This document shows, one piece after another, positions 1-64,000 of a stretch of 64,000 nucleotides of DNA (its first letter is position 1; each line of letters begins with the position of its first letter). The notes beneath the pieces are model-generated. The model made no database searches. It worked only from the letters and a program-made list of their open reading frames with translations, and was not told the origin of the DNA. A program made the position numbers and the translations under genes. Origin of the DNA: Phallusia mammillata (taxonomy: Eukaryota); contig OZ281496.1 of the NCBI GenBank assembly GCA_965637545.1, forward strand, positions 24,614,001-24,678,000, given 5' to 3'.

Positions 1-191
1 CAGTTGTTTTCAAGCTCCGTTTTACCTTTACCCAGCAAGAAAATGTTTAATTTACAAGATGCATGAGTTAGGGTTTAACAAGCGGTCAAATTTTACATAA
101 CCAATCTGAAAAAAATAGCATAAAATTTTTAATACTTGTCAATTATTTATTGCACATACAAACCGGTAATCTTCACATTGCAAAATTGCAG

Positions 192-3100
192 GCAGGCAAA
201 TGGAGCAAATGGACACAATGCTCAGAAACTTGCGGTAGTGGAGTCCACTCAAGGCATAGGCACCTAAAATCCTATTCACATGACAATGGATTGAGATACA
301 GTTACTACGAAAATGAATGTCCTCACCTTACTGAAAGCGGGTCATGCACTGAACGACCTTGTTATGTACCCGACGTTCCTATTAACTGCGCATGGGGATC
401 GTGGAAGAGCTGGAGCAGTTGTTCTGGAGCTGCAGTTAGCACGAGGGTAAGATACGACGAACATTTTTTGCATTTGTTGGCCATTATACCGAGGATTCCT
501 AACCTGAAGTGTGTAGGCCTAGGCCCCAATGGAATTGTAAGATGATTTCAGTAACAGGCAATAATTTTGAAAATATTTTATAGTGTGAAATTATCATACG
601 AAGAGGAGTTCATTATCGGACAACATAAATCAAATTTGTGATATTTTTTTAAAGTAAGAGTTCCGTCGTAAATGAAGAAAAAAGGTTTTCGGGTTTTACT
701 GAGAGTGAAAATTTTTGCACAAACTGGCGTGAGATTTAAAATAGTTAGCTTAAACTTTTTTATGATTCTATCAATTATGATTCCATTTGCACATGGGAAA
801 CCTAATAACAAACTATGGTTAACCACCATAAAAGCGTTACAAACTTTGTAAGGCAGCGTTTAGGTCATATAAAAGTAAATGACAAAATAGTATACGTTTC
901 AACTACACAGGCAAAACCAACCACTCTGACTCAAATGAATTGATGCGTTTTTCAAGGTTCTAACTTTGCAGTAGGCAAGTACAATTATTCTCATAAATCT
1001 TTATGTTTTTACAGAGCCGCATTCGAACAGTTTCCAGACCAGCAATGTTTGGTGGTCGTGAATGTATTGGATCTGACAAGGACATTGATATTAACTGCCA
1101 ATCAACATCAATTGTTCCCAAACATAAATGCCCTTCGTCTCAGATCACCTGCAACTACGGTAAGTGGGTTGATAGCTAGGGTTTGCGAACCTATTGTTTT
1201 CGCTTTTTTTTCGAGTGGTTGGAATATTTGATATTTGCGGTTTCATAAATACGTACGAAACAACAAGACAACATTAAATTAAAAACAACAACATATTAAA
1301 CAGAGTTAAAAAGGGAATTACCACGTTTAAAGATTAGTTACAGACCTATACCAAACAGTTACAAGAGAACCTACTTGGAATCAAACATAGCTTTATTCAC
1401 TTACATTTGATTTTGCAGGTATGTCTTGTGTGGATTCTTCGCTGGCTTGCAATGGGGATAATGACTGCGGCGACTTTTCCGACGAAGAAAATTGCGCACA
1501 AACAAGACGTCGATGTTATTATCGTAACAACAGTAACATTCCAAACGCCGAGATCATGGGATCAGGGTAAACATGTTTGTTTATTAAATGCAGTTTTGTG
1601 AGCAATTTCGTACAATAGCAGCGGTTCCGACTATCCTAAGCCTTTTGATAATTTCTTCTTTACAGATTTAACATTGTAAAAAACGAACAAAGTGGGAAAA
1701 TCCTGGACAACTCGAAATACAACGGAAGATGCAGCAGTGTGACAAGTGGAGATCATAGCGGACAAGTATTTCGATTACCACACAATCTACAGTCCTATAA
1801 TTTTCAGGTTTACTTTCACATGTCCCAATTGAAATTGTGGAACTTTCTTGAAAAACAAACCTAAACTTTTGAATTTGATTTCAGGTTCGGTCTCGGACAT
1901 CTTTGCAAGCGCACTCATATCAAAGTGCAGCAACGCTTTTTGAGGAGAAAAAGAATTCTTTTAGACATAAACTTAATTACGATAACGCATTACTATCATG
2001 TGAGTCAACATAGTTTCTGATACATTTTTCATAAGCAAAACGCCCATGTTTCGAAATCAGCAACAAATTTCACAATATATTCTGTTTAAAGGCTTGCAAG
2101 ATAGTACGAATTTACATAACTATTTCATCGAACTTTGAAGACTAGTCACTGTTTTCTGTGCATTAATGTCGATTTTACATTTAGTCCCAGGTATCTTCGG
2201 TCTTAGTATGAAAGCGGCGTACGGGTCAGATCGACAAATGCGAGTCGTCATCGAGCACTCAACCGGAACGAACTCGAAATACTTTAGAATCCAAAACAAA
2301 ATACAAGTGGCCCAGTTCAGGTAATTAAAAAACATATATAGCAGTGTTTATTCTTGGAAGTATTAAAATCTGATGTATTGAAAAGGGCAATACTATGCAA
2401 TGTGTTGGTCATATAAGTTTGCATTTTCTCCCTAATAAGCCTGCAGCAACTTAGTAATCATAATAAACTACTAAAAGTTGTTTTGTAAAGCACATATTTA
2501 AAAATAATACGGCACTAAAATATTCTTGCTATCTGGCAGCACAATCTTATTTTTGGTTAGGTCATTTCCAGGCATTATTGCTAAAGCCTGTGCCCTTAGT
2601 AACATAGCATGACGTATTTTAAGGACACGTGACAATCCCATTCTATCAGCATATTTTCGTGAGCGTGAGTTTATGTTGCCCGGCAATTACGACAACGTTA
2701 AGTACACAAAGATGATCACTGAGTTCGGCACACATTACTATTCCAGTGGAACGCTGGGTGGCCATTACGAATACATCTACCGCTATGACAGATCGGACTT
2801 GGCATCTTCAGGTGAATTACGATTTATTGTTTCTGTGTGAATGGCAGTCAAAAAAAGTAGTAAATATATCCACCCTTTTAGGACGAAATATATATTTTTG
2901 TTATTCAAAGAAAGGATTTATGCTTTTTACCTGTTGATTTATGAAAACAGTCTAATATTCTACTGATCTGAAGCAGGAATCTTTCTTTTTTACATTTTAT
3001 TGTCTGTAGGAGATTCGTTAAATAACAAAACTGTTTTAGCTGTATCCACCTTTGTCTAATAAACTTAAAAAATTGTAAAACAAATTCTCAAGTGATTTAA

Positions 3101-4715
3101 CTTAGCCTCATTTATAAACTACGGCCCCATAAACCAGTGGTCGGCAACCGCCGGTCCGCGGCCCGGTACCGGTCCGGGAGGAGTTCGTTACCGGGCCGTA
3201 TAGGTTTTCAGGTTAAATCCTATTAAACATTTTGCCCATGTATCCCGGAGATGATAAACTAATTTAGGCGTTTTTATTGCTAAATATATGTAATTTTTTT
3301 GAAGACCGGTCCGCGATAAAATTTTAGTTTCAAAAACGGTCCGCGTTGCAAAAAAGGTTGCCGACCCCTGCCATAAACAAACAACATTTCAACTTGGTGG
3401 CGTGCTTATTTTAGTATTAATGTGCTTACTTTACTTGTAGTTGGTCTTGTTTTTAATTACTTTGTCAAAATCTCGTTAACGAACCGACAAATTACAGGAC
3501 TATCGGACGAACAACAGAAAGAATGTGTGGGAGATGCTTTTACTGTGAAGGTTTTCGGTAATTCAGCTGGAATAGAAAACAGTCGGTGTACAAGCAATTC
3601 GTTGTCGAGAAGAAATCAAGGTAAGGTTTTCAACCAAATTAATTTTCTTGCAAAAAACGTTTTCGTATTCACAGCTTTTATTGTGAAAAACTGAACCAAA
3701 GTCAAACGAACACCAAAACATAAGACTAATTAGGAAATAAATACCAGACCATTTCAACAACTAAACAACGGTTTTAATCAGAGTTAAAAGCGGGGCCGAA
3801 ATGTTGACTTTAATTTTTACACACAGATAAGCTTAATACTCAAATTAGGCATGAAGGTAGGTGAGATTGCGTTTGGTGGTTCCGAGCGTAAAGTCAAGCC
3901 TATACCAAGCCATGTTTTTACAAACTAAAGCACGAACGCGGTCAGATTCCAAACCCGAACCCCAAAAAACAACCCGACAAACAATACTGGTCTCAACTTC
4001 GGAAAAACAAATCAGCAAAACCTGAGTCGTCCAAAATCGCAGTTTTATTCTGTTGGTAGGAAGTTTTACTCGAGCTGCACAAGAAGTAACATCGGACGTT
4101 AGAGGTGGCACATCAGAAACAGCTGCAGCACTCAGTTTCGTGAACCAGTGGAAAACGCCCGATAGGACAAGCTTCGATGCATGGGCCAACACTGTTAAGC
4201 ATAATCCTGCGGTTGTGGATTACAAGGTAAGTGTTAAACCGTTGATAAACATTCGATAAAGGGGACAGCAAAATAAAATAAAATCATCACTCAACATGGG
4301 GTCAGAGAAATGCGCATAACAATAGTAAACAATTCCAAAGCAATTTTCTTCTGCTGTAAACGTTAGGACCCAGATAAACAAATAACTGTAGTGGTAAGCG
4401 TGCTTCAATATTTAAGCTTTTAAATCCATAATACACAGAAAATAGTATTGTAGCTTCATCAAAATAACATTAACATATTTGGGGATTTGATTTTGATTTT
4501 TTTTGCAGTTAACTCCTATCTCGGCAGTCTTTAAGGATCATAACAAACGACTTCACATGGAAAGGGCCTTAAAAGAGTATTTGGAGCGATTTAATCCAGC
4601 TCTGTGCCCTGGCACCTGTCACAACGGGGGCTTAAAAGTGGTAGTCAACTACGGAAAAGCATGCAAGTGTCTTTGTGCACCGTGGTACACTGATATGTCG
4701 TGCAGAAGAATGTGA
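192..4715 (+). CDS. Complement C6-like MACPF protein 1 (TSP1-TSP1-LDLa-MACPF-EGF), 5'-partial; signal-peptide exon lies upstream of the window
   Basis: Exons 192-446, 1015-1159, 1419-1566, 1666-1807, 1885-1999, 2185-2320, 2624-2811, 3498-3620, 4060-4226, 4509-4715; all GT-AG, 1626 nt, in frame. TSP1 WSKWTQCSETCG; LDLa CNGDNDCGDFSDEENC; MACPF signature FGTHYYSSGTLGG; WANTVKHNPAVVDY; C-terminal EGF CKCLCAPWYTDMSC. Confidence 0.93.
3135..3370. mobile_element. hAT-type MITE (236 bp) in an intron of C6-like 1
   Basis: Terminal inverted repeats (TIRs) CAGTGGTCGGCAACC / GGTTGCCGACCCCTG; perfect 8-bp TSD CCATAAAC (3127-3134, 3371-3378); near-identical copy at 9848. Confidence 0.9.
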
Positions 4716-7449
4716 GGTGGTTGACAAAAACACGTATACACAGAACTGTCTTGAACCAGTTATAATGTGTATTCTTGTGTTTATAAAATATCTGTTCAAC
4801 TTGAAATGTATTGTTATTTTAGCATCATAAGTGCATGTAAAATGTATTGGCTCATTGATGTCGTTTCCAGTGTTCTCTCATTTACTATGTGTAAATAAAC
4901 ACAAACAAGTTACTGTCCAGATTTGATAGTGAAACAGGAATGAATTAATTTACTTCAAACTTTAACAAAGTTTGAAAGTAAAATCGTTTTAAAAACTTTA
5001 TAGATTACGAAACATGTGAGCGCAGATCTGACGCAAAACAGAACAGTTGTTTGATTGTTTTGGCGATAACCAACACAATGATGAGATAGGAAATAAGAAA
5101 GAAGAACTGCTGGTATAGGATTGGTCAACTAGGCAATTGGTTACTGACGGTGCATTCCTATTTTCTGCGCTTACGTAGGAGCAGATTGAATGACTTTCAA
5201 ATGACCTTCCACCTAGACACACGTTTGTAGTTTATAAAAGCCAAAACCGAAACTCCAGATGTGATGACCTACGCAAGTTTCCTAAATGAAGTGATATTGC
5301 CCGGAAATGGAATCTAGAGTGCGCATTCAATGGCTTTCGAATGCTCTTTAAATGTGATACTTGCATGACGCAAGTTAGTTTCGAAAACGCCACGACCGGG
5401 AAACCATTTGAAACGCATAAAGATCAATTGAAGGTCAAGCTAATAAAATAAACTTTAACTGCACTAGTAAATTACCGCAACAAAACCGATTTGTCGTTAA
5501 CAGCGCATATGCAGCAAATTGGAGGTTCTGTACATTCACGTCAACAATCAACATAAATTTAACGCCAACGTTGTAACTTGAGAATTAAAATGTCTTGCAA
5601 TGATGACGGGATAGAAAGACTGTGTCATATGACGTTTTGTGATACTAGCAACGATAGAAACGCGGATGTTAAATCCTTGAAGAGTATCGGTTTTTATTTT
5701 TACATTTACTTTTCAAAAACTTCCCTCGTTTGTTTGAATATCAACTATGTTATCGAGATTTATGGTGGCTTTTATCTCCTATTAATCTTTGTCGCATATA
5801 GTCGTGTGGCTCGTTCAATATTTGCTCGCTTGGCGCAAGTTTGCTGGAGGGTCATCGAAAGAGCAAGACGTTGCGGAACCGGCATACAAAGCCACACCAG
5901 TCAGCGTTGCAGCATTGCCTTTTTTCCGCCAAAAAATAGCAATACCGATAAATAACAAACTTCAATTGGTGGAAACTTCAATCTTTTGTCAACTTCTTTT
6001 TCAATGAAGCATAAAAAACCTACACAATCAGGCTTAATTATTGATCCCTTTATTGTAGAATACAATTAAAAAATCATAAAATATAGGATCTGCTAGTATG
6101 GCAAAGTGGAGAATCAAGAACAGAACGAAAATATATCATGCGAATACAAAGCAACCCATTTTAACCAGGTGGCTGTAGGTTATGTGAGTGCCATTTGCCC
6201 TTTTGATCACTATCTTCGCTCTAAACAAATTATTTGAAAGCCGCAACTTGGAATGATTCAAACACTAACGAGCCAAGAAACGGGTTCTCAATGACTCTGG
6301 TTAGCAAAGAGAGAGAAATGATCTTTCCACACAAGCAGCAAGCACTTTCTAATTCCATTAACACTGAACATTCAAATCTGTCCTTGGCAGCTATTAACGC
6401 ACTTGAAGGCAAGTAAACCAAACATTAAATTTAACAATTTCAATCCGAGCTTTGTGTTGTGAGGGCAACGTTCGGAAAAACACCATAGAAATCTCTATTT
6501 TATTGCAACTTCCTTTTCGTACGTATTTGCAAGAATTTGAATTATAGAAAACTAAACTAAGAATTTTACTACACTTTGTAGAAAACTTACTACAAGGAAT
6601 TTTACTACAAAGCGAATAAACTGCCTCCGAAGTCGTAATTCGAACGAGTTAATTACATGTAATTGCACTTTTGAACGGAAATAAAGGAGAAATGCGTAAA
6701 TTTGTTGACTAAACTGTGTCCTTTGTAACCTTCAGTTTTTACCACAAAGGACGTGCAAAAGCTAAAAGTATCTAAAGCAAGACAAACATCTTGTTAAACT
6801 TTACGGAACTCGCAAACCGTTGCACGATCTTAAATCAAAAATTTAGAGTCGTTAAATTGTCGTAGTTGCAATCGAATTTAAAATTACTTAGCCATTATCA
6901 AACATATCATACTCTCAAAATTGTGTGTTTCATATTCACACTGTCTTACTCTGGCTTTTGAATGTGTATCATCAAATATCGTACAAAAACGAAACTAAGG
7001 TTAATATTCTGCAAATCAAATATAATGGGGTGCCATAAACCCATCCCTTAAAATCTCAAGTGATTATCAGCATTCCTTTGACGAAGTCGGGCTTAAAAGT
7101 AAATGTTTTTTATTACTTTCACTCATTTAATTATCGGTGTGTGTATAAAGGTAAGAGTATTACAACGACCAAATCAGTTTTGACAAAAACCAGACCCATT
7201 GAAAATAGCCTAGGTTTAGATAATAATTATCTGCAGCAGTTGAACTTCATGGTCGACCGCATTAGATACCAATACTTTTTGAATGCCGGCCCTGTTAGCA
7301 CGAAATATACCGTGTAAAGTATGGTGTTATTCCATTTTATGAGAGTTTCTAAGACATGGATAGTGTGTCAATAATATTATTTATGGTAACAAATTTTCTT
7401 CTGTAACCCAGGTTCTACATGTTTTGAGGTTTTTGAAAAATAAATAGGC

Positions 7450-10400
7450 ATGACAATAAACCGATTACAGTCTGTAGCAGTTTTGCTGATACTGGCTGTC
7501 TTGCGCACTGAACGCTCGGCAGCGTGTAATAGCACCCCTTCTCCAGTTGATTGTGTCGTAAGTGTTTTGTATATTTTATTCATACTATGCATTTATTTTA
7601 TTTTAATGCTGTTTTTTGCTAATCCTATAACGTTTAGTATGCAAACACAGGATTTTAAACAATAAAGTGAAAATATAGGTATTATTACCCCTGTTGACAT
7701 CCAAGATGTTAAACTAAAAAATGTTTCTTTTGTTGTTTGTGGATGTTGTTTTGATGCAAACGTGTAAAGCATGTCAGTAAGACTGGTCTGTGAAAAACCT
7801 ATGCTACAAATGCTCTGCGATAAAATCTTTTTGCAACACTAGTGGGAAACGCAAAAATATTGCATTTAGGCAATGCGTGGTTGTTCTTCTTGGAACGCGC
7901 TTCCGACACATTATTTTTCGACTGTGATTGCGCAGTAAATGGCGATATTTTTGCTCTGAAACGTTGTTCCATTTTTTCCAGGTTTCCGGCTGGGGTAGCT
8001 GGGGAGATTGTTCAAAAACCTGTGAATTAGGTTCTCAGGTCCGCAAACGTTACGCAACAACCAATCAAGCACATGGTGGAAGAAATTGCCCTTCGCTTAC
8101 CGAAAGCCGCAGTTGCAGGGAAGCGGAATGCCCCATTGATTGCCAGTGGGGAGAGTGGGGTGGATGGACCAATTGTTCGTCATACGGCACGAAGGTTTAC
8201 AAAATACGAAGAAAATTTACCATAACGATGTAGTTTTTAAACCACATTTCATCTTTACTGCTGATTATACTTGCAACATTAAATTATTAATGGCCAATTG
8301 TTGACAAAGACACTTTGTTTTGCGATAGCACTTATCTTTGTAACTAATACGAATTCAATGGTTAAGTTATAAATAAAAACTTTTAAATAAAATTATGTAC
8401 ACTTCGCATTTTGATACATTTTGCTACAGTTATTTTAGCACCTGCGATAACGAAATCTCAACAATACTATTTAATGTATGTGAAACTCCAGAATTTTGTG
8501 TTTCAGATTTGTTAGATATTCCATTCGTGCCGTTTTTATATTTTTAGAGCCGCTTCAGAAACATAACGACTCCGGCCATGTTCGGTGGCTGGGAATGTAC
8601 TGGCATAAACGTAGAAGTCGCAGCTGGGTGTCTTCCACCCGAAATCAAAGACGTCAAATGTGAACAAGATCAACTTTTATGCCGAGACGGTACGTTAATG
8701 TAATCTAGTAAATCAACCAGGGAGTCGAACCGCTTTTAAAAGGGTTCGGGTTTACTTCGTTTTGTTTTTATGGGTTCGGTTCAGGTTTTCAAAAACGTTT
8801 ATTTTCCGGTTCGGGCCTTGTTCCGTTCCGAATCGGTTTGCGGTTTTTAAACTGGTTCAATTCAATTTTTATTCTACCCACCATACGTACGTGTTGACTG
8901 AAATGCTTCAAACGTTTGAAAATTTTGATGCAAATCGAAAAGAATACCAGAGTTGGTTTAACTGAATTTCAAAAGGACCTTGGATTTGTTTTAGGTTTCT
9001 TGTAGACAATAAACTTAAAAGTAAACAGCATTCAGTGACAACAACTGTTCCAAGAGTTACTAGCAGTCAAGTCTGTTCTTGCCATTCTCTTTAAAGCTGA
9101 GCGACAATCGTAAATCAGGCTCGAGTCTTGAAATCTGTTTGTACAACAGAAATAACTTGCGTTCGGGATACTCTTACTTGTAATGGAGACGATGACTGCA
9201 CTGATTATTCGGATGAATTACACTGTGATGCAATATATAGTCCATGTTCTTCACCCAAAGATAGAATTCCGAGTGTTGATGTTGTTGGGGCCGCGTGAGT
9301 AAAAACTAAACTCTTTACATATTTCGTTTTGGTCAATGAAGTCTTGAATTAGCGTGTTATTCACGTAAATTAACAACCTTCAAATGTTTCTACTGCACTG
9401 CAGGTGCTAGCCTGCAACTTAACAAATATTAATGGACAATTGCATCAATATGGGTGCTTAACGACAAACACTTGTAATATAACAAAACAAAAGGTTTACA
9501 GTATTAAAAACGCGTGACCAACATTCTGATCATAACTCAGGTTTGACATCTTGCGGAATGATGAAACGGGAACTATTCTAGACAACTGGAGGTATGACGG
9601 GAGATGCTCGATTGTGACAAGTGGTGACCACGGTCGGGATTTCAGAAAACCAGCAAATATTCTTTCGTATCGCTTTCAGGTGAAAATGCTATTCTTACCT
9701 GTAAGGTATAGCGCCTAACTCTTGGCGTTTTATAAGGTTTGGATTTATACATTCTTATGCCCTAAAATGGGTTTTATCAGAGTTTATTTACTAGAACAGC
9801 GGTTCTCAAACTGGGGTCCGCGGTCCGCGGTCCGCGGTCCTTTAGGGCAGTGGTCGGCAACCGCCGGTCCGCGGCCCGGTACCGGTCCGCAGGGAGTTCG
9901 TTACCGGGCCGTATAGGTTTTCAGGTTAAATCCTATTAAACATTTTGCCCATGTATCCCGGGGATGATAAACTAATTTAGGCGTTTTTATTGCTAAATAT
10001 TTGTAGTTTTTTGAAGACCGGTCCGCGATAAAATTTAAGTTACAAAAACGGTCCGCAGTGCAAAAAAGGTTGCCGACCCCCCAGGGGTCCGTGTGGCAAT
10101 TTTGGGCGGACTTCGAAAATGTTGAAGTTATTCTATAATCTTACTTGGCGTCAGTTTGTGTCTTGTTTGTGATGTCACAAGCTGTCTTTGGGTCATTGTT
10201 ATGCGCAATTTTGCATAACTAGGTAAAATCCTGCAATCAATTTCGTTTTTATGAAATACACATTTAGGCTAAAGGACCGCGAGCCCTCGAAATAATGACA
10301 TAGGGACCGTTTTGAAAAAAATATGAAAAAGTTTGAGAACCATTGATCTAGATTCTAGAACGACTTGGGTATAGTCTTATATTTAGAGGAGTAGAATGGC

Positions 10401-13385
10401 GTGCTAAAGATCTTGGTTAGTAAATCATTCTGTTTACATAAGGCAAAAGCGGAAAGTTCTTTCTCCATGAAATCATACGAATGCGCCAGAACGTTTATGC
10501 AAGAAGAAAGAGAAGAACAACAATACCGGATGGAAGTTGGATTTTCATGTAAGTATTTACGCAAGACAGCACTATCAACCTCTGTCATTCACTTTGTATC
10601 ATACACATTGGTAAACCCAAGTGTTAAGAAGCTGATAACCGTACGGATTTACCAACCCCTTAAGTTTTATTGATAACACAAGAAACACAAGTACAAATTT
10701 CTAAGAGGTGTTTGTAGAATATCCACTAAATCGAAAAACCAAAAATAATCTTTTAAAAGTCACGTACCAGCCGCAAAGAGCTTTTTGTATGCTGTAATGC
10801 TCAAATATATCCACCAATTTTACGTGTGTGTACAGTTATCTTTCTGAGCGCAAAAGTGGCTTACAGCAACGATCACAAAAGAACAAGCATTATTGAGAAT
10901 GGCAGCAAAACTAACTCAAAATTCTTTAAAACGCAAAGCAGAATCGAAGTTGCGCAATTCAGGTAAGGAACTGATTTGGATTGTTTTTTTCATTAAACCT
11001 GCACGGCTTCTGCTTTAATTCAGATCGGGTGACATTTTTCAAAACGTTTTTTCGATATTATTTCGGTATCATATTTTACCTGCGGTACTTAAATTGAAAC
11101 TTATGGCTTTTACGATTTTCTTAACATTTTGTTTTTTATTTATTTTAGAACTCTTCGACATGATCTCTTCACAACCTATTCATTTCGACAACGCGAGTCT
11201 GAACTCCCAGAACATTTCGACTACGCCGAATATTCAAAGATCATCACTGACTTCGGCACTCATTACTATTCAAGCGGAGTGCTGGGCGGCGAATTTGAAA
11301 CCATATATCGCTTCGACAGATCGGAATTGGAAGAATCACGTAAAGTCAAATATTTGCTTAAGAACTAGTGAATTTGACATTAAACCACCGATTACCGATT
11401 CATTTAAACCTCAAAATATAAGTATGTACTGTCAGCCAATGTAGCTATAATGTCAAGCCATATTGAGTATTTCCAAGTTTTAGTGTTTTTACGCCTCAAA
11501 AACCAACCAACAAAAACAGTGCCAATGCTTGATAGCTTGATATACCATCGAATGGTTAGTCAAACACTATCTATAAATAACTAAAATTTATTCGTTGACA
11601 CAGGTCTCTCAGAAGATCAACAAAAACAGTGTATAGAGACTGAGATAGGAGCTTCAACATCTAGTGGCGCAGGAGGCGGTGTTGAAACAAGTATATGTTC
11701 GACCAACACCCTATCCCAGCGTTACGGAGGTATATAATCTCGAGTAAATGTTTTTGTAAGAAATAGTTTGTAATTAAAAGTTGTAAGTCGGGCCGGGTAA
11801 GAGCTTAGGTTTTTTTTAACAAACGAATTTTAAAAAAAGATAAAATTACCTAGCTAATTTTTAAATTATCAAAAGTAGCTATAGATGCTGTAGCTAAAAT
11901 GCTCAACGGCTTAAAAACATTCTAAACGGCTTAAAAACATCTTGTAGCAAACGATTCGAGTTCAGGCCGGGCTTGATGTTCAGTTGGCCATTTTTAATTT
12001 TCGCTTAAGGCTTTAGTTATTTTAGCACTTTAATATTAAAATATATTGCAATGTTCATACATCTTGCTGATTAACCTACTCACTTTGGTTTAGTTTGAAA
12101 CAATCCTTCAAGAATATTTTCACAACAAAAACTAAAAAAACTATCAAACGCTAGTATCCATCCATAGCGAAACAAACAATATAAATAAAACATTTTACAG
12201 AGTAGAGGTATCTTTTACTCGCACTAACTATGTAAACATTTAGGAAGTTTTGTGGCTGCTGCAAAAGAGGTTGTTTCCACTGTACGAGGTGGTTCTTCAG
12301 ACACGGCTGCGTCTCTTACGTTTTCGCACCAAGAAACGCCATCTAAGGAAGATTTTGATGCATGGGCTGAAACCATCAAAGATAACCCAGCAGTTGTCGA
12401 CTATATGGTAACGTAAATCTCTTCAAAATCTCTTTACCTGACTTATATTCTAAAACAGATTTACCAAAATGGAAGTAGTGTACTTACGAACACTATACAC
12501 CAACGGTTCTCAAACTGGGGTCCGCGGTCGTTTTGGGGTCCGTGAGGTAATTTTTGGGAGACCGCGAAAAGGTTGAAGTAATTTTATATTGTTATTTGGC
12601 GTCAGTTTGTGTCACTAAATAAGTTTAAATCAAATTAGAATTTAGAATCGACTTTCCGCCATTGCTAAACAATAGCCTTTATTGCATGACAACTAACAAA
12701 AATGCAATTGTTCGCGCACAATCTTTTGGTTTTTAGTGTTGTCTGTGATGTCACATGGTGTCTTTGGGTCATTGTTACACGCAATTTTGCACAACTAGCT
12801 AAAATCTTGCAATCAACTTTCGTTTTTTTCTAAAATACACGTTCAGGCTTAAGGACCGCGAGGCCTCGAAATAAGGGCAAAGGGACCGTTTTGAAAAAAT
12901 AATGAAAAAGTTTGTGAACCACTGCTATACAGTGCACGGACTTAAAAAGTAATTTAATCAAAAACATAACTGCCAGAGTACTTGGGAATAGAAATACAAT
13001 ATGCCGGCGTTTCAACAATCGCTGTTGTCGCCATTAGAGCATATTGTCAATCGAGCTAGAAATTGTGCAAAATTTCAAAAATACCAAGACACATATCTAA
13101 TACACTGCTTTATAATAAATGAGAACAGATCCCAATGAATTGGTTATATCCGGTAATGCTGTAGTTGTTTTTTAGCTGGCTCCAATCTCGGCGGTGTTTA
13201 CGTCAGACGTAAAGAAAGCTAATATGGAACAGGCACTTTACGAGTACATGATTCGATTCAATCCTGATGTTTGTCCTCCTGAGTGTTTGAATGAAGGAGA
13301 GCCAGTTGTGGTCAACGACGGCAAAGAGTGCAAATGTCTCTGTTCGATTAACTATAGTGGCCCAGCTTGCAGAGATGCAAATTGA
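7450..13385 (+). CDS. Complement C6-like MACPF protein 2, complete, about 556 aa, secreted
   Basis: Exons 7450-7557, 7982-8194, 8548-8689, 9150-9294, 9541-9679, 10443-10548, 10836-10962, 11149-11339, 11604-11729, 12244-12407, 13176-13385 (1671 nt, in frame). Signal peptide MTINRLQSVAVLLILAVLRTERSAA; two TSP1; LDLa CNGDDDCTDYSDE; FGTHYYSSGVLGG; EGF. Confidence 0.93.
9797..10345. mobile_element. hAT-type MITE in intron 5 of C6-like 2, host of a nested MITE
   Basis: TIRs CAGCGGTTCTCAAAC / GTTTGAGAACCATTG; degenerate flanks TACTAGAA / ATCTAGAT; internal sequence homologous to the element at 12501-12924. Confidence 0.85.
9848..10082. mobile_element. hAT-type MITE of the 3135-3370 family, nested inside the 9797-10345 element
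   Basis: Starts CAGTGGTCGGCAACC, ends GGTTGCCGACCCC; left TSD CTTTAGGG (9840-9847), right TSD eroded to AGGG. Confidence 0.88.
12501..12924. mobile_element. hAT-type MITE (424 bp) in intron 10 of C6-like 2
   Basis: TIRs CAACGGTTCTCAAAC / GTTTGTGAACCACTG; 8-bp TSD CTATACAC / CTATACAG; same family as 9797. Confidence 0.87.
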
Positions 13386-13920
13386 AGTTCAGAAAAGTAG
13401 AGATAAAAATTCATATCTAATTGATTAATACCTTTCGATCATGTGTTATCGTTTGTGATCATTTTCCTTAATCAATATCATGTGTATAAACATCATACGG
13501 ATTACAATTATTTTATTTTATCAAACATCTATACTCTATAGCCTCGTAAATCAAGCAACTTTATATCCATTGTTGGTGTTTCTTATGTAAATGACAAAAC
13601 ACTCTCTTTTAAGTGGTCAGCATTAAATTTTAGCATTTTTTGCACACAAAGTGAATATTTACATGTAAACCAATCAAGCATACCACAAAGTGTTTTGAAC
13701 TGTTTTAAACTCTGCAAATAATTGGAAAGTTGTTTGTCGGTACGGCAATATTAGTATTGTAGGGAGCTGTTTTCTGCGTTTGGCCATTCAAATTCTTGAA
13801 ACAAGACAAGTCACATTTAGTAGTCTGGACACAACTTGTTACTCATGTAATAGTCGAGAATATTAGTTTTTGTAATGTCGGCCATACTTGATTTGTATCA
13901 AAAGTTGTACTTACTCTCTG

Positions 13921-14452
13921 CATCCCAGAGTTATTTCAAAAAGACCTTAAGTTTGTTTTAGGTTTTCTGAGTGTACTGTAGACAATGGAATTTAAAAGTA
14001 AACATGCACCAAGCGACAACAGCAACTCTTTGAAGACGTTACTAGCAGTTTAAGTCTGTTTTTGCTATACTCTTTGCTGGGCGACAATCGCAAATCAGGC
14101 TCAAGTCTTAAAAACTGTTTTAAGACTGGAAGAAAACTTTATTACGTTTATACGACAGAAATAACTTGCGTTCGTGACACACTTAAATGCAATGATGATG
14201 ATGATGATTGTACTGATTATTCGGATAAATTATGCTGCAATGAAATAGGAGTCCATGTTGTGAACTCAAAGATATAGAATTCCAAGTGTTGATGCTGTTG
14301 GAGCCGCGTAAGTTAAAACTCTTTATCGAACACTATACACGGACTTGAAAAGTAATTTAATCAAAAACATAACTGCCAGAGTAAATACATCATGCAAACG
14401 TTTCAACAATCGCTATTGTCGCCATCAGTGCAAGTTGTCAATGAAGCTAGAA
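13921..14452 (+). pseudogene. Relic of a fourth C6-like gene: frameshifted LDLa exon joined directly to intron-10-like sequence
   Basis: About 13921-14325 matches C6-like 2 intron 3 / exon 4 / start of intron 4 (about 8945-9318). Pseudo-exon 14159-14307 reads EITCVRDTLKCNDDDDDCTDYSDKLCC, then frameshifts to a stop. About 14326-14452 matches C6-like 2 12486-12500 plus 12933-13070. Confidence 0.85.
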
Positions 14453-14472
14453 ACGGTTTATATAGTGTAGTT

Positions 14473-14682
14473 CAGTGGTTCTCAAACTTCTTTTGATGCG
14501 ACGCCCCTGGACAAGTTTTCTGGACTTGCGACGCACCAGCAAATAAAAGTTAATGAGAAAACGTATTATTAAAGTTGTGTTCATTGATAAAACAACAAAA
14601 AGCCACGAAACGGAAATATTCTGCGACGCCCTTGGAAACATGAAGCGACGCACCAGAGCGTCGCGACGCACAGTTTGAGAAC
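14473..14682. mobile_element. hAT-type MITE remnant with internal GCGACGC repeats and a truncated right end
   Basis: Left TIR CAGTGGTTCTCAAACT; partial right TIR AGTTTGAGAAC; no TSD recoverable. Confidence 0.65.
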
Positions 14683-14856
14683 TGCGGAAAATTTGGCGTC
14701 AGTGATGCGTGACAGACCAAATCCAAGGCTTGGCTGAGCCGAGCTTGATCCGAGTTTCTGCATACCGCTGAGCCGGGCCTATGATCCGGGGATCGGCTGA
14801 GCTTCGATTGGCGCTAAGCCGCGACTTGAGATAATCCAGGTTTCTGCATTCGGCCC
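14683..14856. mobile_element. One-ended GC-rich element fragment, possibly PIF/Harbinger-type
   Basis: Ends TTTCTGCATTCGGCCC followed by TTA (Harbinger-like terminus and 3-bp target); internal GCTGAGC repeats; left end absent. Confidence 0.35.
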
Positions 14857-15102
14857 TTAAAGTTTTTTTTAATTTTCTGGCCTGGTCTATTCCTGTTAGA
14901 ACTTTGTCAATAACTAGACAGGGAAGTGGAGACGTTCTACTGCTTCCATTTTTTCTGTACTTACTGAACAATTCAATCCGCAAAATCACTACGTTGCTGA
15001 TTGTGAAATGATTGAATAAAAGTACAATAATCCTGTTGCAATATTTTGTGAATGAAAGCCTTGTTTTGAATCAAACTAATTTAGGTCTGTAAAAAAACGG
15101 TC

Positions 15103-18100
15103 ATGACTTTTAACCACTTTTGGACCGCAACATGTTTGTTGGTGCTGGTTGTCTTGTTCACTGAACGCTCTGCAGCGTGTAGACCTACTTGTGTTGTAAG
15201 TCTTTCATGTGGGCCGAATTTATTAAAACTACACTTTTCTTTGTTTCGCTAAGTAGGCTAAGTTAAAATTGGTAAGTAAAATTCCAACTACAACCGTAAA
15301 GATCAAGCGTTAAAAAAACAAACTTCATAAAAATACAAATAAGTGCAAACATTATAATAGTGTCTTAAACGAAAACATAGAAAGGTGTTTGGCCACGTGC
15401 AGAAATAGTTCTGTCATATCACTTTCTCCTTTGTAAAAAGAACTGCAAGCTATAAAAAGGTTTTTGGAAGTACAGTATGCTTAGTGTCGGTTTGTGTTGG
15501 ATAAAAGTTTAGTCCCAAACTATAGAAATAAGAGTCAAATAGTATGTACAGTTTCTTATTTTATTCGAGGTCTCCAACTGGTCAAACTGGGATTCCTGTT
15601 CCGAAACGTGTCATATAGGTTATCAGGCGCGGATACGGCATCGGACAAGATATGTGAAACACGACGGAAAAAATTGTCCTTCGCAGGTGGATTACCGTAT
15701 GTGTATACGAGCAGAATGTCCCGTTAATTGCAAGTGGAGTAACTGGGGCGAATGGAGTAAATGTTCGTCGCACGGCACAAAAGTAAGTTAATTGTAAGCA
15801 ATGATAGCAAATTTCTGCATAGCAAGCAAAACATTCCGGTATAGTCAGCAGGAAAATTGAACACGGACTTAGTAGTGCATTTTCATCTATTGCTAAATTA
15901 TTAGACTAAAACCGCCCAATGCCAAAACGACTACCATATTTTTGTTTTCTTCTCTTGTAGTCTACACATTGCCGTTTTCGGTAAAAAGTATCGGCCACAT
16001 TATTTTAATGTTTACCAAGACCCGCGTATACTGTAGGGACTAAAGCGCTGTAAAAAAACTTAATTACTGTGAAGTATTTTTTAGAGCCGTTTGAGAAATA
16101 TCGAAACACCGTTAATGTTTGGCGGCAATGATTGCACAGGGATGAACGTAAACATTGCTGCAGGATGTTCTCCGTCACCGGCTTCCCAACCGACATGTGC
16201 GAATGGAAACCTCTTATGCCGGGATGGTAAAAAAGCTATAACCTAATTACGTAAACAAATAAACTATAACCCGATGTTTTTTTTACCATTGGGAGGTAAT
16301 ATTGTCGTTTTCTTTTTTTCAGGATTATTGTGTTGGAAAATTAAAAATGGACAGTTGTTTTCTAGAAATAACTTGTGTTCGGGACACTCTTGCTTGTAAT
16401 GGTGATGATGATTGTACTGATAATTCGGATGAATTGCATTGCGACAAAATACACCATCCGTGTTCTACACCTAAAGATAGAATTCCAAGCATTGACGCCG
16501 TTGGAGCTGGGTAAGAGCAGATTCAGATACATAAATCAAATTTAAATCGCTTTGGATTCTTTGAATTTCAACCGTAGCCTAGATGGTTGACCCCAAACCA
16601 ACTACGCCATTATTTTTAGGTTCAATATTGTGAAGAACGAAGAGATCGGAACTATTTTTGACAACGAGCGATTCAACGGAAGATGTTCGATCGTTGAAAG
16701 TGGTGACCATAATGGTCGGGAATTTCGACTTCCAGCAAACGTTTTATCGTTTCGTTTTCAGGTAGTCTTTTATAGCTGTTTTGGGGGGCATGCATGCTAA
16801 ATAAAAGTATTGGTAAACGGTTGCAAATTAAAATGAAAGAATTTATTTTGATTCCACGCATTATCTAAAACAGTGATTCTCAAACGCGGCTCTCAGGGCC
16901 GCATGCGGCACCCAACTACTTACATTGCGGTTCGCACCAGACCTCAGAAGACCATCAAAAATTGCTAATTTAGCTTTCAAGGTAGTAATCTTTAGTGTTT
17001 TTTTGAGGTTTCGTTTTTTGCGGCTCCTGACATACTTAAAAAACTACCATTTAGCCCTGACAAAAAAAGTTTGAGAACCACTGATCTAAAATGTTTTGTC
17101 AAAACCAATCTAAACGTTTTTGGGGCGATTGGGGATGTAACATTCTTGCTAATTAATATCAACTTGATTCGTTCCGAAGTAGCTTAGATAATTTTTGTCA
17201 TTTTTTCTTAACTTTAAATTTAGGACAAAATCCTAAAACTTAACATTTACCACTAGACAACTTGCTACTCCTCGTTTTTAACAAAGTCCTACAAATGTGC
17301 CAAAAGCTTTTTCCAACAAGAAAGAGAGGAAAGGCAATCAAAACTTGAAACGGGGTTTTCTGGTATGACGATTTTTCCTCTATTCATGTCTATGTTTTAG
17401 AATTTTATCAATTTTTGTCCTTTTTATTTATAGTTTTCGGTTTAAGTGCAAAAGCAGCGTATAGTTCCGACCAAAAACGAAAAACTATTGTTGAAAACGG
17501 AAGTAAAACCAATTCAAAATATTTCAAACTACAAAGCCGAATTGATGTTGCTGATTTCAGGTAAAAAACGAGCACAAAACTTAAAATGTATGTCATAACT
17601 TTGGGCAGTATAGGTCTGACAAGGAAATTGAAAAATTGGTCTATTTCTGGAATATTTCTTTCAGACTACGTCGTGAAAATATCTTTCTAACCCACTCATT
17701 CCGGCAACGTGAGTTAGATTTACCTGAACATTTCGACTATGCCGAATATTCAAAGATTATCCATGACTTTGGCACCCATTATTATTCAAGCGGAGTGCTG
17801 GGCGGAGAATTCGAGTCGATATTTCGCTATGATCGATCAGAATTGAATGAGTCAGGTAAGCAAATTGATTTCGAAGGTATGATTTTTAACTGTTTATTTC
17901 GATACATTATAGGTCTCACAGAGGAGGAACAGAAAAATTGTATCAAGGCAGAAGCGACTGGTGGAAGAGGTGAACAATGTTCCACCAATGCTTTGTCGCG
18001 ACGCCATGAAGGTAATTAACGGTTTGAATGTTTGATCATAGGCGCAGAGTTTTACCAAAATGCAATCGGTTGTTACTTTTCTCAGATTTTACGATGTTTC

Positions 18101-18769
18101 GTACGACCGTGCTTTACAAACCCTAGGGGGCGGCGCCACCGCCCACTCGGCGCCTATGTGTTTGATAATACCAAAGTATAACCTTGCAACAAATAATCAC
18201 ACTGCATTTTCGGGGTGAATATTTATACCTGATTAAAGTGAAACTTTTCAGGAAGCTTCATTCAAGCCGCAAGAGAAATTATAGTGACAGTTAAAGGCGG
18301 AACATCCGACACGGCCGCATCGCTGAGTTTCTCCAAAGAAGAAACACCTTTCAAGGAAGATTTCGATGCCTGGGCAGAAACGGTCAAAGACAATCCAGCG
18401 GTGGTTGACTTCATGGTAATAGAGCAATAATATTTTGAACATATGTGCTAAACAGTTTCTCCTTGCAATTAAAACATAGCTTATGTCAAGAAACTTTGAT
18501 CACTTTTTGCTTGGTTTCTAATCAAGTTTCATTATGTTTAGTTGGCTCCTATCTCAGCCGTGTTCGAGTCCAACATCAAACAGGCAAACATGAACCGCGT
18601 ACTGGCAGAGTACCTTAAACGGTTTGACCCAGACACTTGCCCTCCGAGGTGTTTGAACGGCGGTTCGCCAATCGTGATAGAAGAAGGAAAAGAGTGCAAA
18701 TGTCTTTGTGCATCCCACTATTATGGTCCAGCTTGCAGAGATCAAGATTGGAGGTCTTTGTTCATGTAA
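15103..18769 (+). CDS. Complement C6-like MACPF protein 3, complete, about 549 aa, secreted
   Basis: Exons 15103-15195, 15570-15782, 16085-16226, 16366-16510, 16620-16761, 17257-17362, 17434-17560, 17665-17855, 17913-18011, 18252-18415, 18542-18769 (1650 nt, in frame). Same intron phases as C6-like 2; FGTHYYSSGVLGG; GLTEEEQKNC...CSTNALSRRHEGSFIQ. Confidence 0.93.
16871..17083. mobile_element. hAT-type MITE (213 bp) in intron 5 of C6-like 3
   Basis: TIRs CAGTGATTCTCAAAC / GTTTGAGAACCACTG; perfect TSD ATCTAAAA (16863-16870, 17084-17091). Confidence 0.9.
18037..18158. mobile_element. Very short MITE (122 bp) with 8-bp TSD in intron 9 of C6-like 3
   Basis: TIRs CATAGGCGC / GCGCCTATG; perfect TSD TGTTTGAT (18029-18036, 18159-18166). 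Confidence 0.85.
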
Positions 18770-20604
18770 AATTACAACAAACATTTTTGCCATATATAAC
18801 CACAAACTGTGTAGATAAGGTCAATTTGTTCATTGTGGAGTTTTTCCAAATAAAATTGAATTCTGTAAATTATAAACTGGACCAAAAATTTTACCAGGTT
18901 ACTTTTCCAAACCCCAGCTGGCAAAAAAACATCAATTTACTGTCTCGGTCTTTAGCGTAATTACCAAGCTTGCACCACAGTGGATGTTATTCTGGCGCTA
19001 GTTATTTCAGCCGACAGTGCATACTGGTGTATCCTACACTAAACTTCGTATAAGAGTAACAATAAATACAAACCCGCACCGTCTATGTTCCTACCGCTAA
19101 GAACCCCAACAAATGTTTGCATAAAATATAAATACTAAAAAATATAGCTCCTTCAAAAAACAAGCCCGCTCTTGCTCAAATATCTCCAAGTTTTTTCTGT
19201 CGATGCTACATGGTGGTTTAGGGGTTTAAAGACATAATCGCGTTAATAGGCACAGCCCATTGGCAATTGACTTGACGGCATGAAACCGTTCGTCACATGG
19301 CAAACACAAATGTGACATATTAATTTAAAAATATATAGGGTAAATAACTTCAAAGACTGTGATAAAAGTTTACTGTCTACATAATGTAAAAGGCTTGCAA
19401 TCAAAAAAATATTTCTTTAAAAGGTGAATCGACTTGGGAAACTTTGAACCATAAGGTTTCAACTGTTTGAAACTAACAGAAACTGAGATTGAGCATCAGC
19501 GATCGCTCGCGTTAACAAACAAGCACAGTTTTATTTGTATCAAGAATTAGAGGAAAGACGCGAACGTGCAATAAACAAAGATCAGGTGAGGTGAAATCAG
19601 TTTTCGTGTACAAGAACTGCTCCCAGCAGCTGGAATTGACAGTGACCACAAGAATTGAAACCGTGTAGGATACTTGTACGTTGTACCATTGAGATAATGT
19701 GACTAGGATGTAGCAGTACTGGATGCTTAGCCTGGTGGTGTATAGTTAAGAGACTATTTGTACCAAAGTGGATGTTCGGTAAGAGACAGATTTCATATTT
19801 CAAGAAAAACCCGTCCCAAACTTACCAGTGTTTTGTTACAATTAAACAAATTATAAGCTGTAGACAATTTTGACTTGATGCTTTTACAATTAAACAAATA
19901 TTTTTCTAGAAAATTCGGCCGACTGAAGTTTAGTGTGCTTTAATCTCGATAACAGTTTGACATGTTTAAAGCAGCTTTAAGAAACGGACACGGTAGCAGT
20001 AAATTGGAAAGCTTGCTTGGTTGAAAACAGCAGCAGGTTGTTGGAAATTGATGTCGTTGAATGAAAGTTGTTTTTAAACAAGTTCCATTGGGTTCGGTGC
20101 TGTGGGATCATTACAATAAATGTCCCACTGCGGCGCAGGAAGAAAGAGGAAGCAAAAGAGGCGGACGGAAAGAAGCATAAATAACAAGTAAAAAAATAAA
20201 TCGTGAAAATTTCAAAACAAAACAGAAGATGTGGAATCGTCATTGGTTTTTTTCATTGATTTTCTTGACTTTTTCCGGATTCAAATTTCTTTGCTACAAT
20301 TCTGCTAAACGCAGGGAAAATTGGGACTTTGCGGGGATAATATGACGAACAAAGTACAAACCTGAATTGGTCAGTGAAATAAAGATTACGTATGTGGGTT
20401 TTTGCACTTCTAGTACATTCTTGGAAACGGGGACACGGCGTTCTGATACAGCGGAACTACCTTTTTACGCGGCTAACACCACGTTACCACGGCAACGCCA
20501 GCGCACCCCGTTTCCAGCACACTGCGTCGGCGACTCCACAAGCATTGGCCTGTCTCGGACGACTTCGTTTATCTTCGGATATTTTCGGAAAACCTCGGAA
20601 AATA

Positions 20605-23600
20605 TTATGTTTTCAGGCGCTGCTGCGCGTCGGAGAGAAAACTTGTCTGCTCCATTGCGTCGGGATTCTCGTCACGATTCTCGTCACGTGATCGCTGCAC
20701 AGCGGTGGTCACGTGAGCGTCCTTGGCACCCAGCCCAATACCCAGATTGCGCAATTCCTCTTCAATAAGAGGATCAACGTCATCGTCATAGTTCCTAACA
20801 AAGCAGGTAAAGTTAAAGTTTGCAAAACGTTATAGAATATACTGACATCGCCCGTTTCTTACATATCGAATGAGCCCTGCTCGTTGGCTTGTTCCTCCGC
20901 CACCAGGATTTCGTATTCATCCGCGGCAAACTTTTCCCAATCACTAGGCTCCGCTACAATTGAGTCTACGTCCTGCATTACAACCAAATCGTTAAAGTAA
21001 CTCATCTTTCAGTTTGCAATCAATTCTTTGGTTTTCCTTTGACAACTCTTTTTACCACGTTATGTTCAGTTTGACATTTTACGAAAAAGTCCGAATACAA
21101 TGTAATAAATGCAGTGATAGATTGACTTGTAATTGCTTAACGATCTGAAATGCCTAAATCGAAATTTTACCTTCTGTGGAGCAAACGGATCTTTTTGTTC
21201 ATGATCAAGGTACTTTTCAACGTTAAAGAAAGTGTCAAAGAATACGTTCGCCATTTTGCAATTCTTGAGGTCCTTCAACGTTATACGGTCGCGATGCAGG
21301 GGTTTTACCATGTCCAGCATCTGCAAAAGAAAGTTGTGTTGTTATATCCCTTGTACCATTTTGCAAGTTTTTCTTCAATGTAAACAAATCTTGGTAATTT
21401 TTTTATAAATTAACGGTAGGCACTACAGTATGAGATTGAACTTAGATCGTTAAGTTTTTCCCCTGGTGAACATGTGGCAAGTTACAACTGGCATGGCCTT
21501 GCACTAAGTTTGTTCAGTTGCAGTTGGTGTACAGTTGAAGTTGACTTGGTGTTAACTTTGAATGTGTATTCAACATCAACTAATATATATTTGTGTTTAT
21601 TAATTATCAGTTTCTAATTCTATTTTTATTAGTTTATAGTAGCAATAAAACATTTCGCGTTCGAAAATAAGGCAATTAAAAAGGGAATTCGCGCTACTTT
21701 TTCTGATCTTACCTGGCACACGCAATCTTCAAACGGTAGTGGTTCAATATCGAGCTGCTCAAGTTTTCTCATTTGCTCTTCGTAGAAAAATTCCATCTCG
21801 TACATAGAGATCACACCATCCCCGTCCAAATCCATGCATCGAAACCAGTACTCGAGGCTGTGAAAGCGAAAAAAAATGTGAAAAACAAAACAAAATATAT
21901 CAAGAGGCCACGAAAATGATAAAAATATAAGCAAAGTCTTGTCAATGCGCACAGGCAAAATTTAACCAAATTACCGAAACGTTAAATTAAAACAAATTAT
22001 GTGACTCGAACTTGAACTTTGGTTAAGACATTACTGACAATCATTAGATCACGTCAAAATGCATCTCCGGTTAACCTAACATATTTCCATTTTTTTAACT
22101 TCATCAACAGGACATTGACAAAGATTAAATCAAAACCAACGATTGTCATGTACTTCACCCAGGAAGACCTTTAATCATAAAGGCACATGGGCTTATCGCT
22201 TCAGTTTAATGCTGCCTACTATCATCCAGGAATTTTTTTAAACGATGCTATCGCAGCGGTAAGTACCTCGTGCTGGATTTTTTGTCTTCTTCGGATATGA
22301 GGAACCACACAAAATCAACGTACGACATTTTTCCGTTGCGATGATCCGAACTGTCCCACCGCGTAACGGCGCCACAGAGTACTCGGTCGATGAGCCGACT
22401 GGAGAGTGCTGCAAAGTTTGTTGACAACAGCGTTACAGGAAGTGACTCTTTCGCAGCGCTCGGCTGCTCGCAAGCCAAAACAAAGGTGTGTGTCGTACGG
22501 CCATGCGCCACACGAAATTAGAAAAATATGCCAAAATACTTGAAAAGAACTTAGTTGTGATTTTGCATTTTTGACCGGTGAGGTTTAATGTAACTTTTTT
22601 GTAATATACCACAATGGGTGTATGTGTTCATAGGTTGGATTAACAAGATCTATGTGACCATTGCTTTTGCGTCAGCAGTACTTAAACTTAGCTAAAAATG
22701 TGTCAAACTGTGTCGTGTATCAAAAGATTGGTAAACCAAATCACCGTAACAAGCAGTTCCTTGCTTAGGTTGAGGACTTGAATAGCAATTTGATCAAATT
22801 TAATTTGACAGAGTTTGTATATAGTAATACTTTTGCACTGATGCTGACAACAGATTGTTGAAACGATTGCATTCAAATGTATCCACTATATACAAACTCT
22901 TTGACAGTTTTCTCTTTGATCGGTTTCGGGTTTATTTATATTTATTATCTGATTTTGATAGACCTTAGTTTTTTATCAACCTGAAAATTGCGGCCAAATT
23001 TATCAATTTCGAAATGTTTTTGGTTTTAAACCGACTTTTCTTTGTGTAATTATTGCTTTCATACCAGAGAAATAATTAAAACGTCTCGAATTATGGTCTC
23101 TACTTAACGAGTCACGATGCTTAACGAAATATTTTGTTTTGTGTGGCAACATGTTTTTGAAAGGTGTATTGAAGAATGTCGAATATGAGATTACAAAATT
23201 TGTCTCAAAATATTTGTTCCTTTGATTCGGCCTGATCGTTTTAAAGCAGTTCCTTCATATCTGGTCACACATACGGTTTCCGCTCGAATTGTTTTAAAGC
23301 AGGTACGGTAGGTCACAAGTTTAAGTCATGATTCGTTACGCGGATATAATACGAAGAATTCGGCGGTTCGCGAACTGTTTTGTCAACTTTCTTGAAAGAT
23401 ACACTACTAAAATTATTTCAAAATATTTCAAAATATATTATTTCAAAACACTTAAATTCCACGAATCATTTTTGTATTACAAACACCGTCACATGCAACT
23501 GGTTCGTACAGTCGGTTGCGATCCTACAGCAGAGTATACACAGAACACAGAACTCAATCATTATTCTAATAGCTGAGCCATTGACCCTAGAACCCACGTT

Positions 23601-26600
23601 TTACGGCGTCCTTGCTGTTTTAGGTTACTGTTCAATGACAATGTGTGTAATGATAATGAAAATAAAAATAAACTTGACTTGTTACAGGTGTAGTAAGCTG
23701 TCAACATAAACACCTACCTCCGTTAGCGTGTCGTGTAAGGTCAAGTTTATCGATGACAAGGTCATGGTCGGTATCCAATTCCCAGAACTTGCAGTAAACA
23801 ACATAAAAATGTTCGTATGAAAAGTATTCGGTGACCGCATTGATGTCTTCCTCTTCCTCCAAAGAGCTAAGTACCTATTGAAGAAAGATAAAATATTACA
23901 GTTCAATGATATGGTGTAGAGTTTTGTTCGGAAATCCAGGGCCTTGATCTTTTCGATGCCACCTATGTTAGAGTTGACTAAGTGTCTTGTGATAAACAAT
24001 CAAATCATATTTATAATCATTTTTTTTACAAATAATACAAATATCATTTGTACAAATAGTACAAATAATCATTTTTTTCCTTGTGACCTTATTGGTCGAA
24101 ACAGCGCACTGTCTGCAGCTTACTTATGATTTATACATTGTTTTCTACTTTGCAACTTCGATTATTTTAAAAGCATTATTTGCATTAAGAGCAGTTGTGA
24201 ATTCGTATTTTGTTGTGACTAATTTAAATTAAATTTGTAAGGGGTATGTAGGAATGAAACTTACCGTTAGAAAGTTGCTTCGTCTAAGTTCAGACACAGT
24301 GATTTGACCCGACCAAGATCGGTTAACGACGTAGAAAATACGCGCAATAACCTGAAAACACAACAATTGCGATTAACAAGGTTGATCAGCTAAGCCGAGT
24401 CAGTACTCAATTAATTGTAGGTATACCGAGCATCATCATTTTCAATACTTTTACAGTAAAGCACTTTGACCAACGATCCTGACAACCTATGACGATCTAC
24501 GTTTATTTCCCTTTTGAAAGCAAGTTTTGTAGGCCACGAAGAGTAAAAGACGGAAACAGAAAAATTTTTGAGCAGAAAATATAGCAACAAAGCAATGTCT
24601 ACTTTACAAATTTGTGACGTCAAAAAGCAAAGTAGGCCCGGTTGAGCATCAAACGTTAACATGTGATGATGGGTGCTCAGCCAAAGTGAATACTTGCAGT
24701 TCTTAACATTCCCAAAACAAAGCACAGTTCAGCTATTTCAAGATTACAATAAGTTGGCATTTCCGTAAGACACATACAGCACAAAACAAGTCCTGATTTT
24801 ATTGATTTTAAAATATCCATAAAACGCAGTGGCTTCCTTTTGGCACTTTAAATAGCCTAAACGCAGTGTCACCATGGCTTAGTTTCAATGCACTCCAACT
24901 TACAGTGTTCATGTAACGTGTGTGGAACTCTGGGGCTTCTCGAAGAAAGGTCAAGCCTGGATGGCATTCCACGATGTCCTAAAACACCAGTTACATAACT
25001 ATGATGTAAATATTTTTCATGTTTAAAACGTCAACAGATTAGGATCTAAGTTTGGAAGTTGGTACATTTAAAAAAGGTTACTTAAATATATTGGCGTGTA
25101 TGTATAAATAAATTATTTCAAGTGCCGCAGAAATACACAACTATAGATTTTCAAATGCGAAGCGAAATATTTGGTTTTTATTGAGTCATTTTGTGCTTTC
25201 GCCGAAATAATAGTATACAAGATAATGCTAGAACCTCATTTTAATCTTAATTGTTCCCCAAAACACCTTTACCATCTAGTCAAATCTGAAATTAAATCAG
25301 TTGAACAAATCCTTGTGTTAGTCTGTAAAGTGTGACGTAAAAAATACTTTGTGAGTTGCAACAGGTTTTAAAGTATAAGAATCACAGGCTTATAAGAGCT
25401 TTCAGACCCGTGAATCGTGTGTTTGAGCATCGAAAACTTCGACTGCAATAAACTCTTGCAACATTAAAGAGAATATTATGTTCTAATATCGTAATATGTC
25501 ACCTGCATTAGACACAGGAAATCATCGAACTCGAGAAAGTTGTTTCCAGGCTTGGCAAGCATCTTCACAAAGCGAGAGGCGTCATCGTGGTTGGACTTGG
25601 CTAACCTAAATCCGGGTCGATAGAATTAATTTGTTTTTGCCAGCGAAACCCAAGCCAGCGTGTTGATCAAGTGTAAACGGATTGCATAAATCTCACAATT
25701 GATATTAAGGATAATAACCAATAGATTATGTATCAATAGGTTTAAATGCGTTGATACAGTACGAATGGGCGTCCATATGTAATTAGATTTAACGGGAATA
25801 TATTAGTGTGGAATATTTCGGTTATGACGTCACACACGTACCTGCTCCACATAGCTATGACGTCACTTTTGGACACGGTGTCCGCATCGCTTTTCGTGGC
25901 CGCTTTAAAGAACGCTGCTTTCCAGTATTCGCTGTATCCGCAGGACTAATACAAAAAATATGTATTAAACAAAGAAACACTTTATGTGACCAAGACAAAA
26001 CATGCTAAATTTTCGATGAACTGGACAGAACTGAATAGACTATCGAACTCAAAGCGGGCGGATTTCAGGTGGAAAATATGTTTAAGAAAACGTTTTTTGA
26101 ATCCTGACGAGAAAAATTACATAGCACCGACAAACAATTGTTACCATTGCAGTTCGTACGGAATTAGGTCCAAAACTTATATATCAATTTTGTGTTTTAA
26201 AAGTATAGTGTTTTCATACGTACCAGTATTATTGAGCCGAGTTCACGCCTGGTCACACGATCCTTTCCGATCTTTCCAAACGCCTCGGAGATTTTCGTTA
26301 AAGTAGATTTAATCTCGTCTGAAAGTAGACATAAGAAAACAAAGTCAGAAAAGGCACTGCTTCGGGCCTTGAAAAGTGTCACACCCTGGATTTATATCAA
26401 CCTAACACCATCAAAGTTAAATGTCTGGTCTCTTTCGTAAAGTATAAGCCATTTACTAGTGTTGCAGAATTTTAAATAAAACTAAACGCAAACTTTTACC
26501 ACCCAATAAGTTTTGCCTTACGGTGGAAATACTAAAGCTAAAGCGAAGTTGGAAATTACTGGTCGATCCTCGTTCGAACTTTTTATTGATTTCAGGCTCT

Positions 26601-29600
26601 TGTTCAATTTTCCATGGGAAAATCTATCGAATTACCCTTGTCAACCAAGTATGGGACAACTGACGTTCAAAACAGCGAAGAGGGCTGTCAATCCGTCCTT
26701 AATTTATCGATAAACAAGAGCATGTAGGAAACACCAAGTAAATTTACTGAACTAAGACATTTTGTACATGTCCCGCTGTAATGTACGTGCCATAATCTAT
26801 CCAACTGGCTTCTTAAACCACAAGGATAGAATGCAAATTCAGGGTGTGTCTGCAATCCGCATATGTGTCTGCAGCCTTACCTGTGGGACGCGGTTGACCA
26901 CAAGGGAAATAGAAACGTGGTATTCTGGAACTAACATCGTTCTCGCGTTTTGCGGGTTTCTCGATCACGGGTGAGCCAGTGTTGGAACCAGGAATCTGAA
27001 AACAAAGCACATTGAATTCAGTAACACTTACATGATTTTCAGTTTAACGGTTTGACACGATGGTTGAGATTGGATTGGTTAAATGTTTTTAAGCGGAGTG
27101 GGCAAACAGAACTAATATTAGTTTAAAATCTGCTCAGGGATAAACAAAAACAATACTCCAGACCTATTGAAGTCGTTGTAATGAATCAAGCCGCGCACCA
27201 AGCGTTTTCATATAACAAGACATATGTTGGAAAATCTAGATTGTGGTAGGATTCGATCCCACGACTGAAGCTTATCCGGACAAAAAGTAAACAAGCAAAG
27301 AAGGTTGAAAAACCCATGCTATCGAGATATTTTATCCCCAAAACTGCAAAAAGTGCTCAAACCGTGTTATGACTAGTTTCATTGGAATTTGTTGATTTGT
27401 TTACAACTTGAATTCAGTTTAAAGTGTTGCTGCTAAACTTTTAGTCTTAAGTCACTTTTTTCACACAAGCTAATTAATCAATTCAGACAATGCACCAAAC
27501 CGCCTTCGCTGGCAAAGCGAAATTCTGCTGCCACATTGTTCTAAAAAATGACACATCGCCTTCTTAACCCGGAAACAATCGGCAGCCAAGACGAGTATTG
27601 CGAAACTAACAACAAAACTTGGCCTGGTTGTCCAGGAAATGCTTATGCTACTTTGTAGGTATGTTTGCAGAATAAGAATGTTTGCAATTTGGTTTTGTAC
27701 CTCAAAATATTAACAAAGGAAATTTGTTGGGGGTCCAAAAATCCTGCTTGCAACGGCCTACAACTCCCAATATGAATTCAACTAAGTCAAAACCATATGT
27801 GTAGCATATTATATAATCACGAGTTACCAGTGATTATATTTGAATAAAATACTTAAATACCTATCACTTGGTGAAATATCTTAAATAAACGGTGGATGAT
27901 TTCAAACTTTTTCAGTCTATAAGTCAAACTTTTGGCTAAATGATAGAATTATAAATAAAACAAAGGGTATATTGGTACTTTAAACTGTTTAAAAAGTTTA
28001 TTTAAATGAAATTTCTACATACATAACTTAACATTAGAACATGTGTACATACTAGAAGTACAGAGTATTATCCACAATAGATTTCAATGACGCATTAGAG
28101 CATGAAAACAATCACAGACAGAAACCGTAATGCGATTTTGATAATCTCTCATTGCTCGCTGATCTATAACGCGAAAGCACAATAACAATATTGTGGTAAA
28201 TTACGTTAGATTGCCTTTTGGTTCACCCCACAGCCGTTGGCGCTGCGATGGTGTTTTGATAAACAATAACCTGCCGCTGCTGCTCTAATTAATTGAATAT
28301 TTATGCAGCTGCGAATACCAGCCGTGCACTGCGGCGGGTGTTGTAGGTAAAATTAAAATCCAATTTGTTTATTGGCGTGTTATTGGAATTTGCGTTGGTT
28401 ATGTTTAACGCACATAGAATGTGAAGCATTTATAGTTGTTTCATATTGTTATTTCTTGTAAACTACAAGTACCCCTAACACAGATTTTTTATTTCTAACA
28501 TAAAAAAGGTCCATTTCAACCGAGTGAAAACCATCAATCAATACCTTAAAGAAAATACAATAGAATTTCATCATAAATATCAACCCACAAAAACTGCAGC
28601 AAAAAATGTTTAGTCCACTTTCAGGAACATCCCACAATTTGTGGTCGTAATTAAATATGGTAGTATGTCTACGAATAACCAGACATTGGTTGTGTGCATC
28701 AATTTTAATTTTGCTAATCCAAGTTTTTGGAAGTCACAAACTTTGCAATCAAGTAATAGTGACATAAAGAGTCACAACTGTACTCAAAAGCCTATCTGTC
28801 CTCCTATTGACGGAACTCACCTCAGGAAACCGGTAAGCAAAGTCTTCGATAAACTTCTTGTTATCAAGGCTTTCAAGAACTGAGAGTCTCATGTTGAACT
28901 ATTCACAGACAAGCCACTATCATTTGAATAGTAAATACTAAAGTATACGCTGTATGTATAAGACAGATACAAAGTGAGCAACAAAACTCGGGATAGAGAA
29001 GTACAAGGTTAAACAAACCTACATCACCAGGGCTGAAAATTTTACCTGTTCAAAGCTAACATTGATAAAGATAACAACCACGTTTCAAGTGGGTTCATAA
29101 GCGCAGTGCTGTTAACTGAAAGTACTTGCAAGCGCTCGTAACAACATATACCCGTTGAACATTGAGGGCTTGAAACACTTCGCCGCAATTAACAACACAC
29201 GGCGCATTTATAAGTAAAACATAGGCGTTCCAAACACATCAAAAATATAACTATTATACAGTTTATGTACATACAATTCAAAATCTCTAAAACTGACTGA
29301 CACGGACATTCCACTCACTTGCCCTCGCAAATATGTTAACATTGAAACGCATGCACTTGTTCACTTTAAACCGCGACTCAAACTAGTGTGTACAGTCTGG
29401 AAACACAGTGCTCAAATGAAATGGCAAGCGCGTGTGCCGACGATTATCCACCGGGCCAACAGCTTGGCGGGATCACCGGCCTGTACTCCAAAAGAGAGTT
29501 ACGACAACAGTGGGTTGGCAGATCCATTATCCAACGGCGGATTATCATTACATGAACTCGTTCAACATCCTGAACTTTCTTTGTGAAACCAGGGTCAATT

Positions 29601-32600
29601 CATCTTTGGTCTGCTACTTAATCAGGCGCTTAAAAGGTAAAAAAATCGTTCTACGGTGTTATTGAGGAAACATGGCACATCGCTGCTTAACGTCAGTTCT
29701 ACTTAATTTTAACGCACAATTCGCCAGAAGATATAGACCGATAAGAAACGCGTAAGATAACAACAGCGTATTTGACCTTTGCATGTTCGCGACATTTAAA
29801 TTGACTTCTATACGCCTCTAGAACGTCAATAAAAGACAAATGCTAAATTTAAACATGACAAACTTCTCATTAGCAATAAAGTCGATCTTTCACATACGTA
29901 AAGGTTTCTGCTTCGCTTTAATCTAAGTATAGATTTAATGGCAGCACGTTTATCTCATCATCTCGTTTGCAAGTAGTATAAGCTTAACCAATATCGCAGC
30001 GTTAACACTACCTCATCAGTTTAAAAATCCATACATTTGGTTCGTAAAATGGTAACTGGTTGATCTGAAGATCTAAACCTTAAAGCAAATACTCATAGCA
30101 GGCGAAGTTCTAATCCCAATACCACTGCAACCCAGCAACGCATTCTGAATTGACAACCCAGTCAACTTGCTAGACTACCAACCCGGCTTGTGGGTCAATA
30201 ACGGTCACTTAAGAAGCGGTAGAGTTTGAAGATAAATACATGCGACGTATAGGAAACGACAGAATGTAAGTAAACGACGCAAGCGGTCTGTACGTTCGAC
30301 CATTCATAAGCAGGTTGTTTCGTCTTAAAGTTTGGCGGTACGCGGAATGCCAACTGCCGTGGGATGAATACAATTTGCTTTCGAAGTAATGACGCTTGTA
30401 CCCATAGCCGCTGGGTTTTATGAATTGGCAATGGGTGTCTGAGCTGGCGGGACCCACATCTCGCAAATGTGAGTGGGAAGATAGTATTGCTACGTCATTA
30501 GTTTCAACCACGTGATTACGCGTTTCCGGTCCTGCGTGACGTCACCAACTGTAATGTATAGCAATCGATATGCTAGCGCAACACCTGTCCGAATGACAAG
30601 GCACCAGCGTATGTCGACGACATGCACGATGTGATGAATGTATTGCGCGCATTATGCAAAAAGGACAACAACACATGGTCGGGCTACGGACGTGGACATG
30701 ACCACACTAAGTCAACGCATTAAGTTTCATACTATCACACTACAGTACTTTTGATGTATAGTTAAGAACGTGATTTTGCACGTTGATTTACAGGCAAAAC
30801 CGTGTAACCATCTCAATGTTTTTAATTGTGAATGAATGCCAAACCCGTTAAACTAAAACGTTGATCACACGCACGGTTTTGGCATTCATCGACACATAAA
30901 AACATTCGGATGCTTAACACGGCATTGCACTGTTTGTTTTTGGGCGCGAAAAGTCAAATGTCTCGCATTTATTGTTAAATTCCGCGACAGTACTCCTTAA
31001 ATATTTCCTAACACGGATTTCTGGAGAAAACATTCACGGAATTTTTAGATACGCTTATAAATATCTTCGAAGTAACAGGAATGAATCAGCCATTACCTTT
31101 CCTTATGAGACCTTCCGTGTATGAATTAACATTTAGCGCAAAGTTTATCATGGAGTGACCCCGCCCGGGCACTGACCTCAGACGTCACTGGATATTGGAA
31201 TCAGCGCTGATTGGCTGATTCGTGACATGACGTACGAGTTCCTGGTCTCAAAGCTTTACAAATCGGAAAGGCTTCAATTTAAGAAAAGCAGTTTAGATAA
31301 ACCGCATGTGTATGAAATATAGCCAGCCATGGGCCTGTATAAGTCTTTGTTTAAGTTCAGGTGTCAATTATTGAACTGAAAACCAACGTTTTCGCTAAAA
31401 ATGGTTCGCGCATTCCGCTTTCAAAATGTTTTTTTTTAATCCATTGGCAGGCAGTTAATTGCCCTGGGTACGTGTACATTACATGATCAAAAACTGTCCT
31501 AATCATGCAGAAAACATGGAGGTTCGGGTTGACGATCAGTCGATAACAAAATGATATTTTCCTGTTTATCCCAATTTTTACGATTTTAAAAGAACGTCTG
31601 GCTATTCCCACACAAATGTTATGCTGTACACATAGTATATCGTACAAACATTACGTGGTAATATCACAACATTCGGTTTCATCTCATGTGAAAACAGGAA
31701 CAAAACACATGTTATTAGCCGGTTTTGCGTCATTTCAAACAACAGGAATCGTCCGAAATACAATGCGTTGCGCAATTATAATTACATTAGACTCAAACGG
31801 AACCATGTTCCGGAAAAACTATGAATATGCTTCAGAATTCATTTGGTAAACACAAAGGAAGACCAAATTCCTTTATTAGACCAAATACCAATACGCGTTG
31901 ATTAGGACGCAAAAATAGTGTGTACATCATAAGGTCCTAAATGCTGCTTGTTTTACCAATAAGCAGCAAATAAAACCACGTTATCAATCCACTACCGAAT
32001 AGCCGTTAGTGGTATTGGTACTTCCACAAAAAAGTAACAAATCTACGTCAACATGGGACCCAGTAACGACCGCCGACCTTAAATTATTCATCAACTCAGC
32101 AAGGCTGGAAAATGTCACCAAATCGCTGCTACGATTTGGGATGAAACAAAAGGACTTGACTGATTGGCCCAGGGGAATTATGGATAAGTTTATGAAATTT
32201 AACAAATCGTATTGATTTGACAGTATGGGGCTTGTGTTTAGGAAAATGTGGGATTTTGGGGAAAGAGAAATCTATACACTTCAAATTGGCGGCTTTTTTC
32301 TGCACAAAGCGATGCAATTGAGACGAAGAAATACTAATGTCGTTAGGCACAAATAGAATTGCAACATCTGTCAAGATTTAAGAACTCAGAAATGGGGCAA
32401 ATTTTTGTACACACTGCCTGGTGATGATTACAAGACACGATAAAATACAACATGATGATTATTGGTGTACTTTTCTGATTCGCATATCATTGCCAATCGA
32501 ACAACTATTTGCATTACGGTAGGTCATGTATTAACTTTTTCACAAACACTTCAGCCACTTTAGGTTGCAACTTCAATCTGTTTATTCGAGATATCTAAAA

Positions 32601-35600
32601 TTTGGATTGAAAATCAATGTTTAAAGATACACATTACCTTTTGCCAATAGTTATCAACAACGTAAAACCAACAAAATACGTTGTATTCATCAAACTATAT
32701 TGAAATGCTTCCCTATAATTTTAGAATATGTGCACAAGCGCTTCAAAATCGGGTGAAAATGAAAACACTTTTCAGACACACAAATTGCACTGCTGTCGCG
32801 AGCATTATGCGTTACTGGGCCGACATTTCGTCGCGGAGGGTATTCGTAATTAGTGTAGTAAATAATGAGGCCACGTGCAAGAACTACGTTGTGGCTGCTG
32901 CAGATGATTGCGTTTTGAGTCAGAGTTTAAGCACGACGCTTTAGTGACGGCAAAGTATTGTTTTGCGTATCTGCCAACGCACTGGCCAAAAATTATCATG
33001 CCAATGTTGCCATACCGACCTTATTTCTAAGATTTGTCATTATTTTAAAGGGCAATGTTTTAGAAAAATATATTGTCCTTATTTCTAGGAAATGTCCTTG
33101 ATTTTGACGTGAGTGCTTATTTTGTCTTATTACAAGTCAAATCCCTGCTACAAGTAAAAGTAAACCTAGGCTTGGGCTGTCGTGAGATGCACAAAGTATT
33201 TTCTACGAACAAGAAGTTGGTGGAACAGATTGTTTCAGGCAAAAAATACGACATGTGATAAAAATTTGTTAAAAAAAGTTTGTTTCGTTTCGTATGTAAT
33301 GTTAATATTTCGGTTGTCCTTATTTTGGGCTCCATGTCGATGGCAACCCTGTATATACAATGTTTTTGATTAAATTACTTTTTAATTCCGTGTATAGTGT
33401 TCCAAAATGCATAAAAACCTAACGTTTGCCGATGGCGTTTGCTGTGGTGCAAACATCGTATTTCACTCAATCAAAAAAAAACAAAAGATGCCACATGAAC
33501 AATAGTTGTCGGAGGCCCCTTGTCTCATCACAATAAAACATATTTAAAAAAAACATCAAGTTATCAGCTGGTGTTTTTGTTTACTTCTTTAAACCTTCAC
33601 TCAAATCAGATTTGTTACCTTAAACAAGCAACTTGCCAAAAATTAACAATACAAACAACATCATCGAACAATAATGCTATTTTCTTGTTTTATCACTCCA
33701 AGTTAGCATTCTGAAAAGAAGTATTACTGTGCTAGTGTACAGCTGCAATCCTGTTGTAACCTACCTAAGAGACATAGTGTATTGCGACTGTGCAATCCTG
33801 TGACAAAACAAGTAGTTTGTTGATCATTGACAGTAACCTTTGGGACTTGAAAACCAAACAGCTGCATCTACTACAAAACATCTACTCGGCTGCCAATGTA
33901 CATTGCCCACTAACATTAACAGAAAAACGTTGCTCAAAGGTAAATAGTTACTACCTGTTCTGGTACTTCACAAAACAAAAAACAAGCGGCGCAAATTACT
34001 GGGTTTTGATTGCTTCCTAACTGCCGGGGAGTTTAAACAATTGTGCAGGCTTTCTGAGATTTAACGACTTTGCAAATGTGTTTGCAGTGAAATGGTTTAA
34101 ACCAACTAAGAAACGCACATGTACTGAACTGAAGCTTTCAGTACACTTAAATCAGTATGTGTTGTTCGTTATGCAATGTATGACATAAAAATCGATTTTG
34201 TCGATGGCGTCCTCCAAACCACAAATAAAAAATAAGTTCAGGCTATAAATGTGCAGTAAGCGCGCATTGGTTCAGGACGATTTCTGTATAAGCACAGTTT
34301 TTACAACTAAGAAACGTTTGTACTGATAATAAACTAAACTAATCCTTATCAGCAAAAAGGAGACAATAAAAAAATATTGACTGCCATATGAAAACGTTTT
34401 TTAAGTGTCTAAAAAGTTTAAAGGCATCAGACATGATAATCTAGTTTCACACCACTTACAACAAGATCTTACAGGACAACAATTGTTTGGCAATAGTCTA
34501 TTTTCAATTAGAATAAACGCGACCTTTTGAAATCAATCTTGTATATGTATATGTTTATTATGTACCCGATAAACATCAAAAAGCGACCGCAATCGGTTTA
34601 ACGCATACAACTTAAGACCCGTCAATCCAGTTTTGAAATATTACACCTGTAAAGTGCAACTTCACATGCCGGATGTTTTACAAAGCACAGGCAATTTGTC
34701 AAAAGGCCATCGAGAGTCACTCATTATTTATAGTTATGGCATGGCGTTTTATAGATGACAATTTACGTTTACCGCTATTCGCGACCACCTGTACCTAAAG
34801 GCCAAAAGCTAAAAGGTGCTACACAGAAACAAGACGGTTTAGAATTAATAGGAAGTCAAGCCACGAACACTGGGATCGTTGGAACTGAAATACACGTCGT
34901 TGCATTTCGTTTTAAAAGATGCAATTTGCTCTTATCATCCAATGACGTGGCAAAACCAACATACAGTCGCGTTTGAGAGACTTGTAAGTGCTTGTATGTA
35001 TTAAGGCAATGAGTAGGGCTTGCTTCGTGCACTTTGTGCTATTTAGACAAGGCATCAATCAGCCGTTTCAGCAGCTAGCAATATTGAACAACTACGCTTA
35101 AAAAATCATTCATCATTAAATACTTGGATGTATAAAAATGATTGTTAAACTTCTCTTCCTTAATTTAAAATTTTTACAACAAAACCGTAACGCTTTAAAC
35201 GACATATATAACTCCTATTCTATGGACCAATCTACTGCCTTGTTATTTGTACACGATTTATATTATATACATGGATAGGCCATGTGACAGTGCTAAGCAA
35301 GTTAGGACATTTAAAGTGCGTCACGTAGACCATGTGTACACAAGCTGTACAACATATCCTCTTGTTTTCGTTATCGTCCGCCGTGCTGCGAGAGGTACAT
35401 GCAAAAGCATTTCCTTGGGTATAGCTCGTGCAAACAAAGCTGTACAAATCAATGACTTGTGGTCCCAAAGGATTCTTGCAGTAGGGGCAAAATCAATTTT
35501 CTCGTGCAAAGACGCACACATAAACCGTGATGACAGAGAATTAAACACCGGCTTGTAATAACCGGATATTGTAAGTGGGCTAGAAAACCCGAAGCGGTTT

Positions 35601-38600
35601 CTACAGTTAAACCTGAAACTAAAGATGTGTTTCAAGAAAAACATTTCCGCAACGAAAATAGACCACTTGCCATATGTGTCAGCAATTTCTAGAGTTCACC
35701 ATACTTCCTATCCGCAAATACCATAACAACCTTAACGTTTAGAATACATTTAAGTGTTGGCAATGGTCGTGGCATTTCAAACACATGCAATCCAACTTAT
35801 AGTCAGCCTCTTAATTTGCAGAGATCATTTTACACCCACCTGCATTCTGTCATCAGTACGCATTGAGTTAAAGTCGTCGGTAGTTACAGCAGTACTCTCT
35901 GATATTTTACGAGATTCTTTTGACTGATTGTCTGATGTAGGAACATCCTCAGCGACTACAACCTGTACATCCGGAACAAACTTGTTCACTTGTTCAGGCG
36001 GCTTTTCATTTGCCTTATCGTTCGATTTGTAGAGTTCTGAATCGGAATTAATGGCCAACTTGTCCGTGCATGGTTTTCGTTCCGTGACTTCGATTTGCAG
36101 AGGTATGCGTTGCCCTGCACCAGTAAAGAAGTCGGTAACTGTCTCATCGTATTCTCCATCGCCCATTGAAGGAATTCTTAGAACTTTATGGAAATTAACA
36201 GGATCACTGGCAAACCTACACTGATATGAAGCAATATCGTCGGCAGTAAGCATCTTTGAACAGCTTGTCATAACGTCTACTTCAGTGCTGGCCATTGCAG
36301 AGCAGTGGCTCTTTGTCTCATCGCTATGCACAACGGCACGTCCGGCGTGCTCGCCTTTCTCTGAGGTCTTTTCATCTAAACGCTGATTGCTCTCTTGCGA
36401 CACCGCATGGCATATTGTGGAAACATTATTGTCTGGTGTAGACTTGGTTGTAGAATCACCGCCGTGAGGTATTAGTTTGTCAAGATTGCTGTTGGAGGCT
36501 GTAAAAGTAGCACTTTTTATAACGTCACTGCTCATGTCACTGCTCTCGCTTCCTTTGCGTGACGTAGATGCCTGTCTAATTTTCGGGGTTTCTTTTGGCT
36601 CGACAGATATTTTGGCTTCAGTTTGTTTACCCTGATCAGACCAGTCTGCTTTTGCAAAGTTGATCACTTTCATGTCAGCGGGTGGCGAATGAATATTCGG
36701 CTGAAACTTAACGTACTCGTGCCTATGTTCTTTGTGGGCGTTGCCCGCTGGTGGTGTCACGCCCTTAAGCTTCCGTAAAATACAATCCCGCGCGAGTTTC
36801 TTTTTTACGTCCTCGGAAGCTTTTAACGTTTGTCCCTCCATTGCAGCGTATTGCTCAGTTCTTACGGTGCGCCTTGGTGCAGCGCCTAAATGAATAACAG
36901 TATTGGAGACAGTGGAGGCAAGGCGCTGGCTGTTTATGTTTGATGACGACGCCGTTGATGATTTAAGGTGCGTAGTTGGTTTCTGTGCCTGTGACGGTGT
37001 ATCTGTTTCCGGCCGTGAGCCACGCGAAATCAGCTGGCCAGTCTTTGGAAGTACCACACGCACCACCAGCGGCGCTCTTTGCTCATAAGCACCCTTGTCT
37101 AAAGTTTTGGTGGTTTTGTGACCTATCACTTGACTTTGAATAGATATTGGTACATTACGATGGGAAACAGTAGATTTGTTACACGCAATATGCTTGTTGT
37201 TGTTGAGATCTGCTGACCCCAGGTCACAGTTTAATTCAGCGTGTTTCGTGACACAGTTTTTTTGCGTCGCAGCGTGGCCAATCAATCGAGGCGATGACAA
37301 ATCTGTTGCTCGTGACCTGCTTTCTAGGGTCATCGCGGGGCTGTTTGGGGGGAATACCAACTTGACCGAACTCCGGTAACGCGTATCACAGCCCTCTTGA
37401 TCGCCTTCTTGGACCATTGCGTGAGGTGGTTTGTTCATCATGTTGTTATTATTTAAACCTACGGGCGAAGTGCCATTGCATTCCAACTGGTCGTAGGCGC
37501 TGTGACTGACAGCTTTACTGTTCGACATGGTGACGCTATGTGACGTCACGCGCTGCTGATGCATTGAGGTTCGCTGAAGGTCACGGGTGACAGTCACGTG
37601 ACTAGCAGATGCGCCGAAAGCAGAGCGGAACAGCGCACGTCTGTGGGTTTGAGAATTTGAACCAACAGAGATGGGCAACACATCATCCACCTCCTGTAGC
37701 ATCTTACGTCGCAGTGCCTGCACCACCACGAGGCGACTGCGGGTCTTGCGCATGCGCAGTTCGCTGTGCGACATGTCACGTGACATATCCGCACACAACA
37801 AAAACAAAATGCCCTATTGCACCAACAGCTCAATCACAAAGCAACAGAATACATCAGTTTCGCAAGTCATAAACATACGTTAGCCCTGAAAGAAAACGTA
37901 GGTGAATTCATAAACAACCATACCGAAACCTTTTCTAACACTGTAAAAGGTGAAGGCAGAACGCATGAAAATTTAGCTTATACCCTCGAAACACTTCAAA
38001 TCTCCTGCTCTACTAAAGACACGATATGACTATCTGCGCAATAGCAGTGTTAAGCTATTGTCTATGACCTATGCCAAAATCGTTTACTGTTCCAGGGGAT
38101 TTTGGGTTTATGCGTCAATTACTAATGTAACAGTACCAGACACAACTTCCTCAACTAAAGAGTTTTCCAACTTATCTCAATCTCTTCCAGGCTGAGCTCA
38201 TATCAATTGCTGCTGTAATGAGTATTAAACCGTAAGGAACGATTGGCTTAACCTTAATGGACTGTCCTTCATGCTTGACAAATAGCAGACACTTGAAGAC
38301 TCTCTGACCGGTATGCTTCAACGTACATAGCCTTATCAACGCTTAGCGATGTGCGAATGCGATAATCAGTCTCTCAGTCGTCGAGCGGAGGCACGAAAAT
38401 AAATGCACCAAGAAGAAGGCCTGTCAATTCCCCTGGTAGTCATGCCAAAGGGTACTAGGGTGCCTATCGTAGTGCTGCTGATATGGCCTGAATACCTAAG
38501 TGCCTGACAGTTGCACGCAGAGCGAAATCGTTGATTAGAAAACAGCAGACGTGCCTTTGGTTCAACGAGGAGGCGCATGAAGCCGCCTGCTCACGTTTTG

Positions 38601-40531
38601 GAATGGATTGACGACGCACGCATGCCACGCGCGATATTTAGTCCATTAAAGCGACATCACCTTTTAAAATATTTATGACATTCTGAGAAATTAAGGAAGA
38701 CAGCAAAGTACACAGGTTTGTTAAAGTGTAACAATATCCACAGACTTGGTATATCCCCTCCTGAAATAATACAGGTGGATACATTTACATTCAAACACCC
38801 AAACCAACTAAGCCTGGCAGTTTATAGCACAAACAACAATATACTGTCAACTGTCAAGGATATAAACCAACATCAAGATAAAACCTTTACTGTTCTTTCA
38901 CTAAAAACTTTGATTGTGTTCAAACAAGAGACCAAATGTCAATCAAAGAACTACATAGGAGCATCCAAATGTTAAAGAAAATGCTATGACATTCTACTCT
39001 AGAAATGCTGTTGTACCACCAGAAAGCCCAAAGATCAAACCAATATAACCACAAAAACTCACAACAAAGAACACTTTTATTTTAAGTCGCTCAGCTAGTG
39101 CTATGTTTTCAATAATTGGACCTGGTTTAAAATATTTGGAAAAACTCTGAATCATATTTATCACAAAATTTGAAACATAAAAATATATGACAGATTCACA
39201 AACCCTTTTCGAGCTCTTTACAAATTGAGCAAATAGACCTGGTATGGACAAACACCAAGCCATGCAATTTGTTACCGGACCATACACAAGAAAAAAACAC
39301 ATAGGTGCTTTTCACTACTACCAACCTCAAGGAAAATACATCTATTTGAACATAAAAAAAACGAAATGCAAAGTTTTACCTTCAAGTTGCCTGATAATCT
39401 TCCTTTTCCTTGGGATCTTCTTCTGGGGCTAAGTAGTGGTTTTACATTACTAGATGTTGAAGGACTAGATTTTGTGTTGTTGTTTAGGGTGGCAGTTTGT
39501 GGTACAACAGCTCCTTTATTTGTTGGACTTCCTTTATTGGAGATTTTTGTCAGATTAGCCTGCTGGCTCCTAAAAGCATGTGTGTTTATTGCAATAGAAA
39601 ATATGTGTTGAGGTGCATGTAAACAATGAGTGATTAATATAACTTACTGTTCAGTTTTGTGTTGTCTTATTTGTCTAAGGCCTTCTTTTAATGCTTTTTG
39701 AGTTCCTGGTAAGTTAAACCATCTGAAAAAAAAAAATCATACTGCTGTAGTTTTCACCATAAAAATACTGGTACTTTTATTGCTAGACAGCAATCATTAT
39801 ATGGCATACGCAGATCACCGGGACTATTACTTTATTGACACAAAGTATTGGGTCCAAGTTAATGATTTGTTCTTGAACCGAAAATACAAACAGCATTTGG
39901 TTGGTATGCACTTGAACAAAAGTTGGATCAACTAATTAGTTCTTTTGACTGCACCAAAACTCAAAAATCATGATTCTGCCAGCGCTTCTCAAGAAAACAT
40001 CTTAACTACTTACAACAATTAGAAAAAAGTGAAATGAGGTAATATACACAGGGCATAACACTTCCATTCCTCATTGCCAAAACTTCATTGGAGTTTAATT
40101 GATATTAAGTACAAACAAAGAGCTTTATGAGTACAATAAAACAAAACAGTGTGAATGCATTGTCATCAAACAGTCTGTTCAAAAATTATGTTCATGTTTA
40201 TTCTTGTTCTTGATGGCCACAGATTTGTGCAATGCTTAAAAGTATACATATGTAAACTATGCAACATTGAAATTTTATAATAGTTATGTCAGTTTGATAA
40301 GGGGCAAAAGTAAAGTTAATAATTATCTAAGCCTATTTAAAAACGTTTTTACCAGAAGTTAGCAGCTGCTACATACTTTAACAATGTGAAGATGATTAAA
40401 TAAACACAAGTATTATACCTTACGAATAGTTCATCCACTTTAACATTTATATCTGGTCTGAGATATCCTTCCTTTTCGGTTTTATCCCGTTTTAATCTCG
40501 TCTTTGACCCGCTCTTGCGCTTTTCCGACAT
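20605..40531 (-). CDS. PPP2R3: PP2A regulatory subunit B'' (PR70/PR72 family, EF-hand), PR70-type isoform of about 616 aa
   Basis: Exons in transcription order: 40531-40419, 39722-39648, 39569-39380, 26995-26881, 26318-26224, 25945-25842, 25605-25503, 24978-24904, 24351-24265, 23874-23718, 22408-22267, 21857-21713, 21320-21171, 20972-20863, 20794-20605 (1851 nt, in frame). Family motifs [55 protein letters not shown]-hand [12 protein letters not shown]. Confidence 0.93.
28821..28892 (-). CDS. PPP2R3: Candidate short alternative first exon of PPP2R3 ([24 protein letters not shown])
   Basis: ATG at 28892 with an AG acceptor 6 nt upstream; strong phase-0 donor GAG|GTGAGT, compatible with the phase-0 acceptor at 26995. 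Confidence 0.45.
31145..31240. promoter_or_regulatory. Cluster of promoter-like motifs inside PPP2R3 intron 3
   Basis: CCCCGCCC (GC box), GACGTCA and TGACGTA (CRE-like) and CTGATTGGCTG (CCAAT box) within about 100 bp of otherwise AT-rich DNA. Motif match only. Confidence 0.3.
35840..37786 (-). CDS. PPP2R3: Giant (649-codon) alternative exon of PPP2R3, low-complexity S/T-rich, PR130-like in size
   Basis: About 2-kb ORF inside PPP2R3 intron 3 on the same strand; ends MQ|GTGGGT with a phase-0 donor at 35839, and the ORF stops four codons later; in frame with the shared exon at 26995. Confidence 0.7.
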
Positions 40532-41614
40532 GATTGTAAATTTACTTGATTTTCATGTCACAAGGAACATAACATCCGCAAGGTCCCGCCAGCGTTCGCT
40601 TTTTAGATATATAACAAGTTTGTAAATTTTGACAATAAAAAAAAAGGGAAAACGAGCCATAGCTAACTTCACATTTTTGGCAAACGGTGTTGTACTTAAG
40701 CCTCACCACAGAACGTTAGAACCAAATCTATGTGAAAAAAACCTAAGGCTGTCTTTTTTCTGTTGTGATTGTTTCGAAACGCGTGGGAGATACGACAAAA
40801 CACAACGATTAGCATTTCCGTTCTCATTTGCCGCTAACACATATCTCAATCGTCGCTCCGGCTTAATTGTAGCGGTTCGCGCGCGTACCTGCGCAAATTA
40901 GTCGTTGTGAGCTTAAATAGCAATAAATACGTTTATCGGTAAAAATATAACAAGTAACAAAAATAGAAAAATAAATCAATTAGAAAAGTGTTTTTCTTGA
41001 CTTGTTCATTGTTGCAGCAGTCCAATCAAACAACCCAATTTGTATAGTTTAAATCTGTAAAATTCCTTTGCAATGGCAAATGAAAACGCATTTACCAACA
41101 GAACACCTATCCTAAACTAAACCCGTGTTCTCCAAAAAATCCACAACCCTGCTGATCACGTTACAGACCAACACATGACCTTGAAGTTGTTATTTCAACG
41201 GAAAATATGTAGGAAAAACAACCTTCAGTACAGCCCAGTTTATTTGGCTTACCATCTCTATTGTTGTTAAGACTCCTTGCAAGTAAAAAGTAAATCCGGT
41301 GAGCCTTGAACACAGGTAGTGGTAAATATTGATTTATTTGGAATCATACAAGATATATTGCACAACTCACTGAAAGCAAGCACCAAAAATTGAACTTTCA
41401 ACAACATAGAGAAAGTCACAGACCTATCAGCAACAGTTTGAATAACTTTTTATTCATAAACAAGTTAATCAAAACCAGGTCTAATACCCAATCGATGCAC
41501 ATGTAAAACACATCAGTTGATTCAACGAAATACATGACATAATGTGGACCATGAAGGGAACCGCAAGATATTTGCTGTAGTACCACATAATTTACTAACA
41601 AATTTTCCCTAAAA

Positions 41615-44164
41615 TTAGAGACGCTTTTTAATGAGTTTCTCTAGCTTTCGAATCCGTGAAGTTGAATCACTGTCAAATGATGCATTTGCATTTGAAGTTT
41701 TGCTGCCCCCTGATACTGGCATTTGGTTGCGGAAAACATCCATTATAGCACTCTGTTCAACTCTTCTCAGGCCTTTCATTTCAAGAATTTTCTGGAACAT
41801 ATCAATGTCTGGGTCTACAAGTAGACGGATGCAGCTGGAAACAAATGCTGAGTTTGGTTCATGGGGTGTCATTACTACTTTTAGGAGCATTTCAGCTTTG
41901 GTCATTCCTTTCACAACAATTTTGGTGTAAGATGATGGGGCCTTTCTTGCAACCTGAGATGATATCGATGGCAGTTCCAGCAGAATTGTTTTCAGTGAAT
42001 GGGTGTCCAATAACAGCTGTTCTGCCCCTACTGTGCCTATTGGCTTGCACTTGTAGAGTGAACTGATAAACCTAGGAATGAATGAGTTTGCAAATTTGAT
42101 ACAGAATTGAGTGAAGTACTTTCTAGCTTCAGCTAAATTTGCCCGAACATGTGGTACTGCTTGTTTGATGTGTGAAGTAATTGCTGTAACATATGCGCTT
42201 TGATCCCCAACATGCTCCATTGATGTCCAAGATATTTTGGCCATTGCAGTTAGGGGAGGATCACATGCTGATTCAAGATCTTGTTCAAGCAGTTGAATAC
42301 AATTTGATATCACACTGCTAAATACAGTTCTCTCCTCAGACAAATCAATTTGTGGGGACAAATTGGTGTCAACTTTTTCTTTGAGCTTTATCTCCAGTTG
42401 CTGTGTTGTTTCTAAGCAGTAATCTGCTGTAGTAAGTATCGAGCAAATTAGTGTTAGTTCACCTGAACCAAGACGAACTGCCTCAGAGGAGGAACCATCC
42501 TTTAAACTGGATGTGGTTTCCTTAAGTAGATTGGTAACAGTTGAAAATGTAATGTTAGCACTAAGAGACACTGTTGACTGAGACGTCTTAGGCAGATTGC
42601 TTGTCAAAATTCTTGATGCATATTCTCGAAGATACTTTTGAAAAAGCTTTGCTAAAGCCAGCATTGGTTCACCAGTGCTTAGTTGAGAACACTGAACCAT
42701 GCATTTTTTGTAGTACACAAATAAATCAGCACAGTTGTTAAGTACCCCACCCTCATGAGGTACAGTGTCTGTTCTCATCTGTTGGCTCTTTTTCTGAAAT
42801 TCCTCCTGAAATTTAGCCATTAGCTCAGATAGGTTTTGATCCTGTGATTCAATATAGATGTACAGGTAGGGCTCAAAACAGTTTGAAATCAGTCTTTGAA
42901 ATGGATTTTCTGTACGCTGACTTACATCATTTGTTTCATTAGCTTCTTCTGTTTCGTTGCTGTTATTTCCATTGCCTTCATCTTCTAAAAATGGGTTGGT
43001 GTTGGCTTGATCAACTGGTTTTTGTTCTTTGCTATTTGAAACCTTCTTGACATTTTTACTGGATTGTCTTAAAGTGTTCCCAGATAGTCTCTTAGACAGC
43101 AGAGTTTCAAAGTTGGTAGTGCGCTGTATTGCAAATAACAGCAGCTTTACATCAATTTCACTCGCTCTCCTTTGCATTAATGTACTGAGCTCTCTGTTGG
43201 TAATTTGACAAAATTCCACAGCTATTAATTCTGAAACTTCCCAGTGTTCTGGAAAAATCTTGGACAGTTTACCTTCAAATTCAACCAAAACCCGTTTTAC
43301 CCAAGCATACCTTCTGTCAATTTTATCAAGCCATGCTACATCCTGTGAAGCATCAAACAGAACCAAGTATTCTGAAAGTTGATTCTTGATGAACTTCTTT
43401 AACAGCTCTTTCTTGACAATTGGAGAAAGTGCATCTGCCACTGCACATGCCTCATGCAGTAACTTGGTATTAATGCCACTCTTTGGATTGCCTCCAGGTT
43501 GTGTGGAAAATGCCATGTCAAATTCAGCAAGCACAAGTTGTGTCATTTCTTGCTTAATCTCATCTACACTAGCAGAGAGTTCACGAACTGTTGGGATAGA
43601 CTTGTACTTGCTAAATTGTTCCATGACATTTAGTACTCCTTGCAATAGACTTGCAGCCTCGCCAAACTGGCGTTTATGAGCCAAATTACGCAATGTGTCA
43701 ACACCACTCATTAACATATGCAAATGATTGTGCGTTGTTATTGCTTGTGTAAGGTTCCGCTTTGCTTGATCAAGCTGTTTTATGTCTCTTGTTATTTCCT
43801 TAACCATTTGCTCAGACTGATCAGCACGGTCCTTGATGTTTTTAATTTTGGCAAAGAGTTCATGAATAGCCAACTGGGCTTCTTCTAAGGCTTGTTGTCC
43901 ATCCACACCAGCAGTGGTCTGCTTACGCACAGCAGTTTTTATGTCATGATCCAGGTGTTTTATTTTTCCCTCAACCTTTGCAACAACATCATCAATACTG
44001 GCTAGCGATTGCTCAGTTGGAAAAAGGTTGTTGATGTAATCTACTACATTAAAATTGGGTTGCTCAAGTGGATCAGAACTAGGAAAAACATTTCCCAAGA
44101 CAGACTGCACATCATCAGCAAAGTGCAGTATATCATTTTGTGCACTGTTTTCATTAGACTCCAT
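41615..44164 (-). CDS. VPS53: Vacuolar protein sorting 53 (GARP/EARP subunit), 849 aa, single coding exon
   Basis: Continuous ORF with VPS53 motifs [58 protein letters not shown] and C-terminal [13 protein letters not shown]. Confidence 0.97.
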
Positions 44165-45310
44165 TAAAATGTTTTGGTAATGTATCTATGACATACTTCT
44201 AAAAATCACATAGAACAAATATAAAACAATGTAAACTTATTATGTTTTACAGTATAAACAAAATATCAAAGTTTAAACGCTGCAAGAGTGCAACAGCAAC
44301 TGATGCAAACAAAGTTACGTTTTACACATCACGTTGTAGGACAATTTGTGGTTATATACCATTGCACTGTGCAGAAAAGTGCAGCCCTCAAGCTTAAGCA
44401 TAAACAATGTAACAAACAAAAATTCTTTCGATAGACATAATTCTATATTTAAACTATAACTCTACAAAAATTTAGCTGACCTGAAACTGTATCTTAATCT
44501 TACCAGTTGACTTCGTCAATCGTCACGCTTTTTACACACATAGAAACAGTAAACAATAATCGGCATAGAAATCATACAAATCTGTACCTATTTTTTAAAA
44601 AACGCACGTTTTCACAACTATCAAAACTTTCGAAACGTTAAAAATGACAGTTTAAAACAACCAAAATTGTTTTTAAAAAATACACAAACCTTTAAATAGT
44701 CTGTTGGCATACTATCACCAAGCGTAGCAAAATTTTCGCTTACTTTCAATGAGATGCAGTTAAGGATGATTGCTGATTTATGATAATGACCTCAAATTCT
44801 TTCCAGCTTTGCAATAATTGTAAATTGTTAATAAAAGCAACAAGTAATACTAGCTTCTTGCTTTCAATACGTCGCTAGTGATCACCTGTTTAGGCGTATT
44901 GTTAAATCATCTCATAAAATCTAATGGTTACGACTTCGCTTGTGTATGTATATTTAAAATGTTATTCTTTAAACAGTCTCCCCTGCGAGAAAACAGATTT
45001 GGTTTTCACGTGTGTACATTTCAGACAAACTTTAGTGCACGATTTAAGGCCAGCGTTTCGATACAAATAAATAAAAGCGCAATAAATAAAAGGTCACAGT
45101 CAAAAGCAAGCTGTAGCGTCCGGCCTATAACCGTAACATGACGTAGAAAAGGTTAAACGATTGTAGCGTACAAACAGTCAAGTTGCATTGTTTGTGTATA
45201 TGCGACCATGAACTCTTTACAACAAGAAGTATAATAAATAAAATACTGGTTCAACGAACATGTGCAAAATCCAACAAAAGTGAACTATACAACGTACACA
45301 ATCATTACTG

Positions 45311-48300
45311 TTAAGAAGTTTTAGGTTTTTCACCCTTGCGCAGATACAACCAGTACAAGTAAACCACAAAATGTGTTAGAACAATTGACAAAAGAAATTG
45401 GCCAATCGTTTCACCCAAGGACATTGAAATCAGTTCGTCGTTCAAGAAATGTCTGAAAACGACAGAATATAAAATTGTTAAAATGTTCCTTGCCTCGTTT
45501 TACGAAAAATATAACTTTTACGTACCCTCCGTGGTACTTTCCTTTTATTTCAATGACCACGAGTTCCAACATAAGACTTTGAGCGTACATAGCCATTGCT
45601 GTAGCCAAGTGGAAGAACTGGTGTGAGTTTCCGAAGATGTCGAAGGTTCCTTTGAAAAGAATTGAAAGCCAATAATACAACTTATTTGTGGAGAGCAAAA
45701 TATCATATTTAGGCAATTATATTAGTGTTAAAATTTCTATAATTTACTATTTTCTATGATACGATATTAATCATTTGGTAAAGTTATTGTTTGCAAATTT
45801 CGTTTGTGATATTTTGAACAAGTACTTCACATACTTCGAGGACTAAGAAACATAATTTCAGCGAAAAAAACATTAAAATCTGAACACATAATTTCAGCGA
45901 AAAACATAAAAAAAGAATGTACATTATCCATAAGGAGAGGGATTCAATTGTAGGGTAAGAACCACTACCTCTAGTTGACACCCAAACTTGAAAGCGACAA
46001 TATTAACTATGCTTAAAAGTAAATGCTCCAAATAAGCTTCATATCAAAACAAATTAAATACTTGAGCTGAAGCGTTCCGGTATGTTCGACGCCTGGAAAA
46101 CCAAACCAATAGTAAGGTACAATAGTTGTTCGAAAAAATGTAAAGACAAATGATGGCCCACTGCCTGGCTAACATGGTAAGTATCCATTGGCTCAACGGA
46201 AGTAAACCCAGCATCAGAAATAAAGTACCTAAAGCAAAAGACTTCTACTTTAGAGGCGATTATAAATCTACGCACCACAATTTAAGAAAGTTCTTCCGAA
46301 CCCAAATCCTTGATCATCGTTTAAAGTAAATTTTGCTGGAATAATTATTAGACCTAATTAAATTTTAAAATAGGTCCAGAAACATTGTGATACTGTTTTT
46401 AGCGTTAAATCTATGCAAAAAGCTGTCTACATTTCGGTACAAAGTACTGATATTTTGACAGAATATTTTGCATTTTACCTCAACATGCAGGATCCGTACA
46501 GAATTGCAGTTCCAACAACGTACAATCCAATGGATAATGCGATTGCACTCTTCCACGAATTTTCACTAGCATAGAAGCTAGCTGCTAATGCGCATGCGCA
46601 ATACACGGCAAAAATGGTAAGGGCTACTGATGACGACACATCTAGAAAGTAAGTGTTAATCGTGTAATTGAACAAGTACTTTTAAGCAAGGCATAATTAA
46701 TGTAGGATGCACAAAGACATCAATTTTGACTTTCATAGTAACTTCGACTTTCCGACTCTCCTAATGAAGATTTTGTTTAGAATTATAAAACCTATTCAAG
46801 AATATGAATAATCCAAAATAGAATGATAGAAAACACACCCCAGTAGTGTTGCGTTGGGCAGAGGTAGAATTCCAAAGGAACTTTCATTCCCACCCCGTAC
46901 GTGTAAATTGCAGCAAAGTCAATTGCAAAAGCGCATTGGCATGAGGTTTTCGAACGAGCAGAAAGCATATGAGCGAAAGAGCTGCACAGAAGGAGGTAGC
47001 AGGTGCCTGTGAAATACAAAAACCCGCTTTAATTACCATTGTAATTTTAAACTGCTAAGTTATGCCGAAACAACGACAACACTTCATGAGACAGTGGTTT
47101 TTAACATTTACTAACACGCCGCACTAAAACACAACTCCGTGGGTTTTTGGATTTAAAGTTCAAGATTTAAGTCCTGCAACTTCAAGTAGGCTGTACTAAA
47201 CATTTTTCGAACCTTATTTCAATATAGGATGCTTGGGAGACCGTTATGCACAATTCTTTGCGACTATTGGTTTTAGAAAGCAGCATCATATGTCTCTGTG
47301 TAAAACGCCATTGGTCGGTATTTAAAGTTCAAACGGTGTTACCTATTCCGTGGGCATAAAATGGCAAAGCGTAGGGTACGTTTCCGTAAATGAAATACAT
47401 TCTGATGTATCTCTGTGCAAAGTAGAGGAAGGGAAGAAAATGTGTCCAAAAGTTACCGGCTTCATTGTTCCGTTGAAATACACTACAAAGCAGAAGAAAT
47501 TTCGTGAAAGATCACAGAATGTAGCTCCCCTTCCTAACAACACGCAGGCATATCACGCTTGTCGGTGTGTGCAATTTGGGCGTGCCGGCAATTCAAAGGG
47601 AAAACATTTATTCAAAACCATTCATTAGCTTTTCTATTCTAAATATTTTAGTAAACAACAAAAACTCCACTGATGTTAACTTAACCACCAGCGGCTTGTT
47701 GAAGAAAGTGTCAAGACAAAAATGGCTTGTGACGTTAAACACATTACTTCTGTGACGTAACAAAATACGTTTTTGACCTAATGTGGAAAATTGTAAAATT
47801 TACGGAATTGACTTTAAACTGGCCCGGGAGTACCACCTTCAAAAACGGGTAATATATACGTAAATTTATACAACACAATTTTAATTAACTTTTACATGTG
47901 ATCAAGCAGTCTTTTAAACCTAATCAGTCGTTTGCTGCGTCCTGATACATTTTTTTCGGCATAACGACGGAAATACCTTTTAACATAATAGTACAATGGC
48001 TGGTCGATACGACGATATCCCGTTTGCACGTAAGGGCGATGCATCACTTCCGGCACGTCTTCACGGCATCCACAGCCATGCCTGCGGATAAGCATTGTGT
48101 TATACTTAGAGTACAGTGTTGTGTGTGTACAAGAGCTTTGTTTAACGTAAGAAATACGAAAGCCCTAGAAAACGGATTGTTAGTATCTAAACAGGAAAAA
48201 CAGATTGTAATCCGTCCCCCCACCTATCTACTTTATAGGGTAGTACCCAATTTTACTGCCACAAGGGGCATAATAAGCAGAATTGTGCTTTGACGGCCAA

Positions 48301-48443
48301 CAAAACATTAGTTTTACCTTGCTGGTAGTAATACTTTGTTATACAGCTTAGTATATATACGTGACATTTACAAACTAAAGCCACACCTACTTTTCATTTT
48401 TGTGGCATGGTTTAGAATTCGCATATTGTCCATTGGCTTCCAT
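45311..48443 (-). CDS. PAQR-family 7TM protein (membrane progestin receptor-like), copy A, about 353 aa
   Basis: Exons 48443-48391, 48081-47977, 47482-47343, 47006-46839, 46641-46479, 46228-46062, 45649-45526, 45452-45311 (1062 nt, in frame). Motifs TGYRR, NEAGNFWTH, SSFAH, IDF, NIPERF, FDIFGNSHQFFH. First exon least certain. Confidence 0.88.
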
Positions 48444-49686
48444 GGGGATCAGAAAATCTTTTCAGCCACAGAAACATAAACAACTGTGAAGCGCTGTTTA
48501 AAACTAAACAACCTCTACACAAAATCAAAACAGAACTTGCTGATTCATATCACTAATTACAGTTAGGCTTTTCTGAGGAAACTCTGGGAAACGAGATTTG
48601 CCATATGCCAAACACATCAGTGCGTGCTATCAAATACCATTTCAAAAACCGCTGTCGGAAAAATACTACTTAATGGGCAACCACAATGTTTTGCATGACT
48701 TGATGACTATTCCTACTGTCTATTCTTGCGAATGCTAACCCAACTCCCCTAACATTTAACACAGGTCATTTCAAATCGTCACATCGTACAATAGCCTATT
48801 GCCGCCGGCGGGTGTTGTTGTTTCGTTGGAAGTAGTATTTCAACGCCACGACAGTGCCAAGACATCTAACCTTTCGGTTTGCTGCTGGAAACTTGCTTAC
48901 CGTAAAACTGTAAGGCACCTTCAATAGTTTGCACTAATCCATGCATCATAGCACAAATTGCTGTCTATGTGTTTACAGATCGCTTCAAATAATGAATAAG
49001 CAGTGACGCATGGCTGGCTGTTGCGTCAAGAACACCACACATTTAGGCCAACTGCTCATAAACTATGTCAGAAAAGGTTTGCGTATAAACTATATCAGAA
49101 AAGTCGCGACGAAGCAAAACCTTACCTACCAACGCATCTCTGACATAAGGTCGTCCAAACCACGTAGCTATACTAACGCACTGTCAGTTTGTTTACATAG
49201 ACAATCTGCATCTGGTTAGAAGCTTTACGTAAACTACGTAACCTTCCTATATGTTAGTTAAATACAAACAAAAACACCATCAAAAGGAAAAAATGTTGCC
49301 TGCTGTAACTAACCTGCTTTGTAAGCAATGCTGTCTTGACCTGCTGTTCCAGATTTAGCTCAATAACGGACGCATGCTTTTGTATTAGTAAAGACTTGGA
49401 CAGGCGTCTTATTGCGTGTTGTCATAACGTCATCTTAGTTCCGGACATGGCGCTTACGCATTGTAAGATAGGAGACTTAACACATAAAAACGGTACGAAG
49501 GAAATTCTTGGCCGTGGTATTCATAACTAGTTTGGTTAACGAATTTGAACAACTCCATGTGGCAATGAGAAGTCAAAGACAACCAAGAAAAAACAAACAA
49601 AACAAAAAATCAAATGCAGACTAACCTTGTAGGCAAATCTTGTACAACGGTTGTTTAATTGCCCACATTGACAACAAGAAAAAATA

Positions 49687-51326
49687 TTACACAGTGAGAA
49701 CATAATACAAGGCAGACATAACAGCACCCCATATGATTATATCGTTGACAGGTTTCGGCGTAACAGTCACCAACTCTTCATTTTCATCATCCTCTGCATG
49801 TTGAGTTGGGCTTGCATTTTCAACATTGCTGATGTCTTTTGAACTCAGTGCTTTTAATTTCGCATTTATTTTACTGATCTCATTCATTATGTCAGCTTGA
49901 AGGTATTGTTTGGAATTTGCAACTCCGCAATCAATTTTGTTGACCGAAGCCCTGATTTGTTGTAATTCCTAAAGAAAGATTTGATATGCATATTTGTTAA
50001 TCAAAACAGTTACAAAGGTATCATTTAAAACAGTGAAAAAACCTTGTGTATGTGGTTTAACATATAGCTTGCTTTGTCTGTTGACAAATTGGCTGCTTCA
50101 TTTTCAGAAGGCAAATCAATTAACTTGTTGGCCAATGTTGCCTCCAGCTGTGTAATTTCATCTTTTACATCAACATATCTCTCTTGAATAAAAGGCATAA
50201 CCTGCAACACATTGGTGAAAGAAGCATTTTTAATGTTCTAAAAAAAACGCTTTTTTATTTTTAATGTAACCTTGTCAATTAAATCCTTAAGTTCTGTATT
50301 GTCTTGTTTTTCTTTCACCATTTGCTTCAATTCAGAGGTTCTGACACGATTTATGTAGGAAGAACCTATAAAACCTAAATAAAAATGTCAAACACAACAA
50401 AAAATATAAGTTTAATTACAAATGACTGTACCTAGTATGGTCCCAATGACTGATCCAATCAAAGACCAATTTTTTGTCCGTTCCACCCTAGCCCTTTCTT
50501 TTTCATAACTGTCCCGCATTGCAGCAGATAACTCCAAAAATGTGTCTCTTTCTTTTTCTTCAGCAACATCAAGATTGGCTTTTACACTAAAACAAAAATT
50601 TGCAATTACACAGAACTAGTGGCAGTGTAGTGCTTCTATTTATTTTTAGGCCTGATAAATAACAAAATACCGAGTAAACATCTTCAAGCAGTGACAGCAT
50701 TTTTTATTTGTCTACTTTGTTTTCCTTTTTTAATAGTTTTCTTACGTTTCTTCCTTCATTACAAGTTCATGTTGTTCACTTGCAAGTTGTGGATAAAGAG
50801 GATTTGAATAATTGACATGACTCAATCTTTCACGGACATGTTTTAATTCATCACGAATGGTAACCATATCCCGCATAATCAACCTCTCCTCCATCCGAGC
50901 ATCCAGAAACTTCTTTTCTGCCTTGAAAAACAAACAAAATAGAATATGTAACTTTCAATAAATCACCTCTAACTCAGCTTCATGTTTAAACAGTTTAAGA
51001 GTAATCAACAGTAATCAAGTTACCCATATCCATATGTTTGTATAAGCATTACGAAGTGTATGGCTTACATTTTTAACTTCATGTTGAGCATTTTGGACAT
51101 CTGTAAGTCCCACATACTCTTCATAGTTTTTGTAAAAGTTTTCATATCTATGTCGAAATACTTCTTTAAACTGCTTTGCTCTTTCAGAAGCAGAATTCCA
51201 ATAAAATTTAGTAGCAATTGTAGGAGTAGAAACAGAGAGGAGCTGATGGTTTGACAAAATTTGTGACTTTTGTGTACATGTTATTAAGCCATGACATTTA
51301 TTGCAAAGCAAGTGCCTGGACCACAT
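49687..51326 (-). CDS. CCDC51: CCDC51 / MITOK (She9/Mdm33-like mitochondrial inner-membrane protein), about 377 aa
   Basis: Exons 51326-51069, 50921-50746, 50586-50432, 50374-50271, 50201-50043, 49968-49687 (1134 nt, in frame). [14 protein letters not shown]; [23 protein letters not shown]; basic presequence-like N-terminus; C-terminal TM segment. Confidence 0.9.
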
Positions 51327-52045
51327 CCCATGAACTACTGCCCCACCTCTTAGTCACGTGACACAATCATCTAAACAAAACGATGACGTATATAAGGCAG
51401 TGTTAGTTTTATTCTAAGCTAAAACAAAATTAGTTTTATTCTTACAGCACACATTCTCGAATTTAATACAGTAAAAATAGTAAAACAAGACAAGATAAAA
51501 GGGGAAAGTAATAAGCTATACAGCGTTATTGTTCAGCACAAGACCAAACACAGACCAACACCATATTAACCTTTGCACAGTACAGGGTGAATCCCCAATA
51601 TGCGTGTGAAGATAGAAATCGTCATCAATTAGTGGAATTAAAAATTATATTAAAACGTCATTCATTAAAAAACGATATTAAAAAGTCACATTTTTCTAAA
51701 ACAACAATCCGTAACAGTTAAAAAATGCCTTGGTAGTTTTTGTTGTCTGAGAAGATGAATTTCCTAATCGGTTGTGAAGATACATTTTTTTGATCTTTTT
51801 TGTCTGGGAAAGATAAATTTCCTAATCGGTTTGGCTTTGAAAAATCAAAAATGTAAACAAATGATGGTCAGTTGTGAGAAATGTGCTGTATTTATCGTGG
51901 ACCGCCTGAAGCCTAGATTTCTGTCCAACCCAGACGTCATGTCGTAATCATCAGTTGGTGTCATGCGTGATATTATTCGTTGGTAACTTAGCTCACAGCG
52001 GACAGTAATGTGTAGCACTGCCAGAACGTGAGGACAGTTTACAGG
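51327..52045. promoter_or_regulatory. Putative bidirectional promoter between divergent CCDC51 and PAQR copy B
   Basis: Start codons 51326 (-) and 52046 (+) are 720 bp apart head-to-head; CACGTG and TGACGT motifs at about 51355-51390. Confidence 0.4.
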
Positions 52046-55000
52046 ATGAGTCTGTTTGAAGCATCAGAACTTAGAGATTCAAAATGTGAAAGTCGTTCTT
52101 CAATAGTGGAATCTGAAAAAAGTTTGTTAAGGAAAAGCAGGTGGGTGAAGTATTTTACTTGACCAGGTTATAGTTTTGTGTTAAACGCTTTGGAATGTAC
52201 AAGTGAAAGTATTGTTACTCTTTTGCGTCAAAGTACAAGCACATTTCGTTCCTGTGAGTTCCAATGCTATTCGTGTTAAATTTCTGCAAAATTGGTCTGG
52301 AATTTATATCATATCCCACAAAAAAACATTAACGTTGTGACCTAAACCAGTGGTTCTCAACCGCAGGACCGCGGACCGGCACCGGTCCGCGTCAACGTTA
52401 CGGCCGGTCCGCCAAATATATTACAATTTTATATCTGAATTGCAAAATGCAAGATGTTGAAGGCAGAGAAATCGTGTGGAAGTCAACGCTCTATTTCGCC
52501 TTGCAAAAAACTTCATTAGAAACGCGTTTAACACGTATGATATCAAACAGACAGCAGCAAACTTCTCATTAAATTGAATTTTTCGTATTTTTTTGATCTG
52601 CATATTTGTGTCGTGATTACATTTTGGGTTGATTTTGAAAGTCCACCGGTCCACAAAATTATTTTTGAAAGTTTACCGGTCCGCAAACTTAAAAGGTTGA
52701 GAACCACTGACCTAAACTGTGCCGCACTTTCAAATCATCGCGTTTTTACAATGAATGACGATACAATAACATGCTGAGCCATTTATATGTGGATGTATTA
52801 CAATCTTTAAAGAATATGTTTAATGTTGCCAACAAAATGCCAAATAATACGTCAACTTTGTGTGGCCAAAACATATCAGAAATTTTAGCCGCATTTGATT
52901 TTCTTTATATGTGTTTGCAGACACTAGAATATGCCCATCCCACGATATGACATTTGGCCTAGTCGGCCTACGCAAGGTTTATACCACAGCGTCATATTGC
53001 AGCATTAACCGCATGATTTGCGCAGGATGTAGATACGTCATCGCAGTGTGACGTAGACCTACAAACTGGGCTATGTATTGCTCATAGCGCAATTGCGTTG
53101 ACATTCTCAGAAAACCGTTATTTTTAGCATGTTTTCAAACGAAGGCTTCCCAAAATACTATATACTTCAACATCAGTATAAGAACCATGCCTTATATCGA
53201 ATATGTTCTCTTCGTTGTGGTAAAATGACTGTTGCTTGTTAATGTGTTTGTGCATTAAATCTAAATTACAACCCCGATGTATTATAGCGCGTAAAAATGA
53301 TTTTGCGTCTCAGGACGGTTAGGATGGGTGTTCGTGATTATAGTAAGCTTCCCTTCAGCTGTGCCAAAGGAAGTTGGTCAGGTTGTATGAGGATGCTATA
53401 ACTTTTTGATGGACTAAACTTTGTATATGGCGTATTTTAATATTTGCACAATATTGTATACAACTCAGGAAATTACAGCTTTGCCGCAGAATAAAGAGTT
53501 TAAACATCAAAAGTGGTGCAGTTAAGCCTATCACGATTACCGATTTTAACAAGAAATTTTGTGTTTTACAGATACTTGTTGACCAAGTGCTTATCCTCAC
53601 ACAATACCATAACCCAATCACAAGTCTTGCCATGCCACAAACAGATCTATGTTTTAGCCTGGTATCGGCCCCGCTATCAATCACCATGGTATTACATAAA
53701 AAGGTTCGTTCTCATTCATCTTTTCAAGTCAAAAAACGTAGAAAGTTGAGGTACATATATTGTATAATAATGAAGTTTTTCTTTTATAGTGTATTTCAAT
53801 ACAACAACGAAGCACTCAACTTCTGGACACACTTTATACCGCTACTGCACTTTCTTTATAGTTACTACTATTTTTATTTGGACGTCGAGCATTCAAATGA
53901 AACTTTTTGTTTTCCCTATTATGCCCATGGTCTAGGTAAGTAACAACACATTTGCAAGGCTTGGTGGGCCTGTGCAACTTTGTCAATGCGCAATAAAATG
54001 GTTGAAAGAGATTTGACACATTACCATAAAACCATTTTTTGATGCAAAAGAATATCTGTGGCACCAACATAAGCTACAACGTAGTCTAGTCGTTGGTACA
54101 ACCAAGAAACTATTGCCCCAGTTTCTTACAAATTTTAAACACGCTTAGGCTACAATACAAAATTTACTGTATCGCCAATGGCCTCAAGCTTCCATAACAA
54201 GCTTATACAACAACACATATAATACAAAATTCAACAATATTTTTTTAGGTTGTTGTATCGTATTGGCTGCGAGTTCTACCGCACACTTGTTCGCTTCGCA
54301 TTCAGAGGCAGTTTGTTACAGTTGTTATGCATTGGACAGAGCGTGCATTTTCACATACGCTTTTTCGATACGCGTCGCATTTGAGCATTACCTCTGTCCT
54401 ATGGGACACTTTTGCAATTGTAAGTATTCATAATAAGTAGGCTCTGCTGTGTAGGCTGCCATAAAAGAGTTTCCTGTCTTACGAACGCGCTGCCGTGTTT
54501 TGTAAACAATACATTCTGCCTGGATTTTTGTTATGTTTGCCAGAGTGAATTTGGACCCAGATATCATTTTGCCAAGTTTAACGTTTCTTCTCTTAAAAAG
54601 TTGACAGAGTTTGATCAATGCATTTCAGTTGCTTTTAGAAATCACACTTTTCTTTTCAGGGCCTTCCTCCGCAGTTACGCTTGCCATCTTCGCTTCGTAT
54701 TGGTCACTTTCGTTTGCGGTTGTGCTTTTTGCTGAAACATACGCTACAACTTTGGGAAGAGTTATAATGGTTGTAACCAACCTTATTGGCGGATTTGTTG
54801 GATTTTCTTCGTGTATTTTAAGGTGATCCTTTTTTATGAGGTTGTTTTTTAACTGCGCCATGTTTTTCAGTAAATTACTGATCCGAAGGTCAACAACCTT
54901 TCAAGAGTTGCAATACTTATTATCAGATATGGGTAAATCCAATATGTTTTTTTGCAAGCCCTTTTCATAAAACTAATTATCCGAATGCTTATGGACATAA

Positions 55001-56166
55001 CCAAACAGAAAGTAATAGCTTAAAATGTACAAAAAATGCGTTACCTAGTTAATCTTCCTATTAAAAAAGATATACGTTTAGTAAAGTAAAAAAATTAGGT
55101 AAAAATTCACGTTTAATTGAACAACAATGCAGATACTACTTCGATTTTTCCCCGCATCCTGAACACATGAGCTTTCACATCGGCCACGATTTTTCCAACT
55201 TAATGGCAATGGCGGCCGGAACATTCATCATCGGTTGTCTTATCTACAGTTTTCGCATTCCGGAAATATTTTCACCCGGTAAGCAACTGATTTAGCGCCC
55301 ATTTAGCTGTAATGTGGCAACCCACAACACCATGCTACACAAAATCGTATTATGCCAAGTCTATTGAAAGCGTCATCGCTGTCCCAGGCCCGAATCAAGC
55401 CCGTTTTTTTTAGACTCGAGCCCGAACCCGACCCGAATAGCCCTGCCTGGCACTCTGGCATGATTCCAGTATTGAATACATGTTTGAAAACCTGTAAGCA
55501 AAACCGGGCTTAAATACTACAAATACACAAGTTACAATTAAAAGTCTTGGACTTTGTACAGGCACGTTCGACGTGATAGGGAGATCCCACCAGTGGATGC
55601 ACGTTTTTACAGCAGCCTCGATGTATGCACAAAGCGCCATGTTTCGATACAACATTGATGAAATACGAGACAAGCTTGATTCTGGGTAAGTTTTGTTTGT
55701 TTGATAACTGCTCGCAAAAACTCTTTCATAAGCGTTTTGACTTTTAACCTTAGAGCTATATGACATCGTAATTTAATAGGGCAATGAGATTAGATTTACA
55801 AAGAAAGTTAGATTTACAAAGAAAACATGGTCCTAGTAAAACTTATAGAGTTGTAGTAACTAAGTTGCAGTTTCACACCAAGAACTTCAGTATTCATTTA
55901 TATGTCGTTTAATAACTATGTAAAATCACTAAATTTTAGCGACTGCAATAAATTGGTTTGCCTATCCATTTTAAGTAAAAATCGAATAGTTCGTTGTACA
56001 TTGTGACAATCAACTTTTAAACAGAATCATTTTGGAAGAAGATGTTAGTGTAACGTTTGGGGAAACAATAGGAGCTGTGATCGCTTCAGCGATTCTCACC
56101 AACTCGGCAATTCTGCTTCACTGGGCTATAGTGCGCCGAGGCGACCCCAAGCGGAAAAGAGTTTGA
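52046..56166 (+). CDS. PAQR-family 7TM protein, copy B, about 372 aa
   Basis: Exons 52046-52140, 53572-53703, 53790-53935, 54249-54419, 54660-54822, 55133-55278, 55562-55685, 56025-56166 (1119 nt, in frame). NEALNFWTH, SSTAH, LDR, FDVIGRSHQWMH, GETIG; same intron phases as copy A. First exon least certain. Confidence 0.87.
52348..52709. mobile_element. hAT-type MITE (362 bp) in intron 1 of PAQR copy B
   Basis: TIRs CAGTGGTTCTCAACC / GGTTGAGAACCACTG; perfect TSD ACCTAAAC; subterminal CCGGTCCGC motifs shared with the 3135 family. Confidence 0.9.
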
Positions 56167-56658
56167 CCTAAAACCTGCGAGTTCATTTACTGTTCAATAG
56201 TGAAATTGCTGTTAACGCTTTACTGGCTTGCAAAAGAGTGGTACTTTAATTTTTGCGTATGACTAACAGTGTTATAGTGTATAGAAAAGTGTTAGAAAAT
56301 GCGCATAGTGTGTTTTTTACCTTATTTCTTCAAAACTGCTTTCATATTTATCGCTTATGTCATGTTTTGCGATGTCTTAATAAATCTCCAGAAAGATGTT
56401 TTTTTTTCACTCTTTAGTTAAACTGATTGATAGACTGCTAACATTTCAACATTGAAACATGAACTAAAAATATTGTGGTCACACTAACTATTCCAACAAA
56501 CCTCATAATTTATTCACTTTTTTTTAAGAATATAAATTCAAACAAACAGAAAAAATAAGACGCTATGTTGCAGTTAACAAAAATGCAATTCTAATGCTTA
56601 ACGATGATAAAAAAATTGTGACATTGCAGGTGCTCGTTTTTGTAATGTTTTTCGTTGT

Positions 56659-59600
56659 TTACTTCCCATTAAGACCCATGATTCGACAGCAGCTCTGCAA
56701 ATAGATACAAAATTAACTTAGGTCAAATCCGACACTTATCAAATGCCTTGTCTATGCTACTCCACAAAACTAGGTAAATCTTCACATGGATTTCTCGATG
56801 AAATGGAAACTTTTACTTATGTTTCAAATCTAATTCCATATTAGAATTCCATATTTGAACAAGAAAAAGCTGTTTTTAAGCTACAGCCGTAAAAAACTAT
56901 TGGGATAAAAGAAAAATTAAAGCATGCACAGAAAAAATATTTGAAGTTTTTTTTTATTTGACTAAATGAATAAATATATTTTTGGACATATTGAACAAAA
57001 TATTGCGTCAAAACAATCAATTTTACCTGGTCCCGGAATTCTTGTACACCATCCATTGAGATTCCACAATTCCCCAAATGCAACCATTGGATTTTGCTGG
57101 CGCATTGTGCAAGATATTGAGCACCAAGATCACCGATCAAATTCCAGTCCAAAAAGAGTCGAAACATCTAAAAAATTCGAACGCTTTTAGTAAACAAGTT
57201 GTGTTCACTTAACTAAAAATAAAATTGATAATGTTGTATCATAAAACGCTGTCATCATCAGTGAGACAGTGCACAAGCAAGGCAGCACGTTTATATCCTC
57301 GAAAGAAACGAGGAAAAATGCTAATAAGTTACGACAAAACCGACTAAGGGGATACAGACAGTATACGAAACAAACGCAATTAAAACAAGTGTGAAAAAGC
57401 CAAAGAGACATAGAAGTTTTGTTGATGTTCTGTTTCGGTTCATGTTATGAAACAGTTGATTTGATTGTGGCTAGTTTTGGTCAATGAAAACCTAGCTACG
57501 CAATTGGACAATAACTAAGTCGGACATAGCTGCTTAACGTTATAAAGGCATTAAATGGTGGATCAAGGGACACCTTATATACCGTTATGATAAAGTGTTT
57601 GGCGTTACCTACCGGCTGCTTTAAAGTACTGATGACATCGGTAAACAACTTAATGTCGTCTGAAGTTAAATTGCAGTCTTCAAGACCAAGGATTTTGAGT
57701 TCAGGGATGCACGATGCAATGTGTTCGACTCCAAGACGCTTGATTGGGTTTCCACCAAGGTCCAGCTGCTTAATCTTAAATAATTATCAAAAAATATAAA
57801 TTTCAGAGTTCAAGCCAAGCCAATTTTTAAATACAGTTGCAACTTGCAAACAGTTAGGTACACTAAGATTGTTATCAAAGAGTGTATCAGATAAGATAAC
57901 TGTTGTACAAAAAATAACGAGTACAAAAACAGATTTATGGCGTTGTTTGACCAGGAATGAATGCACAACTATACAAATAGATAAACTTACGGGATGCTTG
58001 GTGTACCGAATTTTTGAGCAGAATGACTTCAGTCCATTTCCCGTGATCTTGTTTTTTGTCAACCACCATACGTCGACATTTTCAATACATTGTGACAGGT
58101 TGTCAAGGGATGCGATGGGATTTTTGCTCAAATTTAGTATGTCAATCTGCAAAAGTTTAAACAAGTTACACGTGCCACTGTTTGTCGTAAAACAGTCACT
58201 GCATAATCACAATGTTTTGCTTATCAACAAAACTGGAGAAAATACTAGCTGCATAAATCGTATAATTCAACCTTATACAGTAAATCAACAAAACCAGCAC
58301 TATTGATAGTAGAAGTCACGACAATTTACTTAGGGAGCTTATGGACATCCAAGCAAATAAATTTGTTGAACGAAACATTGGCATATGACAAGAAACGTGT
58401 AAACGAATAAAAGCAGAAAAATGTTCGATATGGGTACAAATCTGTTACCGGATTAGTTCTTTTTGACAATCCTTCCGCCAAAATGCAAGTGGTTCTGTCA
58501 GTGATATTGCAATCAACGAGCTCCAACAACGTTAGGTTGCTCAGTTGTGGAATTACAAGTTTCATTTCTGAAATTCCTATCGTCGCTTCGCGAACATGCA
58601 TGGTTTCAATCTGCATAAATCGAAGTCAAAATAAATATACTTCATATATGAGTTAATATAGAAAACAGGATACTGCACATTGAAGGAAGAAATTAAAAAA
58701 CAAAAAGCTAAAATAAAAAAGATCATACACCATCCTAATGAACTTTGGCTAAATTGTAAGCTCAACGTTTAAAATTGTGCACACATTTTTTACGTTGGTA
58801 AGGGCCAAGTTTAATCTTAGTTTTGAATATAAACCTGGTAAGAACATACCTCATGTTTTGTGTTAACAGCTCCAAGAAAAGAGCCAATTCCGTCAGGACT
58901 ACTGAAAGACAAAGGGTGAGTAGGGTTGCATTTTATGCGCACGCTCCTTATCATGCAAGTTAGCGTCGACACCAGGGCGGATTCTTCGTTAGGCATTAGT
59001 CTATCACCTAAAGTCAGCACTTCAGGAAAGATCTCGGCCAAACACGTTTGTAACTCCGAATACTGACATTCTTGAACCAGACGACAAAGTCTTAAGACCT
59101 GGTACTGCTTCCCCAGTGGGCTGTTTTTCAAAAACGATTTTAAGCAGTTGACTCTTTCCGAGAAATTCCAGTTGCAATTGCCAATGGAAATATCATATAT
59201 TTTTCGTAATACCACGGGATTGCACATGCCGAAAAGAAACTTCAAAGGAGTTTCCCAGTGATCAACTGTTTTAGCTGTTTGCGTTAAATGCTTCGTAAGC
59301 TCATCAGGTGAACAAAATCGGATCAAGTGAAAAGCAACGAAGAAATCTTGCCAAATTTGCTCAAAGCGGTATTTCTTGGTCTTCACCTCAAGATGAATTG
59401 TTTCCTGAGCTTCATATTCGCTACAAAAGGGTTTCAAAACTTCAAGGACAGCCTCTGCAACGTCGATATGGGCAAAGTTTCTTGTATTTTTTCGTTTGCA
59501 GTTGAACGCCAGTTTTGCAATTGACTGAAGATGCAATAGAGATGGTGGAAATTGGTTTGTCAGTATAAAGTCTTGAAGCTGAGAGATTAAGATGTCTGTA

Positions 59601-60547
59601 ATGGAAATAGCCTGTTGGGACGAACACTTACTGATGTGGTTTACCACAGTGATAAGATATACCGGAACATGACAAATGTCGTTAAGCTTTCTTTGTTCCG
59701 ACAGATATTTCTCAACGTTTTGGTAACTGACGCTATCGGGGCACAGCTTTCTACACAAAGCATCTTTTCCATCTTTTGCAAGAACCAACACTTTCAAGAC
59801 GAAATGTGGCTTGTAGGCTTCATGCAGTTGGCGAAACGCGCCTGTTCTAAGGGTGACAAGTTTTCTGGCATTCATAAGCAAATGACCAGAGAGTAGGCCT
59901 CTGAGTATATCTGCGGGATAGCTAAGATCGTAAAGAAAAGTTGGAGGTAAAAATTCAGAGAAATTTTCCTCGGAAGCTTTGTCGAGACCTTCTATGAAAA
60001 TAGTAACATTGGCCGACTGGTTTAATTCGCCGAGCAGAATTTCAACAGACTCCTTGCTATGCGTACACGACGGAACCAAAAGTTGCAACACATTACATTT
60101 CTTGGTGTAATCAATAGCCTGGCAGTTGATATAAAACACGTAAGTGTTGTCAGCCATAGACGAAGTTGATAGCAATGACTCCAACATCATCCTAGAGAAG
60201 ACTGTCTTACCTATTCCTGCCCGACCGATGACGCAAACAGTTGTGCCAAAGCGTTGTTCAAATGACGTTCGTCCAACGCTGGTTGAATACAACGCGAAAG
60301 CCTCGCGTTTTGCGTAATCAACTGCTCTTTCAAACAGCTTGTTAGCATCTATACCTTCCGTGGTTTCTGAAAACTGTGGGTCAATTGGACAACTGTTCCG
60401 TCTTTGTGAATCACAGACAGATAGTTGGTTTGTGAATGTCAATGGTACAGGGTCCGGGCCTGTCAGATGTTCCTTTAGTTGACTTAACAACGTTGAAACT
60501 TGTATTGCTCTTTCTGCAACAGAAACATGTGATTGAGTTGAGTTCAT
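56659..60547 (-). CDS. NLR-family protein (NACHT plus LRRs), about 784 aa, no recognisable N-terminal effector domain
   Basis: Exons 60547-58850, 58610-58449, 58146-57991, 57774-57613, 57167-57027, 56694-56659 (2355 nt, in frame). Walker A GRAGIGKT; Walker B-like TIFIEGLDK; sensor-1 LVTLR; ICHVP; LRRs LELVDCNITD, LNLSKNPI, LDLGGNPI, LGLEDCNL, LFLDWNLIGDLGA, LHLGNCGIS. Start codon and last exon less certain. Confidence 0.88.
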
Positions 60548-60630
60548 TTCGCTTGGTGAAAGAAAACATAGTGACACAATAACACTAAAACAATCACCTG
60601 GCCGGAAAATGGCTGCGTTAATGGATAACC

Positions 60631-60873
60631 GGTTAACGCGCTGCAGCTAGACCGCAATATAAAGCGTTATTTGATTTTTATTAAAGACTGTATGTAAAAA
60701 GCGTTTTGCGAACACTTATCACTAGGCTTCAGCTGGTTTTACCATTAATGTTATAATGGTTTAACGCGCTGCAGCTAGATCGTATTATAAAGCGTTATTT
60801 GACAGCATTTATAAAGATAAAGTCAAAAATTATCACTAGGCTTCAGCTGGTTTTAACAATAATGTTATTTAAT
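60631..60873. repeat. Two-copy diverged tandem duplication (period about 127 bp) just upstream of the NACHT exon
   Basis: GGTTAACGCGCTGCAGCTAGA...TAAAGCGTTATTTGA...TTATCACTAGGCTTCAGCTGGTTTTA starts at 60631 and again at 60758. Confidence 0.85.
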
Positions 60874-61795
60874 TTAGGTTGTTATTCAAAATTTTCTTAC
60901 TTAATGTTTCATTATTTGATTCGTCTGGGATCTCTTGCGACGGTGGCATTGAAATAGAGCATTCAATATAAACAGTCTGAGCGATTATTGAAGTCTCGTT
61001 CTGCAAAATACGACCTCACATTAATAATACTGGACCTACCAGTAAAGATTTCTGCGTGTTATGAAACAAATTCGCATAAAATCAGTCATAACGAGAATTT
61101 CTTAAACGCTTAACAGGGAGACATTAGTCCCTGTTTTAGTGTAATTGTTTGTTTTAGGCTAATTTCATTTTGCTACTACGTTTTACGAATCCCGAACTTA
61201 ACCTGTTGGGGAATATGATTGTCTTCTCTTTCTTCGGTATCCTGCGGCAAAGACACTTTTTTGCTCGGATGCCTAGAAACCATCTTGTCTGCTTCAGGAG
61301 GCAGCTTTCAGGACAACGACAACATATACTGCTGAGCATTATTTCAGATCATTAAGTCTACACACTAACACCAACGTATGAAGTCAGCCATTCAGTCGCA
61401 ATCCAATAAGTGATTAATTCTGGTTGGTTGATGACGCCTAGCCGAAGGAGTTCAATCCTACGCGAAGCGCACTTACGTTGTGTCATATGTGGGATATATA
61501 TGGACACAACTGGATTACAAACTACACCTGCATTGTGAAGCAAGATTTACACAGTGATACAACAGAGCATTTTTTTGCCTAGTTTACCTTCGGGCGTTTT
61601 GGAAGATCCCACGTTTCTCTTAACAAGCTAATCCCGCAAAATCCTTGCGTTAACAGTGAGTGACATTGTAAATAAAATTTAGAGTAAAATCGTTAAATCA
61701 CTTTTCTACTTCAAATAACTTAATGTCAGAACCTTTGTTTACCCCGATAAACAAACCCTGTTAACAGCAATAACTGAAAAAAGTCCCGTCTTATT

Positions 61796-62179
61796 CAGTG
61801 CCGGATTAAGGGTCTGCTGGCCAGTAGGCACAGGGTCAGAAAATCAGAGAATTATCAGTGTTGCCAAATCACTGTCACAAAGATCGTTGTTGCAACTATA
61901 GCACAGGGTACCGTGCAAAAACTTGGTCATATGCCTAACTAAACAAGAAATTTGCGCGTTTTTGCGATTGAAAACGCGTTAACTAGTTTTTGGGGGTCAA
62001 TCTTCCGCAGTATATCGCTTTCAATACACATAAGTGCCAGTGTACGAAGATAAATACTTATTAGTTTAGAAAATAGTTATTTTGAACATGACTAAATTTC
62101 TACTGATTTTAAAGTGGCCTGGATTTTTGACTGGCCTGTAGGCACGTGCCTACTTTGCCTAATGGTTAATCCAGCACTG
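61796..62179. mobile_element. hAT-type MITE (384 bp) between DHX34 and the NLR gene
   Basis: TIRs CAGTGCCGGATTAA / TTAATCCAGCACTG; perfect TSD GTCTTATT (61788-61795, 62180-62187). Confidence 0.9.
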
Positions 62180-62420
62180 GTCTTATTGTGTTTTTCCTAA
62201 ATAATACTTTGCTGGTTGTTTAGCATATGTAACTGTATTAATGCCACAAAAAAAGAAAAATGTATTTAGTTATAATAGTGTAATTTAGCATATGTTTTGC
62301 TTAATATAACCAAGTTCTGGTCCTGGACCACCATTGAAAGCTATTAAGCACAGATTTTCGTACAATGCCTTTCTTACGACAATATGGTAATCTTCAAAAA
62401 GGTTTAAATGTATTTACAAT

Positions 62421-63827
62421 TCAGCTTGCATGAAATCGCTTATGTTTTAAAATTTCAACAGCGGACAGCATTAAATCCTGGTCGCATACGTCACAATGCC
62501 AAGATCGCTGCAGCGAAGAGATAGATTGTGAAGTCATATTAGAACTTCCCGCCTCTTCGGACGCCTGTAATATAAAAATCAACGTTACAAAAGCAACGTA
62601 ATTAGATGATTGCTCGCTTCGGTTTAGAGAAAAGTACAAATTGAGTCTGGAACAGGCTTTCAAATCATGTGCACTTTTACTCACGTCCTGCGAATCCATT
62701 TTAGCACCAGGATCACCACAAGCAGCTTGGTGTCGTAATCGCTCGGATATGGTTAAGGGTAGTTTTATTTGGCACGTTGGACAAGTCCAAAACACACGTA
62801 AATAATCGCCACCCATGTCTGGTGTGCCCTCTTGTAGACAATTGTAGGTAAGAAATTGAGAAAGCGAGATTCCACCCTTGATTGGGTTAGGCTTTGCATC
62901 GGTTAACGCCACAGCAAAACTCTTTGCACCTTAATATATAAATAAGGTATGATTGGCAAGACAAAATATTAAAAGTTAATTATGTTATGTGGTTGGTTAG
63001 TTAATTAAAGTATTGTAAAATTAGACCTGGACGTGACTTATGAGATGATTTGTTTTCCAATATGCTACAACAGTGGAACCAAACACACATTAAACCATCA
63101 TTGCAATGCCACAACGCAACTGTGGTCTGTTTAGGAGTTTCTTGAGACTATACTTTACCACGGAGACTATACTTTAATTGTTTAATATGTGTTTTTTACC
63201 AGACTCAAGGCAGTATGTACCAGAAAGTAAGGCAAAAGTTGGACACATTATTTTGGAGCAAACCACAGGGACAGGAGGTGTCGATGGCCTAACCAGCCAA
63301 TTTTAACAGGCCTGAATATGTGACAATTGATTACGAATGTGTACACACATCACACTAATGTTATAATTCCTATCATAGGAACCTTTAACAAGGTCGTCGC
63401 CGTTGCATCCAGGTCCAACGTAAAGTTTTTTCTTCTGCAGCGCAGTAAAGCGACGAAGTCGATACACGATTTTGCTATCCAGAAACTCGGCAAGTTTGTC
63501 GCCTAAGAAGCGTTGAAGCTTCAGGGTTTTGCGACTTCGAGAAGGATCTGTGTACAACGTAATAAGTTTTAATACACGTCACTCATTTACATAAACGTAC
63601 GGTAATTGATGAGAAATTTAACTTTTCTGTTTACCTCCGTCCTTGGTTTTACTTCCAGCCAATCTCAGCCGCAAAAGCTCTTCCCAGGCGCTTCTTAACT
63701 GCAAAGTAGAAGCAACCGTGGACTGCGCAAGCTCCACATCAGGCACGTGTATCTCAATCCACTCGTCAACCACAATGCGTTGGCAACTTGCATCTGTGTC
63801 AAGTGATTGTGCAAATAGCATGAGAGA
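62421..63827 (-). CDS. DHX34: DEAH-box helicase DHX34, 3' end only (gene continues beyond the window)
   Basis: Exons 63827-63635, 63547-about 63350 (donor uncertain), 62929-62685, 62564-62421. SLMLFAQSLDTDASCQRIVVDEWIE, YRLRRFTALQKKKLYVGP, KGGISLSQFLTYNCL, and two C-terminal CxxC...H zinc-knuckle motifs typical of DHX34. Confidence 0.85.
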
Positions 63828-64000
63828 CTGAAGGGCAGGAATCTAAAATGAAACGGAAATTATTTATGATAGCAAAAACATAACAAAGGTTCGTTGGTGT
63901 TCATCAATGGTTCCCAAACGTTTAGGAAAATATATCTTTTGTCATTTTATCAAGTCTGTAGACCCCACTTGGTTGAGACAAACAAAGATCTTAAGTTATT

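What the first reader, a model, noticed from the sequence alone, without database searches (positions are those of the whole stretch)
26881..40531. One PP2A B'' locus appears to encode PR70-, PR130- and PR72-type isoforms that vertebrates split between two genes
Seen: exons 1-3 encode [20 protein letters not shown] and end in phase 0. The following intron holds a 649-codon exon and a 24-codon exon, each with a phase-0 donor matching the shared exon at 26995. Predicted products are about 616, 1139 and 514 aa. Known (from memory): vertebrate PPP2R3B/PR70 has the KVDELF N-terminus, whereas PPP2R3A makes PR130 (about 1150 aa, with a roughly 660-aa unique N-terminus from one large exon) and PR72 (about 530 aa). 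Inference: the ancestral chordate gene may have carried all three starts, later partitioned between duplicates. The alternative is convergent gain of a giant disordered exon, since I see no sequence similarity to PR130. An in-frame AG at 37815-37814 would also allow cassette inclusion.
Basis: partly seen in the sequence, partly recalled or inferred. Interest (0 to 1): 0.7.

Follow-up and report, generated by a model that had tools for sequence, protein, structure and literature searches.

The report
Tunicate PP2A B'' gene, long alternative start
[quoted passage not shown] That exon would give a PR130-sized long isoform, but it has no detectable sequence relationship to vertebrate PR130 and I could obtain no RNA evidence.

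Summary
The minus strand holds exons 1-3 (126 codons, KVDELF-type start, ending in phase 0), a 649-codon ORF with a phase-0 donor after 35840, a 24-codon ATG-to-donor stretch at 28892-28821, and the shared IPRFYFP exon at 26995. The core is 490 codons, so the products of 616, 1139 and 514 aa check out.

The large exon is real coding sequence. A second species keeps it in the same intron, with the same neighbouring genes. Silent sites between the two species are saturated, yet protein islands are conserved: 14 synonymous against 2 non-synonymous changes in residues 17-40. Conservation begins exactly at the ATG. The best donor in the whole ORF sits in phase 0, five codons before the stop.

Three parts of the reading did not hold up:
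- **24-codon exon:** it is not conserved, and such candidates turn up by chance once or twice per intron.
- **Cassette inclusion:** the in-frame acceptor is not conserved.
- **PR130 homology:** a profile search of 1.84 billion proteins found only the sister-species ORF.

The verdict is a PR130-like architecture, probably gained within this lineage or diverged beyond recognition. The ancestral three-start model is unsupported.

The parts
40419..40531 (-). Exon 1 coding part (ATG 40531; 37 codons + 2 nt), MSEKRK...[14 protein letters not shown](R)
   Evidence: Read directly. Matches the sister locus L001 1647-1790 by tblastn, and 85% DNA identity over 41 nt.
39648..39722 (-). Exon 2 (75 nt), (R)[24 protein letters not shown]
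   Evidence: Read directly. 78% amino-acid and 80% DNA identity to L001 2018-2111.
39380..39569 (-). Exon 3 (190 nt), Ser/Thr/Asn-rich linker, ends AAG|gtaaa in phase 0
   Evidence: Read directly. The sister exon at L001 3807-4031 also ends AAG|gtaaa in phase 0.
37787..37885 (-). Putative 5' UTR of the long form, behind a strong 3' splice site (ttctttcag|G at 37886|37885); holds 3 upstream ATGs
   Evidence: Such strong acceptors are rare, 4 in 16.4 kb of intron across the two species. One lies 99 nt (window) and one 113 nt (L001 9887|9888) upstream of the ATG. Its use is inferred.
35840..37786 (-). 649-codon alternative first coding exon (ATG 37786, donor CAG|gtgggt after 35840, phase 0); predicted disordered with short conserved helices and motifs
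   Evidence: No stops in frame. Conserved islands under purifying selection. It has the best donor of the ORF, 5 codons before the stop. Mean pLDDT is 33.
28821..28892 (-). 24-codon ATG-to-donor stretch ([24 protein letters not shown]|gtgagt); probably not an exon
   Evidence: The donor is perfect, but there is no counterpart in the sister intron. Equivalent chance candidates occur 1-2 times per intron.
26881..26995 (-). First common exon (115 nt), [38 protein letters not shown], phase-0 acceptor
   Evidence: The sister exon has the same phases.
20605..26318 (-). B'' core exons 26318-26224, 25945-25842, 25605-25503, 24978-24904, 24351-24265, 23874-23718, 22408-22267, 21857-21713, 21320-21171, 20972-20863 and 20794-20608, plus the TAA stop
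   Evidence: The exons match the sister locus at 57-93% amino-acid identity. Splice sites and phases are consistent and the 1470-nt core has no stop. Pfam EF-hand_13, P2R3B_EF-hand and EF hands match. PDB PR72 and PR70 match at E 1e-17 to 1e-22.

Best explanation
This is the only B'' alpha/beta-type (PPP2R3A/B-like) PP2A regulatory-subunit gene of a tunicate genome, and it most likely makes two proteins that differ only at the N-terminus.

The short form (616 aa) starts in exon 1, with a KVDELF-type start. Exon 3 splices across a 12.4-kb intron to the IPRFYFP exon at 26995.

The long form (about 1139 aa) starts at the ATG at 37786 of a 649-codon exon inside that intron. This exon encodes an intrinsically disordered region with a few conserved helices or short motifs. 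Its phase-0 donor after 35840 joins the same common exon.

Splicing any upstream coding exon onto the strong acceptor at 37886 runs into a stop within a few codons. The long form therefore probably needs its own transcription start inside intron 3. The unpaired acceptor would then take a spliced leader, or a non-coding first exon.

Shown here: the ORF, its conservation and purifying selection, its position, the splice signals and their phases. Inferred: transcription, the junction to the core, the internal start and trans-splicing. The extension would act as an isoform-specific targeting or scaffolding arm, as is accepted for the vertebrate PR130 N-terminus; that is analogy only.
For: - **Open frame:** the ORF has 0 stops, against 22-48 in the other frames. 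Its GC content (48%) equals that of the core exons and is well above the roughly 37% of the surrounding introns.
- **Conserved position:** a sister-species contig has the same order, Vps53, exon 1, exon 2, exon 3, big ORF, IPRFYFP exon, core. The introns themselves cannot be aligned.
- **Purifying selection:** silent sites are saturated (pS 0.76), while residues 17-40 show 14 synonymous and 2 non-synonymous changes (pN 0.037). Further islands lie at RxRSSV, PLVVxVVLP, KKxxARxxI and MASTEVDV...VTDFF.
- **Start codon:** conservation begins exactly at the ATG.
- **Donor:** the best donor of the whole ORF (8/9 to consensus) is in phase 0, 5 codons before the stop. The sister ORF has phase-0 donors at codons 803 and 811.
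- **No 3' end signal:** no AATAAA or ATTAAA within 800 nt after the stop.
- **Upstream acceptor:** a rare strong acceptor lies about 100 nt upstream of the ATG in both species.
- **Family trait:** alternative first exons joined in phase 0 to the first common exon are the rule in mouse Ppp2r3a and Ppp2r3d (PMC2529318).
- **Single copy:** one copy of the ORF and one B'' locus in the genome.
Against:
- No protein in the databases joins the exon to a B'' core.
- The sister-species donors are only 6/9 to consensus.
- The window's putative 5' UTR holds 3 upstream ATGs.
- Only two species support the exon.
Confidence: 0.62

Rival explanations
1. The 649-codon ORF is an independent, single-exon orphan gene nested in intron 3 on the same strand. 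It ends at its own stop (35827-35825) and never joins the B'' core.
For: No database protein joins it to the core. The ORF has its own conserved ATG. Vertebrates make core-less PR130 N-terminal products, namely Xenopus XN73 and mouse alpha3 (PMC2529318).
Against: - The tails after the candidate donors differ completely: 5 codons in the window against about 60 hydrophobic read-through codons in the sister species.
- There is no poly(A) signal within 800 nt in the window.
- The best donor of the ORF lies in the one phase that fits the common exon, just before the stop.
- Position and strand within the same intron are conserved.
Confidence: 0.2
2. The large exon is the true orthologue of the vertebrate PR130 exon. 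The ancestral chordate gene had PR70-, PR130- and PR72-type starts, which were later divided between PPP2R3A and PPP2R3B.
For: - It has the same architecture as mouse Ppp2r3a exon 1: one exon of about 650 codons, a phase-0 donor, and a junction to the exon that carries IPRFYFP.
- The order, long exon and then the common exon, is the same.
- The core is equidistant from alpha and beta.
- Disordered regions lose detectable similarity quickly: the two tunicates themselves are only 30% identical.
Against: - No similarity to any protein beyond the sister species among 1.84 billion representatives, and nothing in the ESM Atlas.
- The PR72-type exon is unsupported.
- No outgroup was examined.
Confidence: 0.12
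3. The large exon is used as a cassette between exon 3 and the common exon, through the AG at 37815-37814. The product of about 1274 aa would carry both N-termini.
For: The AG is in frame and exon 3 ends in phase 0.
Against: - The AG is part of the in-frame TAG, and its pyrimidine tract is weak.
- The sister species has no AG between its upstream in-frame TAA (L001 9944) and the ATG.
- Joining exon 3 to the strong acceptors gives a stop after 1-2 codons in both species.
- Conservation starts at the ATG, not before it.
Confidence: 0.04

Closest known systems
Vertebrate PPP2R3A (PR130/B''alpha1 and PR72/B''alpha2)
   Same: One very large 5' exon supplies a unique N-terminus of about 650-665 aa. 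It joins in phase 0 to the first common exon, which carries IPRFYFP. The core exon sizes 104, 103, 75, 87 and 157 nt are identical, and 145+150 here equals 176+119 in mouse (PMC2529318 Table 1).
   Different: There is no detectable sequence similarity between the large exons. Here the large exon lies downstream of three KVDELF-type coding exons rather than being the first exon of the gene. No convincing PR72-type exon was found.
Vertebrate PPP2R3B / mouse Ppp2r3d (PR70, PR59 isoforms)
   Same: Alternative first exons are joined to a common core (PMC2529318). The KVDELF...W...LRxI start of exons 1-2 resembles the human PR70 N-terminus; this comparison is from my memory and was not tested. The core is as close to solved PR70 as to solved PR72.
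   Different: No PR70 or PR59 isoform with an extension of about 650 aa is described in that paper.
Xenopus XN73 / mouse PR130 alpha3
   Same: These are products made of the PR130-specific N-terminus plus a short tail, without the B'' core. Read-through past the donor here would give the large exon plus 5 residues (VGVK and stop).
   Different: This is purely hypothetical here. The tail is not conserved in the sister species.

Membership tests
PP2A B''/PR72 family, alpha/beta type (PPP2R3A/B) | B''-specific EF-hand region (Pfam EF-hand_13 PF17958; P2R3B_EF-hand PF21161) and a canonical Ca-binding EF hand | tested here: met
   PF17958 scores 40-42 bits against a cut-off of 22.6. PF21161 scores 26.2 bits on one exon alone, against a cut-off of 27. 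EF-hand_5 scores 26.4 against 25.9.
PP2A B''/PR72 family, alpha/beta type (PPP2R3A/B) | Sequence similarity to the solved PR72 and PR70 cores | tested here: met
   Two exons hit 4i5j (alpha), 4mew and 4i5l (beta) at E 1e-17 to 1e-22.
PP2A B''/PR72 family, alpha/beta type (PPP2R3A/B) | Conserved exon structure of the core | tested here: met
   Exon sizes 104, 103, 75, 87 and 157 nt are as in mouse Ppp2r3a.
PP2A B''/PR72 family, alpha/beta type (PPP2R3A/B) | Binding to the PP2A A/C core dimer | not testable with these tools
   This needs a pull-down. No complex prediction was run.
PR130-type long isoform | Unique N-terminus of about 650 aa from one large 5' exon, joined in phase 0 to the first common exon | tested here: met
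   The exon has 649 codons and the donor after 35840 is in phase 0. Mouse exon 1 ends ATCAAG|gt and joins ag|ATTCAA. The junction itself is inferred, not observed.
PR130-type long isoform | Sequence homology to the PR130-specific N-terminus | tested here: not met
   A two-sequence profile searched against 1.84 billion representatives returned only the sister-species ORF at E <= 0.001. Word-based searches also found only that ORF, or nothing. A direct profile-profile comparison with PR130 could not be run, because no PR130 sequence was within reach of the tools.
PR130-type long isoform | An mRNA that joins the large exon to the core | not testable with these tools
PR72-type short isoform | A short alternative first coding exon between the long exon and the common exon | tested here: inconclusive
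   A candidate exists at 28892-28821 with a perfect donor. It is not conserved, and its kind occurs by chance 1-2 times per intron.
PR70-type N-terminus | KVDELF-containing start | not tested
   The motif is present and conserved in both tunicates. The comparison with human PR70 rests on memory only.

The most novel reading that the evidence does not exclude
The 649-codon exon is the diverged orthologue of the vertebrate PR130 exon. A PR70-type start and a PR130-type start would then have coexisted in one pre-duplication chordate B'' gene, and were later partitioned between PPP2R3B and PPP2R3A. That would be a clean case of subfunctionalisation by division of alternative first exons.
Probability: 0.12. 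Interest if true: 0.65.

Novelty: new variant of a known kind. Interest (0 to 1): 0.4.

Why it matters
B'' subunits direct PP2A to its substrates through their variable N-termini. The origin of the PR130 arm, which vertebrates use in Wnt, EGFR and cardiac signalling, is not known.

A tunicate B'' gene with a conserved extension of PR130 size, at a comparable position in the gene and with the same junction phase, points one of two ways. Either long arms arise repeatedly at this phase-0 junction, or the arm is older than vertebrates. Both can be tested directly with cDNA and with outgroup genomes.

The conserved islands (residues 17-40, RxRSSV, PLVVx[12 protein letters not shown]...TDFF) are concrete candidates for docking motifs.

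Tried and rejected
- **Protein searches:** Pfam on the large exon found nothing. The ESM Atlas look-alike search gave only scores of 0.82 or less to unrelated disordered proteins.
- **Database searches for a joined product:** three word-based homologue searches were run, with the whole exon, the two-species profile and the C-terminal 200 aa, to catch transcript fragments across the junction. They found only the sister ORF or nothing.
- **More species:** a metagenome-contig scan returned only contigs of the same sister species.
- **Literature:** searches for invertebrate B'' long isoforms found nothing relevant.
- **Structure:** the AlphaFold2 model was too poor (mean pLDDT 33) to justify a fold search.
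- **Rejected readings:** cassette inclusion; the 24-codon exon as a PR72 counterpart; and a transposon or repeat origin for the ORF, because it is single copy.
- **Joined models:** the spliced proteins were not sent to any search or folding tool. The exons were searched one by one by reference. Only the joined lengths and stop counts were computed, in a script.
Full report
**What is in the sequence**

The gene lies on the minus strand.
- Exon 1 starts at ATG 40531 and ends at 40419. Exon 2 is 39722-39648 and exon 3 is 39569-39380. Together they give 378 nt, or 126 codons, reading MSEKRK...[35 protein letters not shown]..., and they end AAG|gtaaa in phase 0.
- The next intron holds one long ORF. 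Its first ATG is at 37786, and the sequence CAG|gtgggt places a phase-0 donor after 35840, which makes 649 codons.
- Further downstream, ATG 28892 opens 24 codons that end at a perfect donor, GAG|gtgagt, after 28821.
- The common exon 26995-26881 begins in phase 0 and reads IPGS...[15 protein letters not shown].

I delimited eleven further core exons by conservation and splice-site phase. The core comes to 1470 nt with no stop and ends in TAA.

**The core is a B'' alpha/beta-type subunit**

- Single exons match Pfam EF-hand_13 and P2R3B_EF-hand, and one carries a canonical EF hand.
- Single exons match the solved human B'' alpha (4i5j) and beta (4mew, 4i5l) chains about equally well, at E 1e-17 to 1e-22.
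- Exon sizes of 104, 103, 75, 87 and 157 nt are exactly those of mouse Ppp2r3a, and 145+150 nt here equals 176+119 nt there (PMC2529318 Table 1).
- Searches of the whole 240-Mb assembly with EF-hand_13 and with two core exons hit only this locus. It is the only gene of this type in the genome.
- Earlier notes of this scan call the genome a tunicate. I did not test that.

**The 649-codon exon is real coding sequence**

It has no stop in frame, against 22-48 in the other five frames. Its GC content is 48%, equal to the core exons, while the surrounding introns are about 37%.

A word-based search found one relative, P0001, an 868-aa ORF from host contigs in several metagenomes. Those contigs carry the complete orthologous locus in the same order and orientation: Vps53, exon 1, exon 2, exon 3, the large ORF, the IPRFYFP exon and then the core.

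The two species are far apart.
- The introns cannot be aligned at all.
- Synonymous sites in the large exon are saturated (pS 0.76).
- Even so, both species keep an open frame of 649 and more than 800 codons, and they share protein islands.
- Residues 17-40 ([24 protein letters not shown]) show 14 synonymous and only 2 non-synonymous differences (pN 0.037).
- Further islands are R[FY]RSSV, PLVVxVVLP, KKxxARxxI and MASTEVDV...VTDFF.
- DNA conservation begins exactly at the ATG, which marks it as the start codon.

AlphaFold2 predicts disorder, with mean pLDDT 33 and short helices only at 13-36, 46-57 and 325-340.

**Is the large exon joined to the core?**

The argument is therefore indirect.

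1. The ORF lies on the gene's strand, in the same intron, in both species.
2. The best donor-like site of the whole ORF in any phase (8 of 9 to consensus) is the phase-0 site after 35840. It is five codons before the stop, and phase 0 is the only phase that fits the common exon.
3. The sister ORF has phase-0 donors at codons 803 and 811. About 60 hydrophobic read-through codons follow, and they have no counterpart in the window.
4. No AATAAA or ATTAAA occurs within 800 nt after the stop.
5. Strong 3' splice sites are rare in these introns: 4 in 16.4 kb across the two species. One lies 99 nt upstream of the ATG in the window and one 113 nt upstream in the sister locus.

Joining exon 1, 2 or 3 to that acceptor gives a stop within a few codons. 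The long ORF can therefore only be translated from an mRNA whose 5' end lies in intron 3.

In Ciona, spliced-leader trans-splicing uses acceptors that have no upstream donor in the transcript (PMC1488885). An internal start followed by trans-splicing, or a non-coding first exon, is therefore my inferred mechanism.

Points against this reading:
- The window's 99-nt leader has three upstream ATGs, while the sister leader has none.
- No database protein, whole or fragmentary, joins the exon to a core.

**The 24-codon exon and the cassette idea**

The 24-codon stretch has no counterpart in the sister intron at either the protein or the DNA level. The same search rule finds one or two such candidates per intron in each species. 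I treat it as chance.

The in-frame AG at 37815-37814 is part of the upstream TAG stop. The sister species has no AG between its upstream in-frame TAA and the ATG. Cassette inclusion is therefore not conserved.

**Relation to PR130**

The architecture is similar. In mouse Ppp2r3a the PR130-specific exon 1 ends ATCAAG|gt and the first common exon begins ag|ATTCAA, a phase-0 junction ahead of IPRFYFP. Ppp2r3d and human PPP2R3B also use alternative first exons (PMC2529318).

Homology, however, is not detectable. A profile of the two tunicate sequences, searched with HMMER against 1.84 billion representative proteins, returned only P0001. The Atlas search gave nothing meaningful. No direct profile-profile test was run.

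The two tunicates are themselves only 30% identical in this exon, so this negative result cannot separate an independent gain from divergence beyond recognition. The resemblance of exons 1-2 to the human PR70 N-terminus rests on my memory only.

**Verdict**

The locus is a B'' gene with a conserved, previously undescribed long alternative N-terminal exon that is PR130-like in architecture. The three-start ancestral model is not supported as it stands.

The spliced protein models were not sent to any search or folding tool. The exons were handled one by one, by reference.

Noticed in passing
window 41618-44185 (-): A Vps53 homologue is encoded as a single uninterrupted frame of 856 codons, about 1.1 kb upstream of B'' exon 1. 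The sister species has the same intronless neighbour (846 aa, Pfam Vps53_N and VPS53_C), 81.5% identical over the 249 residues compared.
   Followed up: partly
window 37885-37886 and L001 9887-9888: Strong polypyrimidine-AG acceptors are rare in these introns. One lies about 100 nt upstream of the large exon's ATG in both species, which makes it a candidate spliced-leader trans-splice site.
   Followed up: partly
L001 12410-12607 (P0001 residues about 804-868): The database protein P0001 ends in about 60 hydrophobic residues that look like a membrane anchor. They are probably T-rich intron read through by an ORF caller, and they are absent from the window's ORF.
   Followed up: partly
window 37352-37369 and 37055-37081 (-): The short conserved islands R[FY]RSSV[KT]L (a basophilic-kinase or 14-3-3-like pattern) and PLVV[RH]VVLP lie within otherwise unalignable disordered sequence. 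They may be docking motifs.
   Followed up: no
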